A model generated the notes under the pieces. It ran no database searches and had not been told where the DNA came from. It saw only the letters and a program-made list of their open reading frames with translations. The translations under genes were made by a program, and so were the position numbers. 64,000 nt of DNA, taken from the NCBI GenBank assembly GCA_965140585.1, contig OZ223264.1:384001-448000 (forward strand), in the 5' to 3' direction. The DNA is from Spirochaetia bacterium. Its GTDB lineage: Bacteria > Spirochaetota > Spirochaetia > UBA9216. Positions 1-64,000 of the stretch are shown piece after piece (position 1 is the stretch's first letter; each line of letters opens with the position of its first letter).

Positions 1-175
1 AATCTCCCTTCATCCGCCGGTAGGCTGTAATAAGAAGTAACAATGCTCCGCTTAATCCGCAGATGTGTATAGACAGTAATGCTGCGCTCCCGCCTACTGC
101 TGTCTGCAGAACTCCGTTGAACTGAATCATTAAGGCGACAAGGCCGCCGGTAAGAACCGATAAAAAGAAATACAT
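1..175 (-). CDS. DMT/YdcZ-type inner-membrane transporter, 5' part (runs off the left edge; not in ORF track)
   Basis: Manual translation MYFFLSVLTGGLVALMIQFNGVLQTAVGGSAALLSIHICG..., hydrophobic with a YdcZ-like QFNG motif; GGGAG SD upstream; divergent from a Crp-family gene. Confidence 0.75.
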   Translation of the reverse strand, partial: MYFFLSVLTGGLVALMIQFNGVLQTAVGGSAALLSIHICGLSGALLLLITAYRRMKGD

Positions 176-231
176 TACCACTCCCGCTTGTTATGCTTCA
201 TATTCTATCCTACAATCAATTTATGGAGGTA

Positions 232-243
232 GGACATATGTCC
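232..243. promoter_or_regulatory. Palindrome GGACATATGTCC, probable binding site of the adjacent Crp/Fnr regulator
   Basis: Perfect 12-bp palindrome; centre about -42 from the start implied by TAGAAT (207-202, minus strand) of the DMT gene; overlaps the regulator ATG. Confidence 0.6.
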
Positions 244-918
244 CACTCAGCTATAATTAAATCATTTTTTACAGAATCTTCAGAGTCGGTCCGAATAGAC
301 TGGAAAAAGGCAGATATCCTCTGCCTGGAAGGTGAGCCTCTGGAGTACCTTCATTTTATTCAATCAGGAAGGTTCAGGGTATTCAGATCATTAAACAACG
401 GTCGTGATATGCTCTACCGTATCTATCTTCCCGGTTCCATTATGGGTGACATCGAGCTTTTCACAGGTGGTGAAGCTGCCTCATGTTCGGTTCAATGTAT
501 AGAGGCTGCAAAAACGATTTCACTGCCCATAGCCTGCATAAGAGATAATCTTCCGGGATTCTCAGAATTAATTTTCCTCGTCGGTAAAGGGCTGGCAAGA
601 AAGCTGCATGAAAATTCAGTTTCGGAAGCCGTCAATACTAATTATCCGCTTGAAGTGAGACTGGCCCATTATTATCTTGAGTTTAAGGATCCTGAACTGA
701 AAGCTCAAAATTTGATTCAGCTGTCAGAATGGATGGGCTGCAGTTATCGTCATTTAACAAGAAGTCTATCTTCGCTGTGCCGTAAGGGTGCTGTTAAGAA
801 AACCGCCGGCTCCTACGGATCAGGATATCTCGCAGCGGACAGAAATATTCTCGAAAAAATTGCGGGGCCTGTCTTAATGGAAGAAGGCCGCAGGCTGTTT
901 GAGCCGGGAGATGTCTGA
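238..918 (+). CDS. Crp/Fnr-family transcriptional regulator
   Basis: cNMP-binding fold (EGEPLEYLHFIQSG...GDIELF) and C-terminal HTH (LSEWMGCSYRHLTRSL); ATG 238 follows GGAGGT (track start 193). Confidence 0.9.
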   Translation: MSHSAIIKSFFTESSESVRIDWKKADILCLEGEPLEYLHFIQSGRFRVFRSLNNGRDMLYRIYLPGSIMGDIELFTGGEAASCSVQCIEAAKTISLPIACIRDNLPGFSELIFLVGKGLARKLHENSVSEAVNTNYPLEVRLAHYYLEFKDPELKAQNLIQLSEWMGCSYRHLTRSLSSLCRKGAVKKTAGSYGSGYLAADRNILEKIAGPVLMEEGRRLFEPGDV

Positions 919-980
919 TAAATCCGAGTTTAACTTAAAAAGCAGTTGACTGCAATTTGCATTTTTCCTATCATCCGCCT

Positions 981-1499
981 ATGAAAAGAATAATTGTATT
1001 GATGCTTCTCTCTGTTTTTTGTCTGTTTGCTGTTTCTGCTTCTGATTTGGATGCAACTTTTTCAGCAAAGGGGTTTACTGTAGATGGAACAGTGTTTGAC
1101 GGATACCTTAAAACCAAAATAAAAATTGATGATTTAAAGGTTGCTTTTAAAGAAGGCAACCGGGAGGATATTCTTGCTACTATCTACAGCAGTATTATTC
1201 CCTCACAGGCTGTGTTTGGTCAAACTGCAGAAGAACACAATCTTATGCTTGCACAAATATCTGCTAAATATACCGATGAAAATGGTGATCTTGTAAAAGT
1301 TCCAGTTCAGACTTTAGTCGATATCAATCTTAATGATAGAAGAGAAGGTCTATTCAGGGTGACCTATGTCTTGGCCTTCATTTCACAGGATCTCATCGAT
1401 GCAGCAAGAGAAAGCGGTGAGAGTTTGAATGTCGGTGATTATGCCGAGATAACACTGGAATGTGAAATTAAGGATCCTCTCCTTGTGATTGAAGATTAA
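981..1499 (+). CDS. Exported hypothetical protein
   Basis: Signal peptide MKRIIVLMLLSVFCLFAVSA; TTGACT-N17-TATCAT-N6-ATG supports start 981. Confidence 0.75.
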   Translation: MKRIIVLMLLSVFCLFAVSASDLDATFSAKGFTVDGTVFDGYLKTKIKIDDLKVAFKEGNREDILATIYSSIIPSQAVFGQTAEEHNLMLAQISAKYTDENGDLVKVPVQTLVDINLNDRREGLFRVTYVLAFISQDLIDAARESGESLNVGDYAEITLECEIKDPLLVIED

Positions 1500-1620
1500 T
1501 TATTTCTAGCAATATCTGATATAAAAAAATAATAAACTACTCTGTTGAATTGCGGATCTTATTTTACTAAGCTGAATTTATATGGTTTTGTAGCCGCTTT
1601 TATGTTTTCAGCGAGGATTT

Positions 1621-3783
1621 ATGCAATTCAAATCATTAAAAACCAAGATTATACTGATGGCTGGAATCAGCCTTATTTTAACCGGGGTGATCCTTATAGG
1701 TAACCAGGTCATTTCACAGAATAATACTCAGAATACCGTAAACTCAAGGGTGAATACTCTTATCGAAAAACAGACTAAGGATATTTTACTTAATCTGGCA
1801 AAGAGTGAAGCCCGCTATATTCAGTCGAAACTGGAAATAAATCTGGATTCAGCAAGAACCATAGCTGATTCTTTCAAGGCTGTTAAGATAAATAATGAAT
1901 CACTTGGGACTGTTGATATCAGAAATTTATTTAATGATATCCTTCTGACAGTACTTGAAAATAACCCTGACTTTCTTGGTACTTACAGTGCCTGGGAGCC
2001 GAACGCTCTGGACGGTATGGATTCGGAATATCAGAATAGAACAGATTTGGGTTATGATGAAACCGGACGTTTCATTCCATACTGGAACAGAGACCTTGAA
2101 GGAAATATTGCCAGACAGGCATTAGTAAATTATGAAGATAACTCATTATATGAAAATGGAATACGAAGAGGGGGATGGTATCTTAATCCCCGTGAGCGTT
2201 TAAAAGAAAATATTTTGGACCCATTTCCCTATATTGTACAGGGACAAACGGACTGGCTTACAACCATGTCAGTGCCGATAATAATAAATGGAAAATTCAT
2301 AGGAATAGCCGGAACAGATCTAAGGCTGGGTTTTATTCAGAACCTAAGTGAAAGTGTATCCGAAGCTCTATACTCAGGTAACAACAAAGTTCAGGTAATA
2401 AGTTATGAGGGAATTATTGTTGCAGACAGTTCCAATTCTGAGTATATAGGCAAACGCTTGAACGAACTTGCCAATTCTAACTGGCAGGAAACCGTCGGTA
2501 GAGTACATGAAGGTGAAACCTTTGTTGATACAGGTATTGATACTGGTATTGTAAAAGTCCAGGCGCCTATTCAGCTGGGAAGAACTGGTACTCCATGGTC
2601 CATTATTATTGAAGTGGAACGAACACTTGTTTTTGCTGAAGCGATAGCACTATCGGATGATCTTGCTGCTGAATATAAGCGTACAACTTTCTCAGGAATA
2701 ATAGTCGGATTGATTGTAACAGTAATAGCTCTTTTTCTCCTCTATATCCTATCCTCACGTATTGTTCTTCCGATCAAAAAAGCTTTAATGCTTACAGAAC
2801 AGATTGCTGCCGGAGATCTTACCCAGGAAATTGAAATTAAGCAGAAAGATGAGATAGGAGCTCTTGTTAGTGCTTTAAAAGAAATGCAATCAAAACTGAA
2901 AGACTCGATCATAACAATTAAGAATTCTTCCAATAAGGTTTTGTCAGGCAGTGAACGAATTTCCAGTTCTTCTGAAGGCATCTCACAGGGAACAACCCAG
3001 CAGGCTGCTAATATGGAAGAAGTGTCAGCTTCAATGGAACAGCTTAACTCCAATATTCAGCAGAATACAGAAAATGCTCAGCAGTCTAACAGCATGGCTC
3101 AAAAGGTTACCCAGGATTCTCTCAAGGGTGGTGCTGCTGTTGATGAAACAGTAGATGCCATGAAGGATATAGCTGAAAAAATTAGTGTAATAGAAGATAT
3201 AGCCAGAAACACAAATATGCTCGCACTTAATGCTGCAATCGAGGCAGCAAGAGCCGGTGAAGCTGGAAAAGGTTTTGCCGTCGTCGCAACTGAGGTTAAG
3301 AAACTTGCAGAATCAAGCGGCGAAGCAGCAAAGGAGATCACTGAGATTACCAGAAATAGTGTGAACCGGGCTGTCGAAGCCAAAGAGCTTATTGATCAGA
3401 TTGTTCCGGCGATGAAGAAAACTGCCGATCTTGTAGAAGAAATCACTATGGCAAGTCAGGAACAAAGTAATGGGGCAACCCAGATAAACGGCGCCTTGTT
3501 AGAACTTGACAGTGTAGTACAGCAGAATTCTTCAGCTGCTTCAGAGCTTTCTTCCATGTCTGATGAATTAACAAATCAGGCTAACGCAATGATGGATGCA
3601 GTAAATTACTTCAAAATAGGAAACAAAACATCAGCAGTTTATAAAGCTCCTGAAAAAGCTAAGTCTATTCCTTCGCCAAAACCTAAACAGGAAACTAAAA
3701 GACAAGTGTTGATTGAACACAGTCCGGAAGTTTCTAAATCTGTTATCACAGATGAACTGGATGATGAGTTCGACGAATTTTAA
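1621..3783 (+). CDS. Methyl-accepting chemotaxis protein (Cache-type sensor, HAMP, MCP signalling domain)
   Basis: Two TM helices, HAMP (DEIGALV), hairpin-tip motif [27 protein letters not shown]-terminal pentapeptide EFDEF. Confidence 0.97.
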
Positions 3784-3806
3784 ACCAGTAGTTCTAGTGT
3801 ATTGTA

Positions 3807-3845
3807 CAGGCATCCTTAAATGTTTTGTGTGATACGGGATGCCTG
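3807..3845. terminator. Hairpin between convergent genes
   Basis: CAGGCATCC / GGATGCCTG inverted repeat with a 21-nt loop. Confidence 0.5.
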
Positions 3846-3859
3846 AATTATTTTAAATT

Positions 3860-4438
3860 TTACTCTCTCAACCATCCATTTCTAACCGCTTCATCTGCTT
3901 TTGTTTTGAGCCATTCAAACATCTCAGGAGCCTGCATTTTTATAGGTTCATGAATTTTAAGTACCTGATGCTTCCTCACTTTCTGCTCCTGCCATGAGCG
4001 TCCCTCTGTTATGAGGTTCATACAGAAGGGCAGTAGCCGGTCAAATACCTTTACCCATCTGCTTTCAGTACTTTGCTGTTTTTCATATTCTTCCCAAAGG
4101 CTTAGAATCTCTTCAGTAAAAGATCCGGGAAATCGCATGGCCAGTTCCTGCAGATATTCCTTTTCAGATGACTGAATATCGTTTCTGCCTGTGTCATACA
4201 CCGAAATATCTCCTGAACCTATTTCACATATATCATGGACAAGAGCCATTTTAAGTGTTTTGATAAAATCAATATCGTCTTCAATTTCTCCATTCAGCAT
4301 CATAATCATAACTGCCAAATGCCAGCTGTGTTCTGCAGAGTTCTCGTTTCTTGAGCCGTCCGAAAGAATTGTTTTTCTGTAGACTGTTTTTAATTTATCC
4401 AGTTCATGAATAAAACTGTAGATCTTATCGTAATCCAT
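3860..4438 (-). CDS. HD-domain hydrolase (HDDC2/YfbR-like 5'-deoxynucleotidase family)
   Basis: LKTVYR, ENSAEHSWH, ALVHDICEI, LWEEYE and DRL motifs. Confidence 0.9.
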   Translation of the reverse strand: MDYDKIYSFIHELDKLKTVYRKTILSDGSRNENSAEHSWHLAVMIMMLNGEIEDDIDFIKTLKMALVHDICEIGSGDISVYDTGRNDIQSSEKEYLQELAMRFPGSFTEEILSLWEEYEKQQSTESRWVKVFDRLLPFCMNLITEGRSWQEQKVRKHQVLKIHEPIKMQAPEMFEWLKTKADEAVRNGWLRE

Positions 4439-4724
4439 CAGGACCTCATTAGTTTAGACTATAAATAAATTCAAGAAGCTTTTTGTTTATAGATTCCATC
4501 TCTAAGTTGTCTTCTATTGTAAATATAAGTGCGTCTTCAAGATTTGAAAAGATTTCAGGCTGAATATTCTATAATCTGAAACCGCACTCAAAGTGTTTCT
4601 CCTAAAATCGAGCTTTATTTTAAACTCAGAGGTCTTTTATTTAAGACCAGATGTATATTTTAAAATTAGTTCAGGAAAAATGCAATTGCATATAGAAAAA
4701 GTTCAATGAGCTGTATCTCACAAT

Positions 4725-4765
4725 AGGGGGAAATCCCCTTAAAATCAGGATATTCCTCCTGATTT
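4725..4765. promoter_or_regulatory. Two tandem inverted repeats upstream of the lipoprotein cluster
   Basis: AGGGG-GAAAT-CCCCT (4725-4739) and AAATCAGGA-N6-TCCTGATTT (4742-4765), centres about 21 bp apart; TATCAT -10 at 4778-4783 with no consensus -35. Confidence 0.55.
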
Positions 4766-4813
4766 ATATATCATCAGTATCATTTTATACTCAATGAAAA
4801 CTCAGGAGAAAAA

Positions 4814-6217
4814 ATGAATATTAGAAAATTAATTATTGTAAGCGTTCTTTTAATGATCGCCGTCTTGTTTAATTGCTCAGATCCTACCAATCCCTCGCAG
4901 GACAGTACAGGAGACTCTACCTCAGAAGATACCTCCGGTGGAGAAACAGATAGTGTAAGTTCAATACTGGATAAATCCTGGACTTCTGCAGAATCGATTG
5001 TAGAGCCGTCAATTGCCGGTGATGACAGTGTAAATCCTGAGGTTGCATACTCTGCAAATGGTACTGCAGCAGCAGCCTGGGAAGTTGATGGCGGGCTTTG
5101 GGTTAATACATTTGACGGGACGGCATGGGGCACCTCTGAATGTTTGTGGGGCGGTGCTTACGGAGATTATCTGGGAGGATATGATATTGATATCAGTTCC
5201 AGTGGTAAGGCTGTAGTTGTCTGGAGCGGGGAGCTTGATAGTGAATCATATGACACGGTATGGTGCCGTATCTTTGACGGAACAGGCTGGAGTGCAGCAG
5301 AACGGCTTTCGGTTACAGGCCTGTCATTTCCTCAGGCGTATTCGCCGGATGTTGCATACAGCCCGTCAGCTGATGAGGCTATTGCGGTCTGGAAGCAGAA
5401 TGATGATGTTTATGCTGCAGTATATGAAAGCGGCAGCTGGGATACTCCTGTAATACTTAATACGGATAGTCTGGATTCTGCCTGGGATCCCGGCATTGCC
5501 TATAATGGTGAACATACTGCTGTTGCGGTATGGCTTCAGGATACTTACAGCTCCTCTGATTACAGGGATGCGTATGCTGCTCTATATGACGGGTCTGACT
5601 GGAGTGCTCCGGTAAATATTGAAGACGGAGATAACATTGACTATGAAATTTCACTTGCTGCTGATTCTTCCGGAAATGCTGTGGCTGTGTGGGAGCAGTA
5701 TGACGGAAGCCGATGGAATATTGGTGCTAATACTTTTGACGGCAGCTCATGGGGAGATTCAGCATTTATATGCGATGACGGTTCTGATATAGATGGTGCT
5801 GTTGTTGATATTCTTCCGGAAGGAAAAGCTGTTGCCGTCTGGAAATATTATAACGGTTCATCAGAACCAAAGATATGTGTAAACATTTTTAATAGTACAA
5901 ACTGGACCGGAAAAGAAGAAATCGGATCCGCCGACAGTTTTACCGATTCTCCAGAAGTAGCTTCTGATTCCTCCGGAAACGCCGCGGCTGTATGGGACTA
6001 TGAAAATTCAGATACAGGAATGAGAGGAATATACCATTCATTGTATAACGGGTCTCTCTGGAGCAGCGAGTCTTCAATAGATGTAAGCAGTGAGGCCCAG
6101 ACTACGGGACTTTGTATCAAATTCAATAAATCAGCAGATGAGGCATTGCTTCTATATTCGGAAGAAGGTGAAGGATTAAATGGATATATGCCGGTGGTCT
6201 ACTCCATGTTGAAATAG
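4814..6217 (+). CDS. Acidic lipoprotein with Trp-containing repeats (probable beta-propeller)
   Basis: Lipobox VLFN-C, Ser/Thr/Asp linker, repeated ~50-aa units (G-x-A-V-A-V-W ... F/Y-D-G-x-x-W). Confidence 0.8.
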   Translation: MNIRKLIIVSVLLMIAVLFNCSDPTNPSQDSTGDSTSEDTSGGETDSVSSILDKSWTSAESIVEPSIAGDDSVNPEVAYSANGTAAAAWEVDGGLWVNTFDGTAWGTSECLWGGAYGDYLGGYDIDISSSGKAVVVWSGELDSESYDTVWCRIFDGTGWSAAERLSVTGLSFPQAYSPDVAYSPSADEAIAVWKQNDDVYAAVYESGSWDTPVILNTDSLDSAWDPGIAYNGEHTAVAVWLQDTYSSSDYRDAYAALYDGSDWSAPVNIEDGDNIDYEISLAADSSGNAVAVWEQYDGSRWNIGANTFDGSSWGDSAFICDDGSDIDGAVVDILPEGKAVAVWKYYNGSSEPKICVNIFNSTNWTGKEEIGSADSFTDSPEVASDSSGNAAAVWDYENSDTGMRGIYHSLYNGSLWSSESSIDVSSEAQTTGLCIKFNKSADEALLLYSEEGEGLNGYMPVVYSMLK

Positions 6218-6241
6218 CCCATTATTCGATCAGGAATTAAA

Positions 6242-7717
6242 ATGAAAAAGAATACAATCTCAATTTTTATTACTCTAATTTTATTGATTTCCATCATCAC
6301 CTCATGTGTTACAAATCCTGTTACATACGAAGATGCTGTCGAAGAAAAGAAACCTCTGGGTGTATTGCCTACTATCATTTTAGGTTATGTGCCGTTTGTA
6401 GGTCAGCTGGTACAGGGCGAGTTTATTGAAGCAGGAGTGCTGGCCGGGGCAATGGTGGGCGGGACGGCCCTGGGAATCGGGACTATGGATATGGACACCG
6501 GTGAGATGTCTCCCTTTGGATTTGTCGGCGCATCGATGATGGCAGGCGCTATCTTTTACAGCTGGATAGACGGCCTGGTTACAAGTATACAGCGGAACAA
6601 GCAGTATAAGCAACAGACTGTCGAATATGCGAAAGACAGGGCTGCCGAGTTATTCATTGCCGGTGAAAGTGCTGAAGCAAAAAGTCTGATTGCCCAAAAA
6701 GTCAAAACGCAGGAAGATCGTATCGAGGTTGCATATGAAATAGCCCCTGAAGGTTGTGCAGTAGACGTTCCTGATATTGTAAATATGACTAACTTGAACA
6801 ACCTTCATTATACTCACTATAACAACCGTTCAATATCCTCCCTTGATACAAAGATCTCGCCTGAGGGCTTTGAGTACATTTTTAAAATCAGACCGAAAAC
6901 GGATGTTAAAAGTTTTGCTGTCTGTGCTGCGCTGCAGAATGATGCATCGGCCTTGTCACAGTTTGCAGAATATGCGGAAACATACGGAATCACAAAAGAA
7001 GTTGTAAGCATAGGAAGCATTATTCTTTCTGAAAATAAAAATACAGATTCACTTTTTAGTTTTTATGATTATTTAAGATCAGAAGCCCCCTTGATGTATC
7101 TTGATATGGATGAAATTGAAAAGCGCAGGATTGATATTAATGAACGCGATAAATACGATCAGGCCGGATGGTTTCTTAAAAATGAGCAGTGGGATCAGGT
7201 GATTGCAATTATTGAAGAACTGTCACGGGAGTCCGGAGCTGATACTTTTCAAACCACAAGGCTGAACGTTCTAAAGGCTGCGGCAGGGTTGTGTATTCTT
7301 GAGACTATTCCGGAAAAAATGAGAAATATTGATCTGCTTATTCATGACCTTGAAAAAGAGGCTGCTGAAAAGGAAGGGCCAGAGCTTGAAGAGCTTAACA
7401 GTTATATTCAGGAGCTGAAGGTTCTTTCTGACTCCGGGTATAAATCAAAAGCTGAAATTGAAAATTTAAATAATCTTTTATACATAATCTCAGTAAAAAA
7501 TGGCGGGGTTTCATTTCTGGGTATGACTCTGAATAACCTGCTTGATAATGAAGAATTGTCCGGTCTTGAGAAATGGCAGGAACTTGAGAGAATGTCAGCA
7601 GACAGAAGCGCAATGATATCCTTGTCAGCTATATTGTTTCCGGATCTTGAACTTTCTGCTGCGGAGATAGGATCTGTAATTGATGAAATGCATACTTATG
7701 ATTATGTATTCTTTTAA
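6242..7717 (+). CDS. Hypothetical lipoprotein with Gly-rich hydrophobic segments and a helical C-terminus
   Basis: Lipobox IITS-C; hydrophobic stretches at about aa 40-115; AGGA SD. Confidence 0.75.
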   Translation: MKKNTISIFITLILLISIITSCVTNPVTYEDAVEEKKPLGVLPTIILGYVPFVGQLVQGEFIEAGVLAGAMVGGTALGIGTMDMDTGEMSPFGFVGASMMAGAIFYSWIDGLVTSIQRNKQYKQQTVEYAKDRAAELFIAGESAEAKSLIAQKVKTQEDRIEVAYEIAPEGCAVDVPDIVNMTNLNNLHYTHYNNRSISSLDTKISPEGFEYIFKIRPKTDVKSFAVCAALQNDASALSQFAEYAETYGITKEVVSIGSIILSENKNTDSLFSFYDYLRSEAPLMYLDMDEIEKRRIDINERDKYDQAGWFLKNEQWDQVIAIIEELSRESGADTFQTTRLNVLKAAAGLCILETIPEKMRNIDLLIHDLEKEAAEKEGPELEELNSYIQELKVLSDSGYKSKAEIENLNNLLYIISVKNGGVSFLGMTLNNLLDNEELSGLEKWQELERMSADRSAMISLSAILFPDLELSAAEIGSVIDEMHTYDYVFF

Positions 7718-7738
7718 TTTTTAAAACAGGAGAAAAAC

Positions 7739-9301
7739 GTGAAAAAACTAAAACCATTATTAACAATTACAATGATGCTGTTTTGGACTGGTGTATCGGT
7801 ATCGGCAGAATCAGTATTGCTGGATGATTTTCCTTCATTCGGAATAAGCAGTATAGGAATTTATGTTGAGAGTTATCAGGATGAAAGAACAGACAACCCT
7901 TCTGCGGATTTCATTACAGCGTATGCTATGCAGGATGTTGTCTATTTTAGAAATACTCTCTGTGAGTTTGACTCAGTCACTCCAAAACTGACTACTCCTG
8001 CCTATCCGTTATCGGGTAGCGGTTCAAATCCTGGACTTGATAAGATGCTTGCAGAAAAACTCAGCGGGGCCCTCGATGAACTGGGATGGAATAATTTATA
8101 TCTCAGCAGTTTTTCCGGCGGCAATCTTAAGGACCTGCGCAGGCAGGCTGTTTCGGAAGGTCTGGATGCGGTTCTTGTTGTCCGTTATTATCCGGTTGAA
8201 TACTTTATACCTATCTCAAACTACCGGGCTTCCTACGGTTATTCCGTAAATACATACTCGGCAAATGTCGGTAAGATTGTATTCGGTCTGGGCATGTATC
8301 CGGCACTGGAGCTCATAGATGCGAGGACCGGAGCCCGAATCTGGTACAGCGCCTATTATGCATCACATCCTGAAGCTCCGCAGGGATCGTATCAGAACTT
8401 CGTTGATATGGCGGCCGAGTTTTTTGTAATCGGGGACGACTCAGAACAGAATGCCATTGACACAATGATTGATCTGACATTAAAATCACAGGCCTTCCCT
8501 GAAGCTGCTGACTCGGGTGCCCGTGATGAACTTACAGCCGCATCACACGCTGAAGGCCGTTCAAATCTGTTCTGGAGCAATGATCCCAGTTATGATTTTT
8601 ATTCAGCCATGATGGCTGTAGGATATCAGTTCAGGTATCTGGGTGATATGCCTGTTTATTATGATGAATCTTCTTATGATGATGTGCCGGGAACTGTGGT
8701 GGCAACAGCTTCGCCAGCAATGGAACACAGGCTGACAATTCCGTTTTTCACTTTAGGATTTGGAAATATGTCACTTGAGCTGCTTAATTTTTATTTCGGT
8801 TATGTTCCGGGACCGACGGTCGATGTTTCATACACTAAAAATGAGTGGGTAGAAGACCCCGAAGATCCTTACGGAGGCAATGTGCAGCAGGAAGTAACCA
8901 GGACTGCCGAAATGTCCACAGGTGCCATGACTTTCGGTTTTGAGGTTATGGCTAAATACTTCCTGCGTTTTGGTGATGACCTTTCTGCATATATCGGCGG
9001 CCAGGCGACAGCCGGTATGTGGATGGATACTATGAGTTCTGAAGAAGATAATTTTGATGAATATGATTATTCATTTCAGCCGCAGGGATTAGCAGTTCTT
9101 GATGGGCTGGTAATTAATGCCGGAATAATGGCCGGCTTAAGATGGGATGCAGAAACCCCTGTAGAGCTGTATGGAATCTTTTATCCGGTAGGACCGTCCG
9201 GAGACTGGGCCTTAACCGCTGGTCTTACCTGGCATTTTCTCATGACTGACTGGCTGCCGCCTCACAGCAGAAATATACAGGAGACAATGGATTTGTTTTA
9301 A
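7739..9301 (+). CDS. Exported hypothetical protein, possible C-terminal outer-membrane beta-barrel
   Basis: Signal peptide ending VSA; alpha/beta N-domain (DAVLVVRY...LELIDARTGARIW); alternating aromatic strands near the C-terminus (WALTAGLTWHF). Confidence 0.7.
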   Translation: MKKLKPLLTITMMLFWTGVSVSAESVLLDDFPSFGISSIGIYVESYQDERTDNPSADFITAYAMQDVVYFRNTLCEFDSVTPKLTTPAYPLSGSGSNPGLDKMLAEKLSGALDELGWNNLYLSSFSGGNLKDLRRQAVSEGLDAVLVVRYYPVEYFIPISNYRASYGYSVNTYSANVGKIVFGLGMYPALELIDARTGARIWYSAYYASHPEAPQGSYQNFVDMAAEFFVIGDDSEQNAIDTMIDLTLKSQAFPEAADSGARDELTAASHAEGRSNLFWSNDPSYDFYSAMMAVGYQFRYLGDMPVYYDESSYDDVPGTVVATASPAMEHRLTIPFFTLGFGNMSLELLNFYFGYVPGPTVDVSYTKNEWVEDPEDPYGGNVQQEVTRTAEMSTGAMTFGFEVMAKYFLRFGDDLSAYIGGQATAGMWMDTMSSEEDNFDEYDYSFQPQGLAVLDGLVINAGIMAGLRWDAETPVELYGIFYPVGPSGDWALTAGLTWHFLMTDWLPPHSRNIQETMDLF

Positions 9302-9308
9302 TATCAGT

Positions 9309-11501
9309 TTATCTGTTTAATGCAATAAGCTCTGATCTTCCGGTTACTTCAAGTTTCCGGAAGATAGAGGTGTTGTAATTACTAATTGTCTTTACTGATA
9401 AATTTAACTCCGCAGCAATTTCTTTATCACTCAGACCCTTTCTAAGCAAAGCTGCAATTTCACATTCACGCGTGGTCAGTTCTTTTTCACTGCATACTTT
9501 TTTGAATTCATTCCCGGGCTGACGGCTGTGTTCGCTGCTGTAGTTGTCGATAAACTCGATCACTGAATTCTTCAAATTCTTTTTATAATTATCAGTGCTC
9601 AGTTTAACAGATTCGATTATTGCCGATGCCTTGGCTTTGAGTTCTTCGATTGAAAAAGGCTTGCCGATGTAGTCTACAGCTCCGTCATTAAGAGCTTCAA
9701 TTTTCTCATCTGCAGAATTACGTGCTGTTAAAAATAGAAAAGGGATTTTTTTATATTCAATGTTCTTATGAATCTCCCGGTAAAGCTGCCGGCCATCCAT
9801 CACCGGCATCATAACATCGCTTATAATTATTGAAGGTTTAAACGATTTTAAAATTTCCAGAGCGAGCTGTCCGTTAGAGGCTGTTGTGATTGTAAAAGTA
9901 TCAGATAATTCATCCTTAAGGTAATTCAGCAGGTCCTTATTGTCTTCAACAAGCAGTACAGAATGACTGTTACGGCTGAGAGCCTCCTGGTCGGTTGTCT
10001 GAGGATTGTCTTCAGCGATAGCGGTTTGCAGATCCGCCCTGTATGCAGACAGCATTGAATCGGGATGGCTTTTTTCTTTTTGAATATTTTCATCCCCAGT
10101 ATCCGGAAATATCAGTGAAAATGTACTTCCCATTCCCGGACTGCTGTTAAGTTTTATTTTTCCTCCATGCAGTTCCATTATCCCTTTGACAAGAGATAAG
10201 CCAATTCCGGCGCCTCTCCATAAAGAGCTCTCAGCAGTTTCGACTTGCTGAAACCTGTTGAATATCTTCTGCTGCTGTTCAAGCGGGATTCCCGGGCCGT
10301 TGTCAGAAATATCAATATTGATCTGATTATGATGCCTTGAAGCTTTCAGGTTGATCTTTCCACCGGGCTGTGTGAATTTTATCGCATTACTCATCAGATT
10401 TAATATAGCAGTATCAAAAAGATGCGGATCAGCGCATAATTTTAAACCCTCATCAGTTTCTGCCGCAATGGTAATGTCTTTTTGCTCGGCTGCTGACTGT
10501 AGTTCTGCGGCGAAAATTGTCAGTTTGGCCTCAAGATTCATTTCTGCCAGTTTAAGAGTAAACTTATGCTGCTCCAATTGCGACAGTTCAAGCAGGCCAT
10601 TAATCTGTTTTATCAAGCGCAGATTATTACGCTCGATTATTTCAAACTGACTGTCGGCAGCCTCTATTGAATTGCCCCATCGGCCGGTTCTAAGCTGATG
10701 AATTATACCATTGATTATAGTTACCGGAGTTCGCAGTTCATGTGAGATATTCATCATAAAGTCGTTTTTTGCTATATCCATCTGCCGAAGTTTAAGCTTT
10801 TCCCTCTCTGCGAGTGCATGGTTCACTTTCAATTCGGTCATCTCAGAACCGAGAATAAATGGAAACAGCAGCCCGTTAAAAACCATCCCGGCAAGGAATA
10901 AGAAATTTCCATCAAGCAGCGGTGCCGGGATGCCTGCCCCGGAAACTGCATCCTTGAAAATTCCCATTGCGGAAATTGCTCCGAGAATCATCAGTGCTTC
11001 GAAAAAAATAAGAGTTCCTGCCTTTTTATTACCCCCGATCCTAAGGATTATTAAAGGCACAAGCAGGATTAAAATGACACCGCTTGCGGAAATATCCATT
11101 ATGGAAATAATCAGTTTATTTATGGATCCGGCTACAATTGGATGGATGATTGAAAGAATTATAAAAAAGATGCATAAACTGGCTACAATATTTCTTCCTG
11201 TCTTAAGAGCCTGCCTGTTTTTAATATTCAGATAATTGTATGAAAAAAGGGTGAAGGCAAAAAGAGATAGCCATGAACCTATGTATGGTTCAACTGTCGG
11301 TATGAAAAAGTGTGTATAGAGATTGCTTACCGCATTTATAAAGGCTCCTGTGAAAAACAGGGCCAGATCAAGATAATTGCGATCACGGCTTTTAATGCCG
11401 GTGAACAGGCAGTTCAGAACTGCCATGAGAATCATTCCAAGAAACAAATTGGCAGTGGTCAAATAAGGTCCGGGACTTAATAACTTGGGTATAATCAACA
11501 T
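9309..11501 (-). CDS. Hybrid membrane sensor kinase: ~7 TM, HisKA, HATPase, REC, LuxR HTH
   Basis: ISHELRTP, NLMSNAIKF, DNGPGI, GAGIGL; REC LLVEDN...SDVMMP...KPF; LTTRECEIA...GLSDKEIAAELNLSVKTI; promoter geometry favours ATG 11501 (track 11510). Confidence 0.93.
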   Translation of the reverse strand: MLIIPKLLSPGPYLTTANLFLGMILMAVLNCLFTGIKSRDRNYLDLALFFTGAFINAVSNLYTHFFIPTVEPYIGSWLSLFAFTLFSYNYLNIKNRQALKTGRNIVASLCIFFIILSIIHPIVAGSINKLIISIMDISASGVILILLVPLIILRIGGNKKAGTLIFFEALMILGAISAMGIFKDAVSGAGIPAPLLDGNFLFLAGMVFNGLLFPFILGSEMTELKVNHALAEREKLKLRQMDIAKNDFMMNISHELRTPVTIINGIIHQLRTGRWGNSIEAADSQFEIIERNNLRLIKQINGLLELSQLEQHKFTLKLAEMNLEAKLTIFAAELQSAAEQKDITIAAETDEGLKLCADPHLFDTAILNLMSNAIKFTQPGGKINLKASRHHNQINIDISDNGPGIPLEQQQKIFNRFQQVETAESSLWRGAGIGLSLVKGIMELHGGKIKLNSSPGMGSTFSLIFPDTGDENIQKEKSHPDSMLSAYRADLQTAIAEDNPQTTDQEALSRNSHSVLLVEDNKDLLNYLKDELSDTFTITTASNGQLALEILKSFKPSIIISDVMMPVMDGRQLYREIHKNIEYKKIPFLFLTARNSADEKIEALNDGAVDYIGKPFSIEELKAKASAIIESVKLSTDNYKKNLKNSVIEFIDNYSSEHSRQPGNEFKKVCSEKELTTRECEIAALLRKGLSDKEIAAELNLSVKTISNYNTSIFRKLEVTGRSELIALNR

Positions 11502-11569
11502 GTGAAACATTTTATTTTAGAAAATTACTGCGGGCAAGGACTTTTTTACATATAGGTATATTCGCAAAG

Positions 11570-12016
11570 CTACTGCGTATATTCTTCAAGCCGGGAAAAA
11601 GCCCTGTCCCATGCATGGATAAAGAACTGCCTTGCCTCTTCCCATTCTTTTGAATCTCCCCATCCGGTGTGAATCAGAGTTGACTGGGTTCCGTTATCCC
11701 TTGGAGAGAAGAAAACTGTAACATTGGTTAGAGGACGTAATTTGTTCATTTCGGCGGCAAATTGAGGAGGCCCCTTCCATTCAAAGTTAAGGTAGTAAGG
11801 TGATTCAATATCAAGTATTCTACATCCTATTGTGCTGTTTTCTTCAGGCTTATCCGGATTCCAGTATAATTCATATTTTCCATGAACTTTTGGTTCGACA
11901 TCTGCTTTTTCGGTTAGCCAAGTTTCGAGTGCTTGATTCTCGGTGAACAGTTTAAATACCTGCTCGGTAGAGCAGTTCAGAATTGATTTTTTAACAATGA
12001 TTCTATCCATATTCAA
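11570..12016 (-). CDS. SRPBCC/AHSA1-like (START-fold) protein
   Basis: EQVFKLFT...LETWL, GTQSTLIHTGW, C-terminal W...L helix. Confidence 0.85.
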   Translation of the reverse strand: MNMDRIIVKKSILNCSTEQVFKLFTENQALETWLTEKADVEPKVHGKYELYWNPDKPEENSTIGCRILDIESPYYLNFEWKGPPQFAAEMNKLRPLTNVTVFFSPRDNGTQSTLIHTGWGDSKEWEEARQFFIHAWDRAFSRLEEYTQ

Positions 12017-12069
12017 TACACTCCCTGTATATTACTAAGTTACTCAATAATACCGGGGGAGTGAAATGA

Positions 12070-12966
12070 TTAATTCAGTTTTTCAGGCTTATATACTATC
12101 GATGTGAATTCAATTTTTGCAATCTCTTCGACCGGAACCTCAGCTACATGCATAATGAACTGGTTAAAGTTTTTAAACCCGTATCTTCTGGTCACTTCCT
12201 CAAAACCTTCCTTGTATATCAGCGATTCTCCTGCAAGTGCAGCCATATAGCTGCGGCTTTTTTCTATTGATATATTTTCAGCACAATGCTTGATTTTGGG
12301 GAGAATGGTCGGTTTGAATCGGGCAAGCGAGTGTGAAGAGATTATTTCATTAAAGTCGGAACTTCTGCTTATGACTTTTTCAACTGTTTTTATATACTCT
12401 GAAATGCTTGTTGATTCATTAAGACAGAGCCATATATGGCTGGAAAAGGAGTCTCCTGAGATAAGTGTTCTAGTTTTCTTGTCTAGAATACAGACCGAGC
12501 CTTTTGTATGCCCGGGTGTATGTATGACTTCAACCTCACGATTTCCAAGCTCAATTATCTCTCCGTCGGATATAGCCTTCAGTTTTTTAGTGATGGGCTT
12601 CAGGTACTTTAAAAGACCTTTCTGGTCCGGAGGCAGAATGCTTTTGACATTCATATAAAGTCCGGCCTTCATGATAAGCGATGAATGCTTCCTGTATATT
12701 TCAAAATCATCTTTATGGATTAGAACTTCTTTAAAGTGAACATTTCCCTGGATGTGATCAATGTGTCCATGTGTGTTGATTATGCGGATCGGAAGATCGG
12801 TGAGGCTTCTGACTGTCTCATATACATTGCCGAATCCATAGCCGGAATCTATAATAAGAGCGTATTCTGTCCCTACTATGAGTGAATAAAATACATCGAG
12901 TGAATCATAAATGTGATACAGCTTATCTGCAATTTCGGTTATTTTGTTATCAGTTTTGTTGGCCAT
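12070..12966 (-). CDS. MBL-fold metallo-hydrolase
   Basis: IDSG, THGHIDH, TPGHT, SGD motifs. Confidence 0.92.
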   Translation of the reverse strand: MANKTDNKITEIADKLYHIYDSLDVFYSLIVGTEYALIIDSGYGFGNVYETVRSLTDLPIRIINTHGHIDHIQGNVHFKEVLIHKDDFEIYRKHSSLIMKAGLYMNVKSILPPDQKGLLKYLKPITKKLKAISDGEIIELGNREVEVIHTPGHTKGSVCILDKKTRTLISGDSFSSHIWLCLNESTSISEYIKTVEKVISRSSDFNEIISSHSLARFKPTILPKIKHCAENISIEKSRSYMAALAGESLIYKEGFEEVTRRYGFKNFNQFIMHVAEVPVEEIAKIEFTSIVYKPEKLN

Positions 12967-13090
12967 GGGGTATTATATTCTGCTATTGAAAGTGAAACAA
13001 TACTATGTACTAATGAAGTGTTGTGCGAATTTACAGAGATAAATTTATCTTATCCTTGTATTCGGCTTATGCAATTACTATAGTTTAGAT

Positions 13091-14464
13091 GTGAAGAAAG
13101 TTCTAATTATCGATGATTCCCGCACAAACAGGGCCAGCCTGAAGCTGCTGCTGGCTCCCTTCGGTTATGAACTTAATGAAGCCGCTAACGGTATCGAAGC
13201 GCTTGAACTGATTGAAAATGACAAAATGGATCTCATAATTACAGATCTTGTAATGCCGCGAATGGACGGTTTTGAGCTATGTAACAGGCTAAAGGGTGAT
13301 GACCGGACCCGCTCGGTCCCGGTTATAATATTCAGCGACTTTTCCGATAAAAAACGGGTGGAGGAGGGATTTACTCTTGGTGCATGGGCTTTTGTTCCAA
13401 AGAGTCAGCCTGATGAATTGATAAGAACTCTTACAAAATGGAACGAATCACATTATATGGTAAGCAAGTGGAAGGTTCTTGTTGTAGATGATTCAAAAAC
13501 AGTCCGTACTTCAATACAGGATGAACTTACACTCGATGGTTATCATGTGAAAACAGCTGAGGACGGTGAGGATGCATGGTCACTACTTCAGGATGAAAAC
13601 TGGCGTCCGGATATTATTGTAACAGATCTGAATATGCCCAGGCTTGACGGCCTAGATCTGCTTGGACGAATAAGAAACAGCGAAAATCTGAATAAAATCC
13701 CTGTAGTAGTTGCAAGTTCTGATTCTGATCGGTCAACCATAATGAAGACTGTTCAGGCTGGTGCTGTTTCCTATCTGACAAAACCTTTCGGTTCGGGACA
13801 GCTCTCCTTGAACCTTGAGCTGATACTCTCAAATCAGTTTCAGCTTCTTGATGAAGTACGCAAGCGAATTGAAATGGAGAAGCAGCTGCTTCTTGCTACC
13901 ATAACAAGCCTTGCAAATGCCCTTGAGGCAAAGGATGTTTATACACGAGGTCATTCCGAGGCAGTGGCTAAATATGCCGTGATGGTGGGGAAGAAACTCG
14001 GTTTCAAGGAAAGGCAGCTTGAACAGCTTGAGCTTGCCGGAATGCTTCATGATCTCGGAAAAATAGGAATTAAAGATAATGTCCTTACTAAGGAAAAATC
14101 GCTTGATGATGAAGAATATGAGCATATTAAAACCCATGTAGAACAGCTTGAACTGATATTAAATCCTATATCATCGGTACAGGAAATACTAAGCGCTGCA
14201 AGATCTCATCATGAACGTTGGGACGGTAGGGGCTATCCGAGAGGCCTGAAGGGCAAGGATATTCCGATTGGCGGAAGGATTCTGATGCTTGCCGATGTTT
14301 ATGATGCATTAACCAGCGACCGACCCTACCGTACTGCCATGTCCAAGGATAAAGCATTGCGGATAATCCGTGATGGTATAGGAACAGCATTCTGTCCTGA
14401 AACCGGACCGGTATTTCTGTCTGCAATATCAAAGCTTCCGGATCCGAATTTAAAAAGGCATTGA
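13091..14464 (+). CDS. Double-receiver HD-GYP c-di-GMP phosphodiesterase
   Basis: Two REC domains (TDLVMP, TDLNMP); HS, HDLGK and HHERWDGRGYP motifs. Confidence 0.93.
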   Translation: MKKVLIIDDSRTNRASLKLLLAPFGYELNEAANGIEALELIENDKMDLIITDLVMPRMDGFELCNRLKGDDRTRSVPVIIFSDFSDKKRVEEGFTLGAWAFVPKSQPDELIRTLTKWNESHYMVSKWKVLVVDDSKTVRTSIQDELTLDGYHVKTAEDGEDAWSLLQDENWRPDIIVTDLNMPRLDGLDLLGRIRNSENLNKIPVVVASSDSDRSTIMKTVQAGAVSYLTKPFGSGQLSLNLELILSNQFQLLDEVRKRIEMEKQLLLATITSLANALEAKDVYTRGHSEAVAKYAVMVGKKLGFKERQLEQLELAGMLHDLGKIGIKDNVLTKEKSLDDEEYEHIKTHVEQLELILNPISSVQEILSAARSHHERWDGRGYPRGLKGKDIPIGGRILMLADVYDALTSDRPYRTAMSKDKALRIIRDGIGTAFCPETGPVFLSAISKLPDPNLKRH

Positions 14465-14507
14465 TATTTTCAGCTTTTATACGATACTGATATATAGGGG
14501 GTTCTCA

Positions 14508-15815
14508 ATGCACATAACCGATATAATTCTGAAAAAAAGAAACGGCGGTGAGCTTTCAAAGGAAGAAATTGATTTTTTTATAGAAGGATATGTCGGCGGC
14601 AGTATTCCTGATTATCAGATATCTGCGCTTTTAATGGCTATATGGTACAGGGGGATGAATGCACGCGAAACTACAGATCTCACCCTTTCGATGGTCGCTT
14701 CCGGCGATACTATAGATCTTTCCGGAATCAGCGGAATTAAGGTTGATAAGCATTCAACCGGTGGCGTGGCAGATACAACAACTCTTGTAGCAGCTCCTCT
14801 TGTTGCGGCCTGCGGAGGCAAGGTTGCCAAGATGTCCGGCCGGGGCCTCGGCCATACCGGCGGAACGCTTGATAAGCTTGAATCAATACCAGGGCTTTCC
14901 ATTGAACAGTCTATGGAGAACTTTCAGAAAATAGTAAACAGCATCGGTGTCTCGGTGATAGGGCAGACCGCCAACCTTGTTCCTGCAGATAAGAAGCTCT
15001 ATGCGTTAAGGGATGTAACTGCAACTGTTGATAATATGTCTCTTATTGCGGCAAGTATAATGAGTAAAAAGCTTGCTTCCGGCAGTGATGCAATTGTTCT
15101 TGATGTAAAAACAGGCAGCGGAGCTTTTATGCAGAAGCTGGATGATTCTAAGGCTCTGGGACGGGCTATGGTTGATATAGGCAATATGGCAGGCAGAAAA
15201 ACTGTCGCACTTGTTACAGATATGAATCAGCCTCTTGGTGATGCAGTAGGCAACGCACTTGAGGTTCAGGAAGCAATAGAAATACTTTCCGGCCAGCATA
15301 AGAATGGCGATTTACGCAAGGTTTCCATGGCGCTTGCATCAAGAATGCTTGTTGTTTCAAATCTCGCCGAGAATACCGAACTGGCTGAGGGGATGCTGGA
15401 AACTGTACTAACTTCCGGCAAGGCTCTAGAATGCCTGGCTTTAATGATAGAAGCTCAGGGCGGTGATGCTTCGGTTACTAAAGACATAAAGCGTCTGCCT
15501 CAGGCTTCAAAAACCATTGAAGTTAAATCTGCAGCCAGTGGATGGATTACAAGTATGGAGAATGCCGAAATCGGATTATCCGCAATGCTTCTTGGTGCCG
15601 GCCGGCAGACCAAGGAAGATGTTATTGATCCTGCTGTGGGACTGTGGATGAGGAAGAGAATCGGTGATGAAGTTAAAACCGGAGATGTTCTCGCTGTTTT
15701 TCATGTGAATGATGAAAAGAACCTGAAAGAAGCGGAAGAACGGTTCGTAAATGCGATAAATATTGAAGGCTCAAAGCCTGAGTCTTTATCACTTGTATAC
15801 GATGTAATTGAATAA
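14508..15815 (+). CDS. pdp: Pyrimidine-nucleoside (thymidine) phosphorylase
   Basis: DKHSTGGV, KMSGRGLGHTGGTLDKLESIPG, YALRDVT, SIMSKK. Confidence 0.96.
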   Translation: MHITDIILKKRNGGELSKEEIDFFIEGYVGGSIPDYQISALLMAIWYRGMNARETTDLTLSMVASGDTIDLSGISGIKVDKHSTGGVADTTTLVAAPLVAACGGKVAKMSGRGLGHTGGTLDKLESIPGLSIEQSMENFQKIVNSIGVSVIGQTANLVPADKKLYALRDVTATVDNMSLIAASIMSKKLASGSDAIVLDVKTGSGAFMQKLDDSKALGRAMVDIGNMAGRKTVALVTDMNQPLGDAVGNALEVQEAIEILSGQHKNGDLRKVSMALASRMLVVSNLAENTELAEGMLETVLTSGKALECLALMIEAQGGDASVTKDIKRLPQASKTIEVKSAASGWITSMENAEIGLSAMLLGAGRQTKEDVIDPAVGLWMRKRIGDEVKTGDVLAVFHVNDEKNLKEAEERFVNAINIEGSKPESLSLVYDVIE

Positions 15816-15820
15816 AATAT

Positions 15821-15867
15821 AAAAAAGCCCCGCAGCGGCAGAAGATTCTGCATTAGGCGGGGCTTTT
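15821..15867. terminator. Bidirectional intrinsic terminator
   Basis: AAAAGCCCCGC / GCGGGGCTTTT between convergent genes. Confidence 0.75.
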
Positions 15868-15884
15868 AATTTTATTTTATATTT

Positions 15885-17192
15885 TCAGCTGAGTACTTCA
15901 TAACCAGCTTTTCGGACAGCATCCGAAGCCTCTTCGAGTGAAAAATCACCCTCCAATGTAGCACTCTGATCGTTAAGGTTGATTTTGATTTTATCAATCC
16001 CTTTTACTGTATTAAGAGCCTGTTCCACACTCGCAGCACAGTGCCCGCAGTCCATGCCCTGGATGCATATTCTGACTGAATCTCCGTTATCTGCGTTCTG
16101 AGCCTGAGTTGATTTGTTTTTTCTCCGTAATGCAAACATCCTGAATCTCCTTCCAAACAGAAATACAAGTGCTGCAAATAGAAGCAGTGAAACAGAGATA
16201 GTAAACCAGCCGGGGTCTGCTTCTTCATGAATATTGTTCAATGCACCGCTTATCGGTGATACGCTCATGGCGGTAAATATGGTATCCATCAGAAAACCGA
16301 AAATAAGACTTCCTGCAACTATCGTTGCCACGTATCGAATAGCGCTGTTTTTACCAAGTGTTTTGCTTATGATTGCCAGTGAGGCCGCGTTGGTCGCAGG
16401 GCCGGCCACAAGAAATACATAAGCAGCCCCCGGAGAAACACCCTTCGCAAGCAGTGCTACCGCAATAGGGATACTGGAGGTTGAGCATATATACATCGGA
16501 ATACCAATTATAACCATCAGGATCATAGCAACGAATTTATTTGAAAGGAATGAACCACTGAAAAATTCATCAGGAATTACGATGGAGATAACAGCCGCAA
16601 TGGCAAGGCCGATCACAAAATTGACAGCAATATCATCAAGCAGTTCAAAAGTTGCGTAATTAAACATTTCCTTTAGTTTTGCCCATAGACCCTTGTATTC
16701 TACAGCCTTGCCTGTATTTACCTTTCTGGTGAAAACCTCGTCCATGTTTTGCTGCTCTGTTTTGGAATGTCGCTTACCGGTAGCCAGAAAATCAACTATT
16801 CCGCCGGCTGTTCCCATTAAAAGGGCTGCAATTGCTTTAAAGATAGCGAACAGAGGCCCCAGCATCCCCCAAGTTGCTGCAATACTGTCTATTCCAGTCT
16901 GCGGTGTTGAAATAAGAAAGGATGTTACTGCAGGCTTTGATGCGCCCGAGTTTTTCAGATATACAGCGGTTGGCACTACGCCGCATGAGCAGAGCGGCAG
17001 CGGAACTCCGAAGAGTGCTGCTTTAAATACTGAGGACAGGTTATGTCCGCCTACGTGTTTTGCTACAAAATCCTTGCTTAGAAATACATGCAGCAAACCT
17101 GATATAAGAAGGCCGAGTACCAGGTACGGAGCCATTTCAAAAAACAGGGAATATACTTCTTTAAAAAATAATCCAATGTATTCAAGTACCAT
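15885..17192 (-). CDS. SO_0444/ArsP-type heavy-metal permease with C-terminal HMA domain
   Basis: PLCSCGVVP, MYICSTSSIP, GPATN and GMDCGHC motifs. Confidence 0.9.
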   Translation of the reverse strand: MVLEYIGLFFKEVYSLFFEMAPYLVLGLLISGLLHVFLSKDFVAKHVGGHNLSSVFKAALFGVPLPLCSCGVVPTAVYLKNSGASKPAVTSFLISTPQTGIDSIAATWGMLGPLFAIFKAIAALLMGTAGGIVDFLATGKRHSKTEQQNMDEVFTRKVNTGKAVEYKGLWAKLKEMFNYATFELLDDIAVNFVIGLAIAAVISIVIPDEFFSGSFLSNKFVAMILMVIIGIPMYICSTSSIPIAVALLAKGVSPGAAYVFLVAGPATNAASLAIISKTLGKNSAIRYVATIVAGSLIFGFLMDTIFTAMSVSPISGALNNIHEEADPGWFTISVSLLLFAALVFLFGRRFRMFALRRKNKSTQAQNADNGDSVRICIQGMDCGHCAASVEQALNTVKGIDKIKINLNDQSATLEGDFSLEEASDAVRKAGYEVLS

Positions 17193-17202
17193 TATTTAGC
17201 TC

Positions 17203-17556
17203 CTATTCGTTTATATGTTTAAGGCCTGTCGCCAGAATTTCTTCAATGTGTCCGTCGTTGAGCGAATAGAAGACCATTTTGCCTTCTTTTCTGTACTTCA
17301 CCAGTCTTGCCTGTCTGAGCATTTTCAGCTGATGGCTTACCGCAGTCTGCTGCATCTCCATTATTACGGATAAATCGTGGACGCAGTATTCCCCGCTTTT
17401 CAGCAGGAACAGCAGCTTAAGCCTGTTCTGGTCGCCGAATACCTTGAAGAATTCCGACAGGTCCTGGAGCTCCTCTTCTACCGGAAGGCTCTGCTTAAGT
17501 TCTGCTGCATCGGATTCTGTCAGATTGCAGGATATTTTTTCTTCTAAATCGCTCAT
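17203..17556 (-). CDS. ArsR/SmtB-family metalloregulator
   Basis: FFKVFGD..RL, EYCVHDL, AVSHQLK, VFYSLNDGHI...HINE (alpha5 metal site). Confidence 0.95.
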   Translation of the reverse strand: MSDLEEKISCNLTESDAAELKQSLPVEEELQDLSEFFKVFGDQNRLKLLFLLKSGEYCVHDLSVIMEMQQTAVSHQLKMLRQARLVKYRKEGKMVFYSLNDGHIEEILATGLKHINE

Positions 17557-17568
17557 GTGTACTCCTTA

Positions 17569-17623
17569 ACATATGAACATATATTCATATGTAAAATATA
17601 AGCGGTTGCAGGATATTTGTCAA
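17569..17623 (-). promoter_or_regulatory. sigma70 promoter and SmtB/CadC-type operator
   Basis: TTGACA-N17-TATATT on minus strand; inverted repeat ACATATGAA-N6-TTCATATGT at 17569-17592. Confidence 0.85.
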
Positions 17624-17640
17624 CCGGAAGAGTTTGGTTT

Positions 17641-17689
17641 TGCCACGGATTAAAAGCGGGTATGCGCAGGGCAGAGATTTACACGGATT
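17641..17689 (+). repeat. Dispersed ~50-nt intergenic repeat, copy A
   Basis: GCCACGGAT-N8-GGTATGCGCAGGGCAGAGATTT-ACACGGATT; 22-nt core identical to copy C. Confidence 0.85.
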
Positions 17690-17712
17690 GTGCAGTCAGG
17701 ATAGAATATATC

Positions 17713-18735
17713 CTAACCAACAACCCTCGGAACTACCGTCTTGCTGACAATCTCCGCTCCGGTAAGCGAGTCCAATAGAGCTGAAGCCGCCTCCGAATAT
17801 ATTCTGTCAGGCATTATATCTACACTCAGTAATTTAAAAGGCAGTACGTAATCAAGCGGCAGGTTGTCATAGCCTGCCAGAGGCAGCGTCTTTCCAATAT
17901 CAAGCCCGGCCTCTGCTGCTGCGTACCCGGCACCAACTGCAGTTATATCGTTAACACAGGCTATTCCGTCCAGGCTTTCGTCTTTCAGTTTTCCCGAAAT
18001 CCTTGAAGCCGCCGCGTATCCCGCATCCTTACCGACTCCTGGTTCCAGTATCTCTACTTCAGATTCGCTGTACACAGAAAGAAAGCCGTTAAGTCTGTCC
18101 CGGTGAGGTGCCACAATATCAAGGTAGCCGGTTATATATACAGGTTTATGGCAGCCCGTTTCTTTCAGCAGTTCCGCCTGCATCCGACCGCCGTGGAAGT
18201 TGTCGGTACTGCAGCGGCTGAACCCTTCAAATCCTTCTGTATGGTGGCCGATGATATATGGAATGCCGGCTGCGGCAATCATTTCGGCCTCTTCTGCTGT
18301 ATCCACATCGTAGCAGATTATCCCGTCGCATCGGCTTTTAAGTTTCTGCAGATCGCTTTCTTCCCTTACTGTTGACAGGTTCAGGCTGTACATGCTGAGG
18401 TCAACAACATCCTTCACAGCGTTTAGTACATCGGCATAGAACCATTTGTACACCGGCATATCAGCCCAGTAATACTTGCGCCGGGGCTTCTTAAGCTGCA
18501 CAAGTGAGATGATCCCTGTCCCGTTTCTGCGCAGCGCGCTCGCATTTTTATCAGGTTCATATCCGAGCTTTTCCGCTGTCTCAAGAACTTTTTTCACCTT
18601 GTCGGGGCTGACAGACTCAGGATTGTTGTAAACCCTTGAAACCGTCGCGGTGCTCACTCCTGAGGCGGCGGCAACATCGTTTCTTGTAGGGTTTTTAGGC
18701 TGGCTCTGCATCTGTATACTTGATTTCCGGTTCAT
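17713..18735 (-). CDS. LacI-family repressor, probably of the gal operon
   Basis: TRNDVAAASGVSTATVSRV HTH, GYEPD..ASAL hinge, ND..AVG, GYDN. Confidence 0.95.
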   Translation of the reverse strand: MNRKSSIQMQSQPKNPTRNDVAAASGVSTATVSRVYNNPESVSPDKVKKVLETAEKLGYEPDKNASALRRNGTGIISLVQLKKPRRKYYWADMPVYKWFYADVLNAVKDVVDLSMYSLNLSTVREESDLQKLKSRCDGIICYDVDTAEEAEMIAAAGIPYIIGHHTEGFEGFSRCSTDNFHGGRMQAELLKETGCHKPVYITGYLDIVAPHRDRLNGFLSVYSESEVEILEPGVGKDAGYAAASRISGKLKDESLDGIACVNDITAVGAGYAAAEAGLDIGKTLPLAGYDNLPLDYVLPFKLLSVDIMPDRIYSEAASALLDSLTGAEIVSKTVVPRVVG

Positions 18736-18745
18736 TATGGATTAT

Positions 18746-18759
18746 TGTACACGTGTACA
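18746..18759. promoter_or_regulatory. LacI-type operator TGTACACGTGTACA
   Basis: Perfect 14-bp palindrome with central CG between the divergent lacI and galT genes, overlapping the lacI promoter spacer and -10. Confidence 0.8.
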
Positions 18760-18816
18760 TAAAAATAATCAACAAACAATAGACTGCAGCCGTGCGGTTA
18801 TTCATAGGAGGAAAGT

Positions 18817-19860
18817 ATGGATTTTACTTCTTCACCTCACAGAAGATTAAATATTCTTACCGGAGAATGGATTAAGGTATCGCCTCATCGTACCCAGAGG
18901 CCCTGGAACGGACAGGTTGAATCAGCAAATAAGGAAAAGCTTCCCGAATACGATCCGGGCTGCTACCTATGTCCGGGGAACGGCCGGGCAGGAGGCAAAA
19001 AGAATCCTGATTATTCCTCCACATTTGTTTTTGACAATGATTTTATGGCGATACTCCCGGATACCAGGCCCTTCGATTATGAGGATGGACTGCTTAAGGC
19101 AACCGCCGAACGCGGTATCTGCCGTGTGATCTGTTTCTCTCCGAAACACGATCTTACCCTGGCCCTGATGGATGAAGCTGATATCCGAGGTGTAATTGAT
19201 GTCTGGGTTGAGCAGTATCTTGAGCTTGGAAAACTCGATTATATTAATCATGTTCAGATATTTGAAAACAGGGGTGCGATTATGGGCTGCTCCAATCCGC
19301 ATCCGCATGGACAGGTCTGGGCCGAGGAGAAAATTCCCTATCTGCCTTCGCTTGAGCTTAAGCATCAGAAGGAGCATCTGGATAAATCAGCGCGTTGTCT
19401 TCTGTGTGATTATCTTGAGCAGGAACGAAGGTCAGGGGAGCGAATAGTTTTTGAGAGCAGCAGTTTCACAGTTCTGGTACCCTTCTGGGCAGTCTGGCCC
19501 TATGAGGTGATGATCCTGCCGAGGCGGCATATGTCCTCAATAGATGAAATGAATCAGGCAGAAAGAGCTGATCTTGCTTCGGTAATCAAGAGGCTTGGTA
19601 TTCGTTATGACAACCTCTTTTCAACTTCCTTTTCGTATTCGATGGGGATTCATCAGAAACCCACAGATGGAGCTGAATATCCGGAAAACCATTTTCACTT
19701 TCATTATTATCCGCCGCTGCTACGTTCGGCCGAAGTTAAGAAGTTTATGGTAGGCTACGAGATGCTGGCGATGGCTCAGCGGGATATCACCGCCGAAGGC
19801 GCGGCTGAAATCCTCAGAGGTCTTTCTGAAATCCATTATACAGAGGCTGAAAATGACTAA
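18817..19860 (+). CDS. galT: Galactose-1-phosphate uridylyltransferase
   Basis: SPHRTQRPW, CYLCPGN, FENRG...GCSNPHPHGQ. Confidence 0.97.
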   Translation: MDFTSSPHRRLNILTGEWIKVSPHRTQRPWNGQVESANKEKLPEYDPGCYLCPGNGRAGGKKNPDYSSTFVFDNDFMAILPDTRPFDYEDGLLKATAERGICRVICFSPKHDLTLALMDEADIRGVIDVWVEQYLELGKLDYINHVQIFENRGAIMGCSNPHPHGQVWAEEKIPYLPSLELKHQKEHLDKSARCLLCDYLEQERRSGERIVFESSSFTVLVPFWAVWPYEVMILPRRHMSSIDEMNQAERADLASVIKRLGIRYDNLFSTSFSYSMGIHQKPTDGAEYPENHFHFHYYPPLLRSAEVKKFMVGYEMLAMAQRDITAEGAAEILRGLSEIHYTEAEND

Positions 19861-21133
19861 GTTCAACAGCCTTCTTTCAGGTGAAATATCAGATGGCAAA
19901 TATGATTGCTTATTAAGCGATGTATATCATGACACCGACTTGAACTCAGTTAAAAACCGTTACATCAAACTGCTGGATGACCATCGCCGTACCTTCGGAG
20001 ATCAGGATGTTCTAATAGTCAGTGCTCCCGGAAGAACCGAACTCGGCGGAAATCATACCGACCATAATCTGGGGATAGTTCTGGCTGCCGGAGTAACACT
20101 AGATACGCTGGCGGTAGTTTCGGCATCTGAAGAGCGCATGATACATTTTCATTCAGAAGGTTATGACCCTGTAATAATGGATTCATCTGACAGCACCTTC
20201 CGTGAGGAAGAGAAGGAAACTACGATATCGCTGCTCAGGGGCATCCTTTTCAGATTTGAACAACTCAATTACCGTACCGGTGGTTTCAGCTGCTATGTGA
20301 ACTCTGAAGTTGCTCAGGGTTCCGGCCTGAGCTCATCAGCCTCTGTTGAGGTTCTGATAGGCTCGATTCTGAATGAGCTCTATAACGGCGGGAAGATTTC
20401 TCCTGTTGAGATTGCGAAAGCCGGGCAGTATGCAGAAAACAATTTTTTCGGAAAGGCCTCAGGTTTAATGGACCAGGTAGCCTGTGCCTGCGCCGGAATT
20501 GTCGGGATTGATTTCTATGGTCATGATGCACCCCTTATCCGCCAGTGCAGTTATGATTTTCGACGACATGGATATGTGCTCACCGCTGTTGACAGCAGAT
20601 CGAGCCATGCAGAGCTTGCGGATGAATACAGTGCAATCCCTAATGAAATGAGGCTGGTTGCCGGGTATTTCGGAAAGCAGAACTGCCGGGAGATAGACCG
20701 TGATCAGCTGATCCTGGCTATTCCTGAAATAAGAAAGCTGCATGGCGACAGGGCAGTGCTGCGGACGCTTCATTTTCTTGGTGAGACAGACAGAGCCGCT
20801 GCCATGTTTACTGTTTTGCAGGATAATAATATAGAAGAATATTTCAGGCTTGCAGAAGCCTCCGGTAACTCCTCGTTTAAATACCTTCAGAACATATACC
20901 AGGGGTTACATCCGCAGAATCAGGCTGTCAGTCTTGCTCTTAAGCTCACTGAAGACTTTCTTGAAGGACAGGGCGCTTGCAGGATACAGGGCGGGGGCTT
21001 TGCCGGCTCCATTCAGGCTTTTATCCCTGCAGACAGGCTTGACAGTTACCGTTCTTTGATGGAAAGTGTTTTTGGGACCGGGGCAGTAACTGAACTGAGC
21101 GTCAGGCAGCTGAAAGCCGGTAAAATCCTTTAG
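19853..21133 (+). CDS. galK: Galactokinase (GHMP kinase)
   Basis: APGRTELGGNHTDH, GSGLSSSAS, GLMDQ, GGGFAG; lies between galT and galE. Confidence 0.9.
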   Translation: MTKFNSLLSGEISDGKYDCLLSDVYHDTDLNSVKNRYIKLLDDHRRTFGDQDVLIVSAPGRTELGGNHTDHNLGIVLAAGVTLDTLAVVSASEERMIHFHSEGYDPVIMDSSDSTFREEEKETTISLLRGILFRFEQLNYRTGGFSCYVNSEVAQGSGLSSSASVEVLIGSILNELYNGGKISPVEIAKAGQYAENNFFGKASGLMDQVACACAGIVGIDFYGHDAPLIRQCSYDFRRHGYVLTAVDSRSSHAELADEYSAIPNEMRLVAGYFGKQNCREIDRDQLILAIPEIRKLHGDRAVLRTLHFLGETDRAAAMFTVLQDNNIEEYFRLAEASGNSSFKYLQNIYQGLHPQNQAVSLALKLTEDFLEGQGACRIQGGGFAGSIQAFIPADRLDSYRSLMESVFGTGAVTELSVRQLKAGKIL

Positions 21134-21154
21134 TGTCATTTTTTAGGAGAAGTT

Positions 21155-22144
21155 ATGAAAGTTTTAGTTATAGGCGGAGCAGGTTATATAGGCAGTCATG
21201 TTGTAAAGGCCCTGCTTGCGAAAGATCATGAAGTCACTGTTTTTGACAACATGAGCTCAGGCTGCAAGGATAACCTTTTTGAAAAGGCGGCATTTATTGA
21301 AGGCGACATTCTTGAACCACAGCAGCTTGAAGGCGCTTTCAGGGCGTCAAAGGCTGAGGCCGTTGTTCATCTTGCCGCCTTCAAGGCCGCCGGTGAATCT
21401 ATGATTAAACCGGAAAAATATTCCATCAACAATATCTGCGGAACCATGAACATTCTTAATACAATGTGCGACTACGATGTTAAAAAGTTCATATTTTCGT
21501 CATCCGCTGCTGTATTCGGAGAACCTGAATATCTGCCCATGGATGAAAATCATCCCACAAACCCTGAAAATTATTACGGCTTTACCAAGCTTGAAATTGA
21601 GAGATTCCTTTCATGGTACGATAAAATCAAGGGGCTGCGGTTTGCTGCTCTCAGGTACTTCAATGCGGCCGGCTACGATCCCGAGGGTGAAATTACCGGG
21701 CTTGAGAAGGCTCCGGCTAACCTGATTCCCGTAATAATGGAAGCGGCAGCCGGTATGCGGGACAAGCTGCTGATTTTCGGAAATGACTATGATACTCATG
21801 ACGGAACAGGCGTCCGTGACTATGTTCATGTTACAGACCTGGCCCGTGCCCACGTTATGGCTCTTGATTATATCACTGAAAATGATGAAAGCCTTACAGT
21901 CAACCTCGGCTCAGAAACAGGCCTCAGCGTTCTCGATATTCTGGGTAAGGCTCGTGAGGTTACAGGCAAGGATATTCCTGCAGAAATTGTTGAAAGACGC
22001 CCCGGAGATCCCGCCGGATTATATGCTACATCCAAAAAGGCAACTTCTCTTCTCGGCTGGAAACCCGAATGCAGTGATCTGGATACAATAGTGAGAACTA
22101 CATGGAATGCGTACAGCATAGCTGTTAAAAATCTGGAACTCTAG
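21155..22144 (+). CDS. galE: UDP-glucose 4-epimerase
   Basis: GGAGYIGSH, SSSAAVFG, YGFTK, LRYFNAAG, DGTGVRDYVHV. Confidence 0.97.
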   Translation: MKVLVIGGAGYIGSHVVKALLAKDHEVTVFDNMSSGCKDNLFEKAAFIEGDILEPQQLEGAFRASKAEAVVHLAAFKAAGESMIKPEKYSINNICGTMNILNTMCDYDVKKFIFSSSAAVFGEPEYLPMDENHPTNPENYYGFTKLEIERFLSWYDKIKGLRFAALRYFNAAGYDPEGEITGLEKAPANLIPVIMEAAAGMRDKLLIFGNDYDTHDGTGVRDYVHVTDLARAHVMALDYITENDESLTVNLGSETGLSVLDILGKAREVTGKDIPAEIVERRPGDPAGLYATSKKATSLLGWKPECSDLDTIVRTTWNAYSIAVKNLEL

Positions 22145-22969
22145 ATGAAGGCAGAAATTACCGTTCTTATTGAAAATTATCCAGAGACCGGCTCCGGGCT
22201 TAAGGCGGAACACGGACTTTCCTTTTATATTGAAGCCGGTGATAAAACCATCCTGTTTGATACCGGTGAAACCGGAAAATTTACTGCTAACGCGGAAGCC
22301 CTTGGAAAGGATTTGTCCAAAGTGACAGATGTCATTATCAGTCACGGACATTCTGATCATTCCGGTGGATTCCGGAAGCTGTGTGAATTAACAACCGATT
22401 TTACCCTGCATACCGGAAAAGGTTTCCTCGACGGTAAATACGTCTTCCGTGATAATAAACTAAAGTATATCGGTAATGACTTTGATTCCGCTTTCATTGC
22501 TGAGCAGGGGATAACTCATCGGGAGATTGCCTCAGGAGCGGTCGAGATTGCACCTGATATTTTTGTTGTGTCCGGATTTGAAAGAACCAATGATATTGAG
22601 AAGATCAGTACAGAGTTTATTCTTGAAAAAGATTTTGACCGCATTGATACTTTTGCTGATGAAGCGCTGCTTGTTTTAAAGCAGGATGACGGGCTTACAG
22701 TAATTGTCGGATGTTCTCATGCCGGCATTATGAATATTGTCGACTATATCAAGACCCTGTTCGATGAACCTGTTAAAACCATAATCGGCGGTACGCATCT
22801 GGTTGCCGGAGACAGCAGCCGTCTGGATAAGACTGTTGAATACTTTGCTGATAATGGTATAGGGAACCTTGGGCTCTGCCACTGTACAGGCGATCATGCC
22901 AGAAAAGTCCTGGCGGAAAGGTGCCCCGGCTACCGGGAAATACATTCGGGGACTCGGCTAACCGTCTGA
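22145..22969 (+). CDS. MBL-fold metallo-hydrolase (COG1237-like)
   Basis: EHGLSF, FDTG, SHGHSDHSGG, GCSHAG, GGTH, HCTG. Confidence 0.9.
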   Translation: MKAEITVLIENYPETGSGLKAEHGLSFYIEAGDKTILFDTGETGKFTANAEALGKDLSKVTDVIISHGHSDHSGGFRKLCELTTDFTLHTGKGFLDGKYVFRDNKLKYIGNDFDSAFIAEQGITHREIASGAVEIAPDIFVVSGFERTNDIEKISTEFILEKDFDRIDTFADEALLVLKQDDGLTVIVGCSHAGIMNIVDYIKTLFDEPVKTIIGGTHLVAGDSSRLDKTVEYFADNGIGNLGLCHCTGDHARKVLAERCPGYREIHSGTRLTV

Positions 22970-22971
22970 GG

Positions 22972-23283
22972 CTATCGGGAATAGGCCTGGGTTTTATCTA
23001 CCAGGCCCATTTCATATGCCCTGTTTACAAGCTTCCATTCATTTCTTCTGGCAAAAAGCAGGGTGCAGTAGTTTCTCTGAATCTGACTGCCGTTGAACAG
23101 GTAGTATTCAATCCTTTTAATACCTTCCTCTGAATCCACCAGGCTCAGGAAAAAGTCTATAGCTCTTGTTGTAGGCAGGTCCGTGTCATTATCAAGCTCG
23201 GCCATTACGGCATCGATATCTGCAGAGGAGCCTGCAAGGCAGTGATGTTTCAATATGTTAAAGTAGCCGGTATAGTTTTTCAT
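22972..23283 (-). CDS. Hypothetical protein co-oriented with marR
   Basis: 103-aa ATG ORF 11 nt downstream of marR. Confidence 0.65.
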   Translation of the reverse strand: MKNYTGYFNILKHHCLAGSSADIDAVMAELDNDTDLPTTRAIDFFLSLVDSEEGIKRIEYYLFNGSQIQRNYCTLLFARRNEWKLVNRAYEMGLVDKTQAYSR

Positions 23284-23294
23284 AGGCTGTTTTC

Positions 23295-23741
23295 TTATTC
23301 CTGCGCCGGAAACCTTATTTTGGAGATGATAGTTATAAGGCTTTGTTTATCCTCAACGTTCAAAGCCTCCGCCATCATTGCAAGCCTTCTGTTATAAGGT
23401 TCTGCAACTGATGCTATAAGCTCCTGTCCCTTATTTGTAAGTCTGTAGTTTTTTTTTCTCAAATCTCTTTGATCCTGCTGGCATTCAATCAGGGCATCAT
23501 TTTCAAGTTTTACCAGCATTCCGGTTATGGTAGGTTTACTTCTGCCCAGCAGTCTGGAAATCTCACTGTGAATCATCCCCTCATCTCCGCTTCGGCTTAT
23601 CATAATCAGAATTGAAAAACGGCTGTGGGAAATTCCATATGGTTTTAGAAATGCCTCAATATCATTCTGCAGCATCATTCCTCCTTCAAGAATTGATAAA
23701 AGGGCATCGAATGTAAGGTCTCCGGTCTTTGATATATCCAT
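23295..23741 (-). CDS. MarR-family regulator
   Basis: YGISHSRFSIL, SKPTITGMLVKLE, DLRK...LTNKG. Confidence 0.93.
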   Translation of the reverse strand: MDISKTGDLTFDALLSILEGGMMLQNDIEAFLKPYGISHSRFSILIMISRSGDEGMIHSEISRLLGRSKPTITGMLVKLENDALIECQQDQRDLRKKNYRLTNKGQELIASVAEPYNRRLAMMAEALNVEDKQSLITIISKIRFPAQE

Positions 23742-23780
23742 TTAAGTTAGCATGCTAACTTAAAGAGCTGATTAAGTCAA
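23741..23780 (-). promoter_or_regulatory. marR promoter with 24-bp palindromic operator
   Basis: TTTAAGTTAGCATGCTAACTTAAA (23741-23764) covers the -10 of TTGACT-N17-TAGCAT. Confidence 0.85.
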
Positions 23781-23800
23781 TATCGGCATTTAATGAAAAA

Positions 23801-24613
23801 TCAGCCTATTTGTGTGATGATTTCTTTTATGTATCTTATAAAATCATTCTGAACCATATTGGCAGTATCTACTACTTCCTGATGATTCAGGGGCTGGTCC
23901 AGAATTCCTGCTGCCATGTTTGTAATACATGAGACGCCAAGGACCTTCATTCCCATGTGACTTGCGGCGATAACCTCGGGCACAGTGCTCATTCCGACAG
24001 CATCCGCACCAAGAACCCTGAGGGCCTTGATTTCGGCCGGAGTCTCATAGCTTGGACCGGTCATGTAGGCATAGACTCCTTCCTGAACTTTTATTCCGGT
24101 TTTTGCCGCAGCATCCTTTGCTGTTTTTCTTAATTCTTTCGAGTAGGGTTCGCTCATATCGTTGAAACGCGGGCCCAGCTCATCTTCATTGAGGCCGCGA
24201 AGGGGAGAGTCGGCAACCATTTTTATGTGATCGCTTATAAGCATCAGGTTCCCGGGTTTGTAGGATGTATTCACGCCGCCGGCGGCATTGGTGACCACCA
24301 GTTTTTTTACCCCAAGCAGATGCATTATGCGCACAGGGTACACAAGGGTCTTCATGTCATAACCCTCATAAAAATGGAAACGGCCCTGCATTGCAATAAC
24401 GGGCTTGCCGTTGAGATTACCTTTTACAAGAGCGCCCTTATGGCCTTCTACCGTTGATACCGGAAAACCGGGAATATCGTTGTAAGCAAGAGAAACTCTG
24501 TCTTCCAGTTCATCAGCAAGTATGCCCAGCCCTGATCCTAGAATCAGAGCTGTTTCAGTATTATCAAAATTATTCTTTTTTAGAAAATCCAGTGTTTCTG
24601 AATATTTACTCAT
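23801..24613 (-). CDS. punA: Purine-nucleoside phosphorylase (trimeric type)
   Basis: ILGSGLG, GRFHFYEG, TNAAGG, GPSYETPAE, VGMSTVPE. Confidence 0.95.
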   Translation of the reverse strand: MSKYSETLDFLKKNNFDNTETALILGSGLGILADELEDRVSLAYNDIPGFPVSTVEGHKGALVKGNLNGKPVIAMQGRFHFYEGYDMKTLVYPVRIMHLLGVKKLVVTNAAGGVNTSYKPGNLMLISDHIKMVADSPLRGLNEDELGPRFNDMSEPYSKELRKTAKDAAAKTGIKVQEGVYAYMTGPSYETPAEIKALRVLGADAVGMSTVPEVIAASHMGMKVLGVSCITNMAAGILDQPLNHQEVVDTANMVQNDFIRYIKEIITQIG

Positions 24614-24625
24614 TAAACTCTCCTT

Positions 24626-25579
24626 TTACCTTGAACCCTTGTCATAAGGCTGGCCGGAAGCTTTCGGAGCCTGAGAGTTCTTTGATGAAAGTGCAAGTAC
24701 CAGTAGTGTTGCAATATACGGAATCATTTTATAGATATCTTTCGGGATACTCAGATCCTGAAGAAAGGGGATTCCCGAGTATGCTGCAGAGATAGTCTTC
24801 ATAAGTCCGAAGAAGAAGGCCGCCATCAGAATGCGTTTCGGGTTCCATTGTCCGAAGATAAGTACAGCAAGGGCGAGAAATCCGTATCCTGAAACAGTTG
24901 CATTAAAGCTAGTCGATGTCGGAACTACGAATATCAGCCCTCCAAGCGCTGCAAGTGCTCCGGAAAGAATAACCCCGGCATAGCGTATTTTATATACATT
25001 GATACCGACTGAATCTGCTGCATGAGGATGTTCTCCGCAGGAACGCAGCCTAAGGCCGAACCTCGTCTTAAACAGAACAAACCAGGATAGAATCAGAATC
25101 AGAAAACCGAGGAATGTTGTGATGTATGTATTCTGAAAAAACATGGGCCCCAGCAGGGGAATCTTTGAAAGTCCGGGGACTTCCTCAATTCTGAATGTAT
25201 TAACAAAGGATATCTCTTTTACTCCCTGAACTGTTCTTGCAACGAAGGTTGCGAATGCCGGTGCAAACATATTCAGAGCGGTTCCGCTGATGACCTGATC
25301 AGCTTTCATGTTTATTGAAGCATAGGCATGCAGCAGTGAAAAAATCATACCAGTAACTACTGCGACCAGTATTGCTATCAGAAGAAGGCCCTGACCGCTC
25401 ATGCTGTCCTGCAGAAAATGGATAGTGAAAATACTGGTAAAGGCACCCATTATCATGATTCCTTCCAGTGCAATATTTACGACTCCGCTTCGTTCGGAAA
25501 ACATACCGCCGAGGGCAACAACGAGCAGCGGGATTGAAAAGAACATTGTCTGCTGTATAAGAAAAAATAAACTGTTCAT
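24626..25579 (-). CDS. Nucleoside ABC transporter permease (NupC-like)
   Basis: SERSGVVNIALEG, GLRLRSCGEHP, PKASGQPY. Confidence 0.93.
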   Translation of the reverse strand: MNSLFFLIQQTMFFSIPLLVVALGGMFSERSGVVNIALEGIMIMGAFTSIFTIHFLQDSMSGQGLLLIAILVAVVTGMIFSLLHAYASINMKADQVISGTALNMFAPAFATFVARTVQGVKEISFVNTFRIEEVPGLSKIPLLGPMFFQNTYITTFLGFLILILSWFVLFKTRFGLRLRSCGEHPHAADSVGINVYKIRYAGVILSGALAALGGLIFVVPTSTSFNATVSGYGFLALAVLIFGQWNPKRILMAAFFFGLMKTISAAYSGIPFLQDLSIPKDIYKMIPYIATLLVLALSSKNSQAPKASGQPYDKGSR

Positions 25580-25581
25580 AT

Positions 25582-26694
25582 TTATGCCTTCCCTCCTTTA
25601 TCGCCCGGCTCGTCCTTCTCCCGTTTGTCTTGAAACCTGCTTAGGAAATTCTTGACTATCAGGGCAAAGGCGCTGAAGTATATTATTGAGGCAATAATTA
25701 TATCGATGATTTCCGGAACGAAATCGTAGAGCTGCATATAGAATCCGCCGAGTGTTATGTAGCCGATGAATATCGCCGACAGGACTATGCCGACCGGGTT
25801 TGACAGGCCCAGCAGGGCCACTGGAATTCCCATAAATCCTTCGTTGGCCAGAATGTCAAGAACCTCGATATGCTTTCCAGTGCTTGCCAGATACATAAGT
25901 CCACCGGCTATACCTGAAAGGGCTCCGGCAATAGTCATTGAAAGTACAATATTTCGCTTGGCGTTGATTCCTGCATACTTGGATGCTTCGGGATTATAGC
26001 CGCAGGCAACAAGTTCATATCCGAATACTGTCTTCTTCAGGATGATGTGAATTATAACGGCCGCCAGAAGGGCAATCAGAAAGCCTGCATGAAGGCTTGA
26101 GCCCTTAAACAGTGTATCAAAACCCATGGTCGGAATTGATGCCGACTCTGCAACATTCAAGGACTGGTTTCTGAGTTTATCGTATACAGTATGAACAACC
26201 AGTGTATTTACCATGTGCATCCCTATATAGTTCATCATGATACAGGTAATAACTTCGTTAACATTAAGAAAGGCCTTTAGCAGTCCCGCAACCGATGCCC
26301 AAATCGCACCGGCAACCATCCCGCCGAGAATGGCGACTACCCACTGAAAGGGGCCAAGCTGCGGACAGTAAACACCTATAATGACCGAAACATAGGCTCC
26401 GACAATCAGCTGTCCTGATGCCCCTATATTAAATAGTCCTGTCTTGAAAGCGAAACCAACAGACAAACCTGTCATTATGAGTGGAGTGGCAATATAAAAT
26501 ATATTTCCGAAACCCTTTGCTTTTCCGCTGAGTCCTCCCAGCAGGATTGTCCTGAAACCGGCAAATGCCTGATTCGGGTTTGTAATAAGCAGAATAATCA
26601 GGCCGAAAATAAGGCCGATTATTATAGCGGAAAAAGATGCTATGAAACTTGACAGCCCGTAGGAGTTTAATAAATTACGTGATTTATTTTTCAC
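25582..26694 (-). CDS. Nucleoside ABC transporter permease (NupB-like)
   Basis: GLFNIGASGQ, NVNEVIT, GYNPEASKYAGI; GTG 26694 follows AAGGAG (track start 26733). Confidence 0.92.
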   Translation of the reverse strand: MKNKSRNLLNSYGLSSFIASFSAIIIGLIFGLIILLITNPNQAFAGFRTILLGGLSGKAKGFGNIFYIATPLIMTGLSVGFAFKTGLFNIGASGQLIVGAYVSVIIGVYCPQLGPFQWVVAILGGMVAGAIWASVAGLLKAFLNVNEVITCIMMNYIGMHMVNTLVVHTVYDKLRNQSLNVAESASIPTMGFDTLFKGSSLHAGFLIALLAAVIIHIILKKTVFGYELVACGYNPEASKYAGINAKRNIVLSMTIAGALSGIAGGLMYLASTGKHIEVLDILANEGFMGIPVALLGLSNPVGIVLSAIFIGYITLGGFYMQLYDFVPEIIDIIIASIIYFSAFALIVKNFLSRFQDKREKDEPGDKGGKA

Positions 26695-28216
26695 TGGAGC
26701 TCTCCTTTTTTGCGCCTGACATATAAAGACCAAGCTCCTGAACTGTTATCTCTTTCGGGTTAAGGTTTCCTACCAGCTCTCCGTTATGAATTACCAGAAT
26801 CCTGTCACTCACATTCATTACCTCATCAAGTTCAAGGGACAACAGCAGAACCGCCTTTTTGTTATCCCTCTGTTTTACCAGCTGCTTATGTATGTACTCT
26901 ATAGCGCCTACATCGAGTCCCCTTGTAGGCTGAACAGCAATCAATATTTCCGGGTCTTTGTCAATTTCTCTGGCTACAATTGCCTTCTGCTGGTTTCCGC
27001 CGGACATTGATCGTGTTATCGTCCTTGCTCCCTGTCCGCTTCGTATATCAAATGATTTAATCAGTTTGTTGGCGTACTCGGTTATTTTCTGAAATTTGAG
27101 AAAGCCCTTGTTCTGAAATTCTTTCTTAAAGTATTTCTGAAGCACAAGGTTTTTATCCAGACTGTAATCAAGCACCAGTCCATGTTTGTGCCTGTCTTCC
27201 GGTATATGCGACATTCCCAGTTCGCTTCTTTTTCGGATGCTGGCATGTGTAATATCTTCGCCGTTAAGAAACACTTCCCCGCTTGAAGCCTTGATAAGTC
27301 CTGTTAAAGCATATACAAGTTCTGTCTGGCCGTTTCCGTCAATTCCTGCTATGCATAGAATTTCGCCCCGTCTGGCCTGGAAGGATACGTCATGAACCAT
27401 GTTCTTTTCACTGTTCTTCGAATGAACTGTCAGATTTTTCACATCAAGAACTACATCTGACGGAACGGCTTCATCCTTTGCAACAACAAATTCAACCTTG
27501 CGTCCTACCATCAGTTCCGACATCATTTCCTTTGAAGTAGAGGCCACATCAACTGTCTCGATGTATTTACCCTTTCGGAGGACCGTACATCTATCTGCTA
27601 CCTGTTTGATCTCTTCAAGTTTATGGGTGATGAACAGTACTGATTTTCCTTCCTTCACCAGGCCCTTCATTATCTCAATAAGCTCGACAATCTCCTGAGG
27701 TGTAAGCATGGCTGTCGGTTCATCAAAGATCAGGATATCGTTGTCACGGTAGAGCATCTTCAGAATCTCAACACGCTGCTGCATTCCAACAGTTATATCC
27801 GCGATAATTGCATCCGGATCGACAAGCAGGTTGTATTTTTTACTGAGATCGACAACCTTCTTTCTGGCGCTGTCCATCTCAAGAACCCCGTTCTTAGTGC
27901 TCTCTACGCCGAGGATGATATTTTCAAGAACAGTGAAATTGTGAACCAGTTTAAAATGCTGGTGCACCATTCCAATGCCCTGGGCATTCGCATCATTGGG
28001 GTTACTGATCTGAATCTGTTTGCCGTTTTTCTTTATTATTCCGTTGTCAGGTTTGTACAGCCCGAAAAGAATACTCATAAGTGTAGATTTCCCGGCGCCG
28101 TTTTCACCCAGCAGGGCATGAATTTCTCCATGTTTTAACTGCAGGGAAATATTGTCATTTGCCAATATACCGGGGAATTCCTTGGTAATGTTCAACATTT
28201 CAATTTGATATTCCAA
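26684..28216 (-). CDS. Nucleoside ABC transporter ATPase (tandem NBD)
   Basis: GENGAGKST, DEPT, MSGGNQQK, QPTRGLDVGA. Confidence 0.96.
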   Translation of the reverse strand: MEYQIEMLNITKEFPGILANDNISLQLKHGEIHALLGENGAGKSTLMSILFGLYKPDNGIIKKNGKQIQISNPNDANAQGIGMVHQHFKLVHNFTVLENIILGVESTKNGVLEMDSARKKVVDLSKKYNLLVDPDAIIADITVGMQQRVEILKMLYRDNDILIFDEPTAMLTPQEIVELIEIMKGLVKEGKSVLFITHKLEEIKQVADRCTVLRKGKYIETVDVASTSKEMMSELMVGRKVEFVVAKDEAVPSDVVLDVKNLTVHSKNSEKNMVHDVSFQARRGEILCIAGIDGNGQTELVYALTGLIKASSGEVFLNGEDITHASIRKRSELGMSHIPEDRHKHGLVLDYSLDKNLVLQKYFKKEFQNKGFLKFQKITEYANKLIKSFDIRSGQGARTITRSMSGGNQQKAIVAREIDKDPEILIAVQPTRGLDVGAIEYIHKQLVKQRDNKKAVLLLSLELDEVMNVSDRILVIHNGELVGNLNPKEITVQELGLYMSGAKKESSSEK

Positions 28217-28292
28217 ATGGCTCCTCCATCTTACATTTACTTAATTATATACTAGATAGATGAATTACTCCTCAGTTTTTACCCTATAGAGC

Positions 28293-28322
28293 AAAAAAAG
28301 AGGTTGCCGGGTAGGCAACCTC
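28293..28322 (-). terminator. Intra-operon terminator/stabilising hairpin after the binding-protein gene
   Basis: GAGGTTGCC / GGCAACCTC stem followed by T7 on the minus strand. Confidence 0.75.
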
Positions 28323-28346
28323 CTGGATTCTTCAGAAATAGATGAA

Positions 28347-29435
28347 TTACTGAACTACTGTAACTGATACAATTGAAAGCGGAAGTGCATTCGGAGAATC
28401 TCCTGCACCGTCGCCGAGAATTGATGTTCTCAGACCGTTTGTATCATTTACGAGTGCTGTAAAAAGTTTTTCGTAATCAGCCTTGCTGAATTTCTTAAAC
28501 TTTGAGTTGTCGATAGGAAGACCAACTGCGTCAACAGTTGCATCGAGAGTTTCTGAAACTCCGCCTTTGAAGTTACCGGCATAGTATTCTTCAAGACCAA
28601 GGTAAACAGATACGCCGAGCTGTTTCATTGCAGAAGTAATAACAGTAGCAGATTCTGCTGACTGATCGACATCAACACCGATAACCTTTCCGTTATTTGC
28701 TTCAGCAGCAGCCATAACTGAGTTACCGACCTTTCCGCCGCATGCAAAGATAACTTCTGTTCCGCTTCCATACCATGAAGCTGCCATTGCCTGGTTTTCA
28801 GGTGTTGCATCAAAGTTTCCGGTATATGTGTACATAAGTTCTACAGAACCGAGTCCCATTTCAGAAGCTGCTTTTTCAGCACCCTGAACAAAACCGTAGC
28901 CGTATCTAACAACTGCAGGTACTGCCATTCCGCCCATGAAACCGAGTTTTGTATATCCGTCTTTTACAGCCGCATAGCCTGCGAGGAATCCTGATTCCTG
29001 CTCTGCGTAAAAGATTGAGTAAACATTGCTTTCAATTCTGAAAGTTGAGTAGTCCTCTGTGTGGGGAGTTCCGTCGATGAGGATGAAACTTGTATCCGGA
29101 TAAAGATCCTGTGCTCTGTAGATAGCAGGTTCAAAAAGGTATCCGGGACAAACAACAATCTTTGCACCGCCGGTAATAGCGAGATCGATTGCAGCTACAT
29201 AAGCGTCGGTAGTTTTTTCTGTTGGCTTGTAGTACTTGTGAGTAAGGTCGTTGTCTTCTGCAAACTTAACAATACCTTCCCATGTTCCCTGGTTGAATGA
29301 CTTGTCGTCGATGTCACCGATGTCGGTAATCATGGCAACTTCATAACCGCTTGTTTTGCTTTCTGTCTGTCCGCCTGCAAAGGCTGCGGGGAGAATCATG
29401 ATCAGCAGTAAAGCAATAATTCCCAATTTTTTCAT
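28347..29435 (-). CDS. BMP/PnrA-family nucleoside-binding protein
   Basis: DDKSFNQGTWEG, FLAGYAA, IGVDVDQ, TSAMK; ATG 29435 follows AAGGAG (track start 29477). Confidence 0.93.
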   Translation of the reverse strand: MKKLGIIALLLIMILPAAFAGGQTESKTSGYEVAMITDIGDIDDKSFNQGTWEGIVKFAEDNDLTHKYYKPTEKTTDAYVAAIDLAITGGAKIVVCPGYLFEPAIYRAQDLYPDTSFILIDGTPHTEDYSTFRIESNVYSIFYAEQESGFLAGYAAVKDGYTKLGFMGGMAVPAVVRYGYGFVQGAEKAASEMGLGSVELMYTYTGNFDATPENQAMAASWYGSGTEVIFACGGKVGNSVMAAAEANNGKVIGVDVDQSAESATVITSAMKQLGVSVYLGLEEYYAGNFKGGVSETLDATVDAVGLPIDNSKFKKFSKADYEKLFTALVNDTNGLRTSILGDGAGDSPNALPLSIVSVTVVQ

Positions 29436-29608
29436 AGTGTACGCTCCTTTAAACGTCTGCAATTTATAATTGCACATGTTTGATATTAAATAATAGAATG
29501 ATTTTGATAGACAGGCAAGTATTCAATTCTTTTTTATCAACTGTTATTGTTGTTTGAATACTACCATAGCAGTGTTATATTGTAATAAAGCACAGTTTCG
29601 GAGGTTGT

Positions 29609-30790
29609 ATGAGAGCTTTAGTACTTGTAATAGACAGTTTCGGTATCGGCGCACTGCCGGATGCAGAAAAATACGGGGATGCCGGTGCAAATACAGCTGC
29701 TCATATAGCAGAAGGAATGCCCGGCGGGGCGGAATGGCCCAACCTTAAAAAACTGGGACTCGGCAATGCATCAATGCTGCTTGGAAACAGTCTTCCCGGT
29801 TGTGAAGCCGTTGAGAATCCGCTTGCATCTTACTCAGTTATGGCCGAAACTTCTCCCGGTAAAGATACGACCACCGGACACTGGGAGCTGGCTGGAATCA
29901 TACTTGAGAAAGCCTTTCCTGTTTTTAATCCCGATTTTCCTTCATTTCCGCCGGAACTTGTTGAAGCTTTCGAGAAAGCTACAGGACGCAAGATCCTTGG
30001 TAACAAGGCTGCTTCAGGTACTGTAATAATAGATGAACTTGGCGAAGAACACATGAAAACCGGAAGCCCCATATGCTACACATCGGCAGATTCTGTTTTT
30101 CAGATAGCCGCCCACGAATCGGTGATACCTATCGAGGAACTGTACTCAATCTGTGAAACTGCGCGAAAGCTTTGTGATCCGTATATGGTCGGCCGGGTAA
30201 TAGCCAGACCATTCGAAGGCGAGCCCGGAGCTTTCAGCAGGACAAGCCGCCGGCATGATTACAGCATAGCGCTTCCCGGAAATTCAATCCTTGATCATCT
30301 GCAGAAGCAGGGGGTTAAAACAACCGCTGTAGGCAAGATAGGAGATATCTTCAATCTCCAGGGAATTGATGAAACACATCCTGATAAGGGCAATCCCGCC
30401 TGTCTTGAGAGGACCATCAGCCTGATGCAGAAAAAGCAGAGTGAAAAAGAATATATATTTGTGAATCTTGTTGATACCGATATGATCTACGGACACCGCA
30501 GGGATATAAAAGGCTATCATGATGCGGTTAAAGCCGTGGACCAGAGGCTTCCAGAGATTATCGATTTAATGGAAGAGGGTGATCTTCTTGCAGTTACCGC
30601 GGACCATGGCTGCGACCCGTCCTACAGGGGAACAGACCATACAAGGGAATATGTTCCTCTTCTTTACTATATTAAGGGTAAAAACGGGAGCTCTCTGGGT
30701 ATCCGAAATACTTTTGCTGATCTTGCCCAGAATTTAACCGATTTTTTTCATGTGGAAAAATTTAATAGCGGTAACTTCTTTGATAAATAA
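29609..30790 (+). CDS. deoB: Phosphopentomutase
   Basis: IDSFGIG, GKDTTTGHWE, YTSADSVFQIAAH, GHRRD, TADHGCDP, TDHTRE. Confidence 0.97.
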   Translation: MRALVLVIDSFGIGALPDAEKYGDAGANTAAHIAEGMPGGAEWPNLKKLGLGNASMLLGNSLPGCEAVENPLASYSVMAETSPGKDTTTGHWELAGIILEKAFPVFNPDFPSFPPELVEAFEKATGRKILGNKAASGTVIIDELGEEHMKTGSPICYTSADSVFQIAAHESVIPIEELYSICETARKLCDPYMVGRVIARPFEGEPGAFSRTSRRHDYSIALPGNSILDHLQKQGVKTTAVGKIGDIFNLQGIDETHPDKGNPACLERTISLMQKKQSEKEYIFVNLVDTDMIYGHRRDIKGYHDAVKAVDQRLPEIIDLMEEGDLLAVTADHGCDPSYRGTDHTREYVPLLYYIKGKNGSSLGIRNTFADLAQNLTDFFHVEKFNSGNFFDK

Positions 30791-30862
30791 ATGCTTTATA
30801 TGTTAGAATAAGCCGATTAATAGAAAGAATTTCAATTAAGTGACAATATTCGGAGGAAGTCA

Positions 30863-33346
30863 ATGTCTGTATTTAAGAAAACAGCACTGCTGGTTCTGCT
30901 GTTAATTATGGTAACCGGAGGCGCGCTGTTTGCTTTCGGAGCCAAGGAAGTTCCGGAGATTCCGCCGGTAACATCCGGTACCCAGTATCTCTCTCCTAAT
31001 GATGACGGTATAAAAGATGATGCAACTCTGAAATTCAGCGTAAAGCTGTATGTAAAAAGTGAGGAAGGCTATGTTCCTGAATACGGATTGAATATTATCG
31101 ATCCTGACGGAAATGTTGTAGCAGAGGAAACAAAGACAGAAAAAAGCGATGTTAACTGGTTTCTTCAGATCTTCCGCGGATATGATGAGTTTAACCTTGA
31201 GAAGGAAATTACCTGGGACGGAAAGGATCAGGACGGAAATGTTCTGCCTGACGGAATCTACAAGGTAAAGGTCTGGGTTAAGGATTCATCAAATCATACC
31301 ACAGAAATTGATGTTGATGACTTTGTCATCGATACAAAAGCACCGACTCTCGCACTGCGAAAGCCGGATAAACTGATGTTTTCGCCTAATAATGACGGAA
31401 TAGGCGATGTTTTTATAATTCTTCAGGCTGACGGTACAACAGAAACCGAATGGAAGGGGGTTTTCAAGGATTCATCCGGAAAGGTTGTGAAGACCTATAC
31501 CTGGACTGATGCCTCACCGGAAGATGTCCTATGGGACGGCTCGGATGATGCTGAAGGATTTGTGCCCAATGGAACCTACAGTTATCTGATCAATTCAACA
31601 GACCTTGCAGGAAATAAATCAAAGGATTACACAGTAGCAGGAATAAATCTTGATGCCGGGGCTCCTGTTTTCAAGCTTGATTTTGAATCAACCGCATTCT
31701 CTCCAAACGGAGACGGTGTTCTTGATAAACTTAATATTACTCCGGTTTATGAAGCTGATGATACAATAACCGACTGGAGCTGGTCGCTGGCCAACAAGGA
31801 CGGTGTGCTTATGCAGGATGCCGGAACTGCTGAAGCCGGTCTGCCGGATTTAATTACCCTTGACGGGCTTGATTCTGCAGGACTCCCGCTCTTCCCGGGA
31901 AATTATCTGTTTTCAATGTCTGTTGAATACAGAAATAACTGGCGTCCGGTTATTGAACAGGCAATTGTTGTTGATATTGCAGCTCCAAGAGTAGAAATAC
32001 AACCCGACCGCTATGCTTTTTCTCCTAACGGAGACGGTCTTGGGGATATCGTGACTGTTAAGTACAGATCAAATGAAGCAGTTACCTGGGAAGGAAGTAT
32101 CATAGATATGACCGGACAGGTTGTCCTTGAAACCGACTATACACAGACTACCTCACTGGTTAAATGGGACGGCTCCGGGGCTGATGGAACCGAGGTTCCT
32201 GACGGAGAATACCTTGTTCTCGGCGTCTTTACCGACCTTGCAGGCAATACAACCTACGCCGAACCCTTTACTTTAAAAATTGACCGCAGACCGGTTTATA
32301 CAGTTCTTGAAGTTCCAAGCGGCTTTTCTCCGAACGGAGACGGCCTTGAAGATAAACTGAAAGTCGGAATTAAATCAGACCTGATGGTTGATGTACGTGA
32401 ATGGAAGATGACAATAATCGATGATACCGGTGAATCTCTTGTTACCTACCGTGGTGAAGATACCCTGCCCAGAACTGTTGAATGGGATGGAATGGTAATG
32501 CAGGAAGGCAATACTGCCCCGGCTCTCGACGGTGTATATCAGGCGGTGATATACATCGATTATGAAAAGGGTGATTTTGTAAAAGTTGATTCCGACATGT
32601 TCGTTCTCGATATAAATCCTCCCAGGATTGATATGGTTGTAAAGGCTAATCCTTTTGCTAAAACAGATACCGGTGTTGAAGGTTCTGTTTTCATCTCTGT
32701 AAAGGTTGAAGACGACCGTGATGTCAAAGGCTGGGAGATGGATGTTTATGATGAAAACGGACGGCTTTTAAGGACCTATGCCGGTAAGGGCAACCCTACA
32801 GGCGATATAACCTGGAATGCCGCTGACGGAAGTGTTCCTATTTATGATTCAGGAAATTACACCCTGAAGCTGGTGGTTACCGATAACGGCGGAAATACAA
32901 CAATGCTGAAGGAATCACTGCCTCTTGATGTTCTTCTTGTAAAGAAAGACGGAAAATACTTTGTAATGGTTCCGAATATAATCTTCGGTGCCTATAAATA
33001 CTCGCTTGATTCAGCAGGTCCTGCGAGGTACAAGGACAATATGGATTCACTCAAGAGAATCATTGAGCTCTCTGAAAGGTATCCGCAGTACGGGCTCATC
33101 CTTGATGCTCATGCGCTTAATATCTATCTCGGAGGTTCAAGAGAAGCCAAGGAAGAAGATATTCTTTATCCTCTGACCGAGAAGAGAGCCGAAGAGGTTA
33201 AAAAGGCGCTTATTGAACTTGGTCTTGATCCTGAAAGAATCGCCACAGAAGCCTTCGGCGGAAAATATCCGATGGTTTCAGTTACAGACCGTAACGTCAG
33301 ATGGAAAAACAGAAGAGTGGAATTTGCGGTTTCCGGGCTTGAGTAG
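30863..33346 (+). CDS. Exported OmpA-domain protein with repeated FlgD-Ig/CHU_C-like domains
   Basis: Five SPN(G/D/N)DG motifs each followed by a WDG-type motif; C-terminal TEKRAEEVK...NRRVEF. Confidence 0.85.
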   Translation: MSVFKKTALLVLLLIMVTGGALFAFGAKEVPEIPPVTSGTQYLSPNDDGIKDDATLKFSVKLYVKSEEGYVPEYGLNIIDPDGNVVAEETKTEKSDVNWFLQIFRGYDEFNLEKEITWDGKDQDGNVLPDGIYKVKVWVKDSSNHTTEIDVDDFVIDTKAPTLALRKPDKLMFSPNNDGIGDVFIILQADGTTETEWKGVFKDSSGKVVKTYTWTDASPEDVLWDGSDDAEGFVPNGTYSYLINSTDLAGNKSKDYTVAGINLDAGAPVFKLDFESTAFSPNGDGVLDKLNITPVYEADDTITDWSWSLANKDGVLMQDAGTAEAGLPDLITLDGLDSAGLPLFPGNYLFSMSVEYRNNWRPVIEQAIVVDIAAPRVEIQPDRYAFSPNGDGLGDIVTVKYRSNEAVTWEGSIIDMTGQVVLETDYTQTTSLVKWDGSGADGTEVPDGEYLVLGVFTDLAGNTTYAEPFTLKIDRRPVYTVLEVPSGFSPNGDGLEDKLKVGIKSDLMVDVREWKMTIIDDTGESLVTYRGEDTLPRTVEWDGMVMQEGNTAPALDGVYQAVIYIDYEKGDFVKVDSDMFVLDINPPRIDMVVKANPFAKTDTGVEGSVFISVKVEDDRDVKGWEMDVYDENGRLLRTYAGKGNPTGDITWNAADGSVPIYDSGNYTLKLVVTDNGGNTTMLKESLPLDVLLVKKDGKYFVMVPNIIFGAYKYSLDSAGPARYKDNMDSLKRIIELSERYPQYGLILDAHALNIYLGGSREAKEEDILYPLTEKRAEEVKKALIELGLDPERIATEAFGGKYPMVSVTDRNVRWKNRRVEFAVSGLE

Positions 33347-33368
33347 GAACTTAATTTAATTGATACTT

Positions 33369-33404
33369 AAACCGGTTTCGGGCTTTCCCGGAACCGGTTT
33401 TTTT
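33369..33404 (+). terminator. Intrinsic terminator
   Basis: AAACCGGTTTCGGG-CTTT-CCCGGAACCGGTTT followed by a T-tract. Confidence 0.85.
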
Positions 33405-33416
33405 AACAGGTGAATA

Positions 33417-34304
33417 ATGGACAAAAAAATTGTGGGCGGAGCTCTTTCCGCCTTTTCAGCGTATCTTATGTGGGGCTTCCTGCCGCTTTACTGGAAGTTG
33501 TTCTATGATGTTCCGTCTTTTGTGATTATGAGTCACAGAATAGTCTGGGCTTTTGTTTTCTCATTTATGGCTCTTGCTGTTAGCGGGAGGCTTTCCGAGT
33601 TTAAGGCTGCCTTCAGTTCCGGCAGGAGGATTATGGTGATTGTTCTCAGAGGTATTCTGCTGGCGATCAACTGGACAATCTTTATCTGGGGAATAGGCCA
33701 CGGGCATGTACTTGAGTCCAGCCTCGGATATTATATTAATCCTCTTGTTAGTGTCTCTCTAGGGCTCATTTTTCTAAAAGAGCGGCTGAATACCCTCCAG
33801 AAAGTTGCCGTCGGTTTTGCAATCGCCGGAGTCGGTGTAAAAACTGTTCTTGTGGGGCAGTTTCCAGTAATTGCGGTATCACTCGCCCTGTCTTTCGGTC
33901 TCTACGGTCTGCTTAAAAAGCGTTCAAGCGAATCGGCTGTTACAGGTGTTGCTCTGGAATGCATGGTTATTTTCCCAATTGCACTTGCCTATATGATCTA
34001 CTCGGAAATTGCAGGGTTTGGAGGATTTATGCCTGCAGGTGTGGGGATGAAAATTCTCTATTCACTGGCTGGAGTAGTAACGGTTGTTCCGCTGGTTCTC
34101 TTTTCAGCGGGTTCAAAACGTATTCCGCTCTTCGGTATAGGATTTCTGCAGTTTATTGCACCTACACTTATGATGATTATCGGTCTGGTCTTATATGGAG
34201 AGGTGATGAAACCCTTTGATCTTGCCGGATTCGTCATTGTATGGATCGGTGTTGTAATTTTTATGTTTTCATTCAAAAGAGTTCCTGAAAAAAGAAATAA
34301 TTGA
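33417..34304 (+). CDS. rarD: EamA-family transporter RarD
   Basis: WGFLPLYWK, HRIVW, SLGYYINPL, FLKERL, GFLQFIAPT. Confidence 0.93.
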   Translation: MDKKIVGGALSAFSAYLMWGFLPLYWKLFYDVPSFVIMSHRIVWAFVFSFMALAVSGRLSEFKAAFSSGRRIMVIVLRGILLAINWTIFIWGIGHGHVLESSLGYYINPLVSVSLGLIFLKERLNTLQKVAVGFAIAGVGVKTVLVGQFPVIAVSLALSFGLYGLLKKRSSESAVTGVALECMVIFPIALAYMIYSEIAGFGGFMPAGVGMKILYSLAGVVTVVPLVLFSAGSKRIPLFGIGFLQFIAPTLMMIIGLVLYGEVMKPFDLAGFVIVWIGVVIFMFSFKRVPEKRNN

Positions 34305-34323
34305 TATTGTATTATAAAGGAAT

Positions 34324-35004
34324 TTGATGACTACTGAGAAAGAATGTACTGTAAAAGCCGTTGTCTTTGATATGGATGGAATCCTGTTTGATTCTGAGCG
34401 GATAATTGCCGAATGCCTTATTTCAATTGCCGCAGAAGAAGGATGGACTGTTACCTGGGATACTGTTCATGAGTGTGTAGGTACAACAAGGCAGGAAACC
34501 GGCCGGATAATAAGAGAAGAAGTCGGAATGGACTTTCCTTACCAGCAGATTGCTGATAAGACCGAGGCAAAATTCAGAAAGCTTATGGCAACAGGAGGGC
34601 TGCCCCTTAAAGCCGGTGTACTCAGGCTATTTGACTGCCTGGACAGCCGCGGCATACCCTTCGGCCTGGCGACCTCAACAGAACGCAGCCTGGTCGAGGA
34701 AATGCTCCGGATTGCTGATCTCTATGGTAGGTTTCAGAGTATCGTCTGCGGTGATGAAATACCTAATAGTAAGCCTGACCCGGCAATTTATGAAAAATCA
34801 GCTGAAGTGCTGAAAGTGAAGCCTTCAGAGCTTCTGATATTTGAAGATTCTTCAATGGGCATCAGCTCCGGGGCGGCAGCAGGTTCCAGAGTAGTCTGGG
34901 TTCCCGATCTGCAGGAGGTTCCTACTCAGATCAAAGAGCTGTGTTTCAGTGAGGTAGGATCACTGGATGCCGTATGTGATCGTATAGAGGAGCTTTTGTG
35001 TTAA
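34324..35004 (+). CDS. HAD-family phosphatase (beta-PGM-like)
   Basis: FDMDGILFDSE, ATST, SKPDPAIY, FEDS. Confidence 0.92.
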   Translation: MMTTEKECTVKAVVFDMDGILFDSERIIAECLISIAAEEGWTVTWDTVHECVGTTRQETGRIIREEVGMDFPYQQIADKTEAKFRKLMATGGLPLKAGVLRLFDCLDSRGIPFGLATSTERSLVEEMLRIADLYGRFQSIVCGDEIPNSKPDPAIYEKSAEVLKVKPSELLIFEDSSMGISSGAAAGSRVVWVPDLQEVPTQIKELCFSEVGSLDAVCDRIEELLC

Positions 35005-36398
35005 CTGACGATCATTACCGGTCCCCTTCAAAACCTAAAACCCCGCTTTTCCCGCGTGATGTAATATTCGGTGCAGCCACGTCAGCCTTTCAGATTGAGG
35101 GTGCTGTTGCTGAAGATGGACGCGGACCATCAGTATGGGATGTTTTTACCGATAAAAAGGGTCGTATCAAAGACGGCGACCGTGCAGACGACGCATCCTT
35201 TCACTACAGCCGCTATGTTGAAGATGTTTCAATTATGGGCCGGCTGGGGCTTGATGCATACCGGTTTTCGGTCTCATGGCCCCGTATTCTTCCTGAAGGA
35301 ACCGGTCCTGTAAATCAGAAAGGGCTTGATTTTTATGACAGGCTGACTGATGAGCTGTGCAAGGCCGGAATAAGACCATTTGCAACACTTTTTCACTGGG
35401 ATTATCCTGCCTTTTTATTCAAACAGACAGGCGGCTTTTTAAGCAGAAAATCAGCTCACTATTTTGCCGATTACGCTGAGATTGTAGTGAAAAAACTGGG
35501 CGACAGGGTGAAAGACTGGATTACCCTCAACGAACCCTGGATAAACACAATTTTCGGATATATGTTCGGATACCACGCTCCCGGTCTGCACAGGCCGCTT
35601 AAGTTTGGACGTGTTGTGCATAATCAGCTGCTTGCTCATGCCTATGCAATGGAGAGAATCAAGTCAGTGTCATCATCTGCCCGGGTCGGAATTACTCTGG
35701 ATCTTGCCCCGGTGCATCCTGCTAGCAGGCATTCCTGTGACAGGAACGCGGCTCATTTTGCTGATGAATTTTTCAACGGTCTCTTTCTGGATCCGCTGCT
35801 GAAAGGGCACTATCCGCAATCGGTACTGAAAAAAATCGGATTCACCTTCCCTGAAGTAAAAGCTTCTGATATGGATATGATTTCCCGCCCGATGAACTTC
35901 ATTGGAGTTAATAATTATTCCAGGTTCAAGGCACGCTTCGCACCTTGGGTACCGCTTCTGAATACCTGGATTGATCTGCGCCCTGTGCCATATCGTGAAT
36001 TTGCAAAGAACGACAAACAGTACACCTCAATGGGCTGGGAAGTATATCCGGAGTCTCTATACGAAAGTCTGATGATGCTAAAAGACCGCTATGGGAATAT
36101 TCCGGTATACATAACTGAAAACGGTGCCGCTTTTACTGATACCTTGGCAGATTACCGAGTCAGGGATCGGCAGCGTATTGATTTTCTAAGCGATTACACC
36201 GCTCAGGCGGCAAGGGCTGCTGAGGAGGGCTGTGATTTGCGCGGATACTTTGTATGGTCGCTGCTTGATAACTATGAGTGGGCCGAAGGGTTTCGCAAAA
36301 GGTTCGGGATTGTTCACGTTGACTATAAGACCGGCCGGCGGACCATCAAGGACAGCGGATACTGGTACCGCGACCTCATTACTGCCAACCGGCGCTGA
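34998..36398 (+). CDS. GH1 beta-glucosidase
   Basis: ATSAFQIEGA, YRFSVSWPRI, TLNEP (acid/base), ITENG (nucleophile), WSLLDNYEW. Confidence 0.96.
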   Translation: MLTDDHYRSPSKPKTPLFPRDVIFGAATSAFQIEGAVAEDGRGPSVWDVFTDKKGRIKDGDRADDASFHYSRYVEDVSIMGRLGLDAYRFSVSWPRILPEGTGPVNQKGLDFYDRLTDELCKAGIRPFATLFHWDYPAFLFKQTGGFLSRKSAHYFADYAEIVVKKLGDRVKDWITLNEPWINTIFGYMFGYHAPGLHRPLKFGRVVHNQLLAHAYAMERIKSVSSSARVGITLDLAPVHPASRHSCDRNAAHFADEFFNGLFLDPLLKGHYPQSVLKKIGFTFPEVKASDMDMISRPMNFIGVNNYSRFKARFAPWVPLLNTWIDLRPVPYREFAKNDKQYTSMGWEVYPESLYESLMMLKDRYGNIPVYITENGAAFTDTLADYRVRDRQRIDFLSDYTAQAARAAEEGCDLRGYFVWSLLDNYEWAEGFRKRFGIVHVDYKTGRRTIKDSGYWYRDLITANRR

Positions 36399-36405
36399 AG
36401 CCTTC

Positions 36406-37695
36406 CTATATTAACGAAAGAAATATCTCCGCCGGAATGTATTCAGGAAACAGGTTTCCCGGTGTTTTGAAATTATTCAGAACAAGAGCATATTCGTAGG
36501 GTGTGAATTTTTCCTTCTCTCGCTCTGTAATAAAAAGACTTATTGCATTACCTATCTTTGTAAAAAACGATTCCGATTCCCCGTCTGTCGGCTTGCTGAC
36601 GCTCTGTTTTATTTCGGCATATTTAGCTTTGATGGTCTCAATCAGTTCCTTGAACGTATAGAGTCTGTTTCTCTCAATATCAAGCGATGCCGCAGCCGCG
36701 TCGATCAGGCAGTATATAAGATCCTTGTGAAATTTCTGTTCCGGCGGAAGGGTATTGCGGATAAGTATTTCGATGTTTTTTTCGCTGATTTTTTTTGTTT
36801 CATAATCCAGCAGATGTGAGTATTTCTGAACATTCTCCATGTCGAACAGTTTTCTGGTAAGATTTTCTTCAAGGTGACGATCAGGCTTAAAGAAGTAATT
36901 TATACCTTTGACTTTATCAAATACCTTAAGGGTATCCAGGTAGCCGATGTTTATATTTCTTTCAGCGGAATTGGGATCGAAGTCCAGTATTCCTCCCAGG
37001 TCCATGGAGTTTTTAATGTAGATTGTATCAGTGCCTGCAATGTCAGGTCTCCTGTTTACTCCGAGACCGGAGATGTCCACGACAATGATTTTTTTGTATC
37101 CTCGGTGCTTCATCATACGGTGCGGTATGTTATCCCAGATACCGCCGTCGGCGTATTTTTTACCATTGATCTCGGCGTTTTTGAAAACCGCTGGAATTGA
37201 TGCGCTTGCAAGCAGGTAGTCGGGCAGGGTTCCCGGCTCCATTGCATCGAGAAATATCTCTTTTGAAGAAAGGCTGTTGACCTCAACCGTGACTATGCCT
37301 AGGTCTCTGCCTGATTTTCTGATGTCGTCTTCTCTGATGGTTTCTTTTAGCATCCTGTAAAGCGGGGCTGTATCAAGTCCGAGGTTGCGGATATCCAGAT
37401 TGAGGTCCGATATTCGATTGAATGCTTTGAATGAGAATTTGAGTTTGCCGTTTTTAAGCATTCCCTCAGGTACTCTGATTATCCGTTCAAGGGTCATCTC
37501 TGTCCAGAGTTTTATTCCCAGCTCATATTCGTCCTGGGCTATTATTGCTGCATTGAGTGCTCCGACTGATGTCCCTGCAACTGCGTTTACTTCTATCTTA
37601 AGTTCTTTCAGAGCCTTCCATGCTCCAATTTCATATGCCCCTCTCGCGCCGCCGCCGGCAAGGACTAAACTGTATTCTGTTTTTTTATCAAACAT
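36406..37695 (-). CDS. Patatin-like phospholipase
   Basis: GGGARG, GTSVG, ASASIP, DGG; promoter TTGACA-N17-TATATT upstream. Confidence 0.93.
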   Translation of the reverse strand: MFDKKTEYSLVLAGGGARGAYEIGAWKALKELKIEVNAVAGTSVGALNAAIIAQDEYELGIKLWTEMTLERIIRVPEGMLKNGKLKFSFKAFNRISDLNLDIRNLGLDTAPLYRMLKETIREDDIRKSGRDLGIVTVEVNSLSSKEIFLDAMEPGTLPDYLLASASIPAVFKNAEINGKKYADGGIWDNIPHRMMKHRGYKKIIVVDISGLGVNRRPDIAGTDTIYIKNSMDLGGILDFDPNSAERNINIGYLDTLKVFDKVKGINYFFKPDRHLEENLTRKLFDMENVQKYSHLLDYETKKISEKNIEILIRNTLPPEQKFHKDLIYCLIDAAAASLDIERNRLYTFKELIETIKAKYAEIKQSVSKPTDGESESFFTKIGNAISLFITEREKEKFTPYEYALVLNNFKTPGNLFPEYIPAEIFLSLI

Positions 37696-37775
37696 AGGCC
37701 ACCTTTTACAAAAATATAGGCTCCTGTGAAAGGATTGTCAATCAAAGAAATTTGTTCGGCCGCCGGGTTGAGTTT

Positions 37776-37845
37776 TGGCCACGGATGTGTATAGGGTTTG
37801 CGCACAGCAGCGAACTTGTATAGGGCTTGGGCAGGGCGGTGATTA
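37776..37845 (+). repeat. Dispersed repeat copy B (degenerate, with internal ~30-nt tandem duplication)
   Basis: TGGCCACGGATGTGTATA is identical (18 nt) to copy C; TGTATAGGG(T/C)TTG(C/G)GCA occurs twice. Confidence 0.75.
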
Positions 37846-37861
37846 GTGGGAGTAAGAAAGG

Positions 37862-37985
37862 CCTCCTTCAGTCCTTATATTTTACATCCCGTTTACAGGA
37901 ATTCAAGGGCAAGGTGAAAACGGCTTTGCCGTTCCCTTGAGTTCCTGTAAAGCGGGCCTGTGGTATAACTGAAAATTTCAGGAGG
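37862..37985. other. Long imperfect fold-back structure upstream of the GxxExxY gene
   Basis: 37888-37909 pairs with 37934-37956 (22 bp, one mismatch, one bulge); inner hairpin AACGGC-TTT-GCCGTT; outer CCTCC and TTCAGT pair with GGAGG (the SD) and ACTGAA. Confidence 0.8.
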
Positions 37986-37992
37986 TACGCAA

Positions 37993-38355
37993 ATGCTGTA
38001 CAAAGAATTAAGTTATCAAGTCATCGGCGGCTGCATGGCAGTTCACAAGGGTCTGGGGCCTGGGCTGCTTGAGCAGTGTTATCACAATGCATTGTTTTAT
38101 GAGCTCCGGGCTGCAGGCTTGGGTGTCGGGTATCATGTACCGTTTAATGTTCATTACCGTGGGCAGGTTGTGGGGGAGTATTTTGCAGACCTGGTTGTAA
38201 ATAATACTATTATTCTTGAATTAAAATCAGTAAAGGCAATTAATGACAGCCACAAGGCACAGTTAATTAACTATCTGCATATTAGCGACTGTCGTGTGGG
38301 TTACCTGCTTAACTTTCAGGGCTTGCAGCTTGAATGGCAGCGCCTGGTTATTTAG
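37993..38355 (+). CDS. GxxExxY protein (PD-(D/E)xK nuclease-like)
   Basis: LGPGLLEQCY, ADLVV...ELKSV, AQLINYL, GYLLNF; GGAGGT SD. Confidence 0.95.
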   Translation: MLYKELSYQVIGGCMAVHKGLGPGLLEQCYHNALFYELRAAGLGVGYHVPFNVHYRGQVVGEYFADLVVNNTIILELKSVKAINDSHKAQLINYLHISDCRVGYLLNFQGLQLEWQRLVI

Positions 38356-38663
38356 AATCCGGTGAATAGAAGGTCAATCGCGGAAGTTACCTCGGTTCTG
38401 AGATGTGAGAGATTGATAATACAGTCACCTAAATAATGGATGGGAATGGCGGCCATTTCTGAAATGAAGGCAATATACGGCTGATTATTTATTTCAATTT
38501 CTATATGAATTTTGCTGATGTATTGACTTTTAGTATTTACGGCTTTTCGTAGAGGAGCAACGATACGTGTTGCAAGTTCGGAGATTTCATCCGCTTGCAG
38601 GATTATTAGATATTCTACATCTTTGGTATTGTTCTTATTAATAACTATATCAAATTGCCCCAT
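38352..38663 (-). CDS. ccdB: CcdB-family toxin
   Basis: MGQFDI, YLIILQAD, TRIVAPL, C-terminal AIDLLFTGF; start overlaps the ccdA stop. Confidence 0.88.
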   Translation of the reverse strand: MGQFDIVINKNNTKDVEYLIILQADEISELATRIVAPLRKAVNTKSQYISKIHIEIEINNQPYIAFISEMAAIPIHYLGDCIINLSHLRTEVTSAIDLLFTGF

Positions 38664-38881
38664 TAAAATGGTCTCATCCCGTCGCTGAATACACCATTTT
38701 TGTTTATCTGTTCATTGTATGCTTCTATGCTTTGACGGTTTTCTTCTTCCCATTCCTTTTTTTTGATTTTTGAAAGCTCCTTTTTTAAAGCCTCTTCAAG
38801 TATTTGAGAAAGAACAAGATTGTGCGCCTTTGCCGCCTCAAATATCTCATTCTGTATTGTAACGTTTGTTCTAGTTTTCAT
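38663..38881 (-). CDS. ccdA: CcdA-family antitoxin
   Basis: RTNVTI (RHH), LSQILEEAL, WEEENRQSIEAYNEQINKNGVFSDGMRPF; promoter geometry favours ATG 38881. Confidence 0.9.
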   Translation of the reverse strand: MKTRTNVTIQNEIFEAAKAHNLVLSQILEEALKKELSKIKKKEWEEENRQSIEAYNEQINKNGVFSDGMRPF

Positions 38882-38916
38882 GTGTATATAATAACACATT
38901 ATATGTGTGCATGCAA
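38882..38916 (-). promoter_or_regulatory. ccdAB promoter with palindromic operator
   Basis: TTGCAT-N17-TATTAT-N6-ATG; spacer contains ACACAT-N3-ATGTGT. Confidence 0.75.
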
Positions 38917-39061
38917 TTCCGGGGAAAAGATATGCTGCATGATCCTGCAGCTGAATTCATTAAAGGACCTTATGAAGGAGCACATGTACTGATAATGATA
39001 ACATCATCGACCCGATCGTTCGGATGAAAATTGAGTTATATTTATGAAAAATTGAGAACTT

Positions 39062-39805
39062 TTACTTCTGAGTATATTTACAATTGGGATAGTTAGAACA
39101 TCCATAAAATCTACCATATTTCCCATTTCGCTTAATTAAACGGCCACCACATCTGGGGCAGATGAGTAGTTGTTTCTTCTTTTCTCGGATATACAAGGTG
39201 TTATTAACGTTATAGATATGCTCAACATCTGCATGTTTTTCATGGATTCTGGCTTGATTGATTCGATTTACTACTTTCTCAAGATTATCAATACATATAT
39301 CATGTTGTTTACTTATAGATTTTATAACTGTTTCCAGTTGATGTTTGTATATGACAGGTGTTGCTGTAGTAACATTCTTTAATTCACCACTACCTACAAA
39401 GACTACGATAGGAAAAAAGGTAATGCCTTTAAAATCGCTTAGAACCTCTTTTAAGGCGTAGATGTGTGCCCAGTTCTGTTTGACAGGGTTAACTAACTGA
39501 TATTTACTCTTGTAGAAAGTTTGAGTCCAGTGCTCTGAGTTTTCATGACCATGAATCCAACCTCTATAATTTTTGGTTTCAATAACAAAAATGCCATATT
39601 TTGAGACTACTACATGGTCAATTTGGCTACTTCCTCTGCTTGTTTGAATAAGAACATCGTTTAGAATTGTATATTCATTCTGATTGAGTTTATACAGTTG
39701 GCTTGCTACTTGTGATTCCCCAGCCTTGCCTTTATAGTCAGCACTTTTAAATAGAAATGGAATAATCAGAATAATTAATAAAATGATTGCAATTAAGAAG
39801 ATCAC
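39062..39805 (-). CDS. NERD-domain nuclease-like protein with N-terminal TM anchor and topoisomerase-type C4 zinc finger
   Basis: GKAGE, QIDHVVVSKYGIFVIETKNY, NPVKQN; CPRCGG...GRFYGCSNYPNC. Confidence 0.93.
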   Translation of the reverse strand: MIFLIAIILLIILIIPFLFKSADYKGKAGESQVASQLYKLNQNEYTILNDVLIQTSRGSSQIDHVVVSKYGIFVIETKNYRGWIHGHENSEHWTQTFYKSKYQLVNPVKQNWAHIYALKEVLSDFKGITFFPIVVFVGSGELKNVTTATPVIYKHQLETVIKSISKQHDICIDNLEKVVNRINQARIHEKHADVEHIYNVNNTLYIREKKKQLLICPRCGGRLIKRNGKYGRFYGCSNYPNCKYTQK

Positions 39806-40076
39806 CCAAATATTACCTCATTAAGTCTTTGGTAAACATTTTTAAAATTTCTTACCATATCTTAAATGTATCATTCGTAGTGTATGCAAGCAATTTTATC
39901 TGAAAAGAAAATAATAACGAATTATTGTTCTGAGATGAGATCAGATTAGATACCCGATTTCGGTGTGAAGTAGCTTATGAATTGGGACAGGTGACTCAGT
40001 TGAAAATGTTGATGTGAAGTTAATTTATTTGTGGTATTGTTTCATTATAAAAGTTATTTAAAAAGTGGAGATTAAC

Positions 40077-40961
40077 GTGAAAAAGTTGTTGCTTTTTGTT
40101 GTTTTTATATTTATGTCTACGATTTTTATTAACGCTCATCCATATACTAACCAATTAGAACAGGGGCAGCATAGAGGGAGCTTTTGGTTTCAGGCCATAC
40201 AGGGATATGAAGGTTATGTAGATCCGATTTTGTCATATTCTGAATCAGAATATATACTCGAGGGATATTCTTTACAGTCATTCTCCGCTTCATTCAATAC
40301 AGGATTCGCGGGTTCTTATATTTTCTACGAATATGGAATATATAATTTTCTTTCAGCAGGAATTAAGCTATCATTAGTAGATTTTATTGTACATGGATTA
40401 ACTGAGGATGTATGGTCGTTTGATGGCTCTGCGTTTATAAACATAAGTATTTTCCCGGATATTTACATACTCTTTTTTGATGAACCAAATTTTGACTTTT
40501 TTAATGTTTCGATGCAGGTAGAAGCTAATCGTGCACCTCTTTTTACCGATCAGAATTATAACTTTTATGGATATGGACTTTATAATATTTATTCTACTTT
40601 ATCGCTGGGGATAGATTTAATTAATACCTCAGATTTTTATATCTCAACCTGTTTTGATTTTAAACATATTTTATGTATTGCTGATGAGAATTATGGCGGG
40701 TATCTGTCCTTTGAAAGTGTGTTTGGAGAATATGATTCAGATTTGATTTATGAATATACAAATGGCAATAGATTTGCTTTTTGTCCCGGTATAGAGCTTG
40801 GTTGGAAGCATTTTTCAATGTTTGCTGGGTTTAATTTTAAATTATATGATGATTCTAAATATTCTGTACGTAATTATTTAAGTCAGGCGAATATTTCTGA
40901 ATATTTTACTTCTTCAAATGATATCACACAATTTGAATTGGAATATGTTTGGACGTTCTGA
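40077..40961 (+). CDS. Exported hypothetical protein, probable beta-barrel, very AT-rich
   Basis: Signal peptide; aromatic-rich strands; ends ELEYVWTF; GTG 40077 follows GGAG. Confidence 0.7.
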   Translation: MKKLLLFVVFIFMSTIFINAHPYTNQLEQGQHRGSFWFQAIQGYEGYVDPILSYSESEYILEGYSLQSFSASFNTGFAGSYIFYEYGIYNFLSAGIKLSLVDFIVHGLTEDVWSFDGSAFINISIFPDIYILFFDEPNFDFFNVSMQVEANRAPLFTDQNYNFYGYGLYNIYSTLSLGIDLINTSDFYISTCFDFKHILCIADENYGGYLSFESVFGEYDSDLIYEYTNGNRFAFCPGIELGWKHFSMFAGFNFKLYDDSKYSVRNYLSQANISEYFTSSNDITQFELEYVWTF

Positions 40962-41053
40962 TTTGTTCTGAGCTAAATGATTAAGGAATCATCCATACCA
41001 ATTCAATATAATTAGTAATGAATTCTGTTATCTTCTAATATCGTGATATAATC

Positions 41054-42109
41054 ATGGGTAAAAAAGTAAGGATGTCTATTATGAAAAAGTTATCGGCTAT
41101 AGTAATTTTAATTTTTCTGAATGTATTTCCGCTTTTGGCTACATGGTCAATAGTTGCAGTAGATCCGCAAACCGGGGAGGTCGGATCTGCAGGTGCTTCA
41201 TATACACCCTCAGTATGGCCTATTCTTGGAATTTATGGAGGGCATGGAGTTGTTGTAGCTCAGGCTGCAGGCAATGATGCTGCACGGATTAAGGCGGTTA
41301 AAATGCTTGGGAAGGATTATTCTGCAGCACAGATTCTGGATGTAATAACTGCTCCAGATTATAACAGCGGCAGGGTTAATCAGCAGTTCGGTATAGCCTC
41401 TTTGAGTGGAGGTACTGCAGCTTTCACTGGTGATAATTGTACTTCCTGGGCTGGAAGCCTTGGAAGTGATTTTGTAATGGTTCAGGGCAATATTCTTGTT
41501 AGTGAGAATGTGGTTGCGGACAGTCTTGCCGCCTATGAAAAAGCCCGAGCCGACGGTTTTATTCTGGCTGATGCTCTTGTTGAAGCTCTGGCAGCCGGGG
41601 CGTCTGCCGGAGGGGATCGTAGGGCGGGTGATCCGGAAATAGCCGCGATGTCTGCCTATCTGGCCGTAGCCTTGCCCGGAGATAAACCTAATCATGCTTC
41701 TTCAGGGATACTTGTACCGCCTCTTAAAGACGGAGGAAACCCGGTAACAGAGCTTAAACGCCTGTACGAAGCAGATGAAATTGGAAGAAATCTGTTTTTC
41801 CCCTCCATGAATCTGATGATTTTACTGCTTCTCGCCGTTCCTGCAGTTTTTGGATTATCAGGTTTTCTTCTGCTTGAAAGGATGCACAAAAAGAATACAG
41901 TATCAAAGCTCCTTGTGTGGCTGGGCGCCATATTCATTTCTGCTGTTATCCAGCAGATTCTTATTCTTCTGTTTAAATCACTCGGCTGGGCTCTTCCTGT
42001 ATACGGATTTTTTACCTGGATGCTTCCGGCAATGCTTGTAGTGTTTCTTGCTGTGCTGATTCTGCTGATAATATTAATACATGCTGTTTACCGAAAAATA
42101 ATGGGATAA
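41054..42109 (+). CDS. DUF1028 (Ntn-hydrolase-like) protein with three C-terminal TM helices
   Basis: Signal peptide then TWSIVAVDPQTGEVGSAGAS, VQGNIL, GGDRR. Confidence 0.87.
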   Translation: MGKKVRMSIMKKLSAIVILIFLNVFPLLATWSIVAVDPQTGEVGSAGASYTPSVWPILGIYGGHGVVVAQAAGNDAARIKAVKMLGKDYSAAQILDVITAPDYNSGRVNQQFGIASLSGGTAAFTGDNCTSWAGSLGSDFVMVQGNILVSENVVADSLAAYEKARADGFILADALVEALAAGASAGGDRRAGDPEIAAMSAYLAVALPGDKPNHASSGILVPPLKDGGNPVTELKRLYEADEIGRNLFFPSMNLMILLLLAVPAVFGLSGFLLLERMHKKNTVSKLLVWLGAIFISAVIQQILILLFKSLGWALPVYGFFTWMLPAMLVVFLAVLILLIILIHAVYRKIMG

Positions 42110-42214
42110 TTAATTTCGATTTTGTCTGCATGAGTTTTCTCAAGTGCTACTAATTTTCATGTTCACAGTGGTTAGGCATGAAATGAAATTGAGACAAGAC
42201 TCTTCTAAGTCCAA

Positions 42215-43040
42215 TCAGGATTTTTGCGGTACCGACCGGCGTTCATGCCCTTCAGGGCGGGGCAGCTTTGGTTAATGTGCACGGCATGTTTGACCGGGAT
42301 AAATACGACGGGCAGCATATTGCCTGAGACGGGAATGTACTTCACAACCAGCATAATCTTTCACAAATGGCTGATGCAATTCATTTCTATGGCGAAAAGG
42401 TTTCCATGGAAATTCTCGGTGAAAACAGGGAAGGCTACTATGATGTTTTTGAGAGCCTCGCAGGTTTTGCATCTTCGACTCCTTCGAAAGAGATGACTCC
42501 TGAGATTATGAATGAAATTGCGGAAAGTTATGCCGATACCGCGGCTACTGCCCAGCGCTGCGGTTTTGATATATTTATGATTCATATGGCCTATTCTTCA
42601 CCGGGGCCGACACGATTTATTTCTCCACACTTTAATAAAAGAACAGACGAATAAGGTGGACCAATTGAGAACCGCCTTAAATTTCCTATAATGGTTTTCG
42701 ACTGTATCAAGGTTGAGGATACTATTGTGATGTCTAAAATCCTTGAAAGGCATATTGATATGCTGCATTTTCACGGCGGCGAGGTGTGGTCTGCCCCTCC
42801 GACATGTTTTGCCGGCTTCGCTTCCTTTGTTCTTGTTGCCGAGCAGATCAAGAAAGCAGGTTCGCCCATTCCGATTGTAGCAATAGGCTGAATTCAGGAC
42901 CTTGATGAAATAGAAGAAATTCTTTCTACCGGTAAGGTTGATATTGTCTCGATGGGTCGGGGATGAACTTCTACCAGACCGCGATAAAGGTTTTAATGAT
43001 CGGCGACTGTCAAAAGATTGGCAACGTATCCTCTGCAATC
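42215..43040 (+). pseudogene. Decayed NADH:flavin oxidoreductase (OYE family)
   Basis: Motifs interrupted by stops: MADAIHFYG...GFDIFMIHMAY...FISPHFNKRTDE*GGPIENRLKF...IVAIG*IQDLDEIEEILSTGKVDIVSMGRG*; boundaries approximate. Confidence 0.88.
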
Positions 43041-43230
43041 CGTTCAGCCGACGCGACAGCTTCGCAGATTTAGATTGGGCTTGATGGGTTTTTCAGCAAG
43101 CCCTACTTAAATAGTCAGTTAAATATTAAACAGCAGATTGGGAGAAGGTGGTACGTTTTGAGGCCTTGGTTTTTATACGGTATATGAATTCAGTGTATTA
43201 AATTAAACTTTACAGCATAGTGTAAGAAAT

Positions 43231-43265
43231 AAAAAGGGCTGCAGTTTAATTGCTGCAAGCCCTTT
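43231..43265. terminator. Terminator ending the minus-strand operon
   Basis: AAAGGGCTGCAG / CTGCA-AGCCCTTT with flanking A/T tracts. Confidence 0.7.
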
Positions 43266-43277
43266 CAGAGTTAATGA

Positions 43278-44048
43278 TTAGTGCAGATGACACTCGCAGT
43301 CCATTTCTGCTGCCATGGTCTGCCAGTTCTGCATTCTATTTTTTAATTCCATACGGCTTTCGCTGTCTTCTCTGAAAGCAATGGTTGTCCAGTTCATTTC
43401 TCCCAATGCGGTTGCAATTTCGTCGATTTTATTAAACGGAATTGAAATCATTCGTAATCCTTCAGGAAAGGCTTTTCTTCGCCTTAATCCATGATAAAAA
43501 CCGGTTGTCATATGATTGACTTTTCCTGATATCAGAGGATAGGCATACATCCAGCTGCAGCTGATTGCCGGAGTTGAGACTGATTCCCAGAGATCCCCTG
43601 AGATATAGCATGAAGCACGCATAATAATATCCGCTTTTTTGATATCTGCGAAAATGATTATCAAATCGGGATCAAAGCTGCAGTTTTTTACCTGAGAAAA
43701 AGCTACATAGTTTATTGCTCCGGGAACAAGAACCGGCAGATGCTGATACACCTTCATCATGGCAGAAGCGGTTTTGTAAAGTTCAAAATCAAGTCCTGCC
43801 TGACCGGAAGCAGTAACCGGCGGTTTAGGTATCATGCCGAGAGACATTTTTCCGTAGCATGCATCATTATCTTTATCAATATAAAAAGTCTCTTCAGAGG
43901 TTTGAGCTTCTTTTACATATTGGCAGAAAGCTAGATTTTCATTGTGCTTTTTTATTCCCTCTGGCTTTGTAGGCAGGTATTTAACAGCTACCGCAGGTAT
44001 GTTCAGCTCAAGCCGGGCAAAGATTTCTTTTGTGCGTTCGTTTAACAT
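43278..44048 (-). CDS. DUF169-family protein
   Basis: AVAVKY, LAFCQYV, NDACYG, FDPDLIII, CSW pattern. Confidence 0.8.
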   Translation of the reverse strand: MLNERTKEIFARLELNIPAVAVKYLPTKPEGIKKHNENLAFCQYVKEAQTSEETFYIDKDNDACYGKMSLGMIPKPPVTASGQAGLDFELYKTASAMMKVYQHLPVLVPGAINYVAFSQVKNCSFDPDLIIIFADIKKADIIMRASCYISGDLWESVSTPAISCSWMYAYPLISGKVNHMTTGFYHGLRRRKAFPEGLRMISIPFNKIDEIATALGEMNWTTIAFREDSESRMELKNRMQNWQTMAAEMDCECHLH

Positions 44049-44052
44049 TATA

Positions 44053-45249
44053 TTATCCTGCCGATTTTATTTTAAGTAATGTTTTTCTAAGCCGTTCAAT
44101 TGCTGCATATATATATTTTGTCGGGCATGCCAGGTTCCATCTTTCGAATCTCTCACCCTGTTCACCAAATATAAAGCCGTCATCAAAAAAGAGATTTGCC
44201 TCCTCTTTCAACAGTCGGGCCAGTTTCCGTGATTCGATGCCGAGTGCCCTGAAGTCCATCCACAGAAGATAAGTTCCCTCGAGTTTGTATACTTTAATTT
44301 CGGGAAATTCCTGAGAAAAAAAGCTGCTTATTATTTCTCGATTAGTATCAATCAGCGTTAAAACCTGTTCAAGCCAATCTTCACAATTCTCATAGGCTAA
44401 ACGGCATGCTTCCATTCCCAGTGTAGTGCATTTGGGATTTCCTTCTGTTGTCATTACTTCCTGCCAGTAAGTATCACGAATCTTTTCATTCGGAATAATC
44501 AGATTGGCTGTCTGCAGTCCGGCAAGATTGAAGGTTTTACTAGGGGCCGTGCAGGTGATGGAATTCATTGCAAATTCCTCACAAATGGAAGCAAATACTG
44601 TGTGCCGGAAACCGGGCATGATTATATCGTTATGAACTTCATCGGCAACAACAATAACGTCGTTTTCCAGACAGATACGGCCAATTTTGGTTAATTCATC
44701 TATAGTCCAAACTCTACCTGTAGGATTATGCGGACTGCATAATATCAGTATTTTAGTATCAGGATCAGACGCCTTTTTTTCAAAATCGATGAAATCGATT
44801 TCATAGGTGTTCTCTTTTTGTATGAGTTTGGTATCCACAAGTCTGCGATTGTTCCGCTTAATTGCATAATACATCGGGTAGTATACTGGGGTCATAAGCA
44901 TTACCCCTTCACTTTCTTTTGAAAAGGCTTTAACAGCAGTGAAAAAGGCATTAATTACGCCGTGTGAATCTTTCAGCCATGCTGTATCTATTTCCCAGCC
45001 ATGTCTTCTATGCATCCAGTCTTTTACTGCATTCTTATACTCCCCGGTAGCATGTCCATAACCAAGTACAGTTGAATCGAGGTACTTTTTTAATCCAGAT
45101 ATAATTTCCGGTGGATTCAGAATTTCCATATCTGCAAGTGAAAAGGGGATGATATCATTCTGAAGAGTTTTAACGGTTTTCATTTCATCCCATTTTGAGC
45201 TTCCGGTATTAAATCGTTCAATTACAGTTTCAAAATCATATTGCTTCAT
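44053..45249 (-). CDS. MalY/PatB-family PLP-dependent C-S lyase
   Basis: SSKWD, LADME, LCSPHNPTGRVW, DEVH, APSKTFNLAGL, EGTYLLW; TAATG coupling to ridA. Confidence 0.95.
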   Translation of the reverse strand: MKQYDFETVIERFNTGSSKWDEMKTVKTLQNDIIPFSLADMEILNPPEIISGLKKYLDSTVLGYGHATGEYKNAVKDWMHRRHGWEIDTAWLKDSHGVINAFFTAVKAFSKESEGVMLMTPVYYPMYYAIKRNNRRLVDTKLIQKENTYEIDFIDFEKKASDPDTKILILCSPHNPTGRVWTIDELTKIGRICLENDVIVVADEVHNDIIMPGFRHTVFASICEEFAMNSITCTAPSKTFNLAGLQTANLIIPNEKIRDTYWQEVMTTEGNPKCTTLGMEACRLAYENCEDWLEQVLTLIDTNREIISSFFSQEFPEIKVYKLEGTYLLWMDFRALGIESRKLARLLKEEANLFFDDGFIFGEQGERFERWNLACPTKYIYAAIERLRKTLLKIKSAG

Positions 45250-45629
45250 TAATTTTTCCATGCTATAGCTTCTATTTCTACAAGTACATCCTTCGGCAGA
45301 CGGGATACTTCCACTGCTGAGCGCGCCGGAAATATTGTGTTTTTAAAAAAATCCATATAAACGCTGTTCATTTCTGCAAAGTTCTTCATGTCACTTAAAA
45401 AGACAGTGGTTTTACAGATGTCGCTAATTTCGGCGCCTGCACTCTCAACGACGTTTTTTAAATTATTTAATGACAGCTTTGTCTGCCCGATAATACCTTC
45501 CGGTATTTCACTGCTTTCAGGATTTACAGGCAATGAGCCGGACACGAATATCAAATTCCCTATTCCGACAGCCTGTGAATAAGGACCAATTGCTGCTGGT
45601 GCCTTTTCTGTCTCAATTTTATACTTCAT
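45249..45629 (-). CDS. ridA: RidA enamine/imine deaminase
   Basis: APAAIGPYSQAV, FAEMNSVY, PARSAVEV..LP..VEIEAIA. Confidence 0.95.
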   Translation of the reverse strand: MKYKIETEKAPAAIGPYSQAVGIGNLIFVSGSLPVNPESSEIPEGIIGQTKLSLNNLKNVVESAGAEISDICKTTVFLSDMKNFAEMNSVYMDFFKNTIFPARSAVEVSRLPKDVLVEIEAIAWKN

Positions 45630-45694
45630 TTTCTGGCATCTCCATATTAAGATCAGGCGGATATTTAATTGAATCCGCCCTTTGTAGTTGATAT

Positions 45695-47107
45695 TTATTC
45701 TGCGACGATAATACCGTCGGCAGCTAGTTCTTCATCAGTTTCGTGTTTTCTTCCCCATCCTGACAGGATTGCAAACCAGTACACTACGACAAGAGCCATA
45801 CTGTAAAAATTAAAGTATACAAAGTCAAAAGGGCTGAATCCTTCCGCTACAGATCCGCTGGCGACAGCCAGAGATGCAAGAACCATACATCCCACATTTG
45901 TAGGAACCAGGTATCCGACACCGCATCCGAGACCGTCCAGGAAATTAGCTGCTCTTGCTCTGTCTATTCTGAATGGACGCATGAGGCTTCGGATGATTGG
46001 GCCGCAGAATGTTATTGCAGAGGTTCCACTGCTTATGGCTATACTCATTACGCTTACCATAGCTCCTGATGCAATTTCTGCGGTTTTCTCTGACTTCGCA
46101 TATTTGCGCATACCATTTAGAAGTGCATCTAATACTCCCGCATCTCTTATCAGACTGACTACAATAAAGATGAACAGAATAAATATGATGGAACCGGTCA
46201 TTCCGCTGAACCCTGAGGCTATCAGACCGTCTCTTGCAACAAGTTCTGAAAAGCTTGTGTATCCGAACGCAAAGAGCATAGCTACTCCGAGCAGTTCAGC
46301 TATTATCAATGCTGTAAAAAAGTTTGCTTTATTCAGCATCAACACAATAATCAGTACAGGAATAACTAAAAAGACAAGACTTGATGCATATGTAGAATCA
46401 GCAGTTATACTCTGTACAACTGAAGAATCGACGGTTTGCATTCCGACAAACAGGAAAATCAGGGCTGCAGCGGCTCCGCCGATGAGTGAATATTTTAATC
46501 TTGATTTTACAACTTTTATAACACTTACTTCCTGTGTCAGAGAGGAAGCTATTGTTGTATCCGAAACAGGGGCAAGGTTGTCTCCAAAAGCCGCTCCGGA
46601 CAGGATTGCTCCGCAGACTACGCCTGGGTGTCCTCCCATTGCGGTAGCCATGGGAACCATTATCGGTGTCAGAGTGCCTACTGAACTCGCCGCGCTTCCT
46701 GTTGAGGTTGACAGGAGTGCACTGATGAAAAAGCAAATCAAAGGTACGAGACCTGGTGAGAGATTGATCTTGGATGCGGCCCATAGCATTCCCTGTACTA
46801 CATGGGAAGCAGAGAGAATCTTTGAAAGCACACCTGCTAACAGGAATATTAAAAGCATTATCCCGAAAATCTTGTCCCTTACACCGGAGATGATGGCTTC
46901 CTGAAATTTCTTTTTATCTTTATATACAAAAAAGCCTACAATCATTGCAAGGAAACCCGCACTCCAGAAATTGCTTGTTGAGCGCATGCCGTTTACTGCA
47001 AGTATTATCATGGTCAGGATCATTACCAGAAGAGGCATTATTCCTCCAAACAGGCCTCCGTATGTTTCGGCAACCTTATGCTGAGGTTTTGTTTTCACAG
47101 CGGACAT
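45695..47107 (-). CDS. NhaC-family transporter (probable amino-acid uptake)
   Basis: STSTGSA, GAILSGAAFGDNLAPVSDTTI; about 12 TM segments. Confidence 0.88.
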   Translation of the reverse strand: MSAVKTKPQHKVAETYGGLFGGIMPLLVMILTMIILAVNGMRSTSNFWSAGFLAMIVGFFVYKDKKKFQEAIISGVRDKIFGIMLLIFLLAGVLSKILSASHVVQGMLWAASKINLSPGLVPLICFFISALLSTSTGSAASSVGTLTPIMVPMATAMGGHPGVVCGAILSGAAFGDNLAPVSDTTIASSLTQEVSVIKVVKSRLKYSLIGGAAAALIFLFVGMQTVDSSVVQSITADSTYASSLVFLVIPVLIIVLMLNKANFFTALIIAELLGVAMLFAFGYTSFSELVARDGLIASGFSGMTGSIIFILFIFIVVSLIRDAGVLDALLNGMRKYAKSEKTAEIASGAMVSVMSIAISSGTSAITFCGPIIRSLMRPFRIDRARAANFLDGLGCGVGYLVPTNVGCMVLASLAVASGSVAEGFSPFDFVYFNFYSMALVVVYWFAILSGWGRKHETDEELAADGIIVAE

Positions 47108-47186
47108 AATTTATATTTCTCCTTAGTTTATTTTAATCTAAAACACTGAAACTGCAGCTGTTAAATCGAGTACTCGGATTTATAAA

Positions 47187-47202
47187 TGCAAATTTCATGC
47201 CA
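47187..47202 (-). promoter_or_regulatory. sigma54 (-24/-12) promoter
   Basis: TGGCATGAAATTTGCA on the minus strand, 80 nt upstream of the nhaC-like start, next to a divergent activator gene. Confidence 0.9.
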
Positions 47203-47314
47203 TACTTAAAAACTAAGAAAATCTGTCTTGTATTCTGTATTTTTCAGTATTTATGGGATTATTGGGATTATATGGATCCTGTAAATCCATTAAGATAATA
47301 GTTCGGAGAAGGTT

Positions 47315-49363
47315 ATGAAAGAGATTGCAATTCTAACATATTCGATTGATGCCGCTGATTTATATTTTAATATATTGACCGATGTCCTGCAGAATGTTGT
47401 AAAAATTAGAAAATACAGTGTTGAGGAAGATAATATAAACAATCCAATTAATGCTGATCTTGCCATATTATCTGCCTTTGAATTATTTGACTTAACTAAA
47501 AAATATATATCTAAAGATGTTCAGATCATGATTCCAAACCTTACAATAAAGAAAGCGAGTTTTACACAAATTCAGAAACTTCCTCAAGGGACACAGGCCT
47601 TGATTGTGAATGCAACTTTCGGGATGGCTGTTGAGTGTGTGGAACAGATCTACCGATTTGGAGCCCGGCATATAGAATTGGTGCCATATTCCCCATACCT
47701 TGATAATGTGAAAGACATTGATCTTGCGATCACCCCTGGCGAGAATCAGTACATTCCCAAATGGGTTGATAAGGTTATTGATATCGGAAAAAGAGTTTTT
47801 GATATCAGCACTATTGTAAATATATTGATTTACTTAAATAAAGAAGAACTTTTTATCACTGAAAAAATGAAAGAATATTGCAGCCAGATAATGCCTCAGA
47901 ACTATATGCCCCAGACTGATCACAGGCTTAACCCTTTCAGTATGAATGATTTTTTTATATCTAATTACAGATTCGGCATTATCGGGTTTAGTCCGGGCGG
48001 TATGATTCTTAACTTCAACAATGCTGCAGAGAAGATTCTCGGATATCGAAAAGAAGCTGTGATCGGAGAGAATATAATGACTTTATTTTCAGATCCCCAG
48101 CTGAAAGAAACCATAAGAGACCTTAAGCCGCAGAGAAAAAAGCAGATAAACCTCAATGGTCAGGATCTTCTTGTTGATATAAATATCGGGTATGTCAGTT
48201 CCACTAAAATATGTTATATGACTCTGGAACGCATGCATCAGAATGCTGTGGGTATTCCTTCCGCAAAAAATCAGATAGCAGGGAAGGGATATACTGCAAA
48301 GTATTTTTTCAGTGATATTGTTACGGGAAATGAAGAGATGCAGAAGCTGAAAAAAATCGGAGCTCAGAATGCAGCCTCGGATTCTTCTGTACTGCTGATA
48401 GGAGAAAGCGGAACAGGCAAGGAGCTCTTTGCACAGGCCATTCATAATGAATCTGCAAGAAGAAATGCACCCTTTGTTGCTATAAACTGTGCGGCTGTTG
48501 CTGAAAGCCTGCTTGAAAGTGAACTGTTCGGGTATGATGAAGGGGCATTTACTGGTGCAAAACGCGGAGGAAAAAAGGGTTTATTTGAACTTGCACATAC
48601 AGGAACTATCTTTTTAGATGAGATTGGAGAAATGCCTGCACATCTTCAAGCCAGACTGTTAAGGGTCCTGCAGGAGAAAGAGGTTACTCATGTAGGAGGT
48701 AATCAGGTAATCAGTATTGATATACGAGTAATTGCTGCTACAAACTGCAATGTTCTGGAACTGATAAAAGAAAATAAGTTTAGAAAAGATCTGTATTACC
48801 GGCTCAATGTCATTACCTTAAAACTGCCGGCTCTCAGAGCCAGGAGAAATGATATCTCTCTTCTAATTGAAGAGTTTAAAAAACAATTTAAAGTGGATTT
48901 TAAAATTGATCTCGATGCTTTTGAAAAGTTATACAACCATGAATGGGATGGAAATATAAGAGAACTTCACAACTATATAGAATATTTTAAAAATCTGAGA
49001 AAACCCCGTATTACGATTAATGATATTCCTTTTCTACAGATCAATAATCCGGATTCTTCCTTCAGTTATGATGAAAATGTTGAGAGTATAAAAAATGCTA
49101 AGAAAACAGATGAAAAAGCTCATACCGAGGTTTTATCCATACTTGAAATCCTTTATAAGTCAGCTGAAGAAAATAGGACCGCAGGCCGGCGTTATATAGC
49201 GGAAATGTCCAGGAAAAGAAACGAATTTTTATCTGAAATCAGGATACGATCTCTGCTTGAAAAGATGCAGGAGCAGGGGCTTGTGAAAATACTTAAAGGA
49301 CGGGGTGGAACTAAGCTCACATCACAGGGTCTTGAGTTTTTAAAGAAATATACAAACGTTTAA
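47315..49363 (+). CDS. sigma54-dependent activator (PAS, AAA+, winged HTH)
   Basis: [47 protein letters not shown]. Confidence 0.96.
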
Positions 49364-49388
49364 ACAAATTCCGATCTGATACAAAATC

Positions 49389-49912
49389 CTAATCAGTAAA
49401 ACAGACAAAGAATTCTGCACCATCCTGTGTTTGTAAGGTTAGTGCAGACCATTTAATAGAAGTCCCGTCTTCTTCGGTAACAGGATCCATAGGAGCTATG
49501 TTAATTAGTGCTCCATACTGAGGGATTTGATTCTCAGAATCCCATCCGACAACAATATGGTAATCAGTTGCAGTTTTAATATGCCCTTTTCTTAATCATA
49601 CGGATCAGCCGATAAAATAACCTGAAGGCCTCCCTGTTCAGCAGGTAAGTAGTACCATCCTTCTTCTTCCGCATTATACTGAACAAAACGAAGGGCCAAT
49701 GCCTGTTTGTAACCGGCTTCGGAGGCTGTCGGGGCTCCTTCTCCCAATGAGGTCTCCAGAATATTGCTGCTGACATTTTCATCATAATTAAGTTCAATCA
49801 CTATATCTCCCCAGCTTCCGTACTGGTGTTGCTGGCGGGCGCTGATGGTTTCTGCGCAGGCTGATGAAGCTATAAGGATAAGAAGAAGTATGGCTATTAT
49901 TCGAATTTTCAT
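49389..49912 (-). pseudogene. Frameshifted exported hypothetical protein
   Basis: 106-aa ORF stops at ...PYD*; the -1 frame continues LRKGHIKTATDYHIVVGWDSE...FFVCFTD* to 49389; adding one T (GAT TTA AGA) joins them. Confidence 0.65.
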
Positions 49913-49981
49913 TGTAATTCCTTAATTTATTGTTTACAGAGCATTATTATATTTTTTTATTAATGCTGTTAAGCTGTTCAT

Positions 49982-50419
49982 CTATTCAATAATCCCATCA
50001 ACTATCCCTATTGCATCAGCAATATAGCCGTGACATTGTTCGACCATATTCTCAGATTTAAACCGCTGCTGGCCTTCATCGCTTAAGAGGTTGCAGCCGT
50101 CAAGAAGTTTCCTGCAGATTATGGTGTTGTTTTTTTCTTCAAAATTCGAAATCAGTTCTCTTATCTTCAGGTAGTTTACTTCCTGTTGTGGCTTTTCATC
50201 TTCGCAGCCTCTGCCGCAGATCATATTAAGCGCAAGTATCCCTCCGGATACCGCACCGCAGATATTCTGGGTCCTGCCCATACCTGATCCGAATCCGGTC
50301 GCTATTTTCAGGGACTGATCTTCGGTCAAGCCTGTATACTCACGAAGGCTGAACAGTACAGACTGCGCGCAGTTGTAACCTTCTTTAAACTTGTTTATTC
50401 CAATTTCTTTTAGATCCAC
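49982..50419 (-). CDS. C-GCAxxG-C-C family putative redox protein
   Basis: YNCAQSV, GFGSGMG, ICGAVSG, CRKL, C-terminal Cys; GTG 50419 follows GGAG (track start 50473). Confidence 0.9.
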   Translation of the reverse strand: MDLKEIGINKFKEGYNCAQSVLFSLREYTGLTEDQSLKIATGFGSGMGRTQNICGAVSGGILALNMICGRGCEDEKPQQEVNYLKIRELISNFEEKNNTIICRKLLDGCNLLSDEGQQRFKSENMVEQCHGYIADAIGIVDGIIE

Positions 50420-50527
50420 TTCTTCATACTCCGTTTTTATAATATTAAAACCATAATAAGGCATAGTTAACACAAACGTCTACAATATACCTTCAAAGAC
50501 ACTCAGAGCTTGCTACCTCCAATCCCT

Positions 50528-50577
50528 AATCTGTGCAAATCTCTGCCCTGCGCATACCATATACACATCCGTGGCCA
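50528..50577 (-). repeat. Dispersed repeat copy C
   Basis: Minus strand TGGCCACGGATGTGTATATGGTATGCGCAGGGCAGAGATTTGCACAGATT; a further partial head (TTTTGACCACGG) at 50604-50615. Confidence 0.85.
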
Positions 50578-50624
50578 GCCCCTCCCATAGTAACCTTACT
50601 GTCCCGTGGTCAAAATTTTCTCTA

Positions 50625-50652
50625 TTGACTAAACTCCCGCCGCAGATATAAT
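50625..50652 (+). promoter_or_regulatory. sigma70 promoter of the leader-pheST transcript
   Basis: TTGACT-N16-TATAAT. Confidence 0.75.
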
Positions 50653-50662
50653 GGAGATAAAC

Positions 50663-50752
50663 ATGGATAATCGGAAAACCACTTACAGCTTTTTTTACTT
50701 TTTTAGCTTTAGCAACTCAGCCAATGAGGGGCACCGGTTATCTCTGCAATAG
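50663..50752 (+). CDS. Phe-rich leader peptide of pheST (PheM-like; not in ORF track)
   Basis: MDNRKTTYSFFYFFSFSNSANEGHRLSLQ*, five TTT codons within seven codons, between the promoter and a terminator before pheS. Confidence 0.85.
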   Translation: MDNRKTTYSFFYFFSFSNSANEGHRLSLQ

Positions 50753-50769
50753 AAACAACAGGGTATGAC

Positions 50770-50806
50770 AGCGGGTTCCTCGAACAGGGGAATCCGCTTT
50801 TTTTTT
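50770..50806 (+). terminator. Attenuator terminator upstream of pheS
   Basis: GCGGGTTCCTC / GGGGAATCCGC stem with G-U pairs, followed by T9. Confidence 0.88.
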
Positions 50807-50880
50807 ATTGATGCTGATGTTATTTCATGCACCGGTAAATGTTTAATGTCGATCATGCCCATAAAATAAGGAGACATGAA

Positions 50881-51924
50881 ATGCTTCAGAAACTGGAAGA
50901 AGTCAAGAAAGAGTTCGACTCACTGATAAATTCCGTTGCCACACTGCCCGATATCGCCCAGTTCAAGGCTGATTATCTGGGAAAGAAGGGGAAACTGAAT
51001 GGTCTGATGAGCGGAATGCGCGATCTTTCTGTTGAAGATAAGAAAACCTTCGGAGCAAAAGCCAACGAGGTAAAGCAGGAAATGCTTGATGCAATCGACA
51101 GGCGGACCCAGGCAGTTGAAATCGAAGAAATTAACCAGAAACTCGCAAAGCAGCGTCAGGATATCAGCTGGACAAACCGTATTAAAGACCTGGGCCAGCA
51201 GGCTGCGGGACTCCACCCGCTTACTCAGGTAACAAGGGAACTTGAAGATATCTTCCTTTCCATGGGCTTTGATATCCTCGACGGCCCGCATATAGAGAAC
51301 GAATACTACAACTTTGAGGCTCTGAATATTCCGGAATCACACCCTGCACGGGATATGCAGGACACTTTCTGGTTCAAGGATATGAAGCATCTTCTTAGAA
51401 CTCATACTTCCAATATCCAGATTCGCGGAATGGAACTGAAGGATCCTCCTTTCAAGTTTGTAGGTCCAGGAAAGGTTTTCCGCTGCGAAACCCTGGATGC
51501 AAGTCATGAGGCTGCATTTCATCAGCTTGAAGGTATGATGGTCGGAAAGGATATTTCGGTCCCTCACATGATTCACTTTCTTAGAACCCTTCTTTCCGAG
51601 ATTTTCAAGAAAGAAATCAAGGTAAGATTAAGGCCGGGTTTTTTCCCCTTCGTTGAGCCCGGGTTCGAGCTGGATTATGAGTGTCTTCTCTGCGGAGGCA
51701 AGGGCTGTTCCGTCTGCAAGCAGGTCGGCTGGGTTGAGGCTCTGGGCTGCGGAATGGTTCATCCGAACGTTCTTCGCACCGGCGGAATTGAGCCTGACAA
51801 GTGGAACGGTTTTGCCTTTGGTCTCGGAATAGATCGACTCACTATGATGCGCTATCACATCGATGATGTAAGGCATCTTCATTCCGGAAATCTGAAATTC
51901 TCAGAGCAGTTCAAGGCGTACTAG
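50881..51924 (+). CDS. pheS: Phenylalanyl-tRNA synthetase alpha subunit
   Basis: HPARDMQDTF, LLRTHTS, FHQLEG, FFPFVEP, GFAFGLGIDRL; ATG 50881 follows AGGAG. Confidence 0.98.
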   Translation: MLQKLEEVKKEFDSLINSVATLPDIAQFKADYLGKKGKLNGLMSGMRDLSVEDKKTFGAKANEVKQEMLDAIDRRTQAVEIEEINQKLAKQRQDISWTNRIKDLGQQAAGLHPLTQVTRELEDIFLSMGFDILDGPHIENEYYNFEALNIPESHPARDMQDTFWFKDMKHLLRTHTSNIQIRGMELKDPPFKFVGPGKVFRCETLDASHEAAFHQLEGMMVGKDISVPHMIHFLRTLLSEIFKKEIKVRLRPGFFPFVEPGFELDYECLLCGGKGCSVCKQVGWVEALGCGMVHPNVLRTGGIEPDKWNGFAFGLGIDRLTMMRYHIDDVRHLHSGNLKFSEQFKAY

Positions 51925-51934
51925 GGGTAAGACT

Positions 51935-54358
51935 ATGAAGATAAGTTTAGACTGGATAAAAGATTTTGTTGAAATTCCATCCGACCTCACAGCACAGGAG
52001 CTGGGTATAAAGTTCACCCTGTCCACCTGCGAAGTTGAGGGCGTTGAAGAAACCAATTCACATATGAAGGATGTGAAGGTTGTAGAGATAACTGCAATCG
52101 AGGCTCATCCCGAGGCTGACAAGCTTAACCTTGTAACTTTCAACACCGGAAACGGAACCCACAAGGTTGTCTGCGGCGCTCCAAATGTAGCGGTAGGCCT
52201 GAAGGTGCCCTTTGCTCCTGTAGGCACAACCCTGCCCGGCGACTTTACTCTTGAACCCAAGAAAATCCGCGGTATTTTAAGCGAAGGAATGCTCTGTGCC
52301 GAGGATGAGCTGGGTCTGGGTGACGGACACGAGGGGCTGTTGGAGCTTCCCGCTGATGCGCCAGTAGGAAAAAGTCTTGAAGAGTATATGGATCTCAAGC
52401 GCGACGTCCTTCTTGATATAGACAATAAATCAATTACTCACCGGCCTGATCTATGGGGCCACTACGGCATGGCCAGAGAATTCTCTGCAGCATTCGGCAA
52501 GCCTTTTGCCAAACCCTTCTCTGACGAATGGATTGAGAAGATGCGCGGCTTTTACAATGACCAAAAGTCACCGGTAAGCATTACAGTTAAAAAGGATACT
52601 GCATGCCTCGGTTTCAGCGGCCTTAGCGTGGATAATGTAACTGTTAAATCAAGTCCGTCCTGGATGCAGCGCAGACTGCTTGCATGCGGGATGCGGCCAA
52701 TCAATAATATAGTTGATATCTCAAACTATGTAATGCTTGAGCTTGGTATGCCCAACCATATGTTTGATCGCGATACCATTAACGGCGGAAAGATTATCGT
52801 ACGCGAGAACGGTGAAGAATCAGTCTTCATCACCCTTGATGAGATGGAAAGAAAGATGATTCCTTCAGATACCATGGTATGTGATGAGGCTGGTCCCTCA
52901 TCAATCGGCGGTATCATGGGAGGGCTCACCAGCAGTGTTAAGCCGGAGACATCAAGGATTTTCATCGAGGTAGCCAACTGGAAACCTGAAAGAATCAGAC
53001 ATACATCCACAAGACTCGGACTTAGAACCGATGCCTCACAGCGCTATGAAAAGTCACTGGACAGTCATCAGATTGAAAAGACTGTTCTTCGTCTGCTTGA
53101 GCTGGTTCAGGAAAGCTGTCCTGAAGCAAAGGTTGTCGGCTCACTTGTAACCGACGGTCTTACTCTTGCTCCACCGCTTGTAATTGATCTTAGAATCGAG
53201 CGTGTTAACTCAATTCTCGGAACATCGCTTGGTAAAAAGGAAGTTACCGAAATTCTCACTTCACTTGAATATGTGGTTGAGGATTCCGGAGACTCACTGA
53301 AGGTCACTGTTCCTTCATTCCGGGCAACCAAGGATGTAGAGGTTGATGCCGACCTTATTGAAGATATCGGCCGAATTTACGGATACGACAGACTTGTACC
53401 GCTTGCCCCGCATAATGAGATTACAGCAGTAAGGCTCAGTAATGCCAAGACTCTTGAACGAAAAATTCAGGATTTCATGGTTTACCGCGGAAGGGCACTT
53501 GAGATTTTCACATATCCGCTTATCGGAGAAAAACTTCTTGAGCAGGCGGAATGGCACAATAAGAATGATAACCTTGTGCTCGCCAATGCCATCAGTCCCG
53601 AAACTGACCGTATGCGTCCTTCCATTATTCCTTCCTTTCTTGAGAAGGCAGCTCTTAACCAGAAAAACTACCCTGTTTTCAGGCTTTTTGAACTGGGCCG
53701 CAGCTACCTTGAAAATGAGAAGGATTTCAGCGAAGACCGGCATCAGTTCGGCGTTATGTTTTTCGACAAACAGGGCTCCCCTTTCATGGATGTCCTGAAT
53801 CTGATGGAGGATCTTCTTGAAAACCTCAGCCTGAATGCCCAGATTCAGCAGCCTAATCCCAAGTTCCGGAATCCTCTTCTTCCCGAAAACTGGACAGGTA
53901 TCCATCCCTATGAGCATCTTGATATCAGGGTTATGGGTAAGACCTGCGGATTTATCGGAACAGTTCATCCGCTGATGTGCCGGAAGTTTAAGATCAAGGG
54001 CAATCTGGTAATTGCACTTCTTGATATAACAGATTTTATGGGTGTTGAAGTAAAGGATAAGACAAAGTATAAGCCTTTACCGAAGTTCCCAGGCGCAACT
54101 TTTGACTGTACGGTTGTTACCGGTTATGAAACACCGGTTTCCGATATTCTCTCAGTCGTTAAAAAGATAAAGATTAAGGAGCTGGAAGATGCCAGAATCG
54201 CCGATGTTTATCAGCTCTCTGAAACAGAGAAAACTGTAACGCTTCGGACCTGGCTTATTGACCGTGAAAAAACCCTTACCCCGGAATTCCTGCGGGAGGC
54301 TGAAGATAAAATTGTTTCAGCACTGGAAAAGGGCGGTTATCCGCTGAAACAGGGTTAA
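51935..54358 (+). CDS. pheT: Phenylalanyl-tRNA synthetase beta subunit
   Basis: HPEADKL, VVCGAPNV, SEGMLC, THRPDLWGH, DLIEDIGRIYGYD. Confidence 0.98.
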   Translation: MKISLDWIKDFVEIPSDLTAQELGIKFTLSTCEVEGVEETNSHMKDVKVVEITAIEAHPEADKLNLVTFNTGNGTHKVVCGAPNVAVGLKVPFAPVGTTLPGDFTLEPKKIRGILSEGMLCAEDELGLGDGHEGLLELPADAPVGKSLEEYMDLKRDVLLDIDNKSITHRPDLWGHYGMAREFSAAFGKPFAKPFSDEWIEKMRGFYNDQKSPVSITVKKDTACLGFSGLSVDNVTVKSSPSWMQRRLLACGMRPINNIVDISNYVMLELGMPNHMFDRDTINGGKIIVRENGEESVFITLDEMERKMIPSDTMVCDEAGPSSIGGIMGGLTSSVKPETSRIFIEVANWKPERIRHTSTRLGLRTDASQRYEKSLDSHQIEKTVLRLLELVQESCPEAKVVGSLVTDGLTLAPPLVIDLRIERVNSILGTSLGKKEVTEILTSLEYVVEDSGDSLKVTVPSFRATKDVEVDADLIEDIGRIYGYDRLVPLAPHNEITAVRLSNAKTLERKIQDFMVYRGRALEIFTYPLIGEKLLEQAEWHNKNDNLVLANAISPETDRMRPSIIPSFLEKAALNQKNYPVFRLFELGRSYLENEKDFSEDRHQFGVMFFDKQGSPFMDVLNLMEDLLENLSLNAQIQQPNPKFRNPLLPENWTGIHPYEHLDIRVMGKTCGFIGTVHPLMCRKFKIKGNLVIALLDITDFMGVEVKDKTKYKPLPKFPGATFDCTVVTGYETPVSDILSVVKKIKIKELEDARIADVYQLSETEKTVTLRTWLIDREKTLTPEFLREAEDKIVSALEKGGYPLKQG

Positions 54359-54486
54359 ACGGCTTAATATAAAATTATGAGAAAATGACCCCTTAAATTG
54401 AATTATTAAAATTTTTTGTCGATAATAAAGTAAACCGGGAATAGAGAAAAAATAACTGTTCCCGGTTCTTTTCGATAGGGGTTAAT

Positions 54487-55743
54487 ATGAAAAAAATCCT
54501 GATAATTGATGAATCAAATCTATTCAGGGAATATCTTGCAAACAAACTTAGAGAAAACGGGTTTGATATAGTTGAAGCGAAAAACGGATTCGAAGGTAAT
54601 TTGAAACTTCGCAGTGAACTTCCGGACCTTGTTATCATGGAATACTACCTTTCCAGAAGATCCAGCCTCGAATTTCTCATGGACAAATCAAAAGACCCGA
54701 ATGTTAACGATGTTCCGGTTATTATGGTTTCTTCGAAAATTGATAGGCAGAAAATACTTACTGTAGCAAAATATAACGTAAAAAAATTCTTTTCAAAGCC
54801 GCTTAAACTTGATGCTCTGCTTCAGACTATTTCGGGGTTTTTGCAGGTGAAACTGGAAATAGACCGTACACCTTGTATCATAGAAGCTCATTTCAATGAT
54901 GATATTCTTTTTATTGAAATAGCGATGGGGCTTAATGCCGAAAAAATCGAGCTTTTGAAGTTCAAAATTACCGAACTGATGCAGTTATATGCCGTCAACA
55001 CTCCGAAAGTTCTTATGATGATGTCCAATATAGAACTTGGCGAAGGCGACAGCGACAAGCTTAAGCTTCTCATGGATACAATAATTCTTCAGACCGAAAG
55101 CCGTCCTAAATTTATTAAAATACTGGCAGGAAATGAATTCGTTAAGAATTTCATTAAAAAGAATGCCGATTACCGCGGAATTGAAGTGACTGACAGCCTT
55201 GAAAAAGCCATGGATGATCTACTCGGCCTTAAACCCGATCAGATAGCACATGATGAAGTAGCCCAGGACAGAATCCTGACCAGAACAGCCCCTGTGAAAG
55301 ATACCGAAGAGTCTATTGAGATGCGGTTCGAAGGCGAGCAGATGCAGCCTGAGGACGAAGATGAGCGGGTTGTCCCTGAAGCGAATATTGCTATTGTCGA
55401 CGATGATATAGTCATTCAGGAACTGGTTAAGACCGTGCTTTCGGGGACAGGCTGGAACATGGTCACCTTCAATAACGGTAAAGAGTTTGTTGATGGATTA
55501 AAGGATGCAAAGTTCGATCTTATCTTCCTGGATTTGATGATGCCTGAAATGAACGGGTTTCAGGTCCTTCAGTATCTTAAGCAGCTTGGAGTTAACATTC
55601 CGATAATTGTATTCTCTGCTCTTACAAGAAAAGAGACAGTAAGCAAGGCAATGAGTTTCGGCGTTAAGAGCTACATGATAAAACCTTTGAAACCCGAAAA
55701 TTTACAGAAGAAGGCCTTCGAAGTTCTTGTTTCAGATTTCTAA
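54487..55743 (+). CDS. Response regulator with two receiver domains (first atypical) around a central domain
   Basis: IIDES...DLVIME...KPL; IVDDD...FLDLMMP...KPL. Confidence 0.88.
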   Translation: MKKILIIDESNLFREYLANKLRENGFDIVEAKNGFEGNLKLRSELPDLVIMEYYLSRRSSLEFLMDKSKDPNVNDVPVIMVSSKIDRQKILTVAKYNVKKFFSKPLKLDALLQTISGFLQVKLEIDRTPCIIEAHFNDDILFIEIAMGLNAEKIELLKFKITELMQLYAVNTPKVLMMMSNIELGEGDSDKLKLLMDTIILQTESRPKFIKILAGNEFVKNFIKKNADYRGIEVTDSLEKAMDDLLGLKPDQIAHDEVAQDRILTRTAPVKDTEESIEMRFEGEQMQPEDEDERVVPEANIAIVDDDIVIQELVKTVLSGTGWNMVTFNNGKEFVDGLKDAKFDLIFLDLMMPEMNGFQVLQYLKQLGVNIPIIVFSALTRKETVSKAMSFGVKSYMIKPLKPENLQKKAFEVLVSDF

Positions 55744-55752
55744 TCAGCAGCA

Positions 55753-58182
55753 GTGGCTATGGAAAAACTAGGACAGTTTACCAACGAAGTTTTTAAAGTC
55801 TCTCCGCTAGGAATGACTGTTACCGATTATGATGGAATAATCATGAGGATAAATCCCTCATCGGAAAGACTGTTTTTCAGGGCGGCCGAAGGTAAAAGTT
55901 TTTATACCAATATATTCAAAGAAGACGCGCAGACCCTTAGAAACAATATAATAAACCTCATTGAAGGAAATAAAGAAAGCATCAGATTTGATGCAAGGTT
56001 CTATAAAGACGGAAATAAATACGGCTGGTGCCGGCTTTTTGTTTCAGCAGTTTTTTCGGCGTATCTTAACTCAAATGTACTTCTTTTTATTTCCGAGGAT
56101 ATTACCGGTCAGATAGTCCTTGAAAAGCAGCTCAAAAAGGCAAAGTCGCTTGCCGAGCAGCAGAAAACCACAGCTCTTTCAGCCCAGCTGGAAGCTGAAA
56201 AAGCTACAAAAACAAAATCAGAATTCCTGGCGAATATGAGTCACGAAATCCGAACTCCAATTCATACTATCATCGGTATGTCCGAACTTCTTAATGAAAC
56301 AGCACTCGATGCCGAGCAGAAAGAATATACCGGCCAGATAATGTTTTCTGCTGAAGTTCTACTGAGTCTGATTAACGATATTCTGGATGTTGAAAAGATT
56401 GAATCAGGAAAATTGAAACTTGAAAATATTGAGATGGATCTGCTGGAGGTTGCCCACAGTGCGGTTGATCTGATTGCACTTGAAGCTCATAAAAAACACC
56501 TTGAAGCATCTTTGTATATTGAGCCAGATGTTCCCCATCTGGTGTTCGGAGATCCGACAAGGCTCAGGCAGATTGTTGTAAACCTTTTTAACAACGCCAT
56601 GAAGTTCACTGAATCAGGAGAGATCGAACTGAGAATCAGCCTGGCCGAAGATAGTGAGGATGATGCACTTATCCTTTTCAGGGTAAGAGACACCGGAATA
56701 GGAATCCCGGCTGATAAAATGAATGTTCTGTTCCGGGAGTTTTCACAGGTTGATTCTTCCACTACCAGAAAATACGGCGGAACCGGTCTGGGGCTTACAA
56801 TATCAAAAAACCTATCACGGATAATGGGAGGAGAGATAGGTGTCGAGTCGGAATCGGGACAGGGATCTGTTTTCTGGTTTACCGCAAGGTTTAAAAAACA
56901 GAAGGAAGAAAGTCTCTTTATTTCCTACAGGGATTCGCATTCCGGCGAGCTTGTTCTTGTTGTTGATGACAATGATACGGCCCGCCTGAATCTTTCAGCC
57001 TATCTCTCAGAACTCGGCTGTTCGGTCGAGCAGGCATCATCAGGTGCAAAGGCTCTTGAGATGCTTAAAGGTGCGGCAGCCTCGGAACATCCGTATTCAG
57101 CATGTTTTATCGATCAGATAATGCCGGGAATGGACGGCTGGTATATGGCCAGTGAGATAAATTCGCTGCGGAGCGATCCGGCTTTTTCCTCTCTGAATCA
57201 GCTGAAAATGTATCTTGTAAGTCCGTCCGGAAGAGGCGCTGAAGAGGCAAAAATGAAGCTGCTGCAGTGGTTCAGCGGATATTTGAATAAACCGGTCAAA
57301 AAAGAACAGCTGTTTTCAGTTTTCGCCGGAATGCAGACAGCAGCGGAAGAGGACGAAGCATGCGAACTTCTTCCTTTGGATGATGACATTGATACCGGCC
57401 GGCCTCTCGCAATTGTTGCCGAGGACCATGAAGTTAATCAGCAGCTTTTCAAGGCTATACTTGTGAATCTGGGCTGTGATGTAGTTGTTGCCTCGAACGG
57501 TCTTGAAGCTGTAGAGAGTGTAAAAGAAGCAGCGCCGGATATAATCTTTATGGACTGTCAGATGCCTGAAATGAACGGATATGAAGCTTCAACGGAAATT
57601 CGCCGGCTGGGATTTGATGCGCCCATAGTTGCTGTAACCGCAAGTGCCATCAAGGGAGAGCGTGAAAAATGTTTTGCATCCGGCATGTCGGATTTTCTGA
57701 CAAAACCGTTCAAGAAAAAGGATATAGATATTGTACTTTCAAAGTGGCGCGGGAAAAGACATGAAGCAGCGGTTGAAGAAGCCTCTGTCGAACCTGCACC
57801 GAATATTCAAAAGGAGCCGGAACCGGATATGAGTGATATTTTTGACTTCAAAGAAGCAGTAGATACATTTCTTGGCAATGAACAAACAGTAAGAAAGCTG
57901 ATCAACGATTATGTGAAAAAAGTAGATGGACAGATACCGGATCTTTCTTCCGCTCTTGCAGCTGATAAGCTTGAGACGGGGCGCGAGATTGCACATTCAA
58001 TCAAGGGCAGTGCTTTGAACCTTGAGATGAAGCAGCTCGGCGAAGCGGCAAAAGAGCTGGAATACTCGTGCCGTGACGGTCAGAGTGAACTTTCAGAAAG
58101 CAATTATAAAAGCCTGCTGGAAGCCTTTACAAATCTAAAAGATTATCTTTCTGAAAACGGATTTATTGGATCTGATCAGTAA
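55753..58182 (+). CDS. Cytoplasmic hybrid kinase PAS-HisKA-HATPase-REC-REC-Hpt
   Basis: FLANMSHEIRTP, GDPTRLRQ, YGGTGLGL, DQIMP, MDCQMP, AHSIKGSA. Confidence 0.96.
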   Translation: MAMEKLGQFTNEVFKVSPLGMTVTDYDGIIMRINPSSERLFFRAAEGKSFYTNIFKEDAQTLRNNIINLIEGNKESIRFDARFYKDGNKYGWCRLFVSAVFSAYLNSNVLLFISEDITGQIVLEKQLKKAKSLAEQQKTTALSAQLEAEKATKTKSEFLANMSHEIRTPIHTIIGMSELLNETALDAEQKEYTGQIMFSAEVLLSLINDILDVEKIESGKLKLENIEMDLLEVAHSAVDLIALEAHKKHLEASLYIEPDVPHLVFGDPTRLRQIVVNLFNNAMKFTESGEIELRISLAEDSEDDALILFRVRDTGIGIPADKMNVLFREFSQVDSSTTRKYGGTGLGLTISKNLSRIMGGEIGVESESGQGSVFWFTARFKKQKEESLFISYRDSHSGELVLVVDDNDTARLNLSAYLSELGCSVEQASSGAKALEMLKGAAASEHPYSACFIDQIMPGMDGWYMASEINSLRSDPAFSSLNQLKMYLVSPSGRGAEEAKMKLLQWFSGYLNKPVKKEQLFSVFAGMQTAAEEDEACELLPLDDDIDTGRPLAIVAEDHEVNQQLFKAILVNLGCDVVVASNGLEAVESVKEAAPDIIFMDCQMPEMNGYEASTEIRRLGFDAPIVAVTASAIKGEREKCFASGMSDFLTKPFKKKDIDIVLSKWRGKRHEAAVEEASVEPAPNIQKEPEPDMSDIFDFKEAVDTFLGNEQTVRKLINDYVKKVDGQIPDLSSALAADKLETGREIAHSIKGSALNLEMKQLGEAAKELEYSCRDGQSELSESNYKSLLEAFTNLKDYLSENGFIGSDQ

Positions 58183-58927
58183 AAATAATATTCTGGTAAC
58201 CTGAAGCACTGAACATTTTCTTTATCACAGATCTTCCTCTTTCTTCCGCCAGCTCTGTAAGTTTTCGTTTTCTGGCTTCAGATTTTGTGTGATCTGTAAT
58301 AATCCCGCTTAGGACCCTCCACTGTTCCGGTGAAATCTTCATATCAGGATATCCGTAGCTGTCGCTGTCTTCGTCGTCAACTTTAATTTCAGTAATTTTT
58401 GCCTCTGGAAGCCTTATATACAGACTGTCTGAGTCTTCATCAAAGCGGATGAAATTGGCTGTATTGTTACTGTCTTTTTCCGGATTCTCGAACGGCGTTC
58501 CCGAAAAATCAAAACCTGCTGAAAGTCTTGCAGTAATAACAGCGAACTGATGATCCGAATCGTTTAAATCGATCCCTGCATCTGCAGCTATTCCGAACAC
58601 TGCAAGCAGTTCCAGCTCTTCAGCGCTCAAACTGCCGTCGTTGCGGAATCGTTTAAATAGATCGGGCCAGTCTGTACCCTCCGGAACAAGGTCATATGGG
58701 AAAACTGTTTTATATACAAATTCAATAGTATTCAGCCTGGCCGTATCTCTTATGTCTTCAAGGATTGCCGTACTGCTCTGAACTCTGCTCACCCTGTAGA
58801 AGGGATTTGGAATTTCAAAATCAAATATCTTCCCAGCTGCAAAAAGAAGTACAACAAGGCCTATGATAATGAGCAGGACAAGAATCAGACGAAACGGGAT
58901 GTTGTTTGAGGAAGTCTTTCTGCTCAT
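58163..58927 (-). CDS. DUF4230-like protein with N-terminal TM helix
   Basis: LNTIEF, ITARLSAGFDF, IRLPEAKIT, AEERGRSVI pattern. Confidence 0.7.
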   Translation of the reverse strand: MSRKTSSNNIPFRLILVLLIIIGLVVLLFAAGKIFDFEIPNPFYRVSRVQSSTAILEDIRDTARLNTIEFVYKTVFPYDLVPEGTDWPDLFKRFRNDGSLSAEELELLAVFGIAADAGIDLNDSDHQFAVITARLSAGFDFSGTPFENPEKDSNNTANFIRFDEDSDSLYIRLPEAKITEIKVDDEDSDSYGYPDMKISPEQWRVLSGIITDHTKSEARKRKLTELAEERGRSVIKKMFSASGYQNIIFTDQIQ

Positions 58928-59511
58928 TCTTCTATTCTCCTGAAGCTTGCAACTTCAATTCCTGCCAGGCTCATCATATTGCTAATCAGATTTCTGATGT
59001 TTGCATCAGCCCTTTCTATAATTCCGTTTTTTACAGCATCCTCTACTATCTCTTCTTTCTTACGGTTAATCTCATCGTAGTATTCGAGCCTCGTTATATC
59101 CTTTCCGTATTCTTTAATGAAAAATTGTTTAATTGATGATTCATCGGCATCTACATCAAGAATTACCGGGTCCGGCAGGTTGATCACAACTGAAGGCCTG
59201 CCGTTATCGCTGTTTCCGTTGTACTCGATCTCTATCAGATCAGTATTTTCTATTCCCGCCTGTACTATGATATCGATTGAAAAAAGCAACTGCTTGTCGA
59301 CAGTTTTGAAGAACAGTAGGTTCTGTTCCTCCCCGATATAAACGATATCCCGGTAGATCTGCTCGCATGCCGGTACGGAGGAAATGCTTCGGACTGAGGC
59401 TTCAAGTCTTTCGACAGAATGGGGCTGCTCTTCTGAACAAGCGGCAGCCAGCAGTGATATTATTGCTGCAAAAAGCGGAAAAAGAAGTTTTATCCTGATT
59501 TTTTGACCCAT
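58924..59511 (-). CDS. DUF4230-like lipoprotein
   Basis: Lipobox LAAA-C, IVQAGI, INLPDPVIL, GIIERADAN pattern; 4-nt overlap with the next gene. Confidence 0.75.
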   Translation of the reverse strand: MGQKIRIKLLFPLFAAIISLLAAACSEEQPHSVERLEASVRSISSVPACEQIYRDIVYIGEEQNLLFFKTVDKQLLFSIDIIVQAGIENTDLIEIEYNGNSDNGRPSVVINLPDPVILDVDADESSIKQFFIKEYGKDITRLEYYDEINRKKEEIVEDAVKNGIIERADANIRNLISNMMSLAGIEVASFRRIEE

Positions 59512-59641
59512 AAGCTATTCTAAGCAGGAGATGTTAAGCTGTAAAGCAGAAAAATTGATAAATTGTGCGATATGCCCTGATTAACCATTGACAGATTAGG
59601 GTGAAAACAGTTATTCTCGCAAAAATCTCAAGTGGAAGGAT

Positions 59642-60556
59642 ATGGATAAGATATTAAGGACAGAGTTTCTTGGGAAAGAGCTGAGTTCACCGCTGGTGCT
59701 GCCTGCAGGTGTCCTTGATATTTCATTCTCCAGTCTCAACTCTCTTTCCGGCGCAGGAGCCGGGATGGTAACTTCAAAATCACTTACAATTGAGCCCCGT
59801 AAAGGACATGAAGGTCCCGTAATAGCAGAAGTCGAAGGCGGAATGCTCAACTGCATGGGCTTATGCAATCCGGGCATCGATGAAGGAATCAGAGAACTTC
59901 AGAAATTTGAAAGTGCTGCCGGTGTTCTCAACCTAAGCATTTTTGCTACTGATGTTCACGGTTTCCGTGTTCTTGCTGAAAGAGCTAATTCCTCAAATGC
60001 TGATTTTCTTGAGCTGAACCTCTCATGTCCCAATGTTATGGATGAGTTCGGAGTTCCGCTGGCGGCATCTGCAGTGTCTGTAGCCGAGATTGTATCTGCA
60101 GTCAAGTCTGTCAGTAGACTTCCGGTTATAGCAAAGCTTTCTCCGAATGTTACAGGGTTTACAAAAATTGCTGCAGCAGCTGCCGAAGCAGGGGCTGATG
60201 CACTGTGTATGATTAATACTATAGGTCCCGGAATTGCTGTTGATATCGAAGCTGCACGTCCGGTTCTGTTCAATGTGACCGGCGGGCTCTCGGGGCCCTG
60301 TATCAAGCCTGTAGCGCTCCGGCTGGTTTATGAGTGCAGAAAAGCGGGACTCAGTCTTCCGATTATCGGAATGGGCGGAATTTCGAGCTGGCAGGATGTA
60401 GTCGAGATGATCATGGCGGGAGCGGATCTGGTAGGAGTCGGGACGGCTGTCTATTACAGCGGGCCTGAGGTTTTCAGAGAAATTAATGACGGCATCAGAA
60501 GTTTTCTTGAAAGAAAGCAGCTGACCGCAGTGACTGATATCAGTCGGATATATTGA
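59642..60556 (+). CDS. pyrD: Dihydroorotate dehydrogenase 1B catalytic subunit
   Basis: NCMGLCNPG, ELNLSCPN, KLSPN, INT, GGLSG, IIGMGGI. Confidence 0.96.
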   Translation: MDKILRTEFLGKELSSPLVLPAGVLDISFSSLNSLSGAGAGMVTSKSLTIEPRKGHEGPVIAEVEGGMLNCMGLCNPGIDEGIRELQKFESAAGVLNLSIFATDVHGFRVLAERANSSNADFLELNLSCPNVMDEFGVPLAASAVSVAEIVSAVKSVSRLPVIAKLSPNVTGFTKIAAAAAEAGADALCMINTIGPGIAVDIEAARPVLFNVTGGLSGPCIKPVALRLVYECRKAGLSLPIIGMGGISSWQDVVEMIMAGADLVGVGTAVYYSGPEVFREINDGIRSFLERKQLTAVTDISRIY

Positions 60557-60588
60557 ACCGGATCATTTTTTATGATCCGGTTTTTTTT
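60556..60588 (+). terminator. Terminator-like hairpin between pyrD and pyrK
   Basis: AACCGGATCAT-T5-ATGATCCGGTT plus T-tract; starts in the pyrD stop codon and abuts the pyrK SD. Confidence 0.8.
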
Positions 60589-60598
60589 GGAGTAAAAT

Positions 60599-61522
60599 AT
60601 GGTTAAAGACAGAAGAATTACAATACCGATTGCAGGAATAATTGAAGAAACTCCTGATGTAAGAACTTTCAGGTTTGATTTTAATCCCGGCGCAGCAGCC
60701 GGCCAGTTTGTAATGCTTACGGATTTCAACGGCGGAGAAAAGCCCTTTTCTATATCCGCCTGTGATGATTCAGGCCTTTCGGTAACCATTAAAAAAGTAG
60801 GTAATTTTACCGCCCGGCTGTTCAGTCTTCATGAGGGAGATATTATCAGTATCAGGGGACCTTACGGTTCCTCTTTTTTTATACCCGGCGAAGACCGCTC
60901 GGAAGCAGGTTCAGCAGCAGCCGGTGACAATGCGGACCTGAGCCGCCAATCAGCCGCCCGTGCAGGCATTGAACCCAAAAATTTTCGGCCGGTGCTCGCC
61001 GGAGGCGGATTCGGACTTCCGCCTCTTTACCTGCTTGCTGTAAAGCTTATCGAAAGCGGTGCAGCACCGTCGAATATCAGGGTTATATCAGCCGGAAGGA
61101 CAGCTGCAGACATTCTGTTTCGGGAAAGATTCGAGGCTCTCGGGGTTATTTTTACAGGAGTGGCCGAGGATGCATGCGGAGCTTCGGACGTCTTCGAAGG
61201 AACCGCTGCTGCGGCTCTTGAATCAATGAAGGGTGAGTACAACTTTGTATATTCTTCCGGCCCGGACCTGATGATGAAAAGCCTCATTCAGGTATTCGGT
61301 CCTGAGACGGATTACGATTTCCTTTTCGAGCGCTATATGAAATGTGCAATCGGTATTTGCGGTTCCTGTGTAATGGACCCCTCCGGAATCAGAGTCTGCA
61401 AGGAGGGACCGGCACTTAGCAGGGCTTTAGTGGAGCAGCTTGAAGATTTCGGAGTTTATAAAAGGACGGCAAGCGGCAGTGTTGAAAAGTTTAAAAACCG
61501 ATTTGCCGGGGAGTCTGTGTGA
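60599..61522 (+). CDS. pyrK: Dihydroorotate dehydrogenase electron-transfer subunit
   Basis: GQFVML, KPFSI, RGPYG, GGGFG, ERYMKCAIGICGSC...VCKEGP. Confidence 0.92.
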   Translation: MVKDRRITIPIAGIIEETPDVRTFRFDFNPGAAAGQFVMLTDFNGGEKPFSISACDDSGLSVTIKKVGNFTARLFSLHEGDIISIRGPYGSSFFIPGEDRSEAGSAAAGDNADLSRQSAARAGIEPKNFRPVLAGGGFGLPPLYLLAVKLIESGAAPSNIRVISAGRTAADILFRERFEALGVIFTGVAEDACGASDVFEGTAAAALESMKGEYNFVYSSGPDLMMKSLIQVFGPETDYDFLFERYMKCAIGICGSCVMDPSGIRVCKEGPALSRALVEQLEDFGVYKRTASGSVEKFKNRFAGESV

Positions 61523-62886
61523 TGAGTGCCTTACCGGATTCAGCTGATTTTAAAAGGCTCATTTTAAGAAACTGTTTAACTTCAGGCGGTTCTGTTGATA
61601 TGGAAATTGACTCTGTACAGATAATTTCTGTGTCTGCAGATGGTCAGAAGCTTAAGAACAGTACCGGCTGTGATGAGCTTGATCTTGCCGGAAAGACGGT
61701 AATTCCCGGAATGATAGACCCCCACGTGCATTTTCGCTGTCCCGGTGCATCCAATAAGGAAGACTGGATTTCCGGCGCTTCAGCAGCCCTTCACGGCGGC
61801 GTAACGGCAGTTTTTGACATGCCCAATAACAGTCCGGCCTTTGAATCAATGGATGTCCTTAATATGAAACGGGACGCCGCCTCTGAGGCCGATCTTTCCG
61901 GTCTGCCGTTGAAAAGATTTTTCTGGGCCGGCTGTTCAGAGGATTCAGTTGATGAGCTCCCGGTACTTCTGGCCGAAGCTGATGTTCCCGGTGTTAAGAT
62001 TTTTCTATCCGAATCAAGCGGAAACAGCAGCAGCTCTGCTGAGGATTTTCTAAAAAGAGTTTTCTCAATTGCTGCCGAGGCAGGCAAGCCTGTTGCAGTG
62101 CATTCCGAACTTGCCGCAAAGCTCAGGAAGCCGGGCAACTGGTCGGCTGAGTATAAGGGGCTTGAACTTCATAATATTCTGAGGCCTTCAGAGGCCGTGG
62201 CAGCAGGAACGGATCTGGTTCTGAAGATTGCCTCGGATACAGCGGCTAAAGTATATCTCTGCCATGTCTCAACTGCGGCGGAAATATACATGATACTGAA
62301 CCATAAAAAAAGGTATGGAGAAGATTCTGTTTATGGAGAACTCACTCCCCACCATCTTCTTTTGGATACAAATCATAAAGTAACAGGAGGGCCTCAGTCC
62401 TGGGCCAGGGTCAATCCTCCTGTCCGCGACGCCCTTGAACGGCAGATGATTGAAAAGGCATTCTGTGATGCTCTCAGTCTTTCAAGTACTGCCGCGATTG
62501 ACCTTTTCGGTACTGACCATGCTCCGCATATCCCGCAGGATAAATCAGATGATTTTATGGCATCACCTTCAGGATTTCCGGGGCTTGAAACGGTCCTTCC
62601 GCTTGCGGCCGGTTTTATTTTCGTTTTCAGCGGCGGGGTTAATCCGGAATCCATTGCAAGACTTCAGCATTTTACATCAGGACGGGCAGCAGAGATTTTC
62701 GGAATAAGTGAGGCGGGTAAAATCGAACATGGCGCTGCCGCATCTCTTGCAGTAATTGAGACTTGTCCGGAATACAGTGTTGATGCTGCATCATTCAGAA
62801 CAAAGGCAAAGTATTCGCCGTATAACGGAATGCGGCTTAAAACCAGAATATATAAAACCATAACCGGAGGAAAAATAATTGGATAA
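61519..62886 (+). CDS. pyrC: Dihydroorotase
   Basis: [40 protein letters not shown]; pyr context. Confidence 0.9.
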
Positions 62887-64000
62887 CAAAACAAAATTTA
62901 TCAAGGGTCTTTACAGCATCGGGGCTGTGAAGTTTGGAAAGTTTACCCTAAAAAGCGGATTGGAATCTCCCTTCTATCTGGATCTCAGGAAGGTGATCTC
63001 TCATCCGGAACTTCACGATTTGATGTGTACCATGCTCACAGAAAAGGCTGCTGAACTGGATTTTAAATGCATCACCGGAATACCGTACACTGCACTTCCT
63101 TCGGCTGTGATTATGGCTGAAAGGCTGAAGAAGCCCCTGTTCATGCTGCGAAAGGAAGAGAAGACATACGGAGCAGGCGGTCTGGTAGTCGGCGACCCCG
63201 ACCTTAAAGGAAAGTGCCTTGTTGTTGACGACCTGATTACAACCGGAAGCTCAAAGTTTGAAACCGCCGACAGTCTTAAGCAGGAAGGCTTCAGCGTAGA
63301 GGACATTCTGGTAGTGATTGACCGCAGTCTTAACGGAACTGCAGAACTTGCTGCTGAGGGTCTGAAACTTCACAGTCTTGTATCGTTGGATGAGGTCGTA
63401 AGTGTACTTCTGGAAGACGGAAGTCTTGAGCAGGCAAAGGCTGATGAAATAAAAGCATTTACATCAGGCATTGCTCCGTCCAAATCTGCCGCAGTCGAAA
63501 ACAGCGTAGAGGCCAACAGCTTTACTGACAGGCTTCTTGGCGTAATTGAGAGGAAGAAGACAAACCTTATTCTTTCACTTGATACCGAGGACCCCGATAA
63601 GTTTTTCAGCATACTGGAAACTACTGCACAGTACATCGCCATGGTTAAAACCCATGTTGATATCATCAGGGATTTTACACCGGACTTCATCACAAGGCTC
63701 AGAAAACTTGCTTCAGATAAGGACTTCCTTATTTTTGAAGACCGCAAGTTCGCAGACATCGGAAACACAGTAAGCCACCAGTTCAGAGGCGGGGTATACC
63801 GGATTGCCGAATGGACAGATTGTGTAACAAGCCACCTAATCGCAGGCGAGGGAACCCTGAAAGGCCTGTTCAGCGAGGGATATAAAAACTCTGACGGCAA
63901 CGGCCAGGCGGCTTTCCTACTTGCCAGAATGTCGAGCAAGGGCAATCTGATAACACCTGATTACACAGATAAAGTTATTTCAACCGGAAAGGCAAATCCG
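62879..64000 (+). CDS. Bifunctional orotate phosphoribosyltransferase / OMP decarboxylase (UMP synthase), runs off the right edge; not in ORF track
   Basis: TTG start after GGAGG, 374 open codons: [36 protein letters not shown], then [39 protein letters not shown]. Confidence 0.95.

Follow-up and report, generated by a model that had tools for sequence, protein, structure and literature searches.

Background

To our knowledge, the leading regions of conjugative plasmids are the only places in which single-stranded-DNA promoters have been demonstrated, and similarity to the Frpo elements is what most candidate promoters of this type rest on. A folded single strand also mimics a promoter in ssoA-type origins of rolling-circle plasmids and in the minus-strand origin of filamentous phages, where it is used by the host RNA polymerase; these hairpins give rise to a short primer for complementary-strand synthesis, on replicons that are regularly single-stranded. 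The sso of ICEBs1 is an example of an RNA-polymerase-dependent single-strand origin, according to the accessible part of its description (PMC4595007). In Frpo1 and Frpo2 of plasmid F, stem-loops rebuild the -35 and -10 boxes, and genes of the leading region are driven only while the plasmid is single-stranded, as outlined in the available portions of two reports (PMC9849209, PMC11541004). Among the papers listed in our literature search, those on such promoters concern, in their accessible text, plasmids or integrative and conjugative elements.

The 64,000-nt stretch of Spirochaetia DNA analysed here (the window) contains an imperfect inverted repeat whose 3' end is the ribosome-binding site of a GxxExxY (PF13366) nuclease gene (Table 1). 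As far as the available descriptions of Frpo1, Frpo2 and the ssi element of ColIb-P9 go, the spirochete element has in common with them a long imperfect hairpin on the template strand of the downstream gene; once this strand is folded, the promoter boxes lie in the stem, on the non-template arm, and face the gene. A second likeness is predicted: the folded boxes would make transcription of the gene by RNA polymerase dependent on the single-stranded state, and duplex formation would switch it off. The likeness does not extend to sequence or model homology, as the covariance model of the spirochete family (R1) reaches at best 14.3 bits (E 0.48) in 16 kb of the F leading region with filters off. 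The spirochete hairpin is also shorter (about 125 nt, compared with roughly 330 nt for the F hairpins), and its boxes are much closer to consensus. The F hairpins fold at -121 and -138 kcal/mol, and neither yields a box in a strict hexamer scan; such a scan is an imperfect detector that misses even validated Frpo boxes. Whereas Frpo and ssi belong to a conjugative leading region, the spirochete element is chromosomal, lies beside housekeeping genes, and occurs as five dispersed copies per genome with one small nuclease gene each.

Two further classes of element invite comparison. With ssoA-type origins, the spirochete element would share the use of a folded single strand as a promoter mimic; it differs from them in that the predicted transcript is an mRNA with a Shine-Dalgarno (SD) sequence and a start codon, and in that no replicon is evident. 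With leader hairpins that sequester the SD sequence, it shares a long stem closed at its base by CCTCC-GGAGG pairing. Unlike theirs, this stem holds, on the opposite strand, a promoter that is conserved and correctly spaced, and a conserved promoter from which the leader could be made is missing.

A covarying hairpin family upstream of GxxExxY genes

A preliminary description of the locus had reported an imperfect inverted repeat of about 125 nt that ends at the SD sequence; its observations on the sequence are all confirmed, and the fold-back is much more stable than shuffled sequences. As RNA, its plus strand folds at -60.3 kcal/mol, compared with -33.6 +/- 3.5 kcal/mol for 200 shuffled sequences (z -7.6), none of which was as good. 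Both strands, which had been singled out for folding as DNA, form stable structures as such: the plus strand at -33.1 kcal/mol (z -7.3 against shuffles) and the minus strand, the template of the gene, at -31.7 kcal/mol (z -6.3), the latter being a stable stem-loop on the template strand as in Frpo and ssi. In the window copy, the sense strand folds slightly better than the minus strand, which counts against a role in single-stranded DNA.

Table 1 Features of the fold-back and its surroundings (window coordinates)
Feature	Position	Strand	Basis or remark
Flanking repeat unit (GGCCACGGAT ... TATAGGG ... GATTAG)	37776..37852	+	Other copies at 17642-17689 (+) and 50528-50577 (-)
Whole imperfect fold-back, about 125 nt	37861..37986	.	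Covarying family member, model R1, 116.9 bits
CCTCC, complement of the ribosome-binding site, at the stem base	37862..37866	+	Anti-SD in the RNA model; belongs to the downstream duplex in the single-stranded-DNA model
-10 hexamer TAAAAT	37879..37884	-	Promoter scan and family information profile
16-nt spacer, paired with the other arm, which has an extra bulged G at 37952	37885..37900	-	
-35 hexamer TTGAAT	37901..37906	-	Family consensus TTGACn or TTTACn
Conserved unpaired block between main stem and apical hairpin, family consensus CAAGGCAAG	37910..37918	+	
Variable apical hairpin; in the window copy a 6-bp stem with loop C-AAA-G on the minus strand	37919..37933	.	
CCCTTGAGT, pairs with the -35 box; its TTGA core is invariant across the family	37934..37942	+	
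Invariant AAAA run; predicted mRNA start if the folded minus strand is transcribed	37972..37975	+	Prediction
GGAGG ribosome-binding site, 7 nt 5' of the ATG (at 37993)	37981..37985	+	
GxxExxY protein gene, 120 aa, PF13366 / TIGR04256	37993..38355	+	

The window fold-back is one member of a conserved, covarying family of hairpins located 5' of GxxExxY genes. In a blastn comparison with its own genome, the 296-nt upstream region matches only itself, its inverted arm, and, over 38 nt, one repeat unit. The hairpins of the paralogues have diverged beyond the reach of blastn; the family was therefore first spotted by eye among the upstream regions of paralogues and then collected with R1. Analogous fold-backs, with compensatory changes, precede the paralogues in the same genome as well as homologues in other genera. 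R1 has five strong matches in the own genome, spread over five contigs and all directly 5' of a PF13366 sequence; in the bacterial family to which the organism belongs, 29 matches occur in 9 of 11 genomes, and each of the 29 lies directly 5' of a PF13366 match. Across Spirochaetia, 45 distinct matches come from 18 of 151 genomes. A GxxExxY sequence follows on the same strand in 41 of these, at a distance of -2 to +282 nt, while the remaining four are low-scoring and have no detectable GxxExxY sequence downstream; these four aside, no hairpin copy without the gene was found in the own genome or family.

Structural conservation upstream of GxxExxY homologues, on which the preliminary description had made its reading depend, is evident from the covariation. 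In 15 hand-picked copies, 85.6% of cells are paired, compared with 70.4% after shuffling (0 of 500 shuffles reach the observed value) and 35-54% in slid controls, and 17 of the 23 main-helix pairs are changed on both sides. The 47 distinct rows aligned by the model give the same picture, with 84.6% of cells paired versus 65.9% when shuffled and a covariation score of 0.458 versus 0.167 (0/500).

The element appears so far only in Spirochaetia. It was present in none of the 150 other genomes of a phylum-wide sample, and no Rfam family matches at its gathering score in the whole window; in E-value mode, the best match within 37650-38050 is a generic hairpin similarity to mir-3718 (29.5 bits; gathering score 78). 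Exact patterns, which miss most diverged copies of the hairpin, were found in 42 stretches of genome contigs, about the number expected by chance according to a hand estimate, and in no viral contig. R1 confirmed only four of the 42, all with titles beginning Spirochaet-, and did not confirm a fifth stretch from a spirochete that lies at a contig edge. No description of the element was found in the literature searched, subscription journals lying outside its coverage.

A conserved promoter on the strand opposite the gene

The distal (5') arm had been noted to read TTGAAT-N16-TAAAAT on the minus strand (37906 to 37879), and a promoter scan arrived at the same site independently. The site is a property of the family: TTGACn-N15/16-TAnAAT is found on the minus strand of the 5' arm in 42 of 45 copies, and the -10 profile (T 2.0, A 1.85, n 0.24, A 1.59, A 1.43, and T 2.0 bits) mirrors the sigma-70 consensus, while the arm opposite the -10 box holds only 0.1-0.6 bits. 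At 15-16 nt, the spacer falls short of the 17-nt optimum, a point against transcription from single-stranded DNA.

On the sense strand, only 3 of 45 hairpins have a promoter-like site, as do only 4 of 45 upstream flanks of 150 nt; the latter figure is at background level, since the minus strand of the same flanks has such a site in 7 of 45. The proximal arm of the window copy does carry, as previously described, TTGAGT (37937-37942) and, 21 nt further, an extended -10 (TATAAC, 37964-37969, with TGG just before it), but this -10 and its TGG are not kept even in the orthologue from the same genus (L025). Judged from these comparisons, the gene has no conserved promoter of its own, and the only conserved promoter of the cassette is the opposite one, which would fire away from the gene in duplex DNA. 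According to crude ORF calls, 24 loci have a divergent nearest upstream ORF and 20 a co-oriented one; the window locus belongs to the former, with a divergent patatin gene that has its own promoter. Read-through from upstream would generally not be available to the gene.

As the opposite promoter is near-consensus, it would probably also fire leftward in duplex DNA, and a conventional role is possible. It had been suggested that a small RNA is made in this way, and for the same reason such a transcript is conceivable: a non-coding RNA running across the adjoining repeat unit might be a partner or regulator of the nuclease, with the inverted repeat serving some other purpose. The abundance of near-consensus boxes agrees with this explanation, as do the repeat unit immediately downstream of the promoter in many loci and the lack, on the window's minus strand, of any ORF with a start codon after the SD-like GAAGGAGG. 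Such a transcript would, however, start outside the hairpin and carry neither arm, and it therefore cannot account for the covariation of the arms. Moreover, only the repeat unit is conserved to the left of the hairpin, with varying presence and distance, and in the window the RNA would enter the patatin gene, for which a separate promoter exists. We consider an ordinary leftward promoter an improbable account of the fold-back.

Geometry and strand asymmetry of the folded template strand

When the pairing of the promoter is evaluated in 43 copies with RNA energy parameters, the -35 box is paired at 84% and the spacer at 81%, but the -10 box at only 39%. The transcription start deduced from the pairing partner would lie 1-9 nt 5' of GGAG in 30 of the 38 copies with a value, coinciding with the invariant AAAA just before GGAGG; in the window copy, the same mapping gives about 37968, +/- 5 nt. 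The two strands are not equivalent. Of 45 copies folded with DNA parameters, 33 favour the template strand, 10 the sense strand, and two neither; with RNA parameters, the template strand is better in 34 of 45, and among 38 representatives of less than 70% identity it is better in 27 and worse in 9. The apical loops on the template strand are frequently of the types C-GNA-G (14 of 38), C-ANA-G (9), and C-GNNA-G (5), and no GNA-type loop occurs on the sense strand of the same copies. The d(GNA) triloops closed by C-G and the mini-hairpins GCGNAGC / GCGNNAGC are presented as extraordinarily stable DNA motifs in the accessible parts of two reports (PMC3201870, PMC13037366).

The same data bear on a second explanation, in which the hairpin acts as RNA. 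Read-through or an unrecognised upstream promoter would produce a transcript whose CCTCC-GGAGG pairing blocks translation of a potentially harmful nuclease; the block would be lifted when the stem is opened or cut, for instance by a double-strand-specific RNase, and the divergent promoter of the 5' arm would be a separate feature of the duplex (transcriptional interference or a leftward RNA). The preliminary description had envisaged such sequestration, which is structurally possible: the sense RNA fold is very stable, and conservation of the SD/anti-SD pairing, with 83.5% of the helix cells paired, is as expected of a translational block. In approximately eight copies, the apex reads CTTCGG on the sense strand and would form a UUCG tetraloop as RNA. 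Counts of G-T wobbles show no strand bias (3.1 in the plus fold versus 2.6 in the minus fold) and do not disfavour the sense strand. The 20 of 44 loci with a co-oriented upstream ORF include a possible source of read-through. What this explanation lacks is a conserved sense promoter, and the upstream neighbour is divergent in the other 24 of 44 loci, including the window. It also leaves unexplained the sigma-70 profile and fixed spacing of the 5' arm alongside a variable partner of the -10, the better folding of the antisense strand, and its purine-rich triloops. A leader RNA with a masked ribosome-binding site is a serious rival, which could coexist with a single-stranded-DNA promoter; we regard it as unlikely to be the explanation of the fold-back.

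The comparative data favour expression from single-stranded DNA over the other readings of the fold-back. Tentatively, and with a confidence that falls just short of even, we propose that it is a Frpo-like single-stranded-DNA promoter serving the GxxExxY gene, located in a chromosome and not in a conjugative plasmid. In duplex DNA, the TTGACn-15/16 nt-TAnAAT promoter would fire away from the gene. Once the template strand of the gene became single-stranded, the 125-nt inverted repeat would fold, so that the arm with the promoter would act as the non-template strand of the hairpin duplex and the other arm would run on into the antisense of the gene. We infer that the host RNA polymerase would use this folded form, binding the paired -35 box and spacer, meeting a largely pre-melted -10 box, and transcribing away from the loop into the gene. 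Transcription would probably start in the invariant A-run a few bases 5' of GGAGG and give a short, translatable leader without the CCTCC partner, whereas in a read-through RNA with the whole hairpin the ribosome-binding site would be paired. Return to the duplex state would end this type of transcription. Sequencing runs matched to window 36400-39900 comprise three contig-level runs of a single study and no RNA run. It is possible, though in our estimate somewhat less likely than not, that the cassette is a self-contained sensor of strandedness, i.e., a nuclease gene without a duplex promoter that is transcribed only from its folded single-stranded template.

Candidate sources of the single-stranded state might be DNA uptake, a single-stranded form through which the repeat-flanked cassette passes, or gaps in replication and repair. 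The suggestion that the gene is expressed when it enters a cell as single-stranded DNA gains from the conserved opposite-strand promoter, its unpaired -10 box, and the better folding of the template strand, but a conjugative leading region is absent. No transfer genes are among the 24 flanking ORFs scanned (window 21-54 kb; about 15 kb around the cassette), which encode transporters, a glycosidase, Phe-tRNA synthetase, and the like. Replication orientation was considered as a source of single-strandedness and set aside: GC skew gives no signal (three of the five own-genome cassettes are co-directional and two head-on with replication), five cassettes being too small a sample.

The GxxExxY protein and its cassette

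We know of no role for GxxExxY proteins. The identity that the preliminary description had given to the gene is confirmed by PF13366 (E 7.6e-39, 133.1 bits against a cut-off of 22, residues 4-117) and by TIGR04256 (E 3.4e-40, 137 bits against a cut-off of 35). The predicted structure (pLDDT 94.9) adopts a PD-(D/E)XK fold, and the nearest solved folds to this model are those of SSO0001, which we take to be a Cas4, lambda exonuclease, and Hjc; the only entry named as Cas4 in the fold-match table is Pcal_0546. Searching the PDB by sequence gave no match. E27, D66, and K78 do not vary among 28 proteins, and E76 is conserved in at least 90% of them; by analogy these four are probably the catalytic residues. 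The spirochetes searched have up to a dozen matches to the GxxExxY family per genome, and the family is also present in several other phyla. Its relatives occur in only eight plasmid records, all typed as non-mobilizable, and in no phage record. The name GxxExxY occurs as an annotation remark in the accessible part of one paper (PMC8934634).

The hairpin is located between a repeat unit and the start codon, and the units beside the gene are CACGGAT-like. The window cassette has only a left unit (37776-37852), as ccdB abuts the stop codon of the gene on the right and no unit lies there, while at six other loci units stand on both sides of the hairpin-plus-gene cassette as direct repeats. As had been noted, ccdB, ccdA, and a NERD/zinc-ribbon gene follow immediately downstream on the other strand. 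They had also been regarded as cargo of the system, a proposal rejected as a general feature, as the element accompanies GxxExxY genes in many different neighbourhoods and other copies have unrelated neighbours. In one cassette (C9), synteny with a genome of the same genus ends at the cassette edge, beyond which the two genomes differ, and the comparison gave no clean empty site.

Sites that are recognised as folded single strands offer a further explanation. In integrons, the attC sites have RYYYAAC ... GTTRRRY cores at the base of the folded site, and the cassettes are arrayed beside the integrase. The spirochete hairpin is no such site, having CCTCC / GGAGG at its stem base, a consensus without these cores, and copies dispersed over five contigs. 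In a more general form, the fold-back might be a structure-specific recognition or recombination site of the cassette, comparable to folded attC or to hairpins cut by single-strand nucleases, and its likeness to a promoter would then be secondary. The palindromic core GTCAAGG / CCTTGAC, the conserved bulged base, and the variable apical hairpin of the family would suit such a site, as would the direct repeat units that flank cassettes in several loci and the resemblance of the protein to Cas4, lambda exonuclease, and Hjc. A precedent of a small nuclease with dispersed hairpin sites is Ssn/NTS, as far as the accessible description goes (PMC11893778). Dispersed sites would, however, be expected to include copies without the gene, and these were not found in the own genome or family, the four low-scoring matches mentioned above aside. 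The position-by-position conservation of the -10 box and its fixed distance of 15-16 nt from TTGAC fit a promoter specifically, and the stem base lacks a GTTRRRY-type core. On these points, we consider a recognition site improbable as the primary function.

Implications

The proposed promoter would be an unrelated, compact, strongly covarying, and near-consensus element in front of one gene family, in the chromosomes of a different phylum; comparative evidence of this kind is usually missing for Frpo-like candidates. If the proposal is true, it would be the first family of single-stranded-DNA promoters outside conjugative plasmids, and with about 125 nt it would offer a small, portable test object. 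Should the hairpin act as RNA instead, it would still constitute an undescribed conserved leader motif of the GxxExxY family. Expression from single-stranded DNA would extend the range of cases in which strandedness is known to switch genes and would provide the first functional clue for GxxExxY proteins, namely that they are made when DNA is single-stranded. This widespread, uncharacterised nuclease would then act at a single-stranded stage, be it DNA uptake, the movement of its own cassette, or gap repair.

The fold-back and its surroundings in the window

The region 5' of the GxxExxY nuclease gene forms an imperfect inverted repeat that ends at the ribosome-binding site, with CCTCC and GGAGG as the outermost pairs, as the preliminary description had proposed. 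Predicted folding lies far below that of shuffled sequences: the sense-strand RNA reaches -60.3 kcal/mol versus -33.6 +/- 3.5 (z -7.6; 0 of 200 dinucleotide shuffles as good), while folding as DNA gives -33.1 for the sense strand (z -7.3) and -31.7 for the antisense strand (z -6.3). The minus-strand TTGAAT-N16-TAAAAT of that description was recovered by an independent promoter scan, which on the sense strand returned nothing between 37700 and 37990. The reported adjacency of ccdAB and NERD genes also holds, as these follow the GxxExxY gene on the other strand; the ccdB and GxxExxY genes are convergent, and their stop codons overlap. A terminator-like hairpin with a T-run, just left of an intergenic repeat unit, would stop rightward transcription ahead of the cassette (hairpin plus gene).

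Positions of the features in the window and, where a contig or record is named, elsewhere (G000, own genome; other G numbers, related genomes; C, contigs; L numbers, loci)
Feature	Position	Strand	Basis or remark
Imperfect inverted repeat	37861-37986	both	window sequence
CCTCC, outermost pairing partner of GGAGG	37862-37866	plus	window sequence
GGAGG ribosome-binding site	37981-37985	plus	7 nt 5' of ATG at 37993
TTGAAT-N16-TAAAAT	37906 to 37879	minus	independent promoter scan
GxxExxY gene, PF13366 / TIGR04256, full-length	37993-38355	plus	profile match
ccdB (103 aa), ccdA (78 aa), NERD + topoisomerase-type zinc-ribbon protein (247 aa)	38352-39805	minus	
Own promoter of patatin gene, upstream of hairpin	37741 to 37713	minus	promoter scan
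Terminator-like hairpin	37754-37768	plus	
Repeat unit	37776-37852	plus	beside window cassette
Solo repeat unit	17642-17689	plus	window
Solo repeat unit	50528-50577	minus	window
Repeat unit	G000:C5:111913	minus	also L041 (G005)
ORF, 298 aa	40065-40961	plus	no Pfam match, E 1e-5
ORF, 146 aa	42601-43038	minus	no Pfam match, E 1e-5
Two adjacent copies (L005, L006, L035)	G000:C7:465940-467390		
L042 hairpin	G008:C47:1501-1674		
L065 / L076 hairpins	G104:C333:940-1064 and 2227-2351		
L060 element	G000:C5:109092-109290		
L126, F plasmid regions	NC_002483:6165-6660 and 11500-12050		upstream of ssb and of gene at 64032

A hairpin family tied to GxxExxY genes

The own genome (4.85 Mb, 10 contigs) contains six PF13366 matches; blastn found no second copy of the hairpin in it, and comparison by eye revealed the same design upstream of every paralogue. 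In order, it comprises a CCTCC-like segment, a T-run, ATTnTAC, a variable stem, GTCAAGG and CAAGGCAAG; next come a variable small hairpin and CCTTGAC; the complement of the stem, interrupted by a single bulged base, then leads through a variable stretch to AAAA, GGAGG and ATG. A covariance model of this family (R1) produced five strong matches in the own genome, scoring 59-130 bits and each immediately preceding a PF13366 match, together with a hairpin relic at a PF13366 gene fragment and reverse-strand matches at 27-37 bits. Within the bacterial family, 9 of 11 genomes yielded 29 matches, all 29 directly 5' of a PF13366 match by coordinates. Matches occurred in 18 of 151 genomes of the class sample, from at least eight named families, and in 0 of 150 other genomes of a phylum-wide sample. 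Scanning the genomes of 185,579 species for the pattern returned 42 stretches, only 4 of which were confirmed by R1, all titled Spirochaet-, and no Rfam family matched the fold-back. The model alignment (A2) contains 45 distinct copies, its 50 rows less two reverse-strand and three identical ones. GxxExxY-homologous sequence follows on the same strand, -2 to +282 nt after the element, in 41 of them; the other four are low-scoring R1 matches.

Some copies show individual peculiarities. In the adjacent pair of the own genome, an internal deletion disrupts one gene after 19 codons, yet its hairpin is the top-scoring one (130 bits), and the other copy is a gene fragment with the hairpin relic. The fold-back of L042 is longer by about 45 nt, which separate its 5' stem from the TCAAGG box. 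The identical hairpins L065 and L076, 1287 nt apart on one contig (gene checked after the first only), look like a recent tandem duplication. In L060, three further short perfect hairpins lie between element and ORF, GGAGG is absent, and the gene match begins 61 nt past the element.

Covariation and the embedded promoter

The preliminary description had made its reading depend on a structure conserved upstream of homologues, and the paralogues and relatives do share a covarying fold-back. In a 15-copy alignment from own and related genomes with helices written by hand (A1), 85.6% of cells pair versus 70.4% after shuffling, with 0 of 500 shuffles reaching the observed values; both-sided changes occur in 17 of 23 main-helix pairs, and pairing falls to 35-54% when the partner is slid by 1-3 columns. 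In A2, whose pairing leans towards structure because the alignment is fitted to the model, 84.6% of cells pair versus 65.9%, with a covariation score of 0.458 versus 0.167 (0 of 500).

According to the information profile, stem columns are variable and covarying, while those of the boxes are fixed. On the minus strand, ATTnTA reads T-A-n-A-A-T (2.0, 1.85, 0.24, 1.59, 1.43 and 2.0 bits) and GTCAA reads TTGAC (2.0, 2.0, 1.15, 2.0 and 0.97 bits), the profile typical of sigma-70 -10 and -35 hexamers. Of 42 aligned rows, 28 have a spacer of 16 nt between the boxes and 14 one of 15 nt. Columns in the arm facing the -10 block hold only 0.1-0.6 bits each, and the AAAA run 8-10 nt ahead of GGAGG is invariant. 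When the promoter tool's criteria were applied with spacers of 15-18 nt allowed, the hairpin showed promoter-like sites in 42 of 45 copies on the minus strand versus 3 on the sense strand, so in duplex DNA the cassette's single conserved promoter faces away from the gene; the 150 nt upstream have sites in 4 copies (sense) and 7 (minus). Such a promoter might make a leftward non-coding RNA, which we consider rather improbable. The fold-back is conserved, covarying and gene-specific, contains an outward-facing consensus promoter, and is so far restricted to Spirochaetia.

A proposed promoter on folded single-stranded DNA

With DNA parameters, 33 of 45 copies fold more stably as the minus strand, 10 as the plus strand and two equally well as either, the mean difference being 1.2 kcal/mol (Wilcoxon p 1e-4, not a true probability since the sequences are related). 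RNA parameters favour minus in 34 of 45, and among 38 representatives below 70% identity minus is better in 27 versus 9. In the 38 copies with an extractable loop, apical loops on minus include C-GNA-G (14), C-ANA-G (9) and C-GNNA-G (5), and GNA loops on plus number 0. Both d(GNA) triloops closed by C-G and GCGNAGC / GCGNNAGC mini-hairpins are described as exceptionally stable DNA structures (PMC3201870, PMC13037366). Contrary to the minus preference, G-T wobble counts are equal on both strands (3.1 vs 2.6), the copy in the window folds slightly better on plus, and about eight copies carry CTTCGG on plus, as RNA a UUCG tetraloop. An RNA leader combined with a divergent duplex promoter seems unlikely overall, and could coexist with a single-stranded-DNA promoter.

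In the single-stranded-DNA promoter reading, the 3' arm of the minus-strand hairpin would present TTGACn-N15/16-TAnAAT, read away from the loop, as the non-template strand, and the 5' arm, continuing into the gene antisense, would be the template; by this geometry, polymerase leaving the loop would make gene-sense RNA. Such an mRNA would begin with a short leader that includes the SD and lacks its CCTCC partner. In minus-strand folds of 43 copies (ViennaRNA, RNA parameters), the paired fraction is 84% in the -35, 81% in the spacer, 39% in the -10 and 67% in the next 7 nt. The start, placed 7 nt past the -10 and transferred to the other arm by its pairing partner, falls 1-9 nt 5' of GGAG in 30 of the 38 copies that gave a value (the others: 13, 13, 14, 15, 104, -4, -11 and -45), coincides with the invariant A-run, and is estimated at about 37968 in the window. 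We tentatively regard the fold-back as a single-stranded-DNA promoter of the gene, somewhat short of an even chance; in this and every other reading the functional steps are what we infer.

The encoded protein

An AlphaFold model from 28 sequences (pLDDT 94.9) has as nearest Foldseek neighbours SSO0001 (E 3.8e-4), lambda exonuclease (1.5e-3) and Hjc resolvases, all PD-(D/E)XK enzymes; SSO0001 is presumably Cas4, the hit table naming only Pcal_0546 as such. No solved relative was found by sequence search. Three residues, E27, D66 and K78, never vary, and conservation of E76 is at least 90%. That the fold-back is instead a structure-specific recognition site appears very doubtful.

Relation to Frpo promoters and genomic context

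In plasmid F, the single strands of Frpo1 and Frpo2 form stem-loops in which -35 and -10 boxes are rebuilt; both elements are needed for early leading-gene expression and are turned off by duplex conversion (PMC9849209, PMC11541004). On paper, the spirochete element would work in the same way, but it does not belong to the Frpo family: it shows no similarity, R1 scoring at best 14.3 bits on the F leading region; it is about 125 nt long versus roughly 330 nt; and it is not on a conjugative element. On the transferred strand, both L126 regions form hairpins of roughly 330 nt (-121 and -138 kcal/mol), in which a strict -35/-10 scan found no site; such scans can therefore miss validated single-strand promoters. 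Searches of the literature outside subscription journals for GxxExxY or ssDNA promoters yielded no description of the spirochete hairpin.

By crude ORF calls, 24 loci have a divergent nearest upstream ORF and 20 a co-oriented one; read-through cannot be the general transcription source. Scanning 24 flanking ORFs across 21-54 kb of the window revealed ordinary chromosomal functions and no transfer genes; GxxExxY relatives occur on eight plasmid records, none of them mobilizable, and are absent from phage records. By GC skew, three of five own-genome cassettes are co-directional with replication and two head-on.

Conservation between genera extends to the intergenic repeat unit, GGCCACGGAT ... 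TATAGGGT ... GCGCAGGGCAGAGATT ... CACGGATT. By itself, the heptamer CACGGAT shows no over-representation (7 vs 5.4 expected in the window; 328 vs 470 in the genome), and no clean empty cassette site was found on comparing the C9 cassette with a same-genus genome. CACGGAT-type units adjoin the cassette, and in six loci (L056, L043, L063, L074, L057 and L042) hairpin and gene together are flanked on either side by a 48-nt-class unit in direct repeat, an arrangement resembling an attachment-site duplication. Because direct-repeat units flank the hairpin and gene, a single-stranded cassette intermediate is one candidate trigger.
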